A stretch of 60,603 nt of DNA, filler included, from Sphacelaria rigidula (GCA_964200075.2; 10 parts of 10 records of this genome joined end to end with filler, not necessarily neighbours in it); one strand, 5' to 3'. Shown: positions 1-60,603, counted from the whole stretch's first letter. The notes: generated by a model not told the origin, from the sequence alone. Numbers and translations are program-made.

Positions 1-75
1 ATACGAAGATTTTAATCCTCCGGGTTCTCATCCTCAATCAAAAGCACCATCCTCAACATAGATGATTGGCTGTTC
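1..75. mobile_element. Right end of foldback MITE family A, cut by contig start
   Basis: Reverse complement is near-identical to 5789-5862 (aacagccgatcatctatgttgaggatggtgcttttcattgaggatgagaacccggagg). Confidence 0.85.
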
Positions 76-119
76 GAAAGAGTTACCCGATTGCTGGTAC
101 CGGTTTCCTTTAAGCCTCC

Positions 120-250
120 CATGCCGTACCCGATAAGTTCTGTGATTTCTGTAGGACTTTCATACCAGTACCCGACAGTTCTGTAAGGTCTGTAAGGAAT
201 CTCATACCCTGCAAAACGTATCTATAACTTACAGAACACAACCTCGGGAA
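120..250. repeat. Short ~41-bp-unit minisatellite (ccgtacccga...ttctgt...ctgta...cata) x2-3
   Basis: Two consecutive ~41-42 bp units share gtacccga/gttctgt/tctgta/tcatacc. Confidence 0.5.
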
Positions 251-669
251 GTACGACGAAGAGTAGCAGCGTCATCATCAACACCACCAACAGCAGCAGC
301 AACAACAACAACAACAACGACGACGACAACAACGACGACAACGGCAGTCGTCGTCGTAACAAGTGTATAACACAATATGCTGTGTCTGGGGCGAATTGAG
401 GCGCCTCGTCTATGCCCAGTTATCCTTAGAGTCACGCTCATATAGTGATTCGTTTCTCCTTCACTCTCGTCAATTTGCGGTCATCACCACGAATCATTGC
501 AGGTTTCACGACACGAAAAGCCACACTTATGAACGTATCAATTTCACAGGTGATCGATCTGACAGAGTATGCTATTTTCCGGTTCGAGAACGAAAAACAG
601 TAGTTGTAATATTTGTATGATGAGTCAGACATGCATCTGACTTGACAAATATGTCATAACTGAAAATAC

Positions 670-1593
670 TAAGGGCGCTTCTTATGGCTAACAAAAAAAA
701 CTGTTGAAACTGCGTTTTTGGTGCTTCTACCAGCCGATCGTCGAAATTTAGGATGGAGCTTTTCATTGAGGATGAGAACCCGGAGGATTAAAATCTTTAT
801 ATCCACACCAAAAATTCGAAATAAGATTCCATTCCTTCACCTACTGGTAGCTATTGACAAGCACTACACGTCATAAAAATATTAATATCGGTAACCGAAA
901 TGTTGGGGTCCTATTATGGGTGAGAAATCAATTTTGGGGAATTTCGGCGATCCGATCGGATAACGTAAATTGCTCAAAATTGTCCCTTCATCTAGGACCC
1001 CAACATTTCGTTCATCGAAATCCAAATTTATAGGGTGTGTAGCAGTTGTCAATAGCTACCTGTATGTGAACGAGTGGAACCATATTTCGAAGATTTGGTG
1101 CGGATACAAAGGTTTTAGTTATCCGGGTTCTCATCCTCAATGAAAAGCTCCATCCTCAACTTCCATGATCGGCTGTTTTCCGCCTCGTATTTCGACCTGA
1201 AAGCGGGCTCGGCGGAATTTGACACCTTGAAACGACTTGCTCTACTTGTTGAGACGGTTCCAGGACATCGTTGCATTTTCCGGTGGCCGCAGTCTCTTCT
1301 TTCGCCAAACTTGCACCTTGGCCCAGGAACGGTCAGAGCGGTCAAGTCTAGAAAAAAACTGGTAGTTTGTTCTGGACTTGACCGTCCTAGGACAAAAATG
1401 CAAGTTTCGCCGAAAACAAGGCTGCGCGACGGGAAAATGCAACAGTGTCCTGAAACGGTCTCAATGAGTATAGCGAGTTGTTTCAAGGTGTCAAAATTCG
1501 CCGAGCCCTCTTTTAGGGCGTGATGCGACACAGAAGCACCAAAAAAAGCAGTTTTCAATGGGACTTTTTGCCTTTGCCATAGGGATCGATCTA
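670..1593. mobile_element. Foldback element B (long imperfect inverted arms) interrupted by a family A MITE
   Basis: ttgaaactgcgtttttggtgcttct (~704-728) is inverted against agaagcaccaaaaaaagcagttttcaa (~1532-1558); 1200-1350 is inverted against 1370-1515. Confidence 0.8.
731..1179. mobile_element. Foldback MITE family A, complete copy (~445 bp)
   Basis: Termini cagccgatc...gatcggctg; whole element is an imperfect palindrome centred on cgatccgatcg (~948-958); four copies in this contig. Confidence 0.9.
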
Positions 1594-1951
1594 CAGCCGA
1601 AAAAGCGATTATGGTTCTATCAACGGGACATGGAACTGAATGGTGACACATTTCACTGGCGTCAACTTAAGTCTATGAAAAAGTAGTTGTATGCTGGTGA
1701 AACGAGGAAGGAGAGTGGAGCCCCTCACGGAATCGTCGAGTTTCCACAGTGCCTATAGAGGAACTTAAGAGCCCTTTCACGGAATTTTTTGGGTACTTCA
1801 ACTCTTATTCTCCCCCGTCCTTCCCTCTCGTCGAGACCACCGTGCAGTCTCAAGGGAATCGGCCAACCTCCAGGCTGTCTTCCCCGGTATGTGCTTGCTT
1901 TGCACCCTAGCGCCCGGCGTGAGGCCAGCACTACTTTTTCGTCGGATTTTA

Positions 1952-3239
1952 CCATGTTGCTAACAACAAAAAGAGTCCTGGAAAATGGGGTTGATTTTCC
2001 AGTGGGGCTGAACCCACATCCAAAATATTCACATCCCCCCCGGAACAGTTTTGCAAAAACAACCACCTGAAGATTCTATTTTTCTGTTGAAAGTTCCCCT
2101 AGCTTTCCTTGTCGCGCATTGTAGTTACGGTCTCAAAAGCCATAGGGATCTCCTTCCGTACATTCGAAAAAGCTCTCACCAGGTGAGGAAAGCTGCTTTC
2201 ATGGGATTCTCTTATCTTTGAAGAACATGGTGCCGGACGCCTTTTTCAAGCCCGAGGAAAATTCGCAAAGGGCAAGGAGTTTCCCACCTATGAAATTCCC
2301 ACTATTACACCCGTGACACGTTTCTAGCAACTTTCTTATCCGAAACACCAACGGCGGCACTTTACGCCTCACGAAAGTGTTCCCTCTTTTATTATTCCGA
2401 GAGATATTCGAAAAAAAACGGAAACGTTTTTGATGACACCCGAAGGAAGCCGACAAAAGCTCCAAGGGCAGGCCGGGTGGGGTATACCCAATACTCGGCA
2501 TTTTGGAAATTCATACTTTTAGTACCCAAAGTTCGGGTAGAGTATTTGAGATCGTACCCAAACTACCCAAAAATTGTGTAGGGTATTTGAGGTCATACTC
2601 AACCTACCCAATTTTTGGGTGGAGTACTGAGATCATATCCAAGTGATACTCTATACTAAAGTATTACTGAGAGTGCGTACCCAATAATGGGTAGAGTATT
2701 CGGGGTAATACCCAATCTACCCAAAATTTGCGTAGAGTATGAAAATCGTATCCAATCCACCTAAATTTGGGTGGAGTAATGAGGCCATACCCAAGTGATA
2801 CGCCATACCCAAGTGTTGCCAAGAGTGCGTACCCAATATTGGGTAGAGTATTCGAGGTCGTACTCAATCTACCCAAAATTTGGGTAGAGTATTTGAGGCC
2901 GTACCCAATCTACCCAAAACGCTGGGTAGAGTAAATACCCGGGTATTTTATCCGCGTATTCAAAAGCAGATACCCTACGCGACGTGCCCTTGGAGAGCTT
3001 CTCCTCTCTCCTGGTGAGAGCCGTTTCGAGTATACGAAAGGAGATACGTACGGCTTTAGATACCGAAACAGCAATGCGTGACAAGGATGACTAGAGGAAA
3101 TTTCACCAGAGAAATGAAATCCTCCGTCAATTGTTTTTGCAAAATTGTTCCGGGAAAAATGTGAATTTTCGGAAGGTGGGTTCAGCCCCCTTCGAAACTT
3201 CAACCCCACTTTCCAGGATCCTGTTACTTACATTTATGG
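1952..3239. mobile_element. Non-autonomous DNA element with ~230-bp imperfect terminal inverted repeats
   Basis: 1975-2200 is inverted against 2993-3222 (tcctggaaaatggggttga / tcaaccccactttccagga; ttttgcaaaaacaa / ttgtttttgcaaaa; gctctcaccagg / cctggtgagagc). Confidence 0.75.
2524..2945. repeat. 40-41-bp minisatellite with palindromic core TACCCAAAATTTGGGTA and ~152-bp higher-order unit
   Basis: Units start at 2524, 2565, 2606, 2678, 2718, 2758, 2830, 2870, 2911; the two longer 72-bp units recur 152 bp apart. Confidence 0.9.
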
Positions 3240-3649
3240 ATACACATACGTATTTCTCTCGTGACATCGGTCGATCGCCGGTTGCAGACTCGGAAGTGGA
3301 GCAGCGGTGCCTCAGCACCATTCCCGAGCTGCACGGGCAACCAGCCCAGACTGCTTTCGTAGGGGGGGAGAATGATTACCGCTGTCCGGGTGATGAACTC
3401 TGGGTTTCCGTCGAGGGATCACCGCATCAGGTAAGTGTGAAAATGGAACCTTCGGGCACTTACCGGTAGACGGATCGTGAGTTATTTTTGTAGGATTCCT
3501 GCTGTGCTGATGGCTTTTATTTCTCTTTTTACACACCATAAAACACGCATCACTGCGGCTTCAACTATACCTTAACCGTTTTGCCTATCTGCATACCTGT
3601 GCATATCTGTCTGTCCATGTGTGCTGTATGTGTGTGCGGATGTATGTAC

Positions 3650-3656
3650 GTATGCA

Positions 3657-3696
<40 letters not shown>

Positions 3697-3697
3697 G
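3650..3697. repeat. (TGTC)n microsatellite
   Basis: Direct reading. Confidence 0.95.
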
Positions 3698-3818
3698 GCT
3701 GACCACAATGTTCGTTCGTGAACGGCCAAACAAAACAACTGTTCTGAGGACGTCCTGTGCCTATGTCGCTTGGGATACTTGCGACGCCTCGAGTGTTTGC
3801 CGAGTGCAGTAAGACGTC

Positions 3819-4252
3819 AAAACAGCCGATACTTGAAATTGAGGATGGATGAGAACCCGGAGAATTAAAAATCTTCATACCCACACCAAATCTTCGAAAT
3901 ATAGTCATATTCCTTCACCTACTGGTAGCTGATGACATTTACTACACGCTGCTCAAGTTTAGATTTCGATGACCGAAATGTTGGGTTCCTAGGGGAAAAA
4001 AAAACAATTTTGAGGAATTTAGGCGATCCGATCGGATTGCCGAAGTTCCCCGAATTTTTTTTCCACCTAGAATCCCTACATTTCGGTTATCGAAATTCAA
4101 ATTTGTACGGCGTGTGGAAGTTATCAATAGCCAGCAGTAGATGGAGAAGTGGAACCAGTTCGAAGATTGGGTGTGGAAACGAAGTTTTTCATTCTCCGGG
4201 TTTTCATCTTCAATGAAAAGCTCAACCCTCAGTTTCGATAATCGGTTGTTTT
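3819..4252. mobile_element. Foldback MITE family A, complete diverged copy
   Basis: aaaacagccgat...atcggttgtttt termini, same centre gcgatccgatcgga, colinear with 731-1179. Confidence 0.9.
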
Positions 4253-4294
4253 AAGCAACACAAGTACAGTACATGCATACTACGCATATCCCTT

Positions 4295-4416
4295 AATGGC
4301 CTCATGACCACGGCATGCAAGATCATGAGTACCCTCCCCCCCCCCCCCCCCGTGCTCCGTCTCGAAAGGGATGTGTGGTCAATGGTCGAACGGCTAGGGC
4401 AAGCAACAAATGAGTA
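4295..4416 (+). mobile_element. Two tandem 5'-truncated LINE tails (type B 4295-4331, type A 4351-4416) separated by a C-run
   Basis: atgaccacggcatgcaagatcatgagta, then C-run, then gtgctccgtctcgaaagggatgtgtggtcaatggtc...gcaagcaacaaatgagta; the latter matches the LINE 3' end at 41985-42050. Confidence 0.85.
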
Positions 4417-5169
4417 TGCCCCCCTCCGTCCCCCCCCGTCGCCCGCCCATAGAAACCCAACCTCTTCAGAAAAGGCCTCATGTTCACCCATCGCCGTCGC
4501 TAAACGTAACAATAACCAAAGTAGGACACGGGGCAAGAGGATAGCTGCGTGGAGCCATGCGTGGACGCCCGGGACGAGAACAGCATGAATTGCAGCGATG
4601 GTTCGGCGCTGACCCAATCCGAAATCGCGACTTGTTTCTGTAGGTGAGTGGGACCCAAACGGGACAGCAGACACACGTTTGTGCTATAGTTAGCTGTCAG
4701 CAAAACCGGACAAGCAACCCTCCGCCCGGTGGATGGTGGATGCTTGAGGGTGGAGTGGAATATGGTTGTATAGTACGATGTATCAACACAGTAAAGGAGA
4801 AAACTGCTACGATAGCGGGTGTACTCATGATTATTTTGCATGCTACGGCAGGGTGGGGGCGGTAATTTTGGCAATTTCTTTCACGAGCATGCCACTTCTA
4901 ATCGTCGTTGAAAGCAGGAACTTTTGTTTGAATGCCGTTGGCACCAATACGACGCAGTCATCCATACCTGACACCGTTTTCACTCAAACACAAGTGCGCC
5001 TATGAGCCCCTATTTTTTGTGCAGTCAAACACTCCACCCGCTATCGTAGGATCATTAAAAGATATACCACAAAACGCTTACGACTGGGCCGTGTAGTATT
5101 TGTGACGTATTGCAAGCTAAGGTTATGGGTGTCGCTCTATCGACCAGGCATTCACGGATTGAAATTTTG

Positions 5170-5420
5170 GCGGTTATCTGACTGATGCCACAATTCCTCC
5201 CCCCAGAAAAGTGACTGGTTTGAGAAGGCAAAATATACATGTAAATCGAAATGAAAAAAGTTGAGTACACTGAGCAGCTGAAAACTCCCACGCTTGGGAT
5301 CATTTTCACCAATGTCGCCCATACAAGGCGCTTCATGCAGCCTAAAACCAAACATCAGGCGTTGTATGGTCTTCTTTATTGGTGACAATTTTGGGGCTGA
5401 TTTTTGAGGGGTTATCGCGG
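5170..5420. mobile_element. MITE family C copy
   Basis: Colinear with 39219-39477 and inverted relative to 55504-55833 (taaatcgaaatgaaaaaag, cccacgcttggg, ccaatgtcgcccata, ccaaacatcaggcg). Confidence 0.8.
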
Positions 5421-5579
5421 TACTGTATCACTCAATGTGAGATCACGCCCACGGCCTGAGATGAAGAGAGTCTATCCGACGCTCTTTGACGAATAGGCCA
5501 GATCGTTGTGCGTCATCAGTGTAATTCTTTTTTCTCCAAGTAAATGCTGTATTGTTATGAGCTAATGTGACGAACATGA

Positions 5580-5785
5580 TAATTATCATAATAATGATAA
5601 AATGATGATGATGATAATAACAACAACAACAACAACAACAACAATAATGATAATGATAATAACAATAGTAGTAATAGTAGTAATAGTAGTAATAGTAGTA
5701 ATAAAAACAACAACAGCAATAACAACAACAAAAATAAGAAGAAAACAATAATGATAACAATAATGATGATAATAATGATAACCAA
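5580..5785. repeat. Compound trinucleotide microsatellite (AAT/GAT/AAC/TAG)
   Basis: Direct reading; explains the poly-L/I/Y ORFs on the minus strand. Confidence 0.95.
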
Positions 5786-5788
5786 CAT

Positions 5789-5971
5789 AAAACAGCCGAT
5801 CATCTATGTTGAGGATGGTGCTTTTCATTGAGGATGAGAACCCGGAGGATTAAAATCTTTATATCCACACCAAAAATTCGAAATAAGATTCCATTCCTTC
5901 ACCTACTGGTAGCTATTGACAAGCACTACATGTCATAAAAATATTAATATCGGTAACCGAAATGTTGGGGT
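5789..5971. mobile_element. Left arm of MITE family A, cut by contig end
   Basis: 5821-5971 is almost identical to 759-909. Confidence 0.9.
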
Positions 5972-6071
5972 NNNNNNNNNNNNNNNNNNNNNNNNNNNNN
6001 NNNNNNNNNNNNNNNTTAATTAATTAANNNNNNNNNNNNNNNNNNNNNNNNNNNNNNNNNNNNNNNNNNNN
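5972..6071. other. Artificial contig linker (first of nine; others start at 12043, 18114, 24185, 30255, 36325, 42395, 48465, 54535)
   Basis: Identical 100-nt N44-TTAATTAATTAA-N44 blocks (stops in all six frames) separate segments of steadily decreasing length (5971 to 5969). Confidence 0.97.
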
Positions 6072-6267
6072 CTGGTGATATCGTCATCGACATGTGTGTA
6101 CACCGCATTCGTTAGGTGCACCTAGCCACAGCTGCTTAACTTCTGCGGACATGTGGGGGGGAAGATGGCTTCGCTCGGTCGTAAGTATTTCGCGCCATCA
6201 CTGCAAAAACGAAATGCCACTTGAACCTCATTTTTGAGATGGACCCCATTTTTCAGGATCCGCTATT
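6072..6267 (+). repeat. Dispersed ~250-bp repeat family D (full copy 48161-48412 on minus; 5' part at 24285-24343)
   Basis: ctggtgatatcgtcatcgaca...cacttgaacctcatttttgagatggaccccatttttcagga matches the reverse complement of 48161-48350. Confidence 0.85.
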
Positions 6268-6379
6268 GACTGGTGTTTTTTTTTGCAGAATACTTCACCA
6301 AGCCAGTCGAGGAGTTGCTCAAAGGAGAGCTCTCAGACGTAGGATGAATCAAACGCATTTTTTATTCAAGTGATCCCGT

Positions 6380-6900
6380 CCTTCAGCAGGATTCCAGAAC
6401 TCCAGATATCTAGCAATGATCGTATCATGCAGAGCTAGAATAAGGTCGTCTTCATCGAGACGCCGTCACGCATTGCGCCGCGGGGGAAACCACAGCTTCG
6501 GGTACATTCGCTCTTACCCAGCGACGAGGAGCCTGGGAGCAATAAGGATCACAACTATGCTACTGACAAAGACATCCTGCGGGACATTCGCGACCCCACT
6601 TCCGTACCAGCTCGATGTCTCTGCCGACCCTATCACTGCCAGCGGAGTTTCGGACGATCCACAGGTGGTCGAGTTCCTGGGGGGAACTACCGTCCATCAC
6701 CAGGCGGGACATACTACACGACGGTGCCCCATCCCGTGGAGGGACACTGCTGGCGGGAACCCTGGAGGGCAGTGAACCGCCGGGGTAACCGATAACACCC
6801 CCACAGGGTGGAGTTGGCGACCCCATGGAGACACCCACCAGCCGTGTCACCGCCAGCAACACCACCTGGATTACTGTCGCTTCACCGCCCTCGCTCGACG
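6380..6900 (+). pseudogene. Decayed Ty1/Copia pol fragment (post-integrase SH3-like region and linker)
   Basis: Translation NDRIMQS*NKVVFIETPSR...DHNYATDKDILRDIRD resembles the Copia SRNVxFxE motif that follows integrase; contains stops and frameshifts. Confidence 0.45.
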
Positions 6901-7943
6901 CCCGCGCCTAACCAACGCTATATCAGTCAAGACCTTTTTGGTGAGAGCTCGACGGGGTGAGCCACAAATACAACGGCACGTAGAACGGCAAGTAGTCCAG
7001 ATGTTACGATAACGCCCTTGCTCGTGGTTGAATCATAGTCATACATATTTCGCGCCAGGCAAAAGCTTTTGGTGACCTCTGCAGAGTAAGCGACGATCCA
7101 AAAGTTGGGTGTATAGCCCTTCCCTCGCCGCCTAGTGTGCATTGAAATACATCCGAACAAGCGCTCACAGTATGCCAGCCCCTATGTGGGCCACACCAGC
7201 AGCAGGTAAGCCACCGCCAGAGGCATCTTCCTTCACTATTAGGGCCGTTATTATCGACACAGTTTCTACGGAGATCGCCAAGCTTTGAGGCATTTTTGCA
7301 CCTTGCGCTTGGCGTTCTCCGGAAATGAAGCGGCTCGTTTTTTTTGCCAAGCCTTCACGTTTGGCGAACGCCGAATATTTTGGACCGCAGCGCAATAGTC
7401 CGGAGAGCTGCCCTTGGCGCACGCTGTGGCGCTCGCAAGCATGCAAGAATCGTCAGGAACCTTGCTAGTGATACCCTGGGCTATGCCGTAGAGTAAAAAG
7501 CACCGCGGGTTGACGGTATCTATCTCCTTAGACGGTGTGTGCTTCGGCAGCGGTGTTGGAGCTGTTGGGGTCAAGCACAGTGGTCGTCGTTTGCAGACAT
7601 ATGCACTTCAAAAGTGAAGAGCAGAAACAATCCAGTAGCTACCTACTTGCCTGCAGCGCTGCTACGAGCGTACGCTACCGCACCGTCTGTAAAAGTCTAT
7701 AGCTGGTGGTTTTAGTGGGTGTATCTGCGCGTACAACTCACAGAAAGCACGCATGCTGCAATCTACGCCAGAAGCTCCCTACAGTCGGTATTTTTACTCG
7801 GGTATGTTGCTGCAGCATTCTGAGAGAGCCAGTCGAACACGCCCTAGCCTGTCTGACTGCCCCCCCGTGTCACAGAGAGGTATTGCGAGAAAGATGTTCA
7901 CCGCAGTTATGGACGCCATACATGGGCAGGTAGCATAGCCCTA

Positions 7944-8053
7944 CACGGGTGGCCACTGGGGTGCCTGTAACCTCAAATTTGGACGTTACAGACGTTGCAC
8001 AAGGTCTGTAACGCCCAAATTTGAGGTTACAGGCATCCAAGTGGCCACCCGTA
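7944..8053. mobile_element. 110-bp Tc1/mariner-type MITE
   Basis: Near-perfect palindrome (acgggtggccac...gtggccacccgt, ~48-bp arms) flanked by TA at 7942-7943 and 8054-8055. Confidence 0.85.
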
Positions 8054-11000
8054 TATCCTTTATTTTGCCAGCGAAGGTAGGCAAGCGAACGGTGAGATCA
8101 GCACCATCTGATCTGTAATAATATTGCTGAGAGTAACAGTAAATCTAGATAATAACGAACCCTTGGCGATTGCCGAAATTTTTTACCTTCTCCCGTATTC
8201 TTTATCTGTCGATAATAACGGCCTTTAATTGAGATTTCAAGAAAAATCTCTATGGTCGTGGGTTATATACTACATGATCCTAACCGCAATCTGTACCGCC
8301 GTGTTGGCAACAGGCAGCTAGCTGTACATGATAGTTAGGATAATGTCCAGCTACACAGTCACTTAGCTTTCGACACAAATAAAGTAGGTGAAGCGACTTA
8401 CGGTGTTCCAACTACTTGTAGAGAAGTAGCAAAATTCCAAAAGTAGGTCCAAATTCGCCGCGATATTGAACCCCCATTTTTGAGGATACGTTCTTGAGAC
8501 ATTACTGTGTTGTCCTTGAAACACTTGATCAACCATCAGACGTGTGCGTGGTATGAGTGTTTGCTGAGCGTGTTGCAACAAACTGTCTCCTGGCTCCTTC
8601 CCACAGACCACCGGGGCGATACACACGTGTGTTGTGTTGGGCGAATGACTGTTGCAACAATCGACAGGACCGGGCACAGAACAAATGGCCGTCGGGACCG
8701 AACAGCGAGGCCTAATTGTTTTGGTACGTGCGCAATATTACTTAGGAGAGTTTTGGGGTAACTCGTGTTGTTATGGGTCAGAGGAGCTAGCTTCTTTCTG
8801 CGCATATCCCATGAAGATAGTTGATGGTTTCGAATCCTCCTTTAGTCGCACAACACATTCCTGCGAAATTCAAAATGCTGAGAGAACGAATGCATCTGTT
8901 CGGAAGTATCGCTCCTCCTTATTATGCGATATACGCTGATAAACGTGTAACAACGGTGTTTTCGTGAAATTGAGAGTGAAGGATACGATTGAGAGTAAAA
9001 AGCGGTCATTTAGTAGTAAATGAATCATTTCAATCCCGAAGTGCCCCTCCACGAGGCCCAATACTATTTCCTCGGTAACTGGCCGCTGAGGCCTTTGATA
9101 TCCCTGAGTAGGATATCGACGTATAGCTGTAAGCACACGCAAGTTAGAGACAAAAAAAAGCACACACACGGAATGAAAGAATGGCTAAGTTAGAGCGAAT
9201 GATAAAGCCACTCTCACTCAGCGCTTTGATACTCTAGATCTCACGAAAACGTTGTTTAACGTGGAAAGAGGATTGACACCCTAGCTGCTCAAAGGCAGTG
9301 GAGTGATCGGTTTTCTCAGGATCAACGCCTTGTCTGAATGCAAGCAATAGCTTGTTGTGTTAACTGAGGGTGCTATTTACCGAGATCACCCAGAATAGAT
9401 CGAATCATTCGCGCCTGCAAGTCAAATCAAATGTATAGTGCATCCAAGGCTCTGACTTACTGAGAGACTGGTTCTTGGGGATTCGACCGCCCGAAGCAAG
9501 AAACAGCTGGATGTGTAGCAGATGTGTCAAGCCCTCGAAGATACCTTGGCTTAGCTTCTATCGTATTGCTCCAAGCAAAAAACCGGCAGAGGAAGTAGTC
9601 GGGGTGGCTATGTCACTCCCGAATCATTCTGCGAAAAGCCACACGCTCTTGAATAGTCATCACGCACAAATCCATTTGAATATGAATACATGAAGCTCCG
9701 AATGCGCACATAGTACATAGCCTCATTGTTCAACAGTAAACAATGGTTTCGTGAGATTTAGAGTTGAAGAGATGATTGAGAGTACGGTTTTCATTCGTAA
9801 CAACAGGTCAGGTGTGCCTTTTCCGGTTAATGGACGAAACACGTGTGTAGCGTAATCTGAGTCAGAAAACATATCGTATGTTTTTCGAAAGGATACGGCG
9901 TGCAGTATCGACTACCGTGTTTTTTTTTCGGTGAAAGTATGTTCCCCGTGTCAGAGATCACATTTTCAAACGAAAATCATATATATATGGCGATGAAAGC
10001 TTCCCAACGCCACATTTTCTGAGCAGGAGGTAAGCAGTCTTTCTTTTCTTCCCTTCATATAGCAGAAGAAGACTCGCTGCATGTGTTGCTGTAATCGCAC
10101 CTGGCGGGAGTCTCGTCTACCAAAGCAAGAAACCGGGCAGGAAATGTGACGCCCGATATCTGGCACCTGTTTCAATATTATTCCGGAACATGTTGCCGGC
10201 AGCCCCTCCCAGGAAAAGGTGTACCAACGGATGTGGTGTTTTACGAAGTTGATGACGCGCATCCCATCGGGGGAAAAAACGCGTGCGTTGATCGCCATGT
10301 ATCAAGACGAGCAGCACACCAATCACAAGATCCTTAGAGTGATGCTGCGACAGGGTCAGCACTTTTACGGCCTGAAAGTAGAATTGTTAGGAACCCTTTA
10401 TCTCATCCAAAACACGACTTTCGAAATAGGTGAGAGTACGCCAGGGTTTTTCTTCCAATTTGCTAGGGATATCCCGAATGAATTTGCAAACGGGGATACC
10501 CTGACCCATATTCTTGTGTAGTTCCTAATTTTTAGGAACCCCTGAATCAGGCCGGTTTTGGCCCCAAAAGTGCAGATCCTATCGCAGCATCACTCTTAGT
10601 CCATTTTTTGGATTAGTACAGCTGCGATGTGGGGTGGATAATAACGTAGCATTCTTGCTATATGGTGAATAATAAACAGTGTTACGCCGGGGGTTAGTGT
10701 CACGTTTCCTACCACCACCCCCAAAATGAAGACGCGACGGAGTCTAGGAAGTGTACAGAAGGTTATATAGCAACTAATGCAATACACAGCTGTAGTATAT
10801 ATCTAAAGCTACCTTCTGATCGCAGTCTGGCTCGATTCCACCCAGTACAGCTCACAAACCAGCGATGGATACCGCTAAAAAAAGTTGCAACTATCTGTAC
10901 AAGCAAAGACGTGATCTTCCAACATGCCCGTCCTTCACGCGACAGAAGATTACTCACTACTGACGAATGTTACGAAGCCGAAACTCTACAGGCAGGTACT

Positions 11001-12142
11001 AGTAGGCACTAGCCGTCGTTCAAGCCCTGGCAGACTTCAATTGAGTGTCGAAACAATGAAATATCTCCAGTATATGATCTTCACTTCACCCCAACTTCCA
11101 ATTTTTAGACGAGGGTGTTGGCCGCCAAGAAGTGGAGGACTGGTAGATATACATCGGACCCCAGAAATTCGGTAATCGGATTTCAATCTTGTGTGGCATG
11201 CAGAAATTGGCGATAGCTATCGGTACGCAAAGGAATGCAGGCATATTTTAAGAAAATTGTCCACATATATGAAGATTGTGATAAACCGACTTATCATCGT
11301 CAATGAAAACCGTTGTCCTCAATTTTCACCATCGATTGTGATCACACCAAATATTCGTGGCGGTTCGCCCGCTGTGCAGAGCGCTATGAACGCCGCCTCA
11401 TGACTGGAGTCCACGCGCGTGTGGTGGTCGTGTTGCACAGTATTCCATAAGGTTCTCTGCAACACCACGTCTTGATCATCATTTTTCCACTAGTATCACG
11501 CATTATCTTGAGATACAGCCGGCGATTCACCCAAGGGTGTCGCCGGACGACCCGCCGTAGATATCTGCACACAAGGGCGCACTGCATCAGGCGCTCTACA
11601 ACATCCCCATCAACCCTACGCATGGGTTATAACTTCCGTCTGCAGAAGATAACTCCCACGGTTACTTATACACCTACGCAACTCATCTGCAAGAAACATG
11701 TCTACGACTTTCGCTACAGGTGCAATCAAAACGCGAATTCGTCGTCGTCGTCTTTGCCCGCTTCCGATGCCGAATCCTCTTCCTCTGAGTCGCTACACTC
11801 GGAGTCCGAATCTCCAAGCCAGATCCGCCCTCTGGCGGACCATCTAGACCGCCGTCGCAACAACTGCGACTGGTAGGATCTGGTCCCGGATCCGATTTCC
11901 CTTCCGCTACCTTCTCCATCCTCTCGCCATCTCGTCGGCAGCACTCCTCACCACGACTACTATCAACACCTGCCCCCGGGGCCTTCCTCGCTCCATTCGC
12001 CTGCCCCCCGCCACGCAACGCCGCTGACCCGCCCCTTCCACGNNNNNNNNNNNNNNNNNNNNNNNNNNNNNNNNNNNNNNNNNNNNTTAATTAATTAANN
12101 NNNNNNNNNNNNNNNNNNNNNNNNNNNNNNNNNNNNNNNNNN

Positions 12143-12203
12143 CCATCGGGGGTCCGCCCCTACAAAGCCGGGACGGAGCACGCCGGGTTTTCGCCATACC
12201 AGG
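12143..12203 (-). mobile_element. 5' head of the long structured retroelement module, cut by contig start
   Basis: Reverse complement cctggtatggcgaaaacccggcgtgctccgtcccggctttgtaggggcggacccccgatgg matches 42071-42135; preceded on its own strand by a C-run. Confidence 0.85.
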
Positions 12204-12299
12204 GGGGGATCTATTGATCAATCAAGCCACCTTCGTTGTTCATTTTGATATTTCATGAGTTCATTGATACCCTAGACAATCGGGCTCGGAACGTTAGCC

Positions 12300-12940
12300 T
12301 CCTTTTCCCGAGTCACGTCCACTCTCGGAAAAGGCCTCCTCTTCCTGTGATGCGTACTACAGAGCCTGATGACGCACTTGTCAGGCTCGTGCGAGTGTGA
12401 TCCACCAGAGGTCTTCGTCGAGAAGTTAGCGCCCTAAAGTGCTCCGCCTGCTCGCCCTGCCTCAATAACCCCCGAACGGTGGGGTGTCATCACCCGGGTA
12501 TGCAAACTGTCGTAGCAACGCACACACATGCACATGCACAGATCGTCCACCGAAGACAAGGAAGTTAGCCAGCGACAAGGGCCAGCACACGATGAATATT
12601 GTGGGATTGCGGACAAGAACAGATTGACAAATACGGTTGGTAGGCAGGTGATCGCACACGGGGCGGATGACCTTCGCTATCAGGCAGTGCAAATTTCGTT
12701 CCCTCCACCACCGCACCACCCTGTTTATTCCTCGCGCAGACAAAAGTGTCTTGATAACGCGCGGAGAGCAACGACTGCATTCGGCTCCATGGATTCGAGC
12801 AAGCATCATGTAGATCGAGTTGGGTCGATACCAGAACATTTAATGCTGACGTGACAACACCGGGCTGACAAACGAAGTGTACCGATCTACAGATGGTTGT
12901 GCGTGAACGCTGACGATAGTGCCGCTAGGAGAGCGAAGAC
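12300..12940 (-). pseudogene. Heavily decayed Ty3/Gypsy integrase core relic
   Basis: Ordered remnants KTLLSARG, DHLPTN, SHNIHRVLALVAG, VRCYDS...MTPH, KTSGGSHSHEPD parallel KRLLSDNG, YHPSTNG, NHTMAQMLAAVA, VRMNYNNS...LSPN, KNIGGHQSLDRD of the integrase at ~35200-35560. Confidence 0.45.
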
Positions 12941-13779
12941 GTACGTGCTATACTCTCGGTGTATCTCTCCCCTGTAGACGCACGAAACACCCACCAATAA
13001 GCTGTCATGTCTCGTGAAGATACTAAACGCTTCTCGCTTGCAAGATTATTCTGCTATCTTCACTTTACTTGGGTATAACGAGGTCAAGGGTATCCCTTTT
13101 ACCTACAGTAGACGTTCATTTTTATCCCTTTTACGTAGACCTTGACAAGCTTTGCATTTCAGTTCGTTCATCATCCGTTCATCATTGCGAGCGCGGCTTT
13201 CTCCCTCTCTCTTCCCCTGGGGAAACGAAGCTCGCGCTTTTGCTGTTCATTCCTCTTTTGCGACGACTCGCTCGCCAACTGTGTCTCTCTTGTAGTACAA
13301 GGGTCCCGTGTCCGGCGGTGCAACTGACAGGGCAGCCGACAGTACTCAAGGTATGTTCACAAGCCGACATCCCGAGCGGTGCTGAAGTGCACCACAGGAC
13401 AGTACGGCGCTGACCGGACAGTCATACACCCCTGCCATGCCGAAATACCAGTAGGCCCGCCTTCACAGGGAAGCTCTTGACCACCAGTATTGGTCATGTG
13501 GTTTTTAGACCCTCTCCCCCATCGACAATGAACGATGCCGGCTCTACAGATGGCCCAACACTAGCTGTCAATGGATCGGTCATCCGGTTCTCATATTTAT
13601 TCATCAGGCCCAAATAGTGCCGATGCAATCGCTTACGCCTGACCCGCCCTGGCGATGGAAGCGACTATCCGGCGGCCAAGAGATTGTTTCGAGCCCGGAA
13701 GTCCGAGCGACAGCACAACAAGAACAACTATGGTGGCAGTACAGCGGAAGGTACACACATATTCGAATTCCCTCATCAT

Positions 13780-13782
<3 letters not shown>

Positions 13783-13837
<55 letters not shown>
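13783..13837. repeat. (GT)n microsatellite
   Basis: Direct reading. Confidence 0.97.
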
Positions 13838-13839
<2 letters not shown>

Positions 13840-15789
13840 AGTACACCATAGCGCAGTACAGTACACACTAGTGGTCACAGGGGTACCTTGCGGTGTATTG
13901 TAGAAGGTATATGATGTTAATTCCTTCTTCTCATGACGGACAGCCCCCAGAAAAAAAAAACGTTAAAATATGGCGATTTGTCTCCCCGGTACTCCTCGGG
14001 ATACCAGCGCAACGCTGACTGGGGAGTAGTAATACGAAACAGTAGAATCAGGGCCATAACCTTGTACAGCCCGTACTCGACAGTAGCCCCCCTTATTCCC
14101 AAGTTACCACACGAAGCAGCAATGATCAGCGGAGCGACACAGAGTACCCTCGTCTGTCATAAATACAGCGGTGTTCTCTTCGATAGCCGCCCCATTTCCT
14201 CAAGTCTCGAGCTGATCCATGCTACTGCACTGTTGTTTGAGCTGACTGTTACCACTGCTGTCAGTTGTGGCCTCTGGGCACAGCACGCCCAAGGCTCATC
14301 ACAGGCCCTTGTTTTTGCAATTCACCGTCACGGCACATACCACCAGCCCGACTCTCATACGTCACGTCGTGCTGTACGAGGAAATGACTGAGAACTTTCC
14401 GGACAACCAACTATGCACGGCACATTTGTACATGCACCCTGAGCCATGGACATGCGGGGCTGCACAACCGATGATGGCACATGCACGGCCCGCCCATCTT
14501 GTGCCATGGATGGAAGCGGGATTGTGGCCTTCCAGGATATGAGTGGGCGCGTTACGCCGAGTTGCATTGCTTATTTTCGACTTTGTTTTGCTGTCGCACA
14601 TTGTCTGGTCCCCGACACGTCAAGCCGCCGTCACAAGATAAACGGGTCGAACGTGAACAAATCGTGGGACACTCGCTGGAGACAGAGAAGAATGCAAAGA
14701 AAACACACACACACATACACACACGCAAAGATTGAACAAGTGGAGTAAATGCACGAACACAAGGAAGTAGAGTGGAAACGAGAGAAACAAGAAAATGAAA
14801 CAAGAAAAAAAGCGATCCAGACGGCGAAAAATGAAATACAACTAGAAATGGCGGTGGCCCAGAGGGGGAGTAGCGCTTTCAGGTTTCATTTACTCGTGCA
14901 TACACTGATTGCTGGGAATGAACACTTCAGCAAATTCTTGACGCTCATCTCTGTCACGCGGCTGAAACCATCTTCCGATGTACCCAAGCATGCAATTTGA
15001 GGACGACCAAATGGGCAACACTTGGGTAGCAGCAGGAGATAGGCCATTCGCGCATCGGCATAGTTCCCCTCCTCGGCAAGGATTCCCGGGACCGTTCCGC
15101 AAGAACGAGTGTTCGATCACCTTGGACCAGTCTCCGTTCCGTCACCGGAGTATCGTGATTGCTCCAAGAAACGGGTCGATCGGTAGGCCGCATCGTTTAA
15201 CTCGATTCGGACCCGTGTCCATCTCCCAACCACCACACAATAGCAAAGCCACAGTCGTATCGCGGCGGCCCACCTCGGTGGGGTACGTGACAATCGCCCG
15301 ATACGGTCGAGGGTGGTAGCTCCCAACATTAGTAAAAAAAGTGCACTAGGAAGAGTACTCCGCCGTCCAATTTCAACGATACCGTGCTATTGCCTCCTTC
15401 TCACTATGAACATCGATTCAGTACACGGCCCGTGCGACCGCACTGTGCGGTGCCACCCTGCTCCCGCCTGCATTTTCCCTCGCCTTTGACAACAGCACTC
15501 AAACTTTGTGGCAGTACGGTAGACGCCAGATCCATTCACCTTTGCGTATGGGTATCGTACTGAGCTGCGTTGAACTGTGAATTCTGTTGACGGCCTTTTT
15601 ATCGTCGGGTGAACCACCTGTTCACTGAGACGCCTGCAGATATTCTGTACAGGGTGCTCTGTGCATCTGAAGGTGTTCAGTACATCCGTCGGGTGTAGAT
15701 TCGCAAGGCTGCATCTGATCAGATACACGAAGACTCGCCATACGTGGAAATCATCCTGGCACACGTACGACAAGTCTTCATTATCAATT

Positions 15790-15910
15790 AAACCCTTTTG
15801 GAACCCGTTGGTGACTTTTGTTTTTGTGAATTGGCATCATTTTCATTCATTTTCAACTAAAATTTATGCCGATTCACAAAAACAAAATCGTCAACGGGTT
15901 CCCAAAGAGA
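15790..15910. mobile_element. Small foldback MITE, possibly piggyBac-like
   Basis: tttggaacccgttggtgacttttgtttttgtgaattggcat is inverted against atgccgattcacaaaaacaaaatcgtcaacgggttcccaaa; left flank is ttaa-accc, right flank decayed. Confidence 0.65.
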
Positions 15911-18346
15911 ATGCGATAGGCTGAGTTATTTTTCGGTGCGAGCACCAGCAAAAATGATACTGAATCGAACATGGGACAAACATATGTGCCGGTGTCTCCT
16001 TGCAGTGATCATGTACAGTGTCCGATTTGCCCACAGTATAGATGTGGAAACTAGCACCGGAAAAAATTACACAGAGCGCCCGCTTTTCGATCGGTGTTCG
16101 AGTAGCTAAAAGAAGCGGACCTAAATCAGAACCACCGATTGGATCACGAAGCGTTTGTGTCTTGTCGTACCAAGAGCACGACGGCAGAGTAGTGTGTCAC
16201 GCTTTCTTTCCACAAGCACCAAACACATTCATAGTAGCACACATGTACAACAGCACCAAAATAGAAACAAAATTAAAGAAAATCCACTAGAGATGTGCTC
16301 AACCGCGTGAGATATGATGTCGAAACCTTCAAGTGAAGACGTGCCGGATACCTTTGGCTGCAGCGACATACGCCTGGTCGTATTTCGTATAATAATCACA
16401 AGTTCCACCACTGCAGGGGTTCTACGGTGGTGCAGGCGCATAAACGACCCGTAGCAGCGATTCTGAGTTTGGTCACTCCGCACATATACTGCGTTCGGAG
16501 ACAAGAGCCCTAGATAAAAATTCAAGCGTCGGGATGGCGAGGGCTGTGTTGGCATGCAGCATGACCAAGTACATGAGCAAGGGCAGAGTGCAAGAGCGGC
16601 ACGCCATTTCATGCGGGAGTGCTTGAGTGGGTCGGTGATGGGGGGAGTAGTTTGTAGATGAGATACTTTCAACCGTCAAGTGGTGGTAGTACATTCCAGT
16701 AACAGAGATGAACCCCGGCGTTGATTTTTCATTGGTGAAACAGATTGAAATAGCTAAAGTTGACCCACGGCAGCACGGACCTGCCGATACCTCCTCGGTG
16801 CTCCACCTTTAAACGCCGGGGTGGTCATGCGCAGAATCGGCATCGATGTTCCCTTTGTGACGAAAAACACTCCTTCTAAGATCTCGACACAACCCAGTCT
16901 GGCGGTCGCGAGGGTTCATGTCTGAAGCTTTTCACAGGACCACAGGACAGCACGGTTCGGTTTTCGAACGATTCGGGACGGCTCCTTCTCCTCATATTCC
17001 CGTTGGTTCACAAAATAATGGGGGGTGGGATGGGAAATTGCGTCGGGACGTGACGGACAAGATGGCCCGGTCCGTCCCGTGATATTCCGTCCGGCTTTGT
17101 TCCGCTCTATCGGTAAGTACAAACTCTGTATCGTGAGATCCGATCCCGACCCGCCCTTACGGAAAGCGTGCATCAACGCCCCGTAAGAAACGCCCCGAGA
17201 GCAGGGTTTTCAAAAACAATTTGTGTCAAGGCAACGGGTACGTGGCGCAAAAAAAAGGAAGAAACGGGGAGACAACGACTAGAACTTCAAAATTAGAATA
17301 ATCGTCGCCAATAGTTTGCTCAATGAACGACAACAGGGGCAAGTACCGACATACCACGATGCACACAAGCACCGAAGCAGCGGCCAACATACGATCATCA
17401 GCGCAGACTACCCTGGCTGGGGTTCTTCTTGGCTACTGTGCACCAAACGTGTTAGATTCTCGATGTCTAATGCAGGCTATTTCCATCATTTGCGGGGAGA
17501 CAGTGCCTCCGGGGGAAACAACCCGAGCACTAGCAGAGAAGAAAACAAGAAAATAGGTTCACTGCTACAACACAGGCGCCCCGCAGCGCGCCGCGCGGCC
17601 TGATCGATCATTCGGGCACTTTCGTCCTTGCACACTATCCCGTCACATCCGATATGACCTTGTCCCGGCAGTTGAGGGACGTGTACATGCAAAGCCAAGC
17701 ATAACTGGTTGGGTTGCTCGATCATCCTGGAAAGTGCTGGTTGGGTTGCTGACAACGAGGCGATAATAATGATACCTGCGCCGACACCCACCTCGCGATC
17801 GCTCGGAAGCTGTATTCAAAACAAATATATAACAGTTGGGCAAATGCCTACAGAAGTTCACGAGAATTCCGAGGCCTCAGAACGTACATATCTTGGAGCT
17901 GGATTCTTCACTCGAAAATCAAGAGTTGAGACGTAAAACTCTGAGGAGAGAGGTGCGCGTCGATCATTCTTGAAGGTTAACGGTAGAGTATATTTCGCTT
18001 TCCATTTCATTCCGGAGAAAGCGATGGCGGATTCTCCTTTGATATACGGGGGGGGGGGGGGGGGGGCGAACCGTTTTGTTTCTTCCCCCCGTGTTTGGGC
18101 GATCGGCCGCGCCNNNNNNNNNNNNNNNNNNNNNNNNNNNNNNNNNNNNNNNNNNNNTTAATTAATTAANNNNNNNNNNNNNNNNNNNNNNNNNNNNNNN
18201 NNNNNNNNNNNNNGTTATTTTTTACGTTGTGCTGTTGTGTTGACACTACATCGATAGAACGTTCGTTCCATGATACCTCCGTCATACCCCCCCCCCCCCC
18301 CGTACCCCCTTGCGCACGCTCGATCCATTTGGCACAAAAGCCACAG

Positions 18347-18492
18347 CAATTCTGCTACCACGGCGGTATGCAATTCCTGTCAGCGCACACTGCCTTCGAT
18401 CTCATGGTGGAGAGATCGCTGCAGATGATAAACCCAAAGGTCTCCTTAGCGAGTTGGGATTTCATGATCGACGAGCACAATTTTGGGGTGAA
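18347..18492 (+). CDS. Tyrosinase-like type-3 copper protein, internal exon (CuA: CYHGGMQFLSAH...VSLASWDF)
   Basis: cag acceptor at 18344-18346 (aag at 18338-18340 is an in-frame alternative), gtgagt donor at 18493, phase 2; matches the tyrosinase H-x3-F-x3-H...E-x2-L...LPYWDW pattern. Confidence 0.85.
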
Positions 18493-18936
18493 GTGAGTGC
18501 GTTCTCGCCCAAGTACAGTAGATACAGAGTCTCAGAAGTATTTTGTCGAGCAAAGCCGACGACATGAATGACTGGAGGGTCGCGGCAAAGGTACTTTCCT
18601 TGATGAAGCGGAGACTGGGATGATTGACGATCACCACTATGCCGTGAAGTTTTTTTTTTTTTCCCCATTCATTTTCCCCGTGATGAGTCGGTGCTGACAG
18701 CCATTAAATTGAACTTCCCTGTGATTTGTGTGTACCTGTAAACGAGTTGCCAATGCTACGTTCTCGGCAGAGTGATTTGCGGATATATGAATTCCGCAGG
18801 GCGCAATACATGGATGGTATGTGCAAACGGTGTAATTATGCACCAGTTTTGCACTATCTTATTCTCTACTTCTCTTGACTCTTTTCTTTGTTGTCACGTT
18901 GCTTGTTTGTGTTTTCGGCTTTTCTACCCTTGGCAG

Positions 18937-19132
18937 CTGGACCCAAAGTCCGATATTCGGCGACGACATGTTCGGGTCTGCCATCAACTTCCCTGAGGAT
19001 AGTTTTCAACTTTCCGATGGAAGGTTCCGGAATGTTTCGACCATCCACGATCCGGACCATGTGCTGGTTGACAGCAGGATGTCCGCTGGTCACAACGCGT
19101 ACGGGTACATCAGCGCTGTTTACAACTACCAG
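18937..19132 (+). CDS. Tyrosinase-like protein, internal exon (WTQSPIFGDDMFGS...DGRF...YNYQ)
   Basis: Pyrimidine tract plus cag acceptor; phase 2 joins AA|C with the previous exon; gtttgt donor at 19133; SPIF-x4-FG and DGxF motifs typical of tyrosinases. Confidence 0.85.
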
Positions 19133-19998
19133 GTTTGTTTTATTCCCTTCTTTATTTCTCGATTCGGGATAACCTATATATATATATATATATTGTCTTT
19201 CCCTTGTCCAAAAAATAAAATCCAACCATCCATCCTCAAACAATCGTTAATGAATGAATGAATGAATGAATGAATGAATGAATTTATATATGTACATGTA
19301 TCATTTCACTTTTTTCACTACTTTTGCCGAGTTTCCTCAGGCGGCAAGGCAATCTCATCACGCGATTTTTTTTGCAGTGCACGAAGAAGGTGCAGCGGTA
19401 CATTGCCTTTCAGGTTTGGGTGTCATCTGATTCCTGTGGCGCGTGTTCTGGCCATCGAAAGTCGCCCACACTGGCTCTTTTTTGCGGGGTGTCGATCCCG
19501 AACCACAAAAGTCTCATCATGGAAAACTTCGGACAGGAACCCGAACCACAAAAGCCTGTTCATGGCGGGGTATTTCTTTGCGTTCTCGTTGATTCGGGAG
19601 TACGAAGACAGCGGTTGTGTGGCGAATGTCACGAGAAGATGAAAGCAAAGCAGTTGAAAACAATTAAACACTGCCTTCGCCGTAGTCAGCAGCAAAACCG
19701 AGACCGTACAATGAGCCGTTGGCGAGTTGAACAAGGCACACACGTGGGCAAATGTCCTCACTGTGGGTTAGCTGTGCTCGACAAGCGCAAGGGAGTGACG
19801 AAATCCCTGTGGTCATGCAACCCGTAACAGAGAGTTCCCTCAAAGGATGCACCTGTGTGAAGTACCGGCGCAGGAATGTCCTTGTGGCAGGGATTGCAGA
19901 GAGGTCTTTGTGACAAGTATGCATCCTCGCACAAGTACTTCACCGAGGGGGCTTGAAGAAATGTACGTGAACAAGGATTGGTGCTATGGAGATGCCAC

Positions 19999-20175
19999 CA
20001 ACCCTAACGCTAACCCTAGCACTGACATCGACCAAGGCATACCGAGAACTCTCGGGCAAGGGGGGTGCAGTTTCGTAGCTAAAGCGTGCGTTGCGAGAGC
20101 TCAAATCGACGCCTTTCGAGAGCTCAAATCGACGCCTTTGAGCGGATTTTGGACCAAAACACGTTCTGGACGACC
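19999..20175 (+). mobile_element. Hairpin element family E preceded by telomere-like repeats (intronic copy)
   Basis: aaccctaacgctaaccctag then aaggcataccgagaactctcgggcaag...gagctcaaatcgacgcc; homologues at 36930, 37900, 42827, 46135. Confidence 0.7.
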
Positions 20176-22114
20176 TGGTTCTACTGCTCACCACTGCTCA
20201 CCTGCCCCAAATCATGATTTTTCTCAGAACTTTCTTTAGTCTGAAACCAAGTCAAATCGAGTACCAATCGTTGTTTATGTACATTTCTTCAGGTCTACCA
20301 GTGTTCCACTCCAGGCGAATGCATATATGCATGCGCAGATGCATAAACTTAGACATGTTGAGAGGCTGGGCGGCCGACGCGGCAGCAAACCGGCACCGGT
20401 GGTTCACCACTTTTTCCGAGTTTTCTCTGCCAGCAAGGCATTTTCCCCCACGCTTTCTTTTGCAGCACACTGAAAAGGCATACGAAGTATATTTTATACT
20501 TTCAACTTGCGTCACCCCCGGGAGGCCCGTACCAACCTCCCGAAGGGGAACCTCGTATATATTTAATATATTCTTTGGCTCATGGGTAATTGATTGGTTG
20601 AGTGATCACTATCTTGTATAAGCTTAGTGGCTATGAATTTAGCGGTGATTACAAAAGATAGAGATGCCGAAGGTTAATGATGGGAGACATTCGCAGGAGG
20701 AAACTCGACGAAGGTGAGAGCATAGAAAACGAAGGAGAGAAAAAATACAGTAAACTGAAGAAAGAGAAAATAGACCGAATAAGGAAGGGAAATTAAAAGA
20801 CGTCAGGCTCCTGTCAGTGGTTCTTGGGTTGGAAATCATGAAGCCTTGGATCGCCGATTGGCTTTCTTTACCTCGCGGCTGAATCTATCCAATAGCGGGT
20901 TGGCATGCCGAGAACATATATGGAGAATGACCACGTTGAAGGTCAAAGTGTAAGGCCTGTCGACCTGTCGCCTACGGAGAACGACCACCTTGAGGATAAA
21001 CCAGCCGTCTTGATTTCTGTTCTCCTGTCTCGATGATTGCAAGTTTTGAAAGTCGCGGGTCACAACATGGTTCACTGATATAGTAATTCACTGATCGGAT
21101 GAGTTGAATGCCGAGCATGAACGAGTCCGCTCCGAATCCAGCTGCGGTAACACGATAGACGTGAGTTGCTCGAGGTGAAACAGACGAAAACACTCGCTAC
21201 AAGGTAACTCGAGGACAAACGCAAAACACCAAAGATGAAAGGTGAGACTCGAGAAGGATAGAGCAGCAGAGACACCAGGCTGAGCGTGAGTACTTGGTAC
21301 TGATCCCGAGAGAACGCCCGACAGGCCGACCCTTGCCCGGGCTTCAGCTAGAATGCTGTCAAAAGAGCAAGGTGGCGGAAGCGCAGTGCCATGATTCCGC
21401 TGTCTGGGAACGTCACTACCATGCTACAATTATCGAACACCGACTGTGCCGAAAGGAGACACAACCACCGACACTGATGCAAGATATCCATACGAAGAAG
21501 AAACAACAGCATACACACTAGAAATTCCGATGTTTGACCACATGCACGGAGGAGCCGCCAGCTGATGTACTGAACGCTTTCATGCTGTCGTGCCTCTTTC
21601 AGGATCTTGCTCTTTTCCCGAGTTTCCACGACTTCTATGCATATACCGGGTGGGGCCCGATCTATGAACTGCTCGCGCACATTTTCTACGCACTTGGTCC
21701 ATTGTTTGATATTCTCATCTCATTTTGTCGGAAACGCGCACATCCCCGTTTTTACCATGCCCGTGGACGTTTTTGCTTCGTGTTTGATTTTTATATGATA
21801 TGCATCTCCAGATATGAACAGTGATGCTTGTTCAACACGGTTTGGTGCCCGCGCATCCCCAACAGCGCAGACATCACAAACGCCTTTTGCACCGTAGCTG
21901 TGGTCATGATGGTGTTGGGCGCCTGTTGCGCTGTCATAACACCTTGAGATGAGGTGTGGGACATGTCTACTTCCGTTAATTTCTGTGCCACTGATGCTGG
22001 TTCTGGATTTATTCCCGCTTCGTGGACTACACGATGTGTGAGTTTCCCCCCAAACGCTGCATTGACTCCTTTCTCGTATGTGTAATCTTCGTTCCTTTAT
22101 TTCCTACTGTACAG

Positions 22115-22252
22115 GACTTGCCAAGACTAACACGAACCAGCTCATATTGCGGTCTCAGAGCAAGGGTGAAGTTCGCATCGTCTGATATATTTATCGGCTG
22201 CTTCGAGGACAACACCAACCTCAAAGACTGGCAAGAGTGCATGGAGGGACAG
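22115..22252 (+). CDS. Tyrosinase-like protein, internal exon (DLPRLTRTSSYCG...WQECMEGQ)
   Basis: tacag acceptor, gtgagg donor, 138 nt, phase 0-0; LTR motif and the Glu that precedes the CuB histidines. Confidence 0.85.
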
Positions 22253-22262
22253 GTGAGGTGAA

Positions 22263-22304
<42 letters not shown>

Positions 22305-23406
22305 GGGTATGGTGCACATTGGAGTATGACACAACACTCATGTGTATTGCACGTGGGAGTATGACACCATTTGCATGTTTCGTATGAGTGAGCACAGTCT
22401 TCGTGGCAAAAAGCAAATGTGATAAGTTACAGTACTATATTTTCCAACAGCGAAGCGTTGTTGAACCCGGCGAAAACTATTTTCAGAACGATTGATTTGT
22501 TGTAGTTTAGAAGGCGGTTACCCTGCTTTCGGGAGCTGTTCTAGGGAAGGAGAGATGAGCGATATTGCGGAGACGTACCACGTAAGGGTTTGCTTCCATG
22601 CCAAACTGCGTGCGTCTCGCCGTTCACTATACAAACCTTGGTTCACACGCCACACAAGGTCTTCGTTGGACTTTACTACCGCCTTGTTCTGGAAGCGGCA
22701 AATCATTTATTATATGCCCTTCTGTTGTGAGCACCACCCGCATGCAATGGTGTGATAGGATGAATCCATTTACTGAAAAAAATATGCAGAACGAATGATC
22801 TTTTACAGAACGAAACATCGTTTGTAGCAAGATTGTTGGACTTGTTTTTGGGACAGGCATGAAGTCACGGGCGAGCGTGTCGTGCTTATGTACAAAACCT
22901 CGTTTGATGGGTGCAATTTCGGCAACCAGAAAACTTATATATATATATATATGTGTGTTTACATGGAATCATTGAGTACGATTGGCCTATTTCAGGAACG
23001 ACAACTATCGTCTGTGATGGAAACGTAAATCTTCCTGGGACAAAGATTGACCCTGTTTTTCATGTGTTTGCAACAACGATGTTTTTATCAATGTCCTGTT
23101 TTTTCGGAGTTGTAAATCTTGTCGGAGAGTGACGACGACCCTGCGTTCGGAACGTTGAGTGGTCTTCACTGATGGCAATGCTTCGGTAACAATCAAGATA
23201 TCTACATAATTTGGCACGCGCAGATCAAAACAAAATTCGCCTCGTCGAAAATGTCCCCGAGAAACACGAGACTGACTTTGTGTTTCGGAATAATCTGTAT
23301 ATACATCTCTGGCTGATGGATGATGCAAGGACTGTGTTCATAACGAGGCTGTTTTGGAGGTTCACACATAATGCTGGCCCTATTTCGAAAAAAACACGTA
23401 TTGCAG

Positions 23407-23661
23407 GTGCACGGAGATATGCATGGACTGCTGGGTGGATCTTTCAACTGTAACGTGGACTTCAAATCATTTTATGAGAAGAACAAGTCTAAGTATTCCC
23501 CAGGACTTTTGACGTTTCTCCTGAGCTACGTGACGACAACCTTGTGGCCGGACAACGCAGTGACGCCCGGTTATAACACCTGCGATACGTCTTGTGAGCG
23601 GGGGGATACGGACTGCGGGTGCACATGCAACGTCGACGCTATGAGCATGACCGCTGATGAG
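23407..23661 (+). CDS. Tyrosinase-like protein, internal exon (CuB: VHGDMHGLLGG, then Cys-rich segment)
   Basis: ttgcag acceptor, gtacag donor, 255 nt, phase 0-0; H-x3-H-x3-GG CuB motif. The gene is incomplete at both ends of the contig. Confidence 0.88.
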
Positions 23662-24062
23662 GTACAGTTTGTAACCGTACTTTTGTTTGTGGTCTGGTGA
23701 TGCGTGCTGATGAGGCTCAGTACAAGGATCCAGTAGCAGCGTTCTTTGGTCTGCTGATAAGTGTCAGGTGGTCATGATGTGGGAGTTTTCATCTGTGCAC
23801 GTATAACTCGAACAAACGCGTATACGATCGAGAGCATAACGCGCACCAATCCGCGCTCCCTTGTTGTCTCTCACTATTTGTTGTGTCAGTATCCAGAGCT
23901 TGAAATGTTTTCAGGTCCTCGCGTGTATATATACCGCAATTTTATTCCCAACGTTTGGTCGACATTTCGTGTACGGGGTAATAGCTGCTGCACACTTCTT
24001 TGCATCATAATCATGTGCATGAGCACGACTTCACCGCCACCCGCTCCCTACCCCCCTTAACA

Positions 24063-24184
24063 GGTTAGACACCCATGAGGCAGTGTAAAAGCTGTGGCTG
24101 TCTCTGGAAGTGGCGATACCACAGATTAAGGCAACTCATTGTTGGCTGTCATCCAAATGCAATATAATCAGTAGGCTTCGGCCC
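24063..24184 (+). mobile_element. Internal part of the long structured retroelement module, cut by contig end
   Basis: agacacccatgaggcagtgt...ggctgtctctggaagtggcgatacc...gcaactcatt...ataatcagta matches 42333-42390 and 53675-53785; preceded by a C-rich tract. Confidence 0.8.
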
Positions 24185-25344
24185 NNNNNNNNNNNNNNNN
24201 NNNNNNNNNNNNNNNNNNNNNNNNNNNNTTAATTAATTAANNNNNNNNNNNNNNNNNNNNNNNNNNNNNNNNNNNNNNNNNNNNACTGTTTTAGGCTTGA
24301 ACCTCATCTCGGAGTTTAACCTCAATTCGCACAATTTGTTGTTCCAAGGAGACCCGAGGGAGATGGCTGTGCACGTCGCACTCAAGGTAATCAAACAACA
24401 CGCCGAAAACGGGACGGAACCTCCCGCATGGACTCTGCGTGCCTTGAGGATGATATACTCATCACAAGACGTTGTCAGACAAGTGCGGTACATAAGCAAG
24501 CAACTTCTGAGGTTGAGGTAGTCCAAAGTCGTACGGTACCTTTATGTAGCGATGATCGTGCAGCAAACGACACGACACCGTCAACATCTTGTAGTGTACC
24601 AGCACCTACCATTCCACGTCATTTGTCCCGGGAGAAGAACGATAAATGCAACAATTCGTTCCCTGCATAAATCATTTTGCCGGACCATACACTCAAACCT
24701 CGCCGATTCCCGCCCATGTTCACCCAAGCAACGTAGAATACACTTCCCCTACGGTCCAACAAGTGACAGGTAACCCTCAGGCATCGTCTCAGATACTTGT
24801 CGGAAGTAGTTAACAACGGTCAGAAGATCAAACCCCCTCGCACGAAAATCACCCTCGATCAAGTACTACTACTATCGACAGCGTACACGCACCGCGTTTA
24901 ACGCTCAAGCACAACAATCTTGGCCTGAATGGTTTTACAAGAACTGACATCTGAATGCACCCCCACCATCATGCGAGAATATTGATCACGAGTTGAAGTT
25001 AACTCACAAAGATCAGTGCATGCGAGAAGTAATCGATCGCCGTTGCATAAAACATTTGCAGCTCTTGTTGAAGGACACATCACTACTAGGTGTTTACATG
25101 GATCTCGTAACCGGCACACTGGAGTAGCATACAGAAGCCAAACTCGAATCACCTCGAGCGCAAAGAGAAGTATAGCTACTATCGCCCCAGCAACTTGGGA
25201 TGGGTAAGTAGATGCTTATACGAGTTTATACTCCCCACCAAACCGCATCGTAATTCTGGCGTGTGCTGCAGCTGAGCTAAAATTTCAGGACCACCACACA
25301 GTAGACAAGTACGATTTGGAAGTGTCCAAAGCACACTCTCGTTT

Positions 25345-26288
25345 TTACGCAGAAGCTGCACGAGTTAACGCGAACTCTGCGGGCGGGAGCCCAGCCAACG
25401 CCACCACTTGCCGTAGCGCTGCCACAGCATCATACCGATTCCACACCAGTAATTCCCCGGAATCCCGCGCATCATACGTCATAAGCGCGGCCTCAGCGGG
25501 GTGCGAATCCGAAAGGGACATCAGTTGAATCATTAGCGCGACTGCTCCACCCCCCGCTTTAAATTCCAAGGCAGGACCCTCGCGAACGCGCGTTACTACC
25601 ATTCCGACTCGTAACTGATCTCCTTTGGAAGCTCGGAATCGCACTTCCACCCGATCTGCTGTACCCCACTCAGGTCGACGCAACTGCGTCCGTCCCTGAA
25701 AAAGGGCCCATCCCTCGTACGCAAACAGTAAAGTGGGTGATAAGAATGAACATAATCCGCAAACATCTCAGAAGACCTCGTAAGAAAGCAAAAAGATGCA
25801 CACAAGTCCAGCCACAGCACGCGACTACCTGGACCCCATCCAAGCGACAGACGTTCCCCGTCCATGAGCACTGACAACGCCACCGGACGTCTAACTCGCT
25901 GCTGTGATCCTATCACAGCGTGGCTACGCTTCAATCCCATCAATGTATTTTTAATTAACGAGTGCTGGATGTCCAAATCGACAGCCCTCTCCGTTCGATG
26001 GAAACATGCAACTATAGCTAAATGACTTGCCACGGTGTTCGACCACAATCCTTTCTTGGCACACGCATAATCTATGTTCTCAATCAATGACCACACGTTA
26101 TGTATCTCCTCACCACGGTTACTCATAAACACGACTCGGTTCATCTCCCGCCAGAACTTAACCCAGGAACCAAAATATCCTTCGTAAGTTCTCGCAGACG
26201 ACGGCGCAATGGCATTTCGGACGAGCCCGCGGCCAAAATGCATGAATACAGATGCCTCCCCTCTGCCCCGATGTCCTGCATATACCAT
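25345..26288 (-). pseudogene. Tyrosine recombinase of the retrotransposon (C-terminal catalytic box lost)
   Basis: AIAPSSARTY..., RRPV, FCFLTRSSE (box I Arg), RFRASKGDQ (catalytic Lys); similarity ends at PAEFAL, just before the expected HSxR and Tyr. Confidence 0.85.
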
Positions 26289-26339
26289 TGAACATCGGGA
26301 CGGCGGGACGAGAGTTTAGCGGAGGTACGATTGATTGGT

Positions 26340-28460
26340 CATCGCGAAATACCATTAGCAACATCATTTAGAATCCCCGGCACGTGTTTCGCCTCAAACA
26401 CCCATCCGGAAGCTATCTCCTACATGCCAAGCATACGCATCAAAGCGCCCGATCGCAGCTCCTTCCCCCGTCTGCACTTATTTACCCAAGTCACGGCGGC
26501 TGAATTGTCTGCACGTAAAGCACGCAATCAGCGTGATTTCGTGGTCGTCTCCCACCCAGAACATATATCACCCACGCCGACATGACCATGCCAAGAAGTT
26601 CCAGAACATTTAATGGAGATGTCCTCCTACGAGTGCACCGTATCACCTTTAAACTGAGAAAGTTCCTCATCGGACAAGTCACAGCGCCACCACAAGCCCG
26701 ACTGCAGACAATATCCGCCAACCGCAGCACCCGATGCGTCCGAAAACAAGGACAGCGTGGGTGGGCGCAACACTAGTCGGTACACCGAGGATGATAGTAC
26801 TGACCCATCCCGCGACAAACCGTCACTAACCAGCCAACGCCACGCGTCTAAATCATCGTGAAACTCCGGGCTCAAAACCACCACTCGCGACTTCGTCGCC
26901 GCCCTCCTTTGAAAATCGTCCCTCGTCACAACACGGGACGAGGAGGGGCGGCGCACCCCGGCCGATGCGAGCATACGGTGAACAAAAACCTTTCCCGGAC
27001 GCAAAACGCAGGATACGTGTAGCAGGAAACCGGTCAACGACGAAATGTCTCTCACTATAGACTTGCGATCCCGAGGCCATTGCAACTCCATCTTTTGCAA
27101 TTTCGAGATTTTTGCTTCTGACAGCGAGATTGACAGGGAGTCAATATCAATCACCCATCCCAGTACTTCCAACCGGGTTTTCCACGCCGACATTTTGTTG
27201 GCGTCTAACAGCGGGGGGTCATCCGACCCCCTCTCACCCAGTAAACGATAATGATCTGATATAAAGGACCTCGACGCGCACAAACATCACCTGCCGTCAG
27301 GAAAATACTGAACTTCCACCAATATACTGTCGTCAACGTAGATGCACATGAAGAAGGGGTCGTCCACCCCGCCACCAACTCCCGCAACGATCCTACAGTC
27401 CGGGGGCAACGTTGCCATGCGTTCCTGCCGGCGTGATGCCATTTTGATAGACTGGGCATCACGACGACCGATAGCCGTCACTGCGTGCGTGAAAAAGGAT
27501 GTGTTGTGAGAGTGTTCCAAGGCCGCTGCTAGCAAGCCCCAAAAGCCGGGACTGCTGCGCCAACCGAATTCCAGACAAAGATCGACGATCGCCATATCAC
27601 CAAACACGTACCCGAAATAAGCGGCCCGTGCTGGGTCCACCAACACCTGGCGAAATGCCTCCTTGACATCACTTTTACTCAGCACAATGCGGGCCGTGGA
27701 GCCAAATTTCTGTCGCAAGAACAAAATCCGCATCAGAACTTTACGCAGCACTCCACCGATGTCACACGGCGGTGCCTGCAAAAAGTCTGTGTCCGCATTA
27801 ACACTGGTGGGTGGCGCTCGACGGGGGGAAAAGGTGAGATCATGTATGATACGAAATTTTGGGGTGCACCACCACCCCAAGCGGGGGACACACGAAATAA
27901 TTCAATATCGAAGATCCATCTCACGTCGAATACCGGTGCGCGACCGTTGATAACATCCAGGCACAGCTTTTCATATGTACGGTCCTGGTGCTCATCCACC
28001 CCACTCTGGTTCCCATAGTTCATCGCATTAACCAAATCACCCCCGGGTTGGACATCAACTGGCACACCCCGTTCTAGCACCTTTGCCAACAGAGTGATAT
28101 GCGGGAAACCCTTGAGGTCACCAAACCAACGGCGAAAACCTTGAACATATATCTGCGATCCGAAAAATTCTCGCCCTACTCAGTTTACGAAAACTTCAAC
28201 ATTGCCGTCATATGCGTGCAGCATGGCCGAGCTTATCTCTGCAATGCGGGTAAGGTGCGCTACCGCCTCCGTCCCCGTCAAGTCACGTAAGTGCGTAACC
28301 AAATATTTCCACCTCTGACTGCAGCATTGAAAATCAACATCATCACACAAATCCAACATACCAGAATCACAGTTCGCCATGGAACCTGGCACCAGCATAT
28401 CACTCTCGCATCCGCCTTGCTGCCGTCCCGGAGCGGCGCGTGCCAAGTCCCGTAACCCCA
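26340..28460 (-). pseudogene. Reverse transcriptase - RNase H of the YR retrotransposon
   Basis: KFRIIHDLTF, KSDVKEAFRQV, LEFGWRSSPG, YVDD, LEVLGWVID; RNase H FSDASG, NVLELLG, ADNSAAV, HVPGILNDVANGISR. Confidence 0.9.
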
Positions 28461-28533
28461 TTCTATTTTGGCACGTGCCCGTCCCGACGCCCCTGTCCTG
28501 GGTTGGCCCCGCTCCAAGGCGAAGACCGTCCCC

Positions 28534-30241
28534 CTAGCCCGACCTTCCTGCACGCGCCGCAGTACCATTGCCACCGCGTGAACCCCCGTCCCCACTAGAG
28601 GCTCCCCCGCCATCATTGCTCCCCTCGGCAGTCTGAACTCGCGGCCCCGATGCCGGCGTGGTCGGGGTCCGACTGCTGCCGCTGGTCCCGGGAACAGGGA
28701 CCCCAGTGTCGGAGGTGCGGGTCTCACCGGACCGGCCGGCACCACTACTGCCGCTACCGGTGGCGGCGCTGGAGTTGCCATCCCCTCCCGATTGTGGCCC
28801 GTCATGACTGAACCTACATCTGTCCCCCCACCGACAGTGACCGTAGTCCAGAAAAACGAAGCATGACTGGGTCCGCCGCACTCGCGTCTCCTGCTGCGGT
28901 GCCTCAATTCCCCGCACCCCGGTTGCCGGAGCCCGATCCACCCCTCCCACCCCCCCCCGCGGTGGCACTTCCTGTTCCCCTCCCTTCCAACGCGTCAACA
29001 TACCCCGCCCTCACCATTTGCACAGCGTTGCCCCCCGGTCTCGAGCAATGAGCATAGCTGAGGAAAGGCGGGAACAGGCGGAGGAGGGAGAACGCCGACC
29101 GACGACGGTGGAGAACGGTTATTCGCGAACAGGTGCTGCGACTACTGTGCCAAGGCATCAGACCACTTGACGAGGTCAGAGTTGATGATGCGGGTCGTAG
29201 TATCAGTACCCGCGTGCTGCGTCATCATGTCGAAGTGGGCGTTGGTGTACGACCGAAGATCGGAGGTCATGGTCGCAGAGACTGCCGTAAGCGCCTTCAC
29301 CCGGCTGGCACGCATCGCTTCCTCTGCCCTGGACGGCGCTCCCAGACCGGCTCCCAGCAAGCGCCCGAAGGCATCACCCATCAGACCCAGGCGGTCCGGC
29401 AGGGATATCCTGTCGCTCGAACTAGAATTTGCCGCACCGCGCGGCATGATTGCTGCGACGTCAAGTAGAGAGAAAGAGTGCGGAACATGCTCGCTACCTT
29501 CGAAGAGACATGTATCATAGCATCCAGGACGCCCTGCAACTCAGGTGGACTGAATGACTGTGCCGGCGGTGTGCCGGTGAGGAGCCACCACTTACGCGAC
29601 GCGGCGTCCTGCCAGAGCTGCACACGATCCCGCACCTCGTACTTCCGTCGCTGCTCCACTTCCGCCCCAGCGGCAGCCTTATTTTCCGCCGGCTGCTGTC
29701 CACCCCACGGCTGCACGTTGGTCCACGACCCACCTCCACCCACGGGTCCCGAACCGGCAAGGTTTGCTGTCTGCAGGTCGGTATTGTCCTGACGAGCAGC
29801 GGGGGAGGCGGGTTGTAATGCCGCCGAACCGATGTGGAGGTTGCGTGACCCCCAGCCAGCCTCCGCAAATTCTCTGCGCGGCTCCGTGCGTACCCCTGGC
29901 GTACCTGGCCATATCACCGCTGGCCGGGCGGGTGATGGCAGGGACACATCACCAGTGCCGGTAGTAAGCGGCCTAGCCGCCTCTGTGCCAGGACCCCTCA
30001 CGGCCGCGTGGGAAAAATTGCTGTCATCGGGGCGGTGGAAGGATGCTACGGGTCTTGCCCCTGATGAAACTAACTGTTTTACCACCTCCGTCAACTGACG
30101 AACGTCGTCTGTAACCGAGGTCATCTTGGAATCCAGATTCTCCACGCTCGTCTTGGTGCCCTCAAGGTTGTCGGCGATGGTATCCACGCGATCGCTAATG
30201 CGGCCAATGTTTTTGGTGATATCGCCCACCTGGCTGTCCAA
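28534..30241 (-). pseudogene. gag-like ORF of the YR retrotransposon (N-terminal coiled coil, C-terminal CCCH zinc finger)
   Basis: Heptad pattern in ORF 29381-30241; CFVFLDYGHCRWGDRCRFSH (C-x8-C-x5-C-x3-H) in ORF 28534-29001; spread over four frames. Confidence 0.75.
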
Positions 30242-32459
30242 CGTATCGATATGTNNNNNNNNNNNNNNNNNNNNNNNNNNNNNNNNNNNNNNNNNNNNTT
30301 AATTAATTAANNNNNNNNNNNNNNNNNNNNNNNNNNNNNNNNNNNNNNNNNNNNGTCCGAACAACCATTGCTGCTTTCAACGACGAGCTGACTCGAAATT
30401 TCGAGCAACAAATGATCCAAAATACCCCCCCACCCTATCGTAGGATGACTCCCATACCGTACAGAGCATGATGCGTTAGCTCATAATCGATTGACCATTG
30501 CTAGGGCCAGGCTGCGACCGGTCTTGTCGCCCCTGACCGGGAGACCCACACTCGATGATTCTTGGCAAAAAATCGCAAGGCTGTCTTGGAAGTGCAGTTT
30601 CACGCCCTGCCTAATGATTTAATCCCGCATGCGACGCAATAATATTGGGAACATCCGTTAGATGTACCAACGGGCGCGGACGAAGTGTCCTCCGGCTTGA
30701 ATTTTGTTTTTTGAAGCCCATTTTTCGACGAAGGCAACGAACTACAGCGTTACCACTAGATGCAAAACAGACGCTCCCCCTCGCCTCTATTTCCCTCTCC
30801 ATATTTTCGTCGAAAAAGCTGCCTCGAAATATATGTATGATTCGGCACTAAGTAAGATAGAGGATCCATCTTCAGCTCTTATCCTTGATATAATATAGTA
30901 GTGAGCTCGCAGTTTAATGGTGGATGACTGAGTGTCTGAATTAAACTAGTACAGTAGAATAATACGAGTGATCTACGAACGATCGGCGGGCATGAAAATA
31001 TTTTAGTTGAATGTGTGCTTGTATAAGGTAGAAATTGGACTGCTTTTATGGTTGACGCAGCTGTTGAAGCTGGATACAGAGTTGTACCTGACCAGCCGCA
31101 GGCGTACGTCACTACTGACGTCTTTATTGACCACAGCATGGCACGTCAGGATGATTTTGCATTATGGCAGGGTTGTATGCGTGGCTAGGAGTTTTTGTGG
31201 GAAAGGACTCGACCCCCCCACGAGCTTCACTTGCGATCCGCCGGTCACAGAGAGCCTTACCGTAGAACTGATCACAGAAGGACCATCAGCTTTTCATCTG
31301 CTCTGCACGACGTCTGACTCTCTGGCCAGCAAGCCATTTCTCAAGAAGTGAGTGACGTGTATTATAATCCCTTCGCGTCTTTTGGTTTTTCCTTTTCTGT
31401 AAGAGCTCGGTGCTTACCCATAGTAACAGCTGTCAGCTGTTAACGTGTGCCTTGTGCGAGAGAACCTAACTGCTGGAGTTATCGAGCCGAACGCGGGATC
31501 AGCTGGTCACTTTCTTATCTATGTTGGGGTGTGGCTTGCTTGCTAGTGCTTACCGTTACACTTATGGGGCTTCAGAGGTAGCTTGTTTCATTCAAGCTGT
31601 AGGGCTTTCTCTCTCGGTCGACCGCTGTTTACACAACAGTCAAACACAAGGTCACGGTTTTCTTTCAAAAACCTTGTTTTTTCGGCCCTTGTTTTTCAAT
31701 TCATATTTGTGTACACGATTTATCGGTGTAACACACGCAGGCAATTAGACTGCTTTTGGCCAGCTGTTTTCTCCTTTACTCGGAGTTTGACAGACATTCC
31801 GACTCGATTCACATCTCTTACGGCCAATCAATCGGTGAGACTAAGTGTACAATTCTACCAGGATACTACTCCCACTGCTCGGTTGTCCGTATGGGCACTA
31901 GGTGTATCCGACGGTTCCATGTCTTTTGATGTTTTGTTGGGTCGAGATAGTTGGCTTCGTTTTTCCACCCACACATACACAACGGACACACCTGTCCCGA
32001 ATCGTCCAGTCACAGGAAAACTGTCCCTGGGTCACTTCGACACTGATTCGGGAGCTCATGCTTATGAGGATGACCCCACGCTAACAGGTAATGCTTTCCG
32101 TCTGTACCATGTTGATGAACCTGTAGTCTCGCTTTCTCGTGAGCCCCAACTTATCCAAGTGAACCTCGTGAGACGCAGTGGATCGCCCGCCCTAACAAAA
32201 CATTATTTGGTCGAATTGCTCCAACCTAACCAAGCACAAGTTGGTCCGTTTGAACAGACCGAAGTCTTTGTCCACGAAGGTAGGCAGGGCATTTACCTCA
32301 CGTCCCCTGCATGTTTTGATATACTCAACGGTCAGTTGTTGGGTTATGCTCAAGCGCCTCTCATACGAACAGCCTTGCCAGATGTGTGCCCCCCTATGAC
32401 AACAACTCGCCAACCGACCCCCCGAAATCCACGCCCCCCCCTCCGCTACACATGCCTGA

Positions 32460-33135
32460 CCCCATGGTCTCTGTGGGCCTCGCCTTTAGTAGTCGTCTGT
32501 AAGAAAATGGCAAAATCAGACTGACGGTCAATTATCAACGGTTGAACGCTGTCACCAAAATCGCCCGGCTGCCACTTCCACGGGTCGATGAAATTATTGA
32601 CTCTCTCGGCGGGGGTAAGGTACTTTCGAACTTTGACATGCAGTCCGGCTACCACTAGCTCGTGATGGATCCAAATTCCATTGAATTGACAGCGTTTTGC
32701 ACGCCATCAGGTTTAAACGAGTGGCTGGTTACACCACAAGGTGCCGCCGGAGTTCCAGGTGCGTTTCAACGTGTAATGTTTCGTGTAGCCGATGGATTGC
32801 CCAAATGCCATATGTACCTTGATGATGCGGTGTGCCACGACCCCACACCAGCTGAACACGTCGAACAGTTGGCATCATTCTTTAATCGGTTTGAACAGCA
32901 CAACTTGAAACTCGCCCCCTCCAAATCCCGCATTGGCGCCACGAAGATTGAGTTCTTGGGTCATTACATCACCCCCGAAGGTCGTAGCCCAAACCTCGAC
33001 AAGGTCGCCGCACTCGCCGATATGCCCATGCCACGGGACATTTCTCAACTGCGTTCCTTGTTGGGAGGTCTGAGCTACTACAGACAGTACTTGCCAAATC
33101 TTGCCCAAACGCTGAACCCCTCACCACCCTCTTAA
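32460..33135 (+). pseudogene. Gypsy reverse transcriptase
   Basis: WASPLVVV, NYQRLN, LPRVDEII, FDMQSGYH*, TAFCTPSG, PQG, YLDD, IEFLGH, LRSLLGGLSYYR; includes a frameshift and a stop. Confidence 0.93.
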
Positions 33136-33143
33136 AAAAAGGG

Positions 33144-34745
33144 GTGGAATTTGTGTGCACATTGGAAATGGAAAAAACCGTCCGCCGTCTTCGTGACACC
33201 CCTTCGCGCCCGCCGATTCTCGTCTTCCCCAACTGGTCGACCGCCGAGCAGGGTTCCCGTCCTTTCCGGCTCCACACAGATTCTTCCAAAATTGGGTTTG
33301 GCTGCACATTAGAACAGGAGCAAGTCGATGCTACTGTTCGTCCCATCGTCTATCTGAGTCACACCACTTTTCCGAATGAACAGAATTTGCCTGTCATGGA
33401 ACAAGAGGCCGGCGCAGTTGTTTGGGGCATGCGACGTCTGCGTCAGTATTTGTATGACATCCCGTTCGTGATTTATACCAATCAGAAGTCTTTGAAAAGC
33501 CTTGCCAAAATGGCGGAACACAACGCTAGGGTCCAACGCTGGTTCGAAATCCTGTCGTCTTACAACTTTCAACTGAAGTACCGCACAGGTCCCCAGAATG
33601 CAAACGCCGACTTTCTGTCACGCTTGCCCACACCAGCTCAACCCATCGATGAATCCCCCATGAGAAGTATCACCGATCCCACCGAAGACATTGTATATTT
33701 CACAAGCAGGAATGGACATAGAGGTCTCTACACACCTCTTTCACCGAGAGAAACGCCGGCTTTAGGCATGAGTGGGCTGGCGACCACAGCCCACGCATCA
33801 GGTTTAGACAGCTTGCAACCTCAATCGTTGTACTCACTTTGGAATGGACTGTCTACGAATACTGTTGGCTATGATCATTTTCGTGCAACTGGCCAGCGCA
33901 TGGTTTTCACAGCAGGTGTAAAACCGTCCTTTGCTGACTCCGTCTTACCAGTTCAAGTTCGAGATTTGATTTCGAGTAGGACTCGTGGACGGCGGACCGC
34001 CGAAACGGCCACCAAATCAGCCGTATCTGGTTCTGACCTTCCCCTCCCTGCCCCCACCCCGGTCCTCAATAGTTTCCTTGCGCCCCCGCAGCCTCCGCGA
34101 CGCAAGACCGACAGACATTCGACCCCGACCGTGCCGCCCCTGCCAACCATAGCCGGAAGCACGGCTGTGCCTCCCTCCCTCGGTGATGACATTGCAAACA
34201 CCACCACATTACCCTCCACGCTAATCGATGCAGGAGTAGACGTCAACGTTCCGTGTGAGAGTACGCCAACTGGTAGGCTCACCCTTGATCCCGAAATCAC
34301 CGCTTCGAGCCAACCGCGCCCCGAACCGACCCAACACGAAGTAGACGCTTCAACATATGGAGTATTCAAGGAACGTTTGACTCTCTTCTCCTACGCCGAT
34401 TGGGCCCGGGAACAACAGGTAGAACCCGCTTGTGAATCAGCTATCCATTATCTATCTAAAGATTGCCCATATCCATTCTCAGAAACCGAATTTCTCTTGC
34501 CAGTCGGGACTCTCAAAGCGCCCACACAGGATGAAGTTACTGAACTTTCAAGGAAAGGTATGCTAGATACGGATGATTATGGTAGAGTTCTGTTAGTTCG
34601 TCAGCCTACAGCAGCCCTCCCCAGGGGGAAGCCTACAAGTCGACATGCCCGCTTGCAAGGTGATGAACCCATCCGTATCTATGTCTCGATGCTCCTGCGC
34701 CCATGGGTTCTACACTTAGCCACTCACAGGCATCGACTCATTTAG
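33144..34745 (+). pseudogene. Gypsy RNase H plus long Pro/Thr/Ser-rich linker
   Basis: FRLHTDSSKIGFGCTLEQ, EQEAGAVVW, YTNQKSL, RVQRW, NANADFLSR, then ~350 aa of linker. Confidence 0.9.
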
Positions 34746-36324
34746 GCGCCATTAGGACCTCCCAGATGTTGGAATCGAGCCTGGTCCGGCGCAAACCCGG
34801 CGTGCTCCGTCCCGGCTTTGTAGGGATGCGAGAGGTCAATGGTATTATGACTATGGCATGCATGATCATGAGTACATCCAGATGTTGGAATGTTTTTTTG
34901 GTGGATTTGTATGGATCAGTGTTGTCGTTGGTGGATGAGACGTTGTCTTCTATGTCAGGCGCGAAAAACCTCTCGTCAAACAGTTCGTTGGTCGATTGTT
35001 TCCATCCCACTCCCAAACGCGCCTGGCGAAGTAGTTTCGTAGGACTACTTTGGTCTTTTGCCCCTGACGGATAGTGGGAAAAACTATATTTTGTTGTTTA
35101 CGGATAGATTCAGTTGACATGCGGTGATGCACGCTGTCCCCTCCAGCAGCTATAACGCGGAAGGTACCGCCAACATTCTGGTATACATGTCCATACCACA
35201 GTGGGGTGTGCCCAAACGCTTACTGTCTGACAACGGCCCGCATTTTCCAGGCAAAGTTTAAGCCGCCGTTAGTGACCTTTTGGGTGCCCATCGCATTTTT
35301 ACTAGTTCATATCACCCTTCCACCAATGGTGGAACGGAACGACTGAACCATACGATGGCACAGATGCTTGCTGCTGTAGCAAATGAAAGAGATATGGACT
35401 GGGATCTGCACCTGCCCCTTGTCCGAATGAACTACAACAATTCAGTCAATGCCGCTGCGGGATTGTCGCCGAATGAAATTCATATTGGACGCATGCCTAG
35501 GTCACCTTTAACGGTATTCGAACGCAAAAATATAGGCGGACATCAGAGTCTAGATCGTGATGTTGTAGAGTATCATTTGTCGGTTAGCAATCGTCTTCGT
35601 CTTGCATATGAAGTGGTACGAGAACAAAACGAAATCAATTTGGCCAAGGTGGCCAGGGCGAACTCAATGTTGGATGATGTGGTACATTACCGCCCGGTAT
35701 GGAAGGTAGGCCAATGAGCATGGGTGTATAACGATGTGAAGACCATCAATCAAGGGGCTAGCTCGAAATCATCATCTATGGACAAAGTGTTGAAGGCGAA
35801 ACTATCCTTGAAATGGACTGGTCCTCGGGAAATTTTAGCTGTTGGTCCAAGCGCTACCGCACCCGACAAGGTTCTAGTGGGAGCGAAAATTTTGTCCTCA
35901 GATTTTCCCACGGATGGACCTGGTTTGAAACCGAAAAATCGCGTCTCGATGCTACGATTCAAACCGTGTATCCCCCCTCATGACTCCTCTGACATGCCCA
36001 AACAACTGCCGCTAGGGCTTAGCCAGTATGTGTTGACCAAGTATGCGATCAAAACCCCGCCGTATCATATGACGGTCGAGGATGCCGACGCACCCCTGGA
36101 ACGCGTTGAGGTAGATAGGATTTCGGGCCATCAACTGGTTCGCGGTCGTTGAGGTAAGATAACGGTAATGTATCCAACAAGTTGAAAGGGTATCATACGT
36201 GTTACATGGGAGCGTGAGGTTGATTTGCGTCATTTTCGTCGGGAAATATTGCTGTACTGGGTAGGAGATACCGTCCAACACCGCCCGTTGAATAAGAGAT
36301 ATCGGTCGATGCGCAAGGGAGCTG
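34700..36324 (+). pseudogene. Gypsy integrase (HHCC, DDE, GP motif) and chromodomain-like C-terminus
   Basis: HSQASTHLG...CLLCQ; TDRFS, LSDNG, GTERLNHT; KWTGP; VDRISGH...TWEREVDL; several stops; interrupted by a SINE. Confidence 0.9.
34776..34874 (+). mobile_element. Short head+tail SINE (~97 nt) inserted in the Gypsy integrase
   Basis: Flanked by a 14-bp duplication ccagatgttggaat (34762-34775 and 34878-34891); homologous copies at 51584-51680 (-) and 53873-53962 (+). Confidence 0.92.
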
Positions 36325-36541
36325 NNNNNNNNNNNNNNNNNNNNNNNNNNNNNNNNNNNNNNNNNNNNTTAATTAATTAANNNNNNNNNNNNNNNNNNNN
36401 NNNNNNNNNNNNNNNNNNNNNNNNGTGTAGATGTTTTTGTTTGTTGTATTATTCAGAGGGATGTTTGGCTTATGGGTATATTGGTGGTATGCTCCTTGCA
36501 CTCTGTGACCACGGGTTCGAGAGATTGAGCCAATGTGATGG

Positions 36542-36542
<1 letters not shown>

Positions 36543-36587
<45 letters not shown>

Positions 36588-36596
36588 AATAATAAC
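36543..36596. repeat. (AAT)n microsatellite
   Basis: Direct reading. Confidence 0.95.
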
Positions 36597-36929
36597 AAGT
36601 GTAGCTGTCGTCTTGGCGCAAATGATGCAAAAAGTATCATCCCAATCGATGGCCGTGGCGATGAGTATTTTTTCTGAATCAGATTGGGCTATGATCGCAA
36701 ACACGCGCCTTCAACCCTCGCCGTTTTCCACAGAACGCGAAAACCTCACTCCTGTCTAACGACCTCAGAAGACATGACACCCATGAATGACTCTTGATAG
36801 TGCAGATGATTGATACATCAGATATGTGGAATGTTCGACAGGTGTAGAATTTGAACCTTCAACCGAACCGCCAGAAGCTAGAATCATCTTTGCGACCTCG
36901 CAGCAGCGGAGATAACAAATTATAACACT

Positions 36930-37075
36930 GGCCCTGACCCTAGCCACATCGAAGGCATACCGAGCACCCTCGGGCAAGGGAGGGGGTGCAACGTGCTGCC
37001 AGGGCAAAGGGTGCGTTGCCAGAGCTCAAATCGGCGCCCCAGGCGCCGATGTAGACAAAAACGCGTTCTGGGCAT
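36930..37075 (+). mobile_element. Hairpin element family E copy
   Basis: ccctgaccctag, aaggcataccgagcaccctcgggcaagg, gagctcaaatcggcgccccaggcgccgat. Confidence 0.7.
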
Positions 37076-37869
37076 GATAGGAGGATGCTAGAAGCACAGC
37101 CCCCATGAAAGATGCAGATTTCGGTTTTCACACTAAGATCAAGATGAACCAACTTACCCCCCCGAATGGTAAAGTATACTGCGTCAAGACGACCCAAAAT
37201 ACAGCATAAAGTCGTCCGCCCACTTTCGCTGGAACCACATGGCACCGAAGCTGCATTCATGTCTTTCAGTGGACCCACCCGCCCTAAGACACGCATCTGT
37301 TGTATCGGTACTGGTGGGTAACGGACAACGGTTTGTTTTCATTCCCTCTTGCAACACAATATCTTTGGAGTCTAGACCGCGGGGGTAGTCCATCTGAACC
37401 ATGCATACTTTTTCAAGTGAAAAATGATGCCGATTCAGCATGTGACCAACCGTCGCGATCAAACGGCTAATTAATATCATATTCATCAAATGAAAAGCCA
37501 TGCCCACGGAACAACGATTACACTTGCACAACGCGAGTCATTTATCCGACAATAGCTGTGGAATGATGGCAACCGATATATCAAGCTCCTCAAAACATGA
37601 CGAGTTGGTGGACCGACACCCGCCCAGCCCACATTACACACCCGGTGACTATTTGTACTCCGCTCGTCTGTGTTAGGGCCGTCCTCGTTGGAGTTCATCA
37701 GTACGTATGGCTTTGTCGCATGTTGAGCACATCATGTTGACCCAATTTTGATCAGCATCTCCCCCCCCAAATTGTTCAGCTTCCTAGTTTTAGTTACCGG
37801 CGTTGGGCTACAAATGTTCATGGTTGATATTACTTGGTTTGAGTGCGCACAATGAGAATCGGAATTTTA

Positions 37870-38025
37870 GTAGGGCTGACGGTCCCTGTGTTCCTCGGCT
37901 GCGCACAACGCGTTTTGGATGAAATCGGTGCCACAGGCGCCGATTTGGGGTCTACCAAGGCCTCATTTTCTGCAGGGAATGTATGTACCGCCCTTGTCCG
38001 AGTGTTCTCGGTGTGCGTTGGGTTG
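37870..38025 (-). mobile_element. Hairpin element family E copy
   Basis: Reverse complement has accgagaacactcggacaaggg and caaatcggcgcctgtggcaccgattt. Confidence 0.65.
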
Positions 38026-39218
38026 GTTCAACCCAATCAGCCTCCTTGCATGCCAGGGTATCGCAAGCGCGGACGAAAAGCGACCCAGTGGCATGTAACA
38101 TATGAGGAACAGCAGCGGAAATAACGATAGGGTTCTGATTTTTGAATGCAGTACACTCTTTCTCGATATGAATTTTGGATCCATGCCGTTCTCTTCCGAC
38201 GACGTAAGGCACATTTTACCCCACGAGCCTGGATAAGCCCCAGAAGTCGGTCTGTTTGTGTCTATTCGTGCTTTTGGTCGGTGACACTTTTTTTGGCCAT
38301 TTTGGGTTGTCAGGCGCGCCCATAACTGTGACTGTAGTGTGGACCCCCCTGTTCCCGTGGATTCGTACTCCGTATTTCGTTGGGGTTCGGGTTGGGGTTA
38401 AGGATGAGGCTGGAGGGGGGTCGGGTTGGGCTGGGTTGGTGAGATGGTCAACAGCGGCACAAGGGGCCACTTTGCAAAAATACCTTCACCTCAATGGCTG
38501 GCGGTTTGGTGGAGAGCCCTTGCTTCTTGAGCAGTCTTTGACGCACGTACCCTCATTAGTATGGCCAGGAGAACTCCACCAAGCACACCACAGTAATGAA
38601 CGCAAACGCTCGACCACCCTACGAGCGCTACCATCACAGTGGAGAAGCACTGCAGTTCGCAGCACCGCCCATGTTACAATGCTACCGTATGTGGGACGAT
38701 ATGAATCATGGTTTGTCCATATTCACCTCTCCCACGAATCAAAGGAGTTACGCATGCGATTCGCGCAAGAGATCTCCGTATCTATTCTGGGCTCGTGATT
38801 CGTGCGGTGCAGCACTACTGTCTGTGGGGATTTATGGACGGAACGTACATAGTTTGTCCTTACTGTTCGTGCCGCACTAGAGTACTTGGGACGTAAATGA
38901 GCCCGCTCGCCATTCGTGCCATAATACAGCACTTCGAACGTACATTTTTCCTCCTCTGTGATTCAGACTTCACCACTCTCCGGCACATACTTCCCACTCC
39001 GCAATTTTGAGGAGCTATGACCAGTACGAATCAGAAGTCGTTCTACATGTGAAAGCTACCAATGCTACGCTGCGTATCGCACAGCTGGCACCGCAAGTTG
39101 AGCATTCGGCACGACGCATTGTGGCCACAGTATAGGTGGTAAAGTATAGGTGCTACCGTCTCCTACCCCCTCCCATTCGTGTGCGGGTGTTGTGTTGTTC
39201 GAAACAAGAGTGATTCAG

Positions 39219-39477
39219 GGCCGACACCTTCTACGATAGCCTCCCTCCAAAATGTGCCTGGTTTGGAGAGGCAAAATGTTCACGTAAATCGAAATGAAAA
39301 AAGCCGAGCACAACGAGTAGCTGGGAATTCCCACGCTTGGGTTCGTTCTCGCCAATGTCGCCCATATGAGGCGCTTCATGCAGCGTGAATCCAAACATCA
39401 GGCGCTGTATGACCATTGTTTTCGTGACAGGTTTGGGCTGGTTTTGGCGGGGGGGGGCTACGGTAAAAATTGTCGGC
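39219..39477. mobile_element. MITE family C, complete copy
   Basis: Imperfect TIRs ggccgacaccttctacgatagcc / ggctacggtaaaaattgtcggcc; interior shared with the 5170 and 55504 copies. Confidence 0.8.
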
Positions 39478-40779
39478 CACGATGCGTGCCTGGACAATTT
39501 CAGGCGATCTGAGGGGAGGTGGCGGTCAAAGGGTGTTGGTATTGTACCCGAGAACCGTTCCACAAGAGGCATACGGTATTGTACATCAACTGTACTGTGC
39601 TTTAAGATGTACGCAATTGTTGTTGAAGCGACTGAGATGATACGACTCAGACAGGGCCATGCCCGAGGTCGACTACCGAATTAACCAATGTGTACCATGC
39701 CGTACTATGCGAACCTGTTTCTCAGTGCAATCCGATTGACAGTGCAAAACACTTAGTTCCACGTTACCGTGCACATGCTATCCCTTTGGTCGCAGACCGT
39801 ACGTGTTTCAATTCTTTACGTCAGTCATTTTCCATAAATCTACCACCCGTGGTCACAAAGCCATGGCACAAAATGACATAAGACAAGGGTAAAGAAATAA
39901 TACGCCCATAAACAGGAAAACACGGCGCCCCGAGGAGCGGGGTTCTACGCACACGTCAGCAAAAAATGAAACAAACAAGATATACATACTGCTCAAAATA
40001 TCAACATCAACAAAAAAATAGTCTGCGACATGGTGCGTGAACCAGCAGAGGCGAAAACAAAAGGATTTAAAAAGTAGGGAAGTGCATAGAGAGGCATACC
40101 GAGCAAGTCAGGAAAGGGCAAAGGCAAGGCGGGACGACGCACTGCAAGGCAAAGCACGGTAAAATGACGCGGGAAGGGCCAAACGATGATGGGACGAATA
40201 TGACGAGCTTCCAAAAAGGAACGGGTGAATATAACAAAACAGGCCAGAACAGGGTTGGACAGAACAAACTAGGGGTAAAACCAAACAAACTAAACCAAGA
40301 ACATAACAAAAGTCAAGACAAGACGAAGGGGGAAGAAAAAAAGGGAGGGCGGTGTTGTCAGTCGGTCACAAATCTCGCCACGCGCTTTGCCTCCTGCGCC
40401 TTCGTGTCTTCTCCGGCAGTGGTGCAGGGGCGCCCCCTTCCGCTTTCCTATTTTATTTTTTTCCTCCTCCTGTCTCCTTTGCTGTCTCGCTTTTTTTCGG
40501 TCCGTCCGCAGCCTCGCTCTCCCTCGTTTGTCCTTTTGCTTCACGCTTGGCTCTCTTCTAACGACGCTCCACCGGTGCTTCCTGTTCTTGTCAGTGCCGT
40601 TTCGCCATGAAGTATTTCACCCCCTTCGCTCACCTTACAGTACCATCTTTCTGGTTGCTTCGCGCTCGTTTTCCACCTCCTGTGCCCCTTCTCATTGTTG
40701 AAGAGTTTAATGACTGTTTTAGCCAATGCATCCAGTCGAGCTCTTGCCCCTCTCTGTACCCCTCTCCCCCCCTCCAACG

Positions 40780-42050
40780 TTCCAATACTCTGGGAAATGG
40801 AGAGTGACCGCGAACGTGAACAACATGCGCGGTACGTGTATGTAACGAAAATCAGAGGAACCCGGTCAAGTTCAAATGGGAGTGGGGAGAAGAGAACCTG
40901 CCGATCGTAGACCAGTATACATACCGTGGCGTAGATATCTAGAAAAACTGTTCTTGGGATGCACACATGGATGAAGTAATAGAAAAGGGGTAAGGCACAG
41001 ATAAGCAGGATGGACGTGATCCTCAGAGACCCGCGCCTAGACACTAGGATGAAGAGATGTATCCTGATGAACGTGATTGTACCAAAGCTGGAATATGCAG
41101 GAGGAGTATGGGAGGGGAACGCGAAGTTGGTGAAGAAGTTGGAAACAGTACAGATGGCAGCAGCTGAGAAAATACTTGCGTGCTCGAAAACGACGAGTAA
41201 TACAGCCTTGAGAGCAGAGTTGGGAATGTACGCACTAACAAGCAGAGACTTGAGAAAAAAAAAAAGTATAGCGCAAAGAACACGCAGAGGAAAATATTGC
41301 CAGCGATAGTTGCGCTGTATGGAAGAAAATGACGAAAGGGCAGGCTAGAGTAAGATGGGATAGAGGAGTCGAGAAAGTATGGAAGGAAGTAGGAGGAAGC
41401 CAAAACGAACTACTGCCCATGGGTGAAGGTGCGAGGTACAAGACAAAAGTAAGAGAAATGACTGAAATAAGGGGAAAATAAACGCTCAGACACATAGTAG
41501 ACGAGGAAGAGCACCTGAAGACATACGGGGGGCTGGGAGAGGAGATAAGAATGGAAACATGTCTGCATGACCAATGGACGCGGCGAAAAAATGGAAACCG
41601 CGATTTCGGATGGGGGACCTGGATGGACCTGCCACAAAGATGAAAGATATATTCCAGTTGTCGGGGGGAAGAGAAGAGAGATGCACAGGATTGCCCCCGT
41701 GGCCAAGCAATAAAGAGCAGAACTCATATAGTGGCGGAATGTGAACTATACAAGGAGGAACGGGACGTGTTGAAGGGGGGTATGCGTGACGTGAACGAAG
41801 GGGGCATGAAATCGTTTGATGGATTAGATAGTAGGGAGAAAGCGATGGCTGTACCAGGAGATGGGTGATGGCCACAGACGGCGGAACAGGACGGGGATAA
41901 GATATGTAAAAGCTTTTTGTGCAACTTGTGGAAGAGACGTATGAGCACCTAACTGGTGGAGGTGTCTCTATTTGGAGTAGGAGCGGTGCTCCATCTCGAA
42001 TGGGATGCGTGGTCACTGGTCAAACGACTAAGGCAAGCAACAAATGAGTA
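40780..42050 (+). mobile_element. 5'-truncated non-LTR retrotransposon (LINE): RT C-terminus, thumb, CCHC-like finger, 3' end type A
   Basis: WRVTANVN, LPIVDQYTYRGV (YxYLGV), VPKLEYAGGVW, LETVQ, TSNTALRAELG, THIVAECELY; frameshifted; ends ...GCVVTGQTTKASNK* gta. RTEX/Ingi-like clade is inferred only. Confidence 0.9.
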
Positions 42051-42070
42051 CGCCCCCCGCCCCCCCCACA

Positions 42071-42394
42071 GCCTGGTCCGGCGAGAACGCGGCGTGCCCC
42101 GTCCCGGCTTTGTAGGGGCGAACCCCCTGAGGTTGGCGTCGGTCGGCAACGACGCTGTAAAACACGCCACTCACTGCGTCAGCTAGGCAACCAGGTTACC
42201 GATTGTTTTTGCACCGCTCGCGCTTTTTTGCGGTAACCATGATGACAGTCGCGCTAGATCATGTTGTGCGGCGTGGAAAAACCTCAACTCCGCACAATGG
42301 GGATGATCGTACCACGTAGTGTTTACATGGTAAGACACCCATGGGGCAGTGTTTAAGCCGTGGCTGTCTCTGGAATTGGCGTTACCAGAAAATA
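42071..42394 (+). mobile_element. Long structured module (head + body), probable LINE 5' region or long non-autonomous derivative, cut by contig end
   Basis: Starts with the same gcctggtccggcg...gtcccggctttgtaggg head as the short SINE and continues colinearly with 53473-53725. Confidence 0.85.
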
Positions 42395-42826
42395 NNNNNN
42401 NNNNNNNNNNNNNNNNNNNNNNNNNNNNNNNNNNNNNNTTAATTAATTAANNNNNNNNNNNNNNNNNNNNNNNNNNNNNNNNNNNNNNNNNNNNCGGTAT
42501 CACGGGAATATTCCCGAGAGGAGCCTTGGTTATTGTTAGTTTGTTCGGAAAAATCAACCTTAAATATACAACCAAAGCTTCAGGTCTCCTATCAGATCGT
42601 GATCTCATCAACCCACTTCCGCACGACACATATTTTTCTTGGGATCATGACCCGTGGTTTTTTTCATCACCTTTCGTACCTGGCCATGTATCCAAGGCCC
42701 TGTGAGGGGTTTGTCAGTGACACCTACCTGCCAAACATGCCTGGTGAAGTGTATTGCAAGAATAACCGTAAATAAAACCTCAAATGAAGGTAGCCAGGAA
42801 ACACTCGGGCGAAAGCGGCGCGAGTG

Positions 42827-43070
42827 AGCCCCAACCCTAACCCAAACCCTGACCCTAATCCGAACCCCAATCCAAATCCTGACCCTGACCCTGATCCTGA
42901 TCCTGATCCTGACCCTAACCGAAGGTATGCGAAGAACCCTCGGGTAAAGTTGACGCAGTTGGTTCCCCTAGCGAATAGTGTGGTTCTGCAGAACACAACA
43001 CGGTTCCGCAGGTGGCGATTTGGGCAAAACGTTGCCTGCACGGGCTGACGAGCGCTCGGGGCTGTCAGTC
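42827..43070 (+). mobile_element. Degenerate (CCCTAA/CCCTGA/TCCTGA)n array (~15 hexamers) followed by a diverged family E core
   Basis: Hexamer array 42829-42920, then gaaggtatgcgaagaaccctcgggtaaag...gcaggtggcgatttgggcaaaacg. Confidence 0.65.
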
Positions 43071-43221
43071 TCATCCGAACCTCAGTTGTCTATATTGAAA
43101 TAAGGTGTCCTGAAAAATGAGGTTGAACAGTCAAACGGGGTTGAAGTCGCCTTCCGAAAAGTAAGATTTTACTTCAACGATGTATATGGAAAATAACCCT
43201 TTTTTCCTCGCACAAGCCATG

Positions 43222-43293
43222 CATACATACATACATACATACATACATACATACATACATACATACATACATACATACATACATACATACATA
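43222..43293. repeat. (ATAC)n microsatellite
   Basis: Direct reading. Confidence 0.97.
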
Positions 43294-43511
43294 CCACTGT
43301 GCCATCATGAACCTCCTTGCTTGCGGGACGAGATGTTGATTTACATCAAGATTAATGTTTTTTTTCACTGTTCGTCTTCGTCTTCATGTGTGTATCATCG
43401 TACAGCTACGTTTTAATCCCCCCCCCCCCCCCCCTCCCTGCCGCAATCATTTCATTTGTGATACTCTCCTTCTCTACTCTTGTCACTCTTTGGTGTTGAT
43501 TGCTGGGGCAG

Positions 43512-43648
43512 AACTACCACTGGCAGTGGCTATCGTTCCTGAGCGCAGGTTCTACTGCGGGATACGTGTTCCTGTACTCCACATATTACTTCTTTTTCAA
43601 GACCTCGCAGACGGGCTTCATCCAAATCACCTTCTATTTCGGATACAT
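43512..43648 (+). CDS. TM9SF3: Transmembrane 9 superfamily (nonaspanin) member, penultimate exon
   Basis: [46 protein letters not shown]; cag acceptor, gtgagt donor at 43649, phase 2; not shown in the ORF track. Confidence 0.92.
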
Positions 43649-45042
43649 GTGAGTCATTTTGTTCTTTTCAAGCACGTTTCCTTTTGCTTCCCCTTTTTTT
43701 TTCTTGTCAATGCTGTTTTTTTCGCGACACACATGTTACGCCGTCGTACCTCGTCGGTCGTCCACCTGCTACCTGTGCGGCCAATTTGGGCTGAGTCGAT
43801 GGATTCAACTTCCGGGACGACGGATATATCATCATGATGGCTCATCAATATATATTTTTATTCCCAAGGATATGTTTTTTCGTCGTTGAAAGCGTGAATA
43901 TGATAGTTTTTTGTAGCAAAGAAAACGATCCGGCGAAGGTGGAAAGGGTTCAGAAGTGCTGCTGATGCAATCTCAGGAATTCACATCAGATATAGGGTGT
44001 AACGGGGGAGAGATGGGTTCATCCATTGAGACGGCGGGCCGCGGATGGAGGGCGGTGCAAGAAGGTCAACAGCATGGCGAAAGGGGAAAATATGCGTGCG
44101 GAGGCGTGCAGAGTGGGGAGGTGGACCGCTTCTCTGTCCGTCTTCTTGCCTTTGGACGTGTTAGAGTCCACATGGCGCGAAATGTGTTGTTTTTTGAACC
44201 GGAACATGGTGATATGTGAAGGCGTACTAGGGAAACGTGTACGCCCGACTTGGACCGTATTGCAGCTACCTTGTGAGTATCGGTGTTGCTGTTGGTTTGG
44301 GGGTCGATTAAAAGTACTTGACAATTCGGGTCGAATAATTTATCTTGGGCATCTGTCCGACTAGTTCAGTGTTGTAACTTGGCTTCTGATTATCTGTCGT
44401 CGCTTTTGTTTTGGCGAGTCATTCGAACATACTTTATACCCACGTTTGTATGTACATGCCTTTTTTAGGGGCATTGGGAGGCCCACTCAACATTTTCCCG
44501 TGATAGACAATTGCTTCTCGTCCCCCCGTCCTTCTTGATGTGAGACGTGGAAAGCCACCCATGGCGTGTCCCGTGCTTCGAATGACCGGCCGAAAATAAC
44601 ACACACCCCAAAAGCCTCCATTGTATTTGGGGAAGTCATTTTTTTCGCCGTGGAACCCCTCCCCCCCCCCCCCCCCCTGCCCCCACCCCAACTTTTACTT
44701 TATTCTTGTTTTTTTTTTTTTTTTTTTTTNNNNNNNNCCGAAAATAACACCCCCCCCAAAAGCCTCCATTGTATTTGGGGAAGTCATTTTTTTCGCCGTG
44801 GAACCCCCCCCCCCCCCCCCTCTCTGGCGGACCGAACCTAATATCCTCGATCGCCGTGTTTTTCTCTAATTTTCCAGGACCGGTGAAAGAATTTGACGAC
44901 TTCACAGCTTGTTTCAGTGGCTGCATCTATAGTGACAACATGCATCGCGTTGCTGTCGTTCGACTGTGATGCAGTACAAGGAATGACGATCAGCCCGATT
45001 GATATCTTGAGTCGCACTACTAGTTACCACGCTTGAACGTTC

Positions 45043-45082
<40 letters not shown>

Positions 45083-45369
45083 CCTGAGGTTATGGCAGAG
45101 CTCCTTCCTCCCTCCTGTACATACTGTACCACTCCCGAGTGTAAACTTTCAGGCTTTTGAGGCCTCATCTTGGGTCTCTGACACTCGTCACCCCCGTGTT
45201 TGTATATGCTGTACAGTAGTCGACCGTATTTCACGTGTAGCCAAGCGTTTTTCTGTCGTCTCAAGGACCCTCGTTCCCTCCGCACCGCCGAACCGTTTAC
45301 GGTCGTCTGTATTTTGTTTCTGTTCGTACCAATGTACGCTGCGTGACTGCACGCGTTGCCAACTTACAG

Positions 45370-45472
45370 GGGGCTCTTCTGCGCGGCGCTGTTCGTCATG
45401 TGCGGGTCTATAGGACTTATGGGGAGCACGGTGTTCGTGAAGCAGATATATCGCAACATTAAGGTCGACTGA
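45370..45472 (+). CDS. TM9SF3: Transmembrane 9 superfamily member, last coding exon
   Basis: tacag acceptor completes AT|G; GLFCAALFVMCGSIGLMGSTVFVKQIYRNIKVD*, the characteristic FVxxIYxxxKxD terminus. Confidence 0.93.
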
Positions 45473-46119
45473 GGCAATGAGCCGTGTGATGACGACGGCC
45501 ACTATTGTCTACTCCGGATCACAGGATGCAGCGTATGGGTGTATGTGTGTAGCTTGCTTGATCTTGTGTTCCGCTTCTATTTTTCAGCACAAGCAGGGCC
45601 TAATGTATTTTCTCCCGTGCGCCGAGTCCTGATGGCTGTTGATGCGAACATAGTTCGGCAGTGCACCCGGGCCTTCGGGCGTTCCCCTTACATCGGTTCT
45701 TTTATTTACATTTCTCTTGAATATATAGTGCAAGTTTTGTTTTTTTACAGCTTTTTGTGTGTGGTTGATCTGGAGTGGTTTGGGGTTCTTGTAGTTCGTT
45801 TGTTTTTCTTAAGATAAGGCTAGAAGTGGAACGCATGTCGATATAAAGGATATAGCCTCGCGTAGGGTGTGGCTTTTCCTTTCTTAATAGCTTTTACCTT
45901 TGTAAGAACCTAAGCACCGCAAAGAGTCTCTGACTGTCTGTTTGTCTATTTGTCTGTCTGTCTCTTTGTGATGTTTTTTTTCTTCAGAAAGTGACAACAG
46001 AGATGGGGAGAGCACGTGCTTGAAAAAATGCAGTAGAAATTCCTCGAACCGGCGACACACATCCGTGGTTGAATGGTACTTGATCTCAGTGTTGGCCATA
46101 ATGTCCAGATTTTCACGGC

Positions 46120-46295
46120 GCTGACAATTCTCAAAGGCTAGCCCAGTGGGGGCAGCGCGCTTGTTGGCTCAAATCGGCGCAGGCGCCGATTTGAGCCCTA
46201 CTAGCGCATACTTTTCCTAGGGCACTCTAGGCCTGCGCCCTCTGCCCAAGGGTTCTCGGTCTGCCGTGTGATAAGGATAGAGTTAAGGTTAGGGC
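46120..46295 (-). mobile_element. Hairpin element family E copy with telomere-like end
   Basis: Perfect 14-bp hairpin gctcaaatcggcgc/gcgccgatttgagc; tgcccaagggttctcggt; ends agagttaaggttagggct on +. Confidence 0.7.
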
Positions 46296-48160
46296 TACAC
46301 AAAGACTTTAAGTTCGACAAACACGGAGTATGTTGGCCATTGATTTGTGTCGTGGGGTTTACGGTAATCCCCCTCGAAGGTTGCTACCACAGAGATATAG
46401 CACGTCCTTGTGTTCTTGGGGTTACTAAAGTGCGTTGACCTATACGAAACCCGGGATGGGGTGCTTCCAACGTGATGAGGATCGTGCTTGCTGTTAGCTG
46501 ACACGGCCGATCGCAGATCGAGAAACACTGTGTACGATGACGACACCGATGTTTGTGTTTGTGCGGTGGTTGTTGGGATACGGTCTTGATTCAGGCTCTT
46601 TTTGTGGATTCTGCGGGGACAAAGAAGAATGTTCCTGATTTTCCCTTCCTTGGGGTGAGGCAAACGAGGCGAATCCGTCGTATACTGGCAGTCAACTCTT
46701 CTGACCCTGCTGTCTTATTAATACGGAAAATGAATGAAATAATTGCTTTCACATGCCTGCACCTGAACAGAGTATCGTCGGTTGACGGATCTCTTGACGC
46801 TTTACAGGTTTATGACAAGCTCTTGGCATTGGTATGTTTTGCCGGTGTGACTTACTTGTGTGTCTGTGTTGCCGTAGCATACTGTATAGTTCTATTGTAG
46901 CAACCCTACTGGTAGACTTGTCATATGCGTGTAGGTAGTTGAGGGCTCAGAACGTCTTGTCTAGTAGTGAGCACAAATGGCGCCGTCGCTTTTTTTTGTT
47001 TCGTGGGAGATACTCCGCTTTAGCAGATAAATTTCATGTGCTACGCGATCGGATGAAAAGACGACACTTTATGTTTGCCTTTACAGCGATTTGAACGGTG
47101 TGTTTTTCTCGAGCCGGATCATGTCCATTTCATCAACTTTTTACGAGCTGGGCCAGCTTAGAAACGGGTTTGTGCTCTCAAAGCACTATCTTATCGACAC
47201 AGACGAGTTGGGCCGTGATCCCCATATCATATTAATCGTCCAGTCGAGGAGAAGGTGCCCATATGCTCAAAAGTTGGGGCCACTATTTTATCGTTGATTA
47301 AACCCCCATGTCTAGTAATTCCTGCACCGTACGGAGATGGCATCCATACTGAAATCTCTATAAAACCCGAACGATGCAATCAGCGGATGATGATTTTTGA
47401 TGTCAACATTCCCTGGAGCACAGGGAGACGATAGATACCCTCATCTCCATTTAATTTGTCATATCTCGAGATATGGCGCGCGTAAGGTTCTATAGTAAAA
47501 TCAATATATTACAACCAAAGGCAATAGATGCCGTAAATCTAGATGATATCGTCTCAGGTTTTGAGAGTTGTGCTATGAAATTTCGTATTGAGAGTCGCTG
47601 GTGCATAAAACAAATCTAGGAAAAAAGAAGATTTTCTTATTTTCAGTTTTTGTCGAGAAGTTTTGAGGAGAAATGAACATTGCTCTTGGGCCCCATCTCA
47701 GTTTTTAACTCAATTTTCAGAATTGTAATGTGAAACTTAGCATGGAGAACCACAGAGGTATGCTCAATAAAATAAATGGGGCTTCAATTTGTTTTTGGCC
47801 GGAAGAGGTTCGGGCGTTCTCGTGAAAAGTTGTCGTTACCATACTGAAATCCCCAAAACACAGAAAAAATAAATAAAACCCAACCTACACACTTTGCTTG
47901 ATCCATTATGCCCTAGCAAGGTCCCACACAAAACTTCGATACATGAACACCAAACGTGCAAACGTGGGCCGGTAAGTGGCCTGTAAAATACTTCCCTTTC
48001 GAAGGGCAAAATAAAAATGGCGAACTTCCCATTTTTTACAGTGCCCTCTTGGCTCAGTCCAGGTTCCCGATTTCTAGCTATTACGCTGGATACAGCGGGA
48101 AAAGCCGCGCCCGTGTTGTCGGACCGGATACAATCAATAAACAACGCTCGGAAAATAAAT

Positions 48161-48412
48161 AACAGCGGTTCCTGAAAAATGGGGTCCATCTCAAAAATGA
48201 GGTTCAAGTGACATTCCTTTTTTGCAGGGATGCCGCGAAACACTTCCGACCGAGCGAAGCCATATTCCCCCCCAAATGTCCGCAGCAGTTAAGCAGCTGT
48301 GGCTATAGGAACGAATGCGGTGTACACGCGTGTCGATGACGATATCACCAGAGAACAACAAATTGTGCGAATTGAGGTTTAACTCCGACATGAGGTTCAA
48401 GCCTAAAACAGT
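48161..48412 (-). repeat. Repeat family D, complete copy
   Basis: Overlaps both partial copies (6072-6267, 24285-24343); the motif ttgaacctcat recurs near both ends. Confidence 0.85.
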
Positions 48413-48593
48413 GCTTCCCTCACACTTTCAGCGATGGTGCACAATGACGCTTTTGTCGACCTAGNNNNNNNNNNNNNNNNNNNNNNNNNNNNNNNNNNNN
48501 NNNNNNNNTTAATTAATTAANNNNNNNNNNNNNNNNNNNNNNNNNNNNNNNNNNNNNNNNNNNNCCTTCCCCCCTTCCCCCCTTCCCCCCAAC

Positions 48594-48660
48594 GGTGCTT
48601 TGCCTCAAAAGAGATGCGCAGTCAAGTGGTCAAACGATCAACTTGAGCAACAAATGAGTA
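48594..48660 (+). mobile_element. Diverged type A LINE tail between C-rich tracts
   Basis: gatgcgcagtcaagtggtcaaacga...agcaacaaatgagta; (ccttcccc)n upstream and C-runs downstream. Confidence 0.8.
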
Positions 48661-49989
48661 TGCACCCCCCACCCACCCACCCCCACCCCCCTCGCCCGCC
48701 CGCCCGCCCTCATTCGGCACGAATCGGTAGTCTCGAGAAATCCACCGATCTCGTGTCCGGTACCGTACTTTCCCGACATTTTGTCATCAGCAGTTCGATC
48801 AGCACTTGCGTAGCTCATCGACATTCATAGTTTGTTCTGTACCAGTTCATGTCCTCACGCCTTATACCGCGGAAACGAGTAGAATAAACGAAGTGCCCAA
48901 CCACTACTACTACTACGCCAGTTTGACCGCCGCGCAACCTTCCGTCCTACATTCCTCCCCACTGAGCCGTCCCCCTTTCCCCCTTTTTTCAACGCGAGCC
49001 CACCGAGCTGCACATGTGCAGTGAGGGTTTGACTGGTATTGTATTTCAATTTTTGCAATCGACACGAGTCTCGTGGGTGCTCGTTATCCTGAAATTGGAA
49101 ATTGAGCGTTTTAGTTCCACCTCTTTCACCCTTTTTTCTCGTACTACTGCAGTTTGCTTGAAACATCACTTCGCTCTTCCTTCTCGGGACGAGCGCGTAG
49201 TCTCAAGAGATCTACCATCAATCAATCTAACCCCTCCCGGCCCTTAGCTTCTTTTGCATTTCGTTCATCGCCACCTAGTGAGGCAGCTCTCCTCTCGGAG
49301 CTTGTTGAGTATTCATCGACTATCTACGTATATCCATCACCATATTTTGCGTATATCTCTTTTGTTCGCAGGTATTGCCGGCGGTGGCTTGCGCGATCGT
49401 GGATACGGCGGGGCTCTGGCTGATAGACACAGGCACATGTCCGTCACGGATGCGTGTTTGTTCGTGGCGTTGGATTTGACAGAAGAGGCTGTCTTGGATG
49501 CTGGGGCCGGAATGGGAGAGGCTCCGGCCGGATTGCTCCGGGCATGGTGGACACGTCGGGGGTTCTTTGGGCATGAGGTGGTTGAGGCGAGCGGTGACAA
49601 GTTTGGTGCGGGTGGCGGCGTGGCGCTAGCTGGTGAAAGTCGGCATTGGCGGGTGGAACGTGGAGTGATGTCGCCCTTGATAGAAATGCTAGATGAGGTG
49701 ATGGTATAGATGTTGTTTTTATATTTACAAGTATTTACGATACGTGGTAATAAACTAGCAGGTAACCACGACTGTTCCTGTTGGGTTCGCCTACTTACAT
49801 ACTCACACTTGTCATAGTTGTTTGTTCGATGTGATGAAGAGTGATTCCTTGTATTTGGGTATTGGTCAAAGTTGCTTGGTAAAAGTGACGTAAAACTATT
49901 GCAACAAGTATCACCACGTAGCGTAATAACTTCTCGAAGATACTAGATGAGAAAGAGCTCGACACCACCGCTTGGGAGGAGGTAATCAT

Positions 49990-50945
49990 AACCCTCCCCT
50001 GCTGATCGTGGGTCGAAGAAGCTTGGCAACATTACACGAGTCGTAGATTCTTGCACGACTCCCCTCGTACCGTTTGGAGCAGCCGCATACCCTTCGCTAG
50101 GTGACGGTGTATATTGCCCATACTTGGAGATTAACTCTGGACGTATCGCAAAACCAAGCGCTGGAATACCACCCCCTACATGAAAACAGGAGACTAAGTC
50201 AGGGCGTCCACCGCAGGAAGTAGAGATATATCAACCAAGAAATTGCCGTCCGTTTTCTTTGTTGCATCTAGACCGTCGCGGAAAGAAACGGAAAACACCC
50301 CCTCAGATGAATCCATCTCATTGTTGACTCCGAAGTCACGGAATGGTGGTCAAAACATTGAAGCAGATATGCTCTGCCGTGTGCTGCTTCCCTCATTTTT
50401 TTCGATTTTTGTGCACCTGCTTGTGCCAGCCGCCTTCAGTGTGCCCAGAGAGCTCCATCGGGAAACTTGTTTACGCGCTGCGAGACATGAGCCGGAAATA
50501 CGGAGATACGGTGAGAAATATGCTGCATGTCCACATCGCCCACTGTCCAGCCGGGTTGTACAACAGTACAAGACCTAGCACACTTGTTCCCCCCTTGGGG
50601 GTATTATTTCCGCTTGCTCGGCTGGTTTTGTCGCGGTCCTCCCCCAGGGGCGTAGCGGCTCGATAGTAATTCCTCTGATTCCATACCCTCTGAGATAGAC
50701 CTGAGGTGAGCACCGCTGAAACATGTGGGCAGTTGCCGGTTTCGGTGAGCACGTTGCATAATTCGAGGGTTATGGGATACTTTGTTGTCATTGGGGTGGG
50801 GGCTCTCCGGTAGAGAGGAGCTGCTCAGCTAGCCTTAGCGTGGTGATTACTGCCGTTGAAGGTCAGTCGGTGATATTGGTCCGAAAGCAAGCCTGGCGCG
50901 CAGGGGAATGGAGAAGCGTTGGACCAAGTAAGCTCTCCTTTGGGC
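49990..50945 (-). pseudogene. Old Gypsy relic: integrase C-terminal region and polypurine tract
   Basis: Ordered remnants KESLLGP, LTSGLSQRV, GWTVGDVDMQH parallel KLSLKWTGP, LPLGLSQYV, TWEREVDLRH of 35800-36240; aggggaggg (49992-50000, minus) followed by tatg is PPT-like, with a possible LTR below 49988. Confidence 0.4.
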
Positions 50946-51583
50946 TCGATACTATTTTCTCCCCACCTCCTACATGTCATTCCCAAACAAAATATACGTG
51001 CTCCACAATGTTGATGCCAGTCTCCTGCAGTGTTGCGAGCTAAGTTGTGAATTTATCGTTGTTTTTGGCAGGTCTCACTCCAACTGCTCCATTTTTCGGG
51101 TGGTTACGCATGTTCTCGTGTCTACGGCCGGTAGTATGTTCTTGTGTGTGGTGCGTTCGCAAACATGAATTTATTTATCTATGAAACATTGGCGTCGTGC
51201 ATTGGAGGCGATAAGGGAGACTATCCCTTGTAGAACTATCAAACGTTCCATTTCCCCGGGACGACGATGAATCCATGGTCTCAAAAGATCAGCCCACCCT
51301 TGACCTTGGTACCTACCTGCCTCATGCATTGTTTTTGAGGATCGGAGGAGCACTCTCTCACCCCGTGGACCCTCGTTGAGTTCGTTGCTGCAACTTGCGC
51401 CGTCGCGTTTTTCACCACGGAACCCAAATTGTACTCTAAAACATCGTATGTGTCGAGGATTTGAACTCGCAGCGTTCCGCCTTAACTGGCTATTGGCGGA
51501 ACTATTTTGTGAGTTTATCGGGACGCGATATTAACTTGGAGTACGTTTATGAGAGTGCTACCTTTATGGGAGGATGTGGGGTG

Positions 51584-51680
51584 TACTGATCTTATTGCAT
51601 GGCGTAGTCATAAGACCAGTGACTTCGCACCCCTTTAAAGCCGGGACGGAGCACGCCGGGTGTTCACTGGACCAGGCTCG
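51584..51680 (-). mobile_element. Short head+tail SINE copy
   Basis: Reverse complement cgagcctggtccagtgaacacccggcgtgctccgtcccggctttaaaggggtgcgaagtcactggtcttatgactacgccatgca...agta then cacccc. Confidence 0.88.
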
Positions 51681-51921
51681 CAATCGATCACCATGCGCAA
51701 AGCGTGGTCACGTTTTCGGCGAGTCTCGTGAAGGATGAGCTGCATCCCAGTAAGATTGGTCGGCCCGAAGCGAACTGGCTATCTTGCATATTGATGGCAG
51801 CCTCGAATAAGTTGCTTCATTTTCTGTTATCGCCACTTTCAGAGACAGCCACGGGTTACACTGCCTCATGGTTGTTTCACCATCCAAACACTACGTAGTA
51901 CGATCACCCCCTTCGCGCAGA

Positions 51922-51962
51922 TGGTCAATGGTCAAACGACTAAGGCAAGCAACAAATGAGTA
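51922..51962 (+). mobile_element. 41-nt type A LINE tail with imperfect ~15-bp target duplication
   Basis: cccccttcgcgcaga (51907-51921) versus ccccctttgcgcgga (51974-51988). Confidence 0.8.
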
Positions 51963-52108
51963 CGGCCCCCCCCCCCCCTTTGCGCGGAATTGAGGTTCTG
52001 CCACCCCGCACAATATTATCTGGCTCGACCTCCATCGGTTTCACCGCAAAAAATGCATACAAGAAAAAAAATAGTGAGCTGGTTTTCCTAGCTTACGCGG
52101 TGAGTAGC

Positions 52109-52139
<31 letters not shown>

Positions 52140-52259
52140 TGTGTAATGCGCGTGTATGTGTGTGTGTGACATGTTTCACGGTTCGCACAAATCAGAGTTC
52201 ATACGGGTTGAGTCCCCATGAATGCTGAGTATAAATCATGTAGCAAAGAATCATCCTGA

Positions 52260-53177
52260 ATGAATCACGGATGGTAAAGTTGTACGCTCAAGGTCGTACC
52301 GTACGAATAACGAAGTGGGAATTTGCACACTCCAAGTATTGTCAAACGAATGAAAAGTGCATAATGTGTACGAATCACATTTCTTGTACGAATCACCGGT
52401 GGTAAACATGTACTCCTGATTAATCGCGTACGAATCACAGGTTGAAGAACACCTACATGTGATCCGTTCGTATGAATGGAAGGTGGGGAACATGTGCGTA
52501 TAATCTATGTGGTATGAATGGAAATTGAGAAACATATACTCCTCATCCACCTCGTATTAATGGAAGGCGAAGGACATGTACGCCTGCTTCATGCTAAATG
52601 AATCGGCATCGGGAAACTTGTGCTCTTGATTCAACTCGTCGATGGAAGGCGGGGAACATGTGCGTATGATCTATGTGGTATGAATGGAAATGAGAAACAT
52701 ATACTCCTCATCCACCTCGTATTAATGGAAGGCGAAGAACATGTACGTCTGCGTCATGCTAAATGAATCGACATCGGGAAACTTGTGCTCTTGATTCAAC
52801 TCGTCGGTGGAAGGCGGGGAACATGTGCGTATGATCTATGTGGTATGAATGGAATTGAGAAACATATACTCCTGATCCACCTCGTATGAATGGAAGGCGA
52901 AGAACATGTACGTATGCTTCATGCTGCATGAATGGAAGGTGAGAAATACGTATCCATGTTTCATTCCATACGAATGGAAGGTAGGGAACATGCACGCTCG
53001 ACGGTATACAGCACGGATCACGAAATGGAAATCTTCATTCACACTTCAAGTAGTGTCGCACGAATTAAGAGCCCAAAATACGAACAAATTACCACGTATG
53101 TGCAAATCATATGATAGATTCGTGCACATGTTAAATATAGGACGAATCACGATAAACTTCGTCCGTTCCGTGATTCG
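52260..53177. mobile_element. Element with degenerate inverted ends enclosing a 42-bp minisatellite (165-166-bp higher-order unit x~3)
   Basis: Subunits start at 52471, 52513, 52555, 52597, 52639, 52679; higher-order starts at 52513, 52679, 52844; gaatcacgga at 52262 is inverted against tccgtgattc near 53170. Confidence 0.8.
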
Positions 53178-53409
53178 TTACCGCATGCCAGGGCGCACTT
53201 GGGTGTGGTGTAGCACTCCCACCAAGTTCTGTACTTGCATTCCGCGGGATGAAGCTTCGTCAAACTTCCGACATTTCACTGAATATACGCAGGAATACTA
53301 TTCTCATAACTCTTTAGTGGCTCAAGAAACGTCTCGACGTGGGCACTTTCGGGCAATGACTTAGTCGAAACATGCCTCCCCCACTTCACACGCCCCCCCC
53401 ACTCCCTTT

Positions 53410-53459
53410 CCGCGAGGTCAATGGTCTTATGACTATGGCATGCATGATCATGGATACAG
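53410..53459 (+). mobile_element. 50-nt type B LINE tail with 11-bp target duplication
   Basis: ccactcccttt at 53399-53409 and 53460-53470 flank gcgaggtcaatggtcttatgactatggcatgcatgatcatg. Confidence 0.85.
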
Positions 53460-53472
53460 CCACTCCCTTTTG

Positions 53473-53962
53473 AAGGTTGGCGTCGGTTGGCAACGACGCC
53501 GTAGAACATGCCACTCACTGGGGGAACTAGGCCACCAGATTATCGTGTTGTTTTTCGGTTGCGTTTTATTTTTCGGTAACCATGATGGTGGCCGAGTTAG
53601 ATCATATTATGCGGGGTTGCAGAACCTCAACTCCGCGCGAAGGGGAATATTATACTACGTAGTGTTTAATGGTGAGACACCCATGAGGTAGTGTGTAACC
53701 CGCGGCTGTCTCTGAAAGTAGCGACATACCAGCGAATGGAGCAACTCATTCGAGGCTGCCATCTATATGCAAGATAATCAGTACCCTTCGAACCGAACAA
53801 TCTTAGCAGGATGCAGCCCACCCTCCATGCGACTCGCCGAGCACATCACGGCGCTTCGCGCTTGATGGTCGCGAGGCTGGTCTGGCAAAAACCCGGTGTG
53901 CTCCGTCCCGGGTTGGTCGGGATGCGAGGTCAATGATCCTATGACTACGGCATGCAAGAGTA
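53473..53962 (+). mobile_element. Body of the long structured module followed directly by a short head+tail SINE (53873-53962)
   Basis: Colinear with 42128-42394 and 24063-24184; ends gctggtctggcaaaaacccggtgtgctccgtccc...gggatgcgaggtcaatgatcctatgactacggcatgcaagagta then ccccc. Confidence 0.85.
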
Positions 53963-54420
53963 CCCCCAGACGTGAGGCGACTCCGATGTTCTCTAAAACA
54001 TAGTCGAAGCCGGGTTGAACGGTGGAATCAGCCCACTCAAAGCACGTATATTTGGCGTGGAACGCTAACTAGAGGCCGCGACATCAAAGTCCTGATGAGT
54101 AAAGTACTAAAATGCTAACATGCGCTCGTTTATCTGCCCGAATTTGAGCGTTAGTCGGTTTCCTGTGACCGACTATACCGCGACCTTTCATTATACCGGG
54201 ACCGCCACGGAAGTGCTCTTTTTTGCTCATCCTGTCGATCCAATCATCCCTCCTCCCCCCTCGAGTCGGTCCGTATTCTCGAAGGATCAAGCCTAACGAC
54301 CATCCCTCCTCTCCTCCGGTACCTTCTTGGAACTGTATCATCGATCATTGGACATCATTCACTCCAGCAGCCCCTTGACTTTCATCGGCTATTTATTCTC
54401 CCTCTTAACTCTCATTTTCA

Positions 54421-54534
54421 GGTCAGTAGTCATATGACTACGGCATGCAAGATCACGAGTACATGAGTACCCCCCCGTTAGCCTGGTCCGGCGAGAACCC
54501 GCGTGCTCCGTCCCGGCTTTGTAGGGGCGGACCC
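54421..54534 (+). mobile_element. Type B tail with duplicated terminal unit, C-run, then a new head (54481) cut by contig end
   Basis: ...gcatgcaagatcacgagtacatgagta ccccccc gtta gcctggtccggcgagaacc... Confidence 0.85.
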
Positions 54535-54634
54535 NNNNNNNNNNNNNNNNNNNNNNNNNNNNNNNNNNNNNNNNNNNNTTAATTAATTAANNNNNNNNNN
54601 NNNNNNNNNNNNNNNNNNNNNNNNNNNNNNNNNN

Positions 54635-54683
54635 GGATGCGCAGTCAATGGTCTGATGACTATGGCATGCATGATCATGAGTA
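54635..54683 (+). mobile_element. Type B tail at contig start
   Basis: ggatgcgcagtcaatggtctgatgactatggcatgcatgatcatgagta. Confidence 0.85.
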
Positions 54684-55503
54684 CACGCCAGCCCCGCCAG
54701 CCTCTCCCCCCTTCATGTCTCGCCCATAGTTTTGTCGCCGCAAAATGACATTTCGACGGCACAAGGCACTTAAATTCATGTGTATATATTAATTCATTTT
54801 CTTATTCATTAGGTTTGTCCGCATTCCGTCTCTGGACGCAGGTGCAACAATCACAGGGCCTGAGAGCGCAACATTCCTCCGAAGTCCGACGCACCAGCGG
54901 CCAGTATTATTCCGTTTATTCTGTCCCGTGCTTTTTTTTAGGGATTTGCCCTATACCCACATTTTCCCGTTTCCCTTCGCGGAATTTGCCCGTTTCTCCG
55001 CGGAATCTACTCTGGGACCCGTGACTTCCCTAGCAACCATAACCTGACGTTTCTCTACCCGGAATTACCGCGACCTGTTTCCGTGGAACTTTGCACTCCT
55101 CTCTTCTCCTGGGGATTTCACGCGCGGAACCTCCAACATCAGTGACGGCCCGAGCCGTTTGACTTTTCCCTCATAAAAAGTTCCCGCACCGTATTTCCCC
55201 GGCACGAGTGACGTACTCTCCACCCGTCAATGCAACGGAACCTGCATGTCTCTCTGGTACCAGTGGCGTTCTCAGCCGTTTGACCCCCCCTTTCGTGCCA
55301 GTGCCTACCACAGTTTTTTTTCACTTGAAAGAGACCTGAAAATGATTCCTATTCAACAAGAGGCGGTCACAGGGTTCAATTCCGTCGTCAGCTAGTCTCT
55401 CCATGATAAATCCAAATCTTTGATAGACTGACCCAACTACACTCTAACCCTAACCGCAACCGTAACCCACCGATGAAGGCAGGTGGTAAACAGTCAGGCA
55501 CCG

Positions 55504-55833
55504 GACACTTTCTGCGATAGCTCCTCCCCCCCACCCCCCCCCCCAAACCAGCCTATAAGACGTTCAGGGAGAAAAAGGTCATACAGCGGCTGATGTTTGA
55601 TTTCAGGCTCCATGAGGCGCTTTAAATGCGCGACATTGGCGAAAACGAACCCAAGCGTGGGACTTCCTAGCCGCTCGTTATGCTCGGCTCACGTACTTTT
55701 CAAGTGAAAATGATGTCGATGCCACAAATGAGCTGCTCGCTGTGCTCGGCTTCTTTCATTCGATTCACGTGTGTGTGGATTTTGCCCCTCCAAACCAGCC
55801 ACGTTTGGAGGGGGACTATCGCAGAAAGTGTCA
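55504..55833. mobile_element. MITE family C, complete copy (extra partial copy ~55955-56090)
   Basis: 17-bp perfect inverted ends gacactttctgcgatag / ctatcgcagaaagtgtc. Confidence 0.85.
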
Positions 55834-56419
55834 CCGAGACAATTATTCTGTGGCTCTCGTAGTCACAGGGTGCTTTGTCCTACTGCGCCAATCCCAACCC
55901 TTCAACCGCCGGAGGTGTTTTATTTGTGGAGTCGGCCTGATTCTCACCCATTTTCAAAATGAAAATGATGTCGATTCCACAAATCAGCTGCTGGTTATGC
56001 TCGGCGTATTTCATTTCGATTTACATGTAGATTTTGCCTCTCCAAACCAGTCACTGTTTGGGAGGGGGGGCTATCGCAGCAAATGTCACTCAGGGAAACC
56101 CATCACTAGAAGAATTCGTGGAATCGGCATCGTTTTCAGGCCCTTTTCAAGCAATAACGATGTCAATTCTACAAATGAAAACTTCGGGCGCCAGAGGGTT
56201 TACCAGAAGCTGGTGGTCTGGCGGAGCATGTGTCGTTGAGCACGATAACACAGAGTTCTTCAGCGCATCATGCAACCCCTACGCTCTGAACCGTGGTGTC
56301 TTCCGTGATCTTGGTTTTGCGTATGGCCGATAAAAATTACGTTGTCTTCTGCGAGGTAAAGTGATGCCGGTTTGCACCAATCCCTCGCCGCGAGAGTATC
56401 CTATCTCCATCATGCATCA

Positions 56420-56580
56420 TTCTTTCAAGTGAAATTGATACCGATTTAACAGATGACCTACCCTCGCCGTCTAGTGATGACAACCGTTAGACCGCCAGGG
56501 GTAGTCCATCTGGATCATTCATATTTTTCTCAAGTGAAATCGATGCCAATTGAACAGATGACCTACTCTCGCCTTCGAAG
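56420..56580 (+). repeat. Dispersed repeat family F (also ~37372-37450, 56755-56810 inverted, 59150-59210, 60265-60345)
   Basis: Shared gaccgccaggggtagtccatctg and caagtgaaa(t)gatgccgatt(t)aacagatgacc motifs. Confidence 0.65.
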
Positions 56581-56634
56581 GTTTAATGTTGGCGTGGATT
56601 CCGACCAGCTCTTTCCCCCCTTACTCTGAACACG

Positions 56635-56696
56635 CTCCGTCTCGAAAGGGATGCGTGGTCAATGGTCAAATGACTAAGGCAAGCAACAAATGAGTA
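56635..56696 (+). mobile_element. Type A LINE tail with perfect 13-bp target duplication
   Basis: tactctgaacacg at 56622-56634 and 56695-56707; C-run immediately upstream. Confidence 0.92.
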
Positions 56697-56993
56697 CTCT
56701 GAACACGAAACAACCCAGTAGGGGTAGTGATTAATCCTTAGACAGCAAGAAGAGTAGGTCATCTGTTAAATCGGCATCGACTTCAACTGGGAGGAGAATA
56801 CATGATCCATGGCCAATACTCTTCCGTGGGAAACTTCCGAAACACTTATGGCTAACTTGGTGAGCTTTTCGGGTCTTATTATGCGAGTAGTCCCCCCCCC
56901 CCCCCCCCCGCCGCCGCCCCGAGGCCATCCTCGGATGTCCCTGCACTGTCAGCTTGTAAAAATGTTGTGAAGCGACGCTCGCTGTCGCAGAGT

Positions 56994-57820
56994 TAAGACC
57001 ATCTTTTATGGCAGTCACCGATCTCGATTTTTACGCAGATCGGGGGAAAATACTCGGGGAACGCATTTTATGGACCCCGATTTGGGAAAAAATCATGGTG
57101 CCACGATTTCAGAACATTTCCGCCCCACTCTTATTGGGGGAAATCTGAGGTCCCCCCGATTTCACAGAGGTGAAGTACGTGCATTGACGTACAATGGTGG
57201 AGGACAAGGCGTTTGATATTTTCCAACCGCAGCAGAAGACAGTCTCGTGACAACGCAGTGTGTGCCCGCCCGCGCCAGCATGAGCAGCAGCTTCGCACGG
57301 GGTTTGAGACGAGTGTATATATAGGTGTTGACGCCGTACCATGTGGCGACGGTGATATATTATGCTGCACTGCGCTGCCACATGTATCACTATACCGAAC
57401 GGTGCTGTACTCTCCAAGTCTGTCGTCGCTGTAGTTGCAGGGTGGTGTATCGCACTGGACTACTGAACTCTTCTCGCGCACTGATTGCTCACTGTTCTCG
57501 CAATACCGGCTGTGTCATCATCATGTACTACCACACGGCATTATCATGCACTGTGGTTATGGAGTGTCCTGCACTCTATCACCCGAGGGTACCATGGTAC
57601 GACACTGTACTTGAAGGATTATTGACCGCCTGCCTGCTCTTCGGCTTCATGCACGAGCACGCAATACCACACTCGTGCAAAAATGTCCGTCTGTGTACAG
57701 GACTATTTCACGAATCCGTGATACCGCCCGTACCATAAAGCGGTCCTCCCGGTTTTGAGTTCGCGAATTTGAGTCCCTGTCTGAAAAAATTGGGATTCGT
57801 TGCCATAAAAGATGGTCTTA
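56994..57820. mobile_element. ~825-bp non-autonomous TIR element, probable TA target duplication
   Basis: Perfect 20-bp inverted repeat taagaccatcttttatggca (56994-57013) / tgccataaaagatggtctta (57801-57820). Confidence 0.85.
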
Positions 57821-58328
57821 TATACATCGTCTCATCGACGGGCCACAGTGATTCCTACATTTGTTCTTCATATTGTCGATGCTGTCATATTACTTCATAG
57901 GTAGTTCTGAACTCTTCAGGAGCAGTGTCTTCTGTGTCGCCAAGATTCTTTATTTTCCGTCGAGTTTTGTCTATGTTTGAAGGTTAAAATGGGTTCCTTT
58001 TGGGCACATATCTCAGACGGAGTACGGGCGGAGATTGGCGGTCATTTGGTTTTGTACGATCAGTGTCTTCTGCCTCTCGTTTCGATTCCTCATTTTTGTT
58101 GGGGGTTGGTTGTTTTTTTTAGCGTTAAATACGTTCATTTCGCGTAGATTTCTCGGACGAAGAATGGGTGTAGCTTTACGGTTATCTTTTTCTTTGCGCA
58201 GGACTGATGGTGCAGTGGAGGCGTAAGGGTGGCGGCGGCGCGCTGCCCCGTTTCGACTATTTTTCGGTGGGGTTTTATAATCGTTGACGATGTTTGAAAG
58301 TGCAAATAGGCAAAAAAAAGAGAATGTG

Positions 58329-58416
58329 TTATCTCTGAATAATCTCCGCGTGTCACAAGAGTTATCTCTGAATAATTTCTTCGTGTCACGAGATTCATCT
58401 CTGAATCATATCTTCG
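58329..58416. repeat. 33-bp tandem repeat x~2.7
   Basis: atctctgaat...cgtgtcac recurs every 33 bp. Confidence 0.8.
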
Positions 58417-58601
58417 CCTCTCAGCATTTCTCCATGTGGACAACGGCCGATGCCGGTAGCAACACTTCTCATTACCATCTGCCTTGGGAAACGCTGCATT
58501 GAGCGGTGGCGCGAAGCGCCAAAAACCTTGCATCAATTACTTTATTTATCTTTTTCGCCGTTGAAGAGCTTTGGATGCAGGTGCACTTTTTTCATTTTTT
58601 T

Positions 58602-58820
58602 CACTTGATTTTAGAGTACGGCTAAACGGAGTCATTCCGTCGTTTCCAGGAGCTCTGAAAGGCCAGCATTTGCTCACACTTGATTTCAGAGTACGGCGAA
58701 ACGGTATCATTCGGTCGTTCTCAGACGCTCAGAGAGGCGAGCAGTTGCTCGTACTTGATTTTAGAGTACAGCGAAACCGGTTCATTTCGTTCTCTCAAAC
58801 TCTGAGAAAGCAGCATTGCA
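58602..58820. repeat. 75-bp tandem repeat x3 (further partial copy ~58950-59010)
   Basis: acttgattttagagtac...aaac...tcatt...ctc(t/a)ga at 58602, 58677, 58752. Confidence 0.8.
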
Positions 58821-60603
58821 TGATTCCCCTTCAGGACGTCTCGGGAGCATCGCTTCCACGGCAGTGCTCTGCATGGTGTTTTCCGCCTTCTTTCCTCGCC
58901 ATGGCGGTAGACCCTCCGTGCGTCCATGTCACACTGCACACAGGACTGTCAAAATCGTTCCCAGGGGCTCTGAGACAGGTGCACTTTTTCACTTGCTTTT
59001 AGAGAAACGGGGTCGCTTTATGACCCTTTGACCGTCGGAGATGCTACCTCTTGCCGTATACAGGTCACTTGAAAATTGAATCAGAATCATGCTCAGTAGA
59101 GATATCTCAAACTCGGCTCCCCGTATCCTGGTTTGTTTTGTTCTATTTTTTCAGGTGAAAGTGATGCCGATTCATCAGATGATGTGACCCTTTGACCGCC
59201 AGGGCACGTCCTCCTATGAATCGCGAGCACTTTCACTTGAAAAAATAGTACAAAACTCAGAGCCAGCGAATAAACCAGGACACCGGGAGCCGAGTTTGAG
59301 ATATACGTTTAGTTGGATAGGTTGTGCGGAACGACTCTCCGTCCAATCTCGGCGCACACGGAAAGCATGTAGTAATCTTGCCCGCATGTCGAATCGTCTC
59401 GACTGTACTTCCCTTCTCCTGTCTCTGGACTGCTGTTGTTGTTGCTGCTGCTGCTTCTGCTCTACCATACATGCGTTTTTTCGTCATGAGGCGGCTTCTA
59501 TTGTTCATATTTTAGTGGACAGACGGTCGCTCTGGTGGCTCAGTTGGTAACCTCCAAACCTTGTGGCGGTTGGGTCGTCGCTTCGACCCTCAGTGCAGTC
59601 ACACGATCTGGAATTTTATCCCACACCATGTTCAACAGTTGACAGCGACTACAATGTGTTCGTAAGATTGAGAGTAGAGCGCTGGTTGAGAGTGGCTTTG
59701 ACTATTCGCTTCAACGAAGCCAGTTTTTCATTCCGTGAATGCTTTTCTTCGCCTCTAGCACTGACGTGTGCATACAGCTACACGTCGATATCTTGCTCAC
59801 AGTAGACTTCACCACTCGGTAGTTGACAGATAGTTCTCGGAAATTTAAACACCTCCTTGCTCAGGGGTATCAAGGGTCTTAGTAGCAAGCTGTTAACAGT
59901 ACAGAGAGCATCTTGAGCCTCGTGGAGGGTCATTTCGGAACTGAAACGATTCATTGACGAATTGACCGCTTTTCACTCTCAACCGTATCTTCTACTCTCA
60001 GAATTCGGTTTCACGGTCAACGAGCGAAAGGGACCGCTGAACCCCTCTCGCGATGAAAAGTAAGGCGACCACCACGGAATTTCCTGTGTTGACCTCCCTT
60101 CTGTGTTACACGGAATTCCAAAAACATGTGGTTTGCACGCAGGGGCGTTTCCATCAATCGGTACTATTTTAAGTTGGAAACGGTTAAAAAAAGATGTCGA
60201 TTCATACAAAGGCCCCTGCGTGCATATCACATTTTTCTGGGGATCCCGTCGCAAAGGGGTCAATCCTTTGACCGGTAGGGTAGGTCATCTGGACCACGCT
60301 GTACTTTGTGATGTCCAAGTAACTGATGCCGATTTAACAAGAGATAACTCATCATGGCCGTCGAATGGTCAAATTCGTTGCCACTACATGGGTTCTTGGT
60401 TTGCGGGGGCGGTCAGCTCCTCAGGTTCACTTTTAATTGTGATGCCTTGTGTTGAGCCTTCGTACATACTCATAATCCATGTTGCTCTTCGGGCTGAGAA
60501 CGATTTTTTTTTTTTTTTTTAAAATCGAAGCGGCATCATGCTCATGAAACACTCAGTCGACACGACAAATGTTTCCCGCCGCTTTCCATCAACCATGTGA
60601 CGG

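Follow-up and report, generated by a model that had tools for sequence, protein, structure and literature searches.

The window, meaning the whole stretch of DNA that was analysed (60,603 nucleotides), is composed of ten pieces of ~5.97 kb joined by N44-TTAATTAATTAA-N44 spacers (5972-6071 and eight others), and its survey covers about 59.8 kb of sequence. A decayed Gypsy pol with reverse transcriptase, RNase H and integrase remnants lies at 32659-36149 (+ strand), as judged from Pfam matches and reading frames, and serves as host to a short insert at 34776-34877. On the 5' side of the insert, Pfam identifies RVT_1 (1.6e-15) and RT_RNaseH (6.8e-29). Immediately 3' of it, nothing more is seen than rve fragments (E 0.16-0.17) and an Integrase_H2C2 match below threshold (E 0.0028, 18.2 bits versus a cut-off of 25.5). 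The Gypsy frame has a stop already ahead of the insert and a frameshift beyond it.

The insert (copy A, + strand) is 102 bp in length and is bracketed by an exact 14-nt direct repeat, CCAGATGTTGGAAT, with 14 of 14 positions identical between the left copy at 34762-34775 and the right copy at 34878-34891 (both + strand). The target-site duplication (TSD) that the initial annotation had reported around a unit within a Gypsy element is thus borne out. The repeat is the sole direct repeat within 34740-34910, and a search of the same interval for inverted repeats returned none, leaving copy A with no inverted ends. Isolated exact direct repeats of at least 14 nt at a spacing of 30-1000 nt number roughly ten outside tandem arrays across this repeat-rich window; since such repeats are not unique, the weight for copy A rests on the exactness of the bracketing and not on the repeat alone. 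When the unit was compared to the window by BLASTN, the limits of the repeat-family homology coincided to the base with the ends of the TSD. Copy A is a genuine retroposon insertion. Its first 26 nt (34776-34801) are family-specific, the following 76 nt (34802-34877) resemble the 3' end of a LINE, and it terminates in ...GAGTACAT with no poly(A).

The unit had been described as a ~97-nt SINE in which a head is fused to a LINE tail, with two further short copies at 51584-51680 and 53873-53962. Both are recovered by BLASTN (51582-51680, - strand, 81%; 53872-53959, + strand, 83%), but they are the 3' ends of an element of ~560 bp. Copies B (51582-52112, - strand) and C (53471-53959, + strand) remain alike for 331 bp upstream of the head and tail (51595-51921 versus 53957-53632, 79%), and this upstream body is also the body behind the 5' head of a third copy, D (42130-42381 versus 53474-53723, 79%). 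From the alignment of the window copies, the element consists in order of a 48-nt head, a linker GCG(G/A)ACCCCC, a body of ~400 nt, CGAG with a second head, and a tail of ~52 nt, with a poly(C) run closing the 3' end and a composite length of ~560 bp. The body has no ORF and no Pfam hits. The same CGAG-head-tail block is found in A, B and C, and in B and C it is preceded by about 330-400 bp of common body. The head and tail junction is therefore the ordinary 3' end of the ~560-bp element, of which copy A presents the 3' module. Among the three window copies with readable upstream sequence, copy A alone has the short form. Ahead of the second head, copy B reads ...TTGCGAGCC and copy C reads ...TCGCGAGGC; copy A begins with CGA, matching this internal context. 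The complete 5' heads of copies D and E begin with AGCCTGG behind unrelated bases.

As first noted, the head at 42070, 54480 and 12203 (- strand) does continue into a longer body. This body is not a LINE: its ~400 bp contain no ORF and end in the second head and tail. The linker behind the 5' head, GCG(G/A)A-CCCCC-..GAGGT (42118-42135, 54527-54534 and 12143-12157 on the - strand), resembles the tail start ATGCGA-GAGGT with an inserted C-run, a likeness suggesting that the 5' head may be what is left of an upstream module.

Eleven fragments of the ~560-bp element (family 1) were found in the window. Seven of them start internally, at about position 50-60 (copy C, with the second head from 53872), 93 (copy B, with the second head and tail at 51582-51680), 260 (24063-24184, + strand, with C-rich sequence ahead), 458 (copy A), 512 (copy G), 515 (54420) and 520 (4295). 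Three start at the 5' head (42070, 54480 and 12203 on the - strand) and all three run off piece ends. Copy D (42070-42394, + strand) has the head at 42070-42117 followed by body. Copy E, a head (54480-54526) with 8 nt of body, is preceded by a tail fragment (54420-54464) and C7+GTTA, the whole arrangement occupying 54420-54534 (+ strand). Copy F (12143-12203, - strand) lacks the first 4-5 nt of the head, includes the start of the body and has a C-run ahead of it. The remaining fragment, copy H (54635-54685, + strand), is a tail that starts at a piece boundary. Copy G (53412-53459, + strand) is a tail-only, 5'-truncated insertion flanked by an 11/11 TSD, CCACTCCCTTT (53399-53409 and 53460-53470). 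At 4295-4435 (+ strand), a family-1 tail fragment (4295-4332) and a C-run precede a copy of a second type of tail (family 2, 4352-4435). Two other family-2 tails are a 60-bp copy, J (56635-56694, + strand), with a 13/13 TSD, TACTCTGAACACG (56622-56634 and 56695-56707), and an insertion at 51919-51973 (+ strand) that interrupts copy B.

Four insertions therefore have TSDs that can be compared: copy A (14/14), copy G (11/11), copy J (13/13) and the family-2 tail inside copy B (11/12). Three of the four begin with CC. At the insertion in copy B (51919-51985), eight extra C lie between GAGTACGG and the TSD, which is a direct display of the poly(C) tail. The variable TSDs of 11-14 bp and the 5'-truncated copies uphold the earlier view of a mobile, LINE-type unit, whereas its description as a ~97-nt fusion SINE is not supported, the junction being the standard 3' end. 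Rarity of the fused form together with a lack of TSDs elsewhere had been named as an argument against that description; the short form is indeed seen only once, while other truncated insertions (G, J and the tail in B) do carry TSDs. With 81-83% identity to A, copies B and C are old, and inspection by eye revealed no convincing TSDs around them. The heads of D, E and F are 92-94% identical to the head of A. No recent long copy is visible over its whole length in the window.

The boundaries of several pieces of the window fall within the retroposon family (12143, 42394, 54534 and 54635), a pattern suggestive of an assembly broken at repeats. An assembly join is probably present at 44590-44826, where a 90-bp duplication surrounds an N8 gap with long T and C runs flanking it. 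Other features of the window include a tandem repeat at 52468-52946, in which a unit of roughly 165 bp occurs in about three copies that are 92-95% alike, and two more unclassified families of interspersed repeats (716-1179, 3819-4263 and 5789-5971; 5196-5411, 39223-39455 and 55534-56089) with identities of 74-96% and no Pfam matches. The most GC-rich piece (GC 0.62) contains an ORF at 28537-29010 (- strand) with a CCCH zinc finger (zf-CCCH_DUS3L, 1.5e-07) that is probably part of a host gene.

A search of metagenome contigs with a degenerate tail pattern identified three loci, L001, L002 and L003, all of which end in a family-2 tail and poly(C). The L003 ORF encodes 1426 aa with Exo_endo_phos (6.7e-13) and RVT_1 (1.1e-30) domains, and the L001 ORF (1253 aa) has the same endonuclease and reverse transcriptase domains. 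Among named proteins, the nearest relatives of the L003 ORF come from Ectocarpus, with 43-66% identity. Judged by these relatives and by its (C)n tail, the LINE resembles the RTE-X type. Neither a TSD nor a 5' end could be defined for L003, which extends over a 4.28 kb ORF and 0.7 kb of upstream sequence. The window has its own 5'-truncated copy of this endonuclease and reverse transcriptase LINE (~1.29 kb; 40784-42069, + strand), which is 80.7% identical to L003 over 1292 bp and ends in a family-2 tail and a C-run that copy D abuts. The initial annotation had likened the tail to a LINE 3' end at 42000-42050; the likeness is correct, with the limits closer to 41986-42066.

The stop codon of the LINE is the TGA in AATGAGTAC, only 5 nt ahead of poly(C), and the tail thus corresponds to the last ~24 codons of the LINE with 5 nt added. 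Put differently, this LINE is practically without a 3' UTR and its cis-acting tail is coding sequence (L003:119-214 and L001:694-757, both on the - strand). Positions 27-100 of the unit, starting with GTGCTCC, match the L001 3' end with 73% identity over 74 nt. Three of the four short family-2 tail copies (window 4352, 48591 and 56635; L001-L003) start no more than 7 nt from this GTGCTCC, the onset of likeness between the LINE and the non-autonomous element, and this may reflect a truncation hot spot or a minimal unit of ~77 nt.

The homology to the LINE begins 25 nt inside the head, at unit position 27, which makes part of the head LINE 3' coding sequence and removes the grounds for treating it as a LINE 5' signal. 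This bears directly on the earlier proposal that copy A arose from an autonomous LINE by internal deletion, as a minimal derivative that retains the LINE 5' head and 3' tail. The tail is certainly LINE-like, and the head of the Ectocarpus element RTEX-N1 is annotated with a relation to the 5' end of RTEX-2_Ec32, so that a LINE 5' origin is conceivable for part of the 5' region of the long element, going by that table entry (PMC12477816). Set against this, the homology to the LINE 3' coding end takes in 25 of the 48 bases of the head, and neither the head nor the body has a match in L001, L002 or L003 outside of the tail. The head leads into ~400 bp of ORF-less body followed by head and tail, not into a LINE, and the junction supposedly created by the deletion is already present in the long element. 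The 711 nt upstream of the ORF in L003, the only near-complete LINE found, do not contain the head, though the 5' end of the LINE is probably not reached there. An internal deletion is accordingly a very improbable origin for copy A. The dependence of the insertion on a LINE is, by comparison, well supported.

The abundance of the element was gauged from contigs of three public DNA runs (X1-X3) and of a fourth run (X10), guessed to be RNA, which were placed on 53400-54534 at a likeness of at least 80%. The matching contigs numbered 45178 (X1), 32216 (X2), 28476 (X3) and 3003 (X10). In X1, the summed depth was 74.3 on the single-copy flank at 53970-54387 and up to 9.18 million in bins of the element, where summed contig depth is not to be equated with copy number. 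X1 depth increased along the element, from 0.02-0.57 million over the 5' body through about 0.1-1.1 million in the middle part to 5.5-9.2 million over the final ~75 nt of body. This rise towards the 3' end is the shape expected from heavy 5' truncation. The contigs of X10 reached a summed depth of 602,004 on the element with none on the flank at 53970-54387, a result that carry-over DNA would mimic, the RNA label being a guess. Pattern searches for the head in metagenome contigs, and for the head and tail junction and the family-1 tail in public genome contigs and viral contigs, returned no matches in each case.

The consensus sequences derived from X1 agree with the architecture of the window copies. 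Before the tail, the consensus is ...CGGCGTGCTCCGTCCCGGCTTTGTAGGGAT, which is the second head (1021 contigs, agreement 0.69); behind the body (behind 53864), it is GTGATTGATTGCGAGCCTGG / GTGATTGATTGCGAGCCTGGTCCGGCGAAA (353 contigs, agreement 0.70); and behind the tail, GAGTACA is followed by at least 20 C (904 and 688 contigs). Among the joints listed for X1, head-tail was represented by 41+8+5 contigs, head and linker to body by 10+23, and tail-head by 8. In the window, a tail, a C-run and a head adjoin in the same manner as in these last 8 contigs at 42062-42070 and 54464-54480. Before the head (at 54480), the consensus is a C-run and then (GAT)TGATTGCG in 238, 189 and 178 contigs of X1, X2 and X3, respectively, with agreement of 0.46-0.53. 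This could represent recurrent copies that start 8-12 nt ahead of the second head, or an artefact of a mixture.

From these observations, copy A is probably a 5'-truncated copy of a very abundant, ORF-less, LINE-dependent retroposon of ~560 bp that is similar to the RTEX-N elements of Ectocarpus. A very large family has this 3' end, with poly(C) and a depth that rises to the 3' end, and one more truncated copy is for that reason the likeliest identity of the insert. Copy A would then have arisen by truncation and not from a short master copy. Some findings weigh against truncation. Copy A starts only 3 nt upstream of the repeated 48-nt block; if truncation points were uniformly distributed, starts no farther than 5 nt from that boundary would make up a few percent of cases. 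The force of this coincidence is weakened in that copy A was picked for its head and tail appearance. The C-run consensus before the head and the lack of a recent long copy visible in full also count on this side.

The start of copy A so near this block also speaks for a different identity, a full-length member of a short subfamily (~100-115 nt) that comprises the 3' module only (26 family-specific and 76 LINE-like nt) and is comparable to RTEX-N2, with the 560-bp element as a relative or as a tandem or read-through derivative. The 48-nt block is also the 5' end of the long element, joined to body in 33 of the X1 contigs listed, and could hold a start signal; copies starting near the second head may be marked by the C-run, TGATTGCG and head consensus; and copy A has no run of four or more T, unlike the long form. 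The Ectocarpus element of 188 bp shares its 3' 100 bp with the one of 607 bp, which would make a module of ~100 bp the shared unit in the families tabulated there (PMC12477816). However, one short copy stands against two long copies with the same block in about 59.8 kb, and the first three bases of copy A match the internal context of the long element. In X1, depth in the bin directly before the second head equals or exceeds that of every tail bin, so a form consisting of head and tail only cannot dominate. No promoter motif was recognized either, whether as an A or B box within 2 mismatches in copy A, an Rfam match or a tRNA. A short subfamily is thus a doubtful identity for copy A, though one that deserves to be kept in mind.

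A stronger version, in which the 3' module of ~100 nt is a self-sufficient minimal retroposon with its start signal in the first 48 nt, is improbable. Copy A would again be full-length, and the 560-bp element would go back to a tandem arrangement in which the upstream module lost most of its tail and came to form the 5' end of a read-through transcript. If true, this would explain why the same 48 nt are found at both ends of the long element.

Searches for RNA genes and promoters were consistent with the initial annotation in that the head is not of the tRNA type. ARAGORN identified no tRNA genes and Rfam at gathering thresholds gave no matches over the whole window. With E values up to 10, Rfam returned only chance-level hits in 34740-34900 and 41950-42394, unrelated to tRNA, 5S or 7SL; the earlier remark that poly(A) is absent also stands. 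Within 2 mismatches of the usual box consensus, copy A has no A or B box, and no positionally sensible pair was found. T runs terminate RNA polymerase III. Copy D has T5 and T6, copy C has T5, T4 and T5, and copy B has T8 and T6, all within a homologous region of the long copies at about positions 90-160. The presence of T5-T8 runs in all three argues against transcription of the long form by this polymerase. The longest T run of copy A is below four. Folding of the 3' module gave a minimum free energy of -30.7 kcal/mol compared to a shuffled mean of -32.3 (z 0.48). A fold computed from the alignment had 14 pairs with one compensatory change, and in that alignment MAFFT had put the first hairpins of the two tail families out of register. 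Neither fold lends support to a structured 3' signal. The presence of CTGATGA in one copy and GAAA in the LINE tail raised the idea of a retrozyme with a hammerhead; as Rfam identified no hammerhead at E values up to 10 in those two stretches, this idea was dropped.

Elements that are not retroposons at all were also considered, namely a remnant of a MITE or DNA transposon, a retrozyme or Penelope-type element, or a chance repeat. With its adjoining tail and head and its repeated ends, the long element is reminiscent of pseudo-LTR or tandem structures. But copy A has no inverted ends, its TSD is 14 bp while the lengths among copies differ (11, 12, 13 and 14 bp), and a LINE ORF lies directly upstream of the related tail. 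Neither a hammerhead nor any other credible Rfam match was obtained at E values up to 10 in the two stretches searched. Such an origin is largely refuted and highly improbable.

If copy A is a truncated copy of the ~560-bp element, its insertion may be pictured as follows. The LINE protein would recognize the 3' module on the non-autonomous RNA and nick a target whose top strand starts with C, allowing the poly(C) of the RNA to pair with G's of the nicked strand. The RNA would be copied from its 3' end with frequent early stops, and a staggered second nick would generate the duplications of 11-14 bp. Copy A would then be the product of target-primed reverse transcription of a ~560-bp parent RNA that ended early.

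The genome sampled here, probably that of a brown alga or one of its near relatives, appears to be overrun by a LINE system of the RTE-X type with poly(C) tails and by a ~560-bp parasite of that LINE. Recognizing the ~560-bp family explains many piece ends and nested insertions, and the family is worth masking and cataloguing, with little consequence beyond annotation. Of modest interest is the route by which an ORF-less element with no recognizable promoter becomes so numerous, along with the possible role of the 48-nt block at both of its ends as a start signal.

Several known systems may be compared to this one. Classical LINE-tailed SINEs, for example tRNA-derived ones with RTE, L2 or CR1 tails, are short and ORF-less with a LINE-derived 3' end, TSDs and very high copy numbers. 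The present element likewise has TSDs and a 3' end in common with its partner LINE; unlike these SINEs, it has no tRNA, 5S or 7SL head and its long form has internal runs of T4 or more. RIME of Ingi is a bipartite derivative of a LINE, produced by deletion to leave 5' and 3' parts, and is non-autonomous and LINE-mobilised. In contrast, the body of the present element has no LINE similarity, and its 5' part may have an origin other than a LINE 5' end. MITEs and DNA transposons have terminal inverted repeats and a TSD of fixed length; copy A has no inverted repeats, and the TSDs of the present system vary from 11 to 14 bp.

The closest likeness is found in the brown alga Ectocarpus. Its RTE-X LINEs, RTEX-1_Ec32 and RTEX-2_Ec32, are reported to have a single ORF with endonuclease and reverse transcriptase, a (C)n 3' end, C-rich TSDs and a length of 5.5-5.9 kb, and within the Ectocarpus table a (C)n tail is given for the RTE-X rows only (PMC12477816). 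The partner LINE shares the single endonuclease and reverse transcriptase ORF, the (C)n 3' end and the C-rich TSDs with both; L003, at a 4.28 kb ORF and 0.7 kb upstream, is shorter than the lengths tabulated and likely does not include the true 5' end (PMC12477816). The non-autonomous RTEX-N1_Ec32 (604-607 bp) is listed as the most abundant family of the Ectocarpus genome and RTEX-N2_Ec32 (188 bp) has its 3' 100 bp in common with RTEX-N1; the table notes for the RTEX-N1 head a "weak homology to 5' of RTEX-2_Ec32" (PMC12477816). The authors of that work hesitate over the SINE label and leave open how RTEX-N1 reaches its numbers (PMC12477816).

From the entries in that table, the present element and RTEX-N1 have in common a length of about 600 bp, the lack of an ORF, very high abundance, tandem occurrences, C-rich TSDs and a head of unknown origin (PMC12477816). 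In both, conservation with the autonomous LINE is confined to the 3' end, over 60 bp at 83% in RTEX-N and over 74-76 nt at 73% here, and a 3' module of ~100 bp is shared among non-autonomous forms (PMC12477816). The differences are the organism and the doubled 48-nt head, present at the 5' end and again before the tail, which is absent from the Ectocarpus table (PMC12477816). With a LINE-conserved 3' end, a (C)n terminus, a C-rich TSD, an abundant ORF-less form of ~600 bp and tandem occurrence all found here, the system appears to match, in its described features, the pairing of an RTE-X LINE with RTEX-N elements already known from Ectocarpus.
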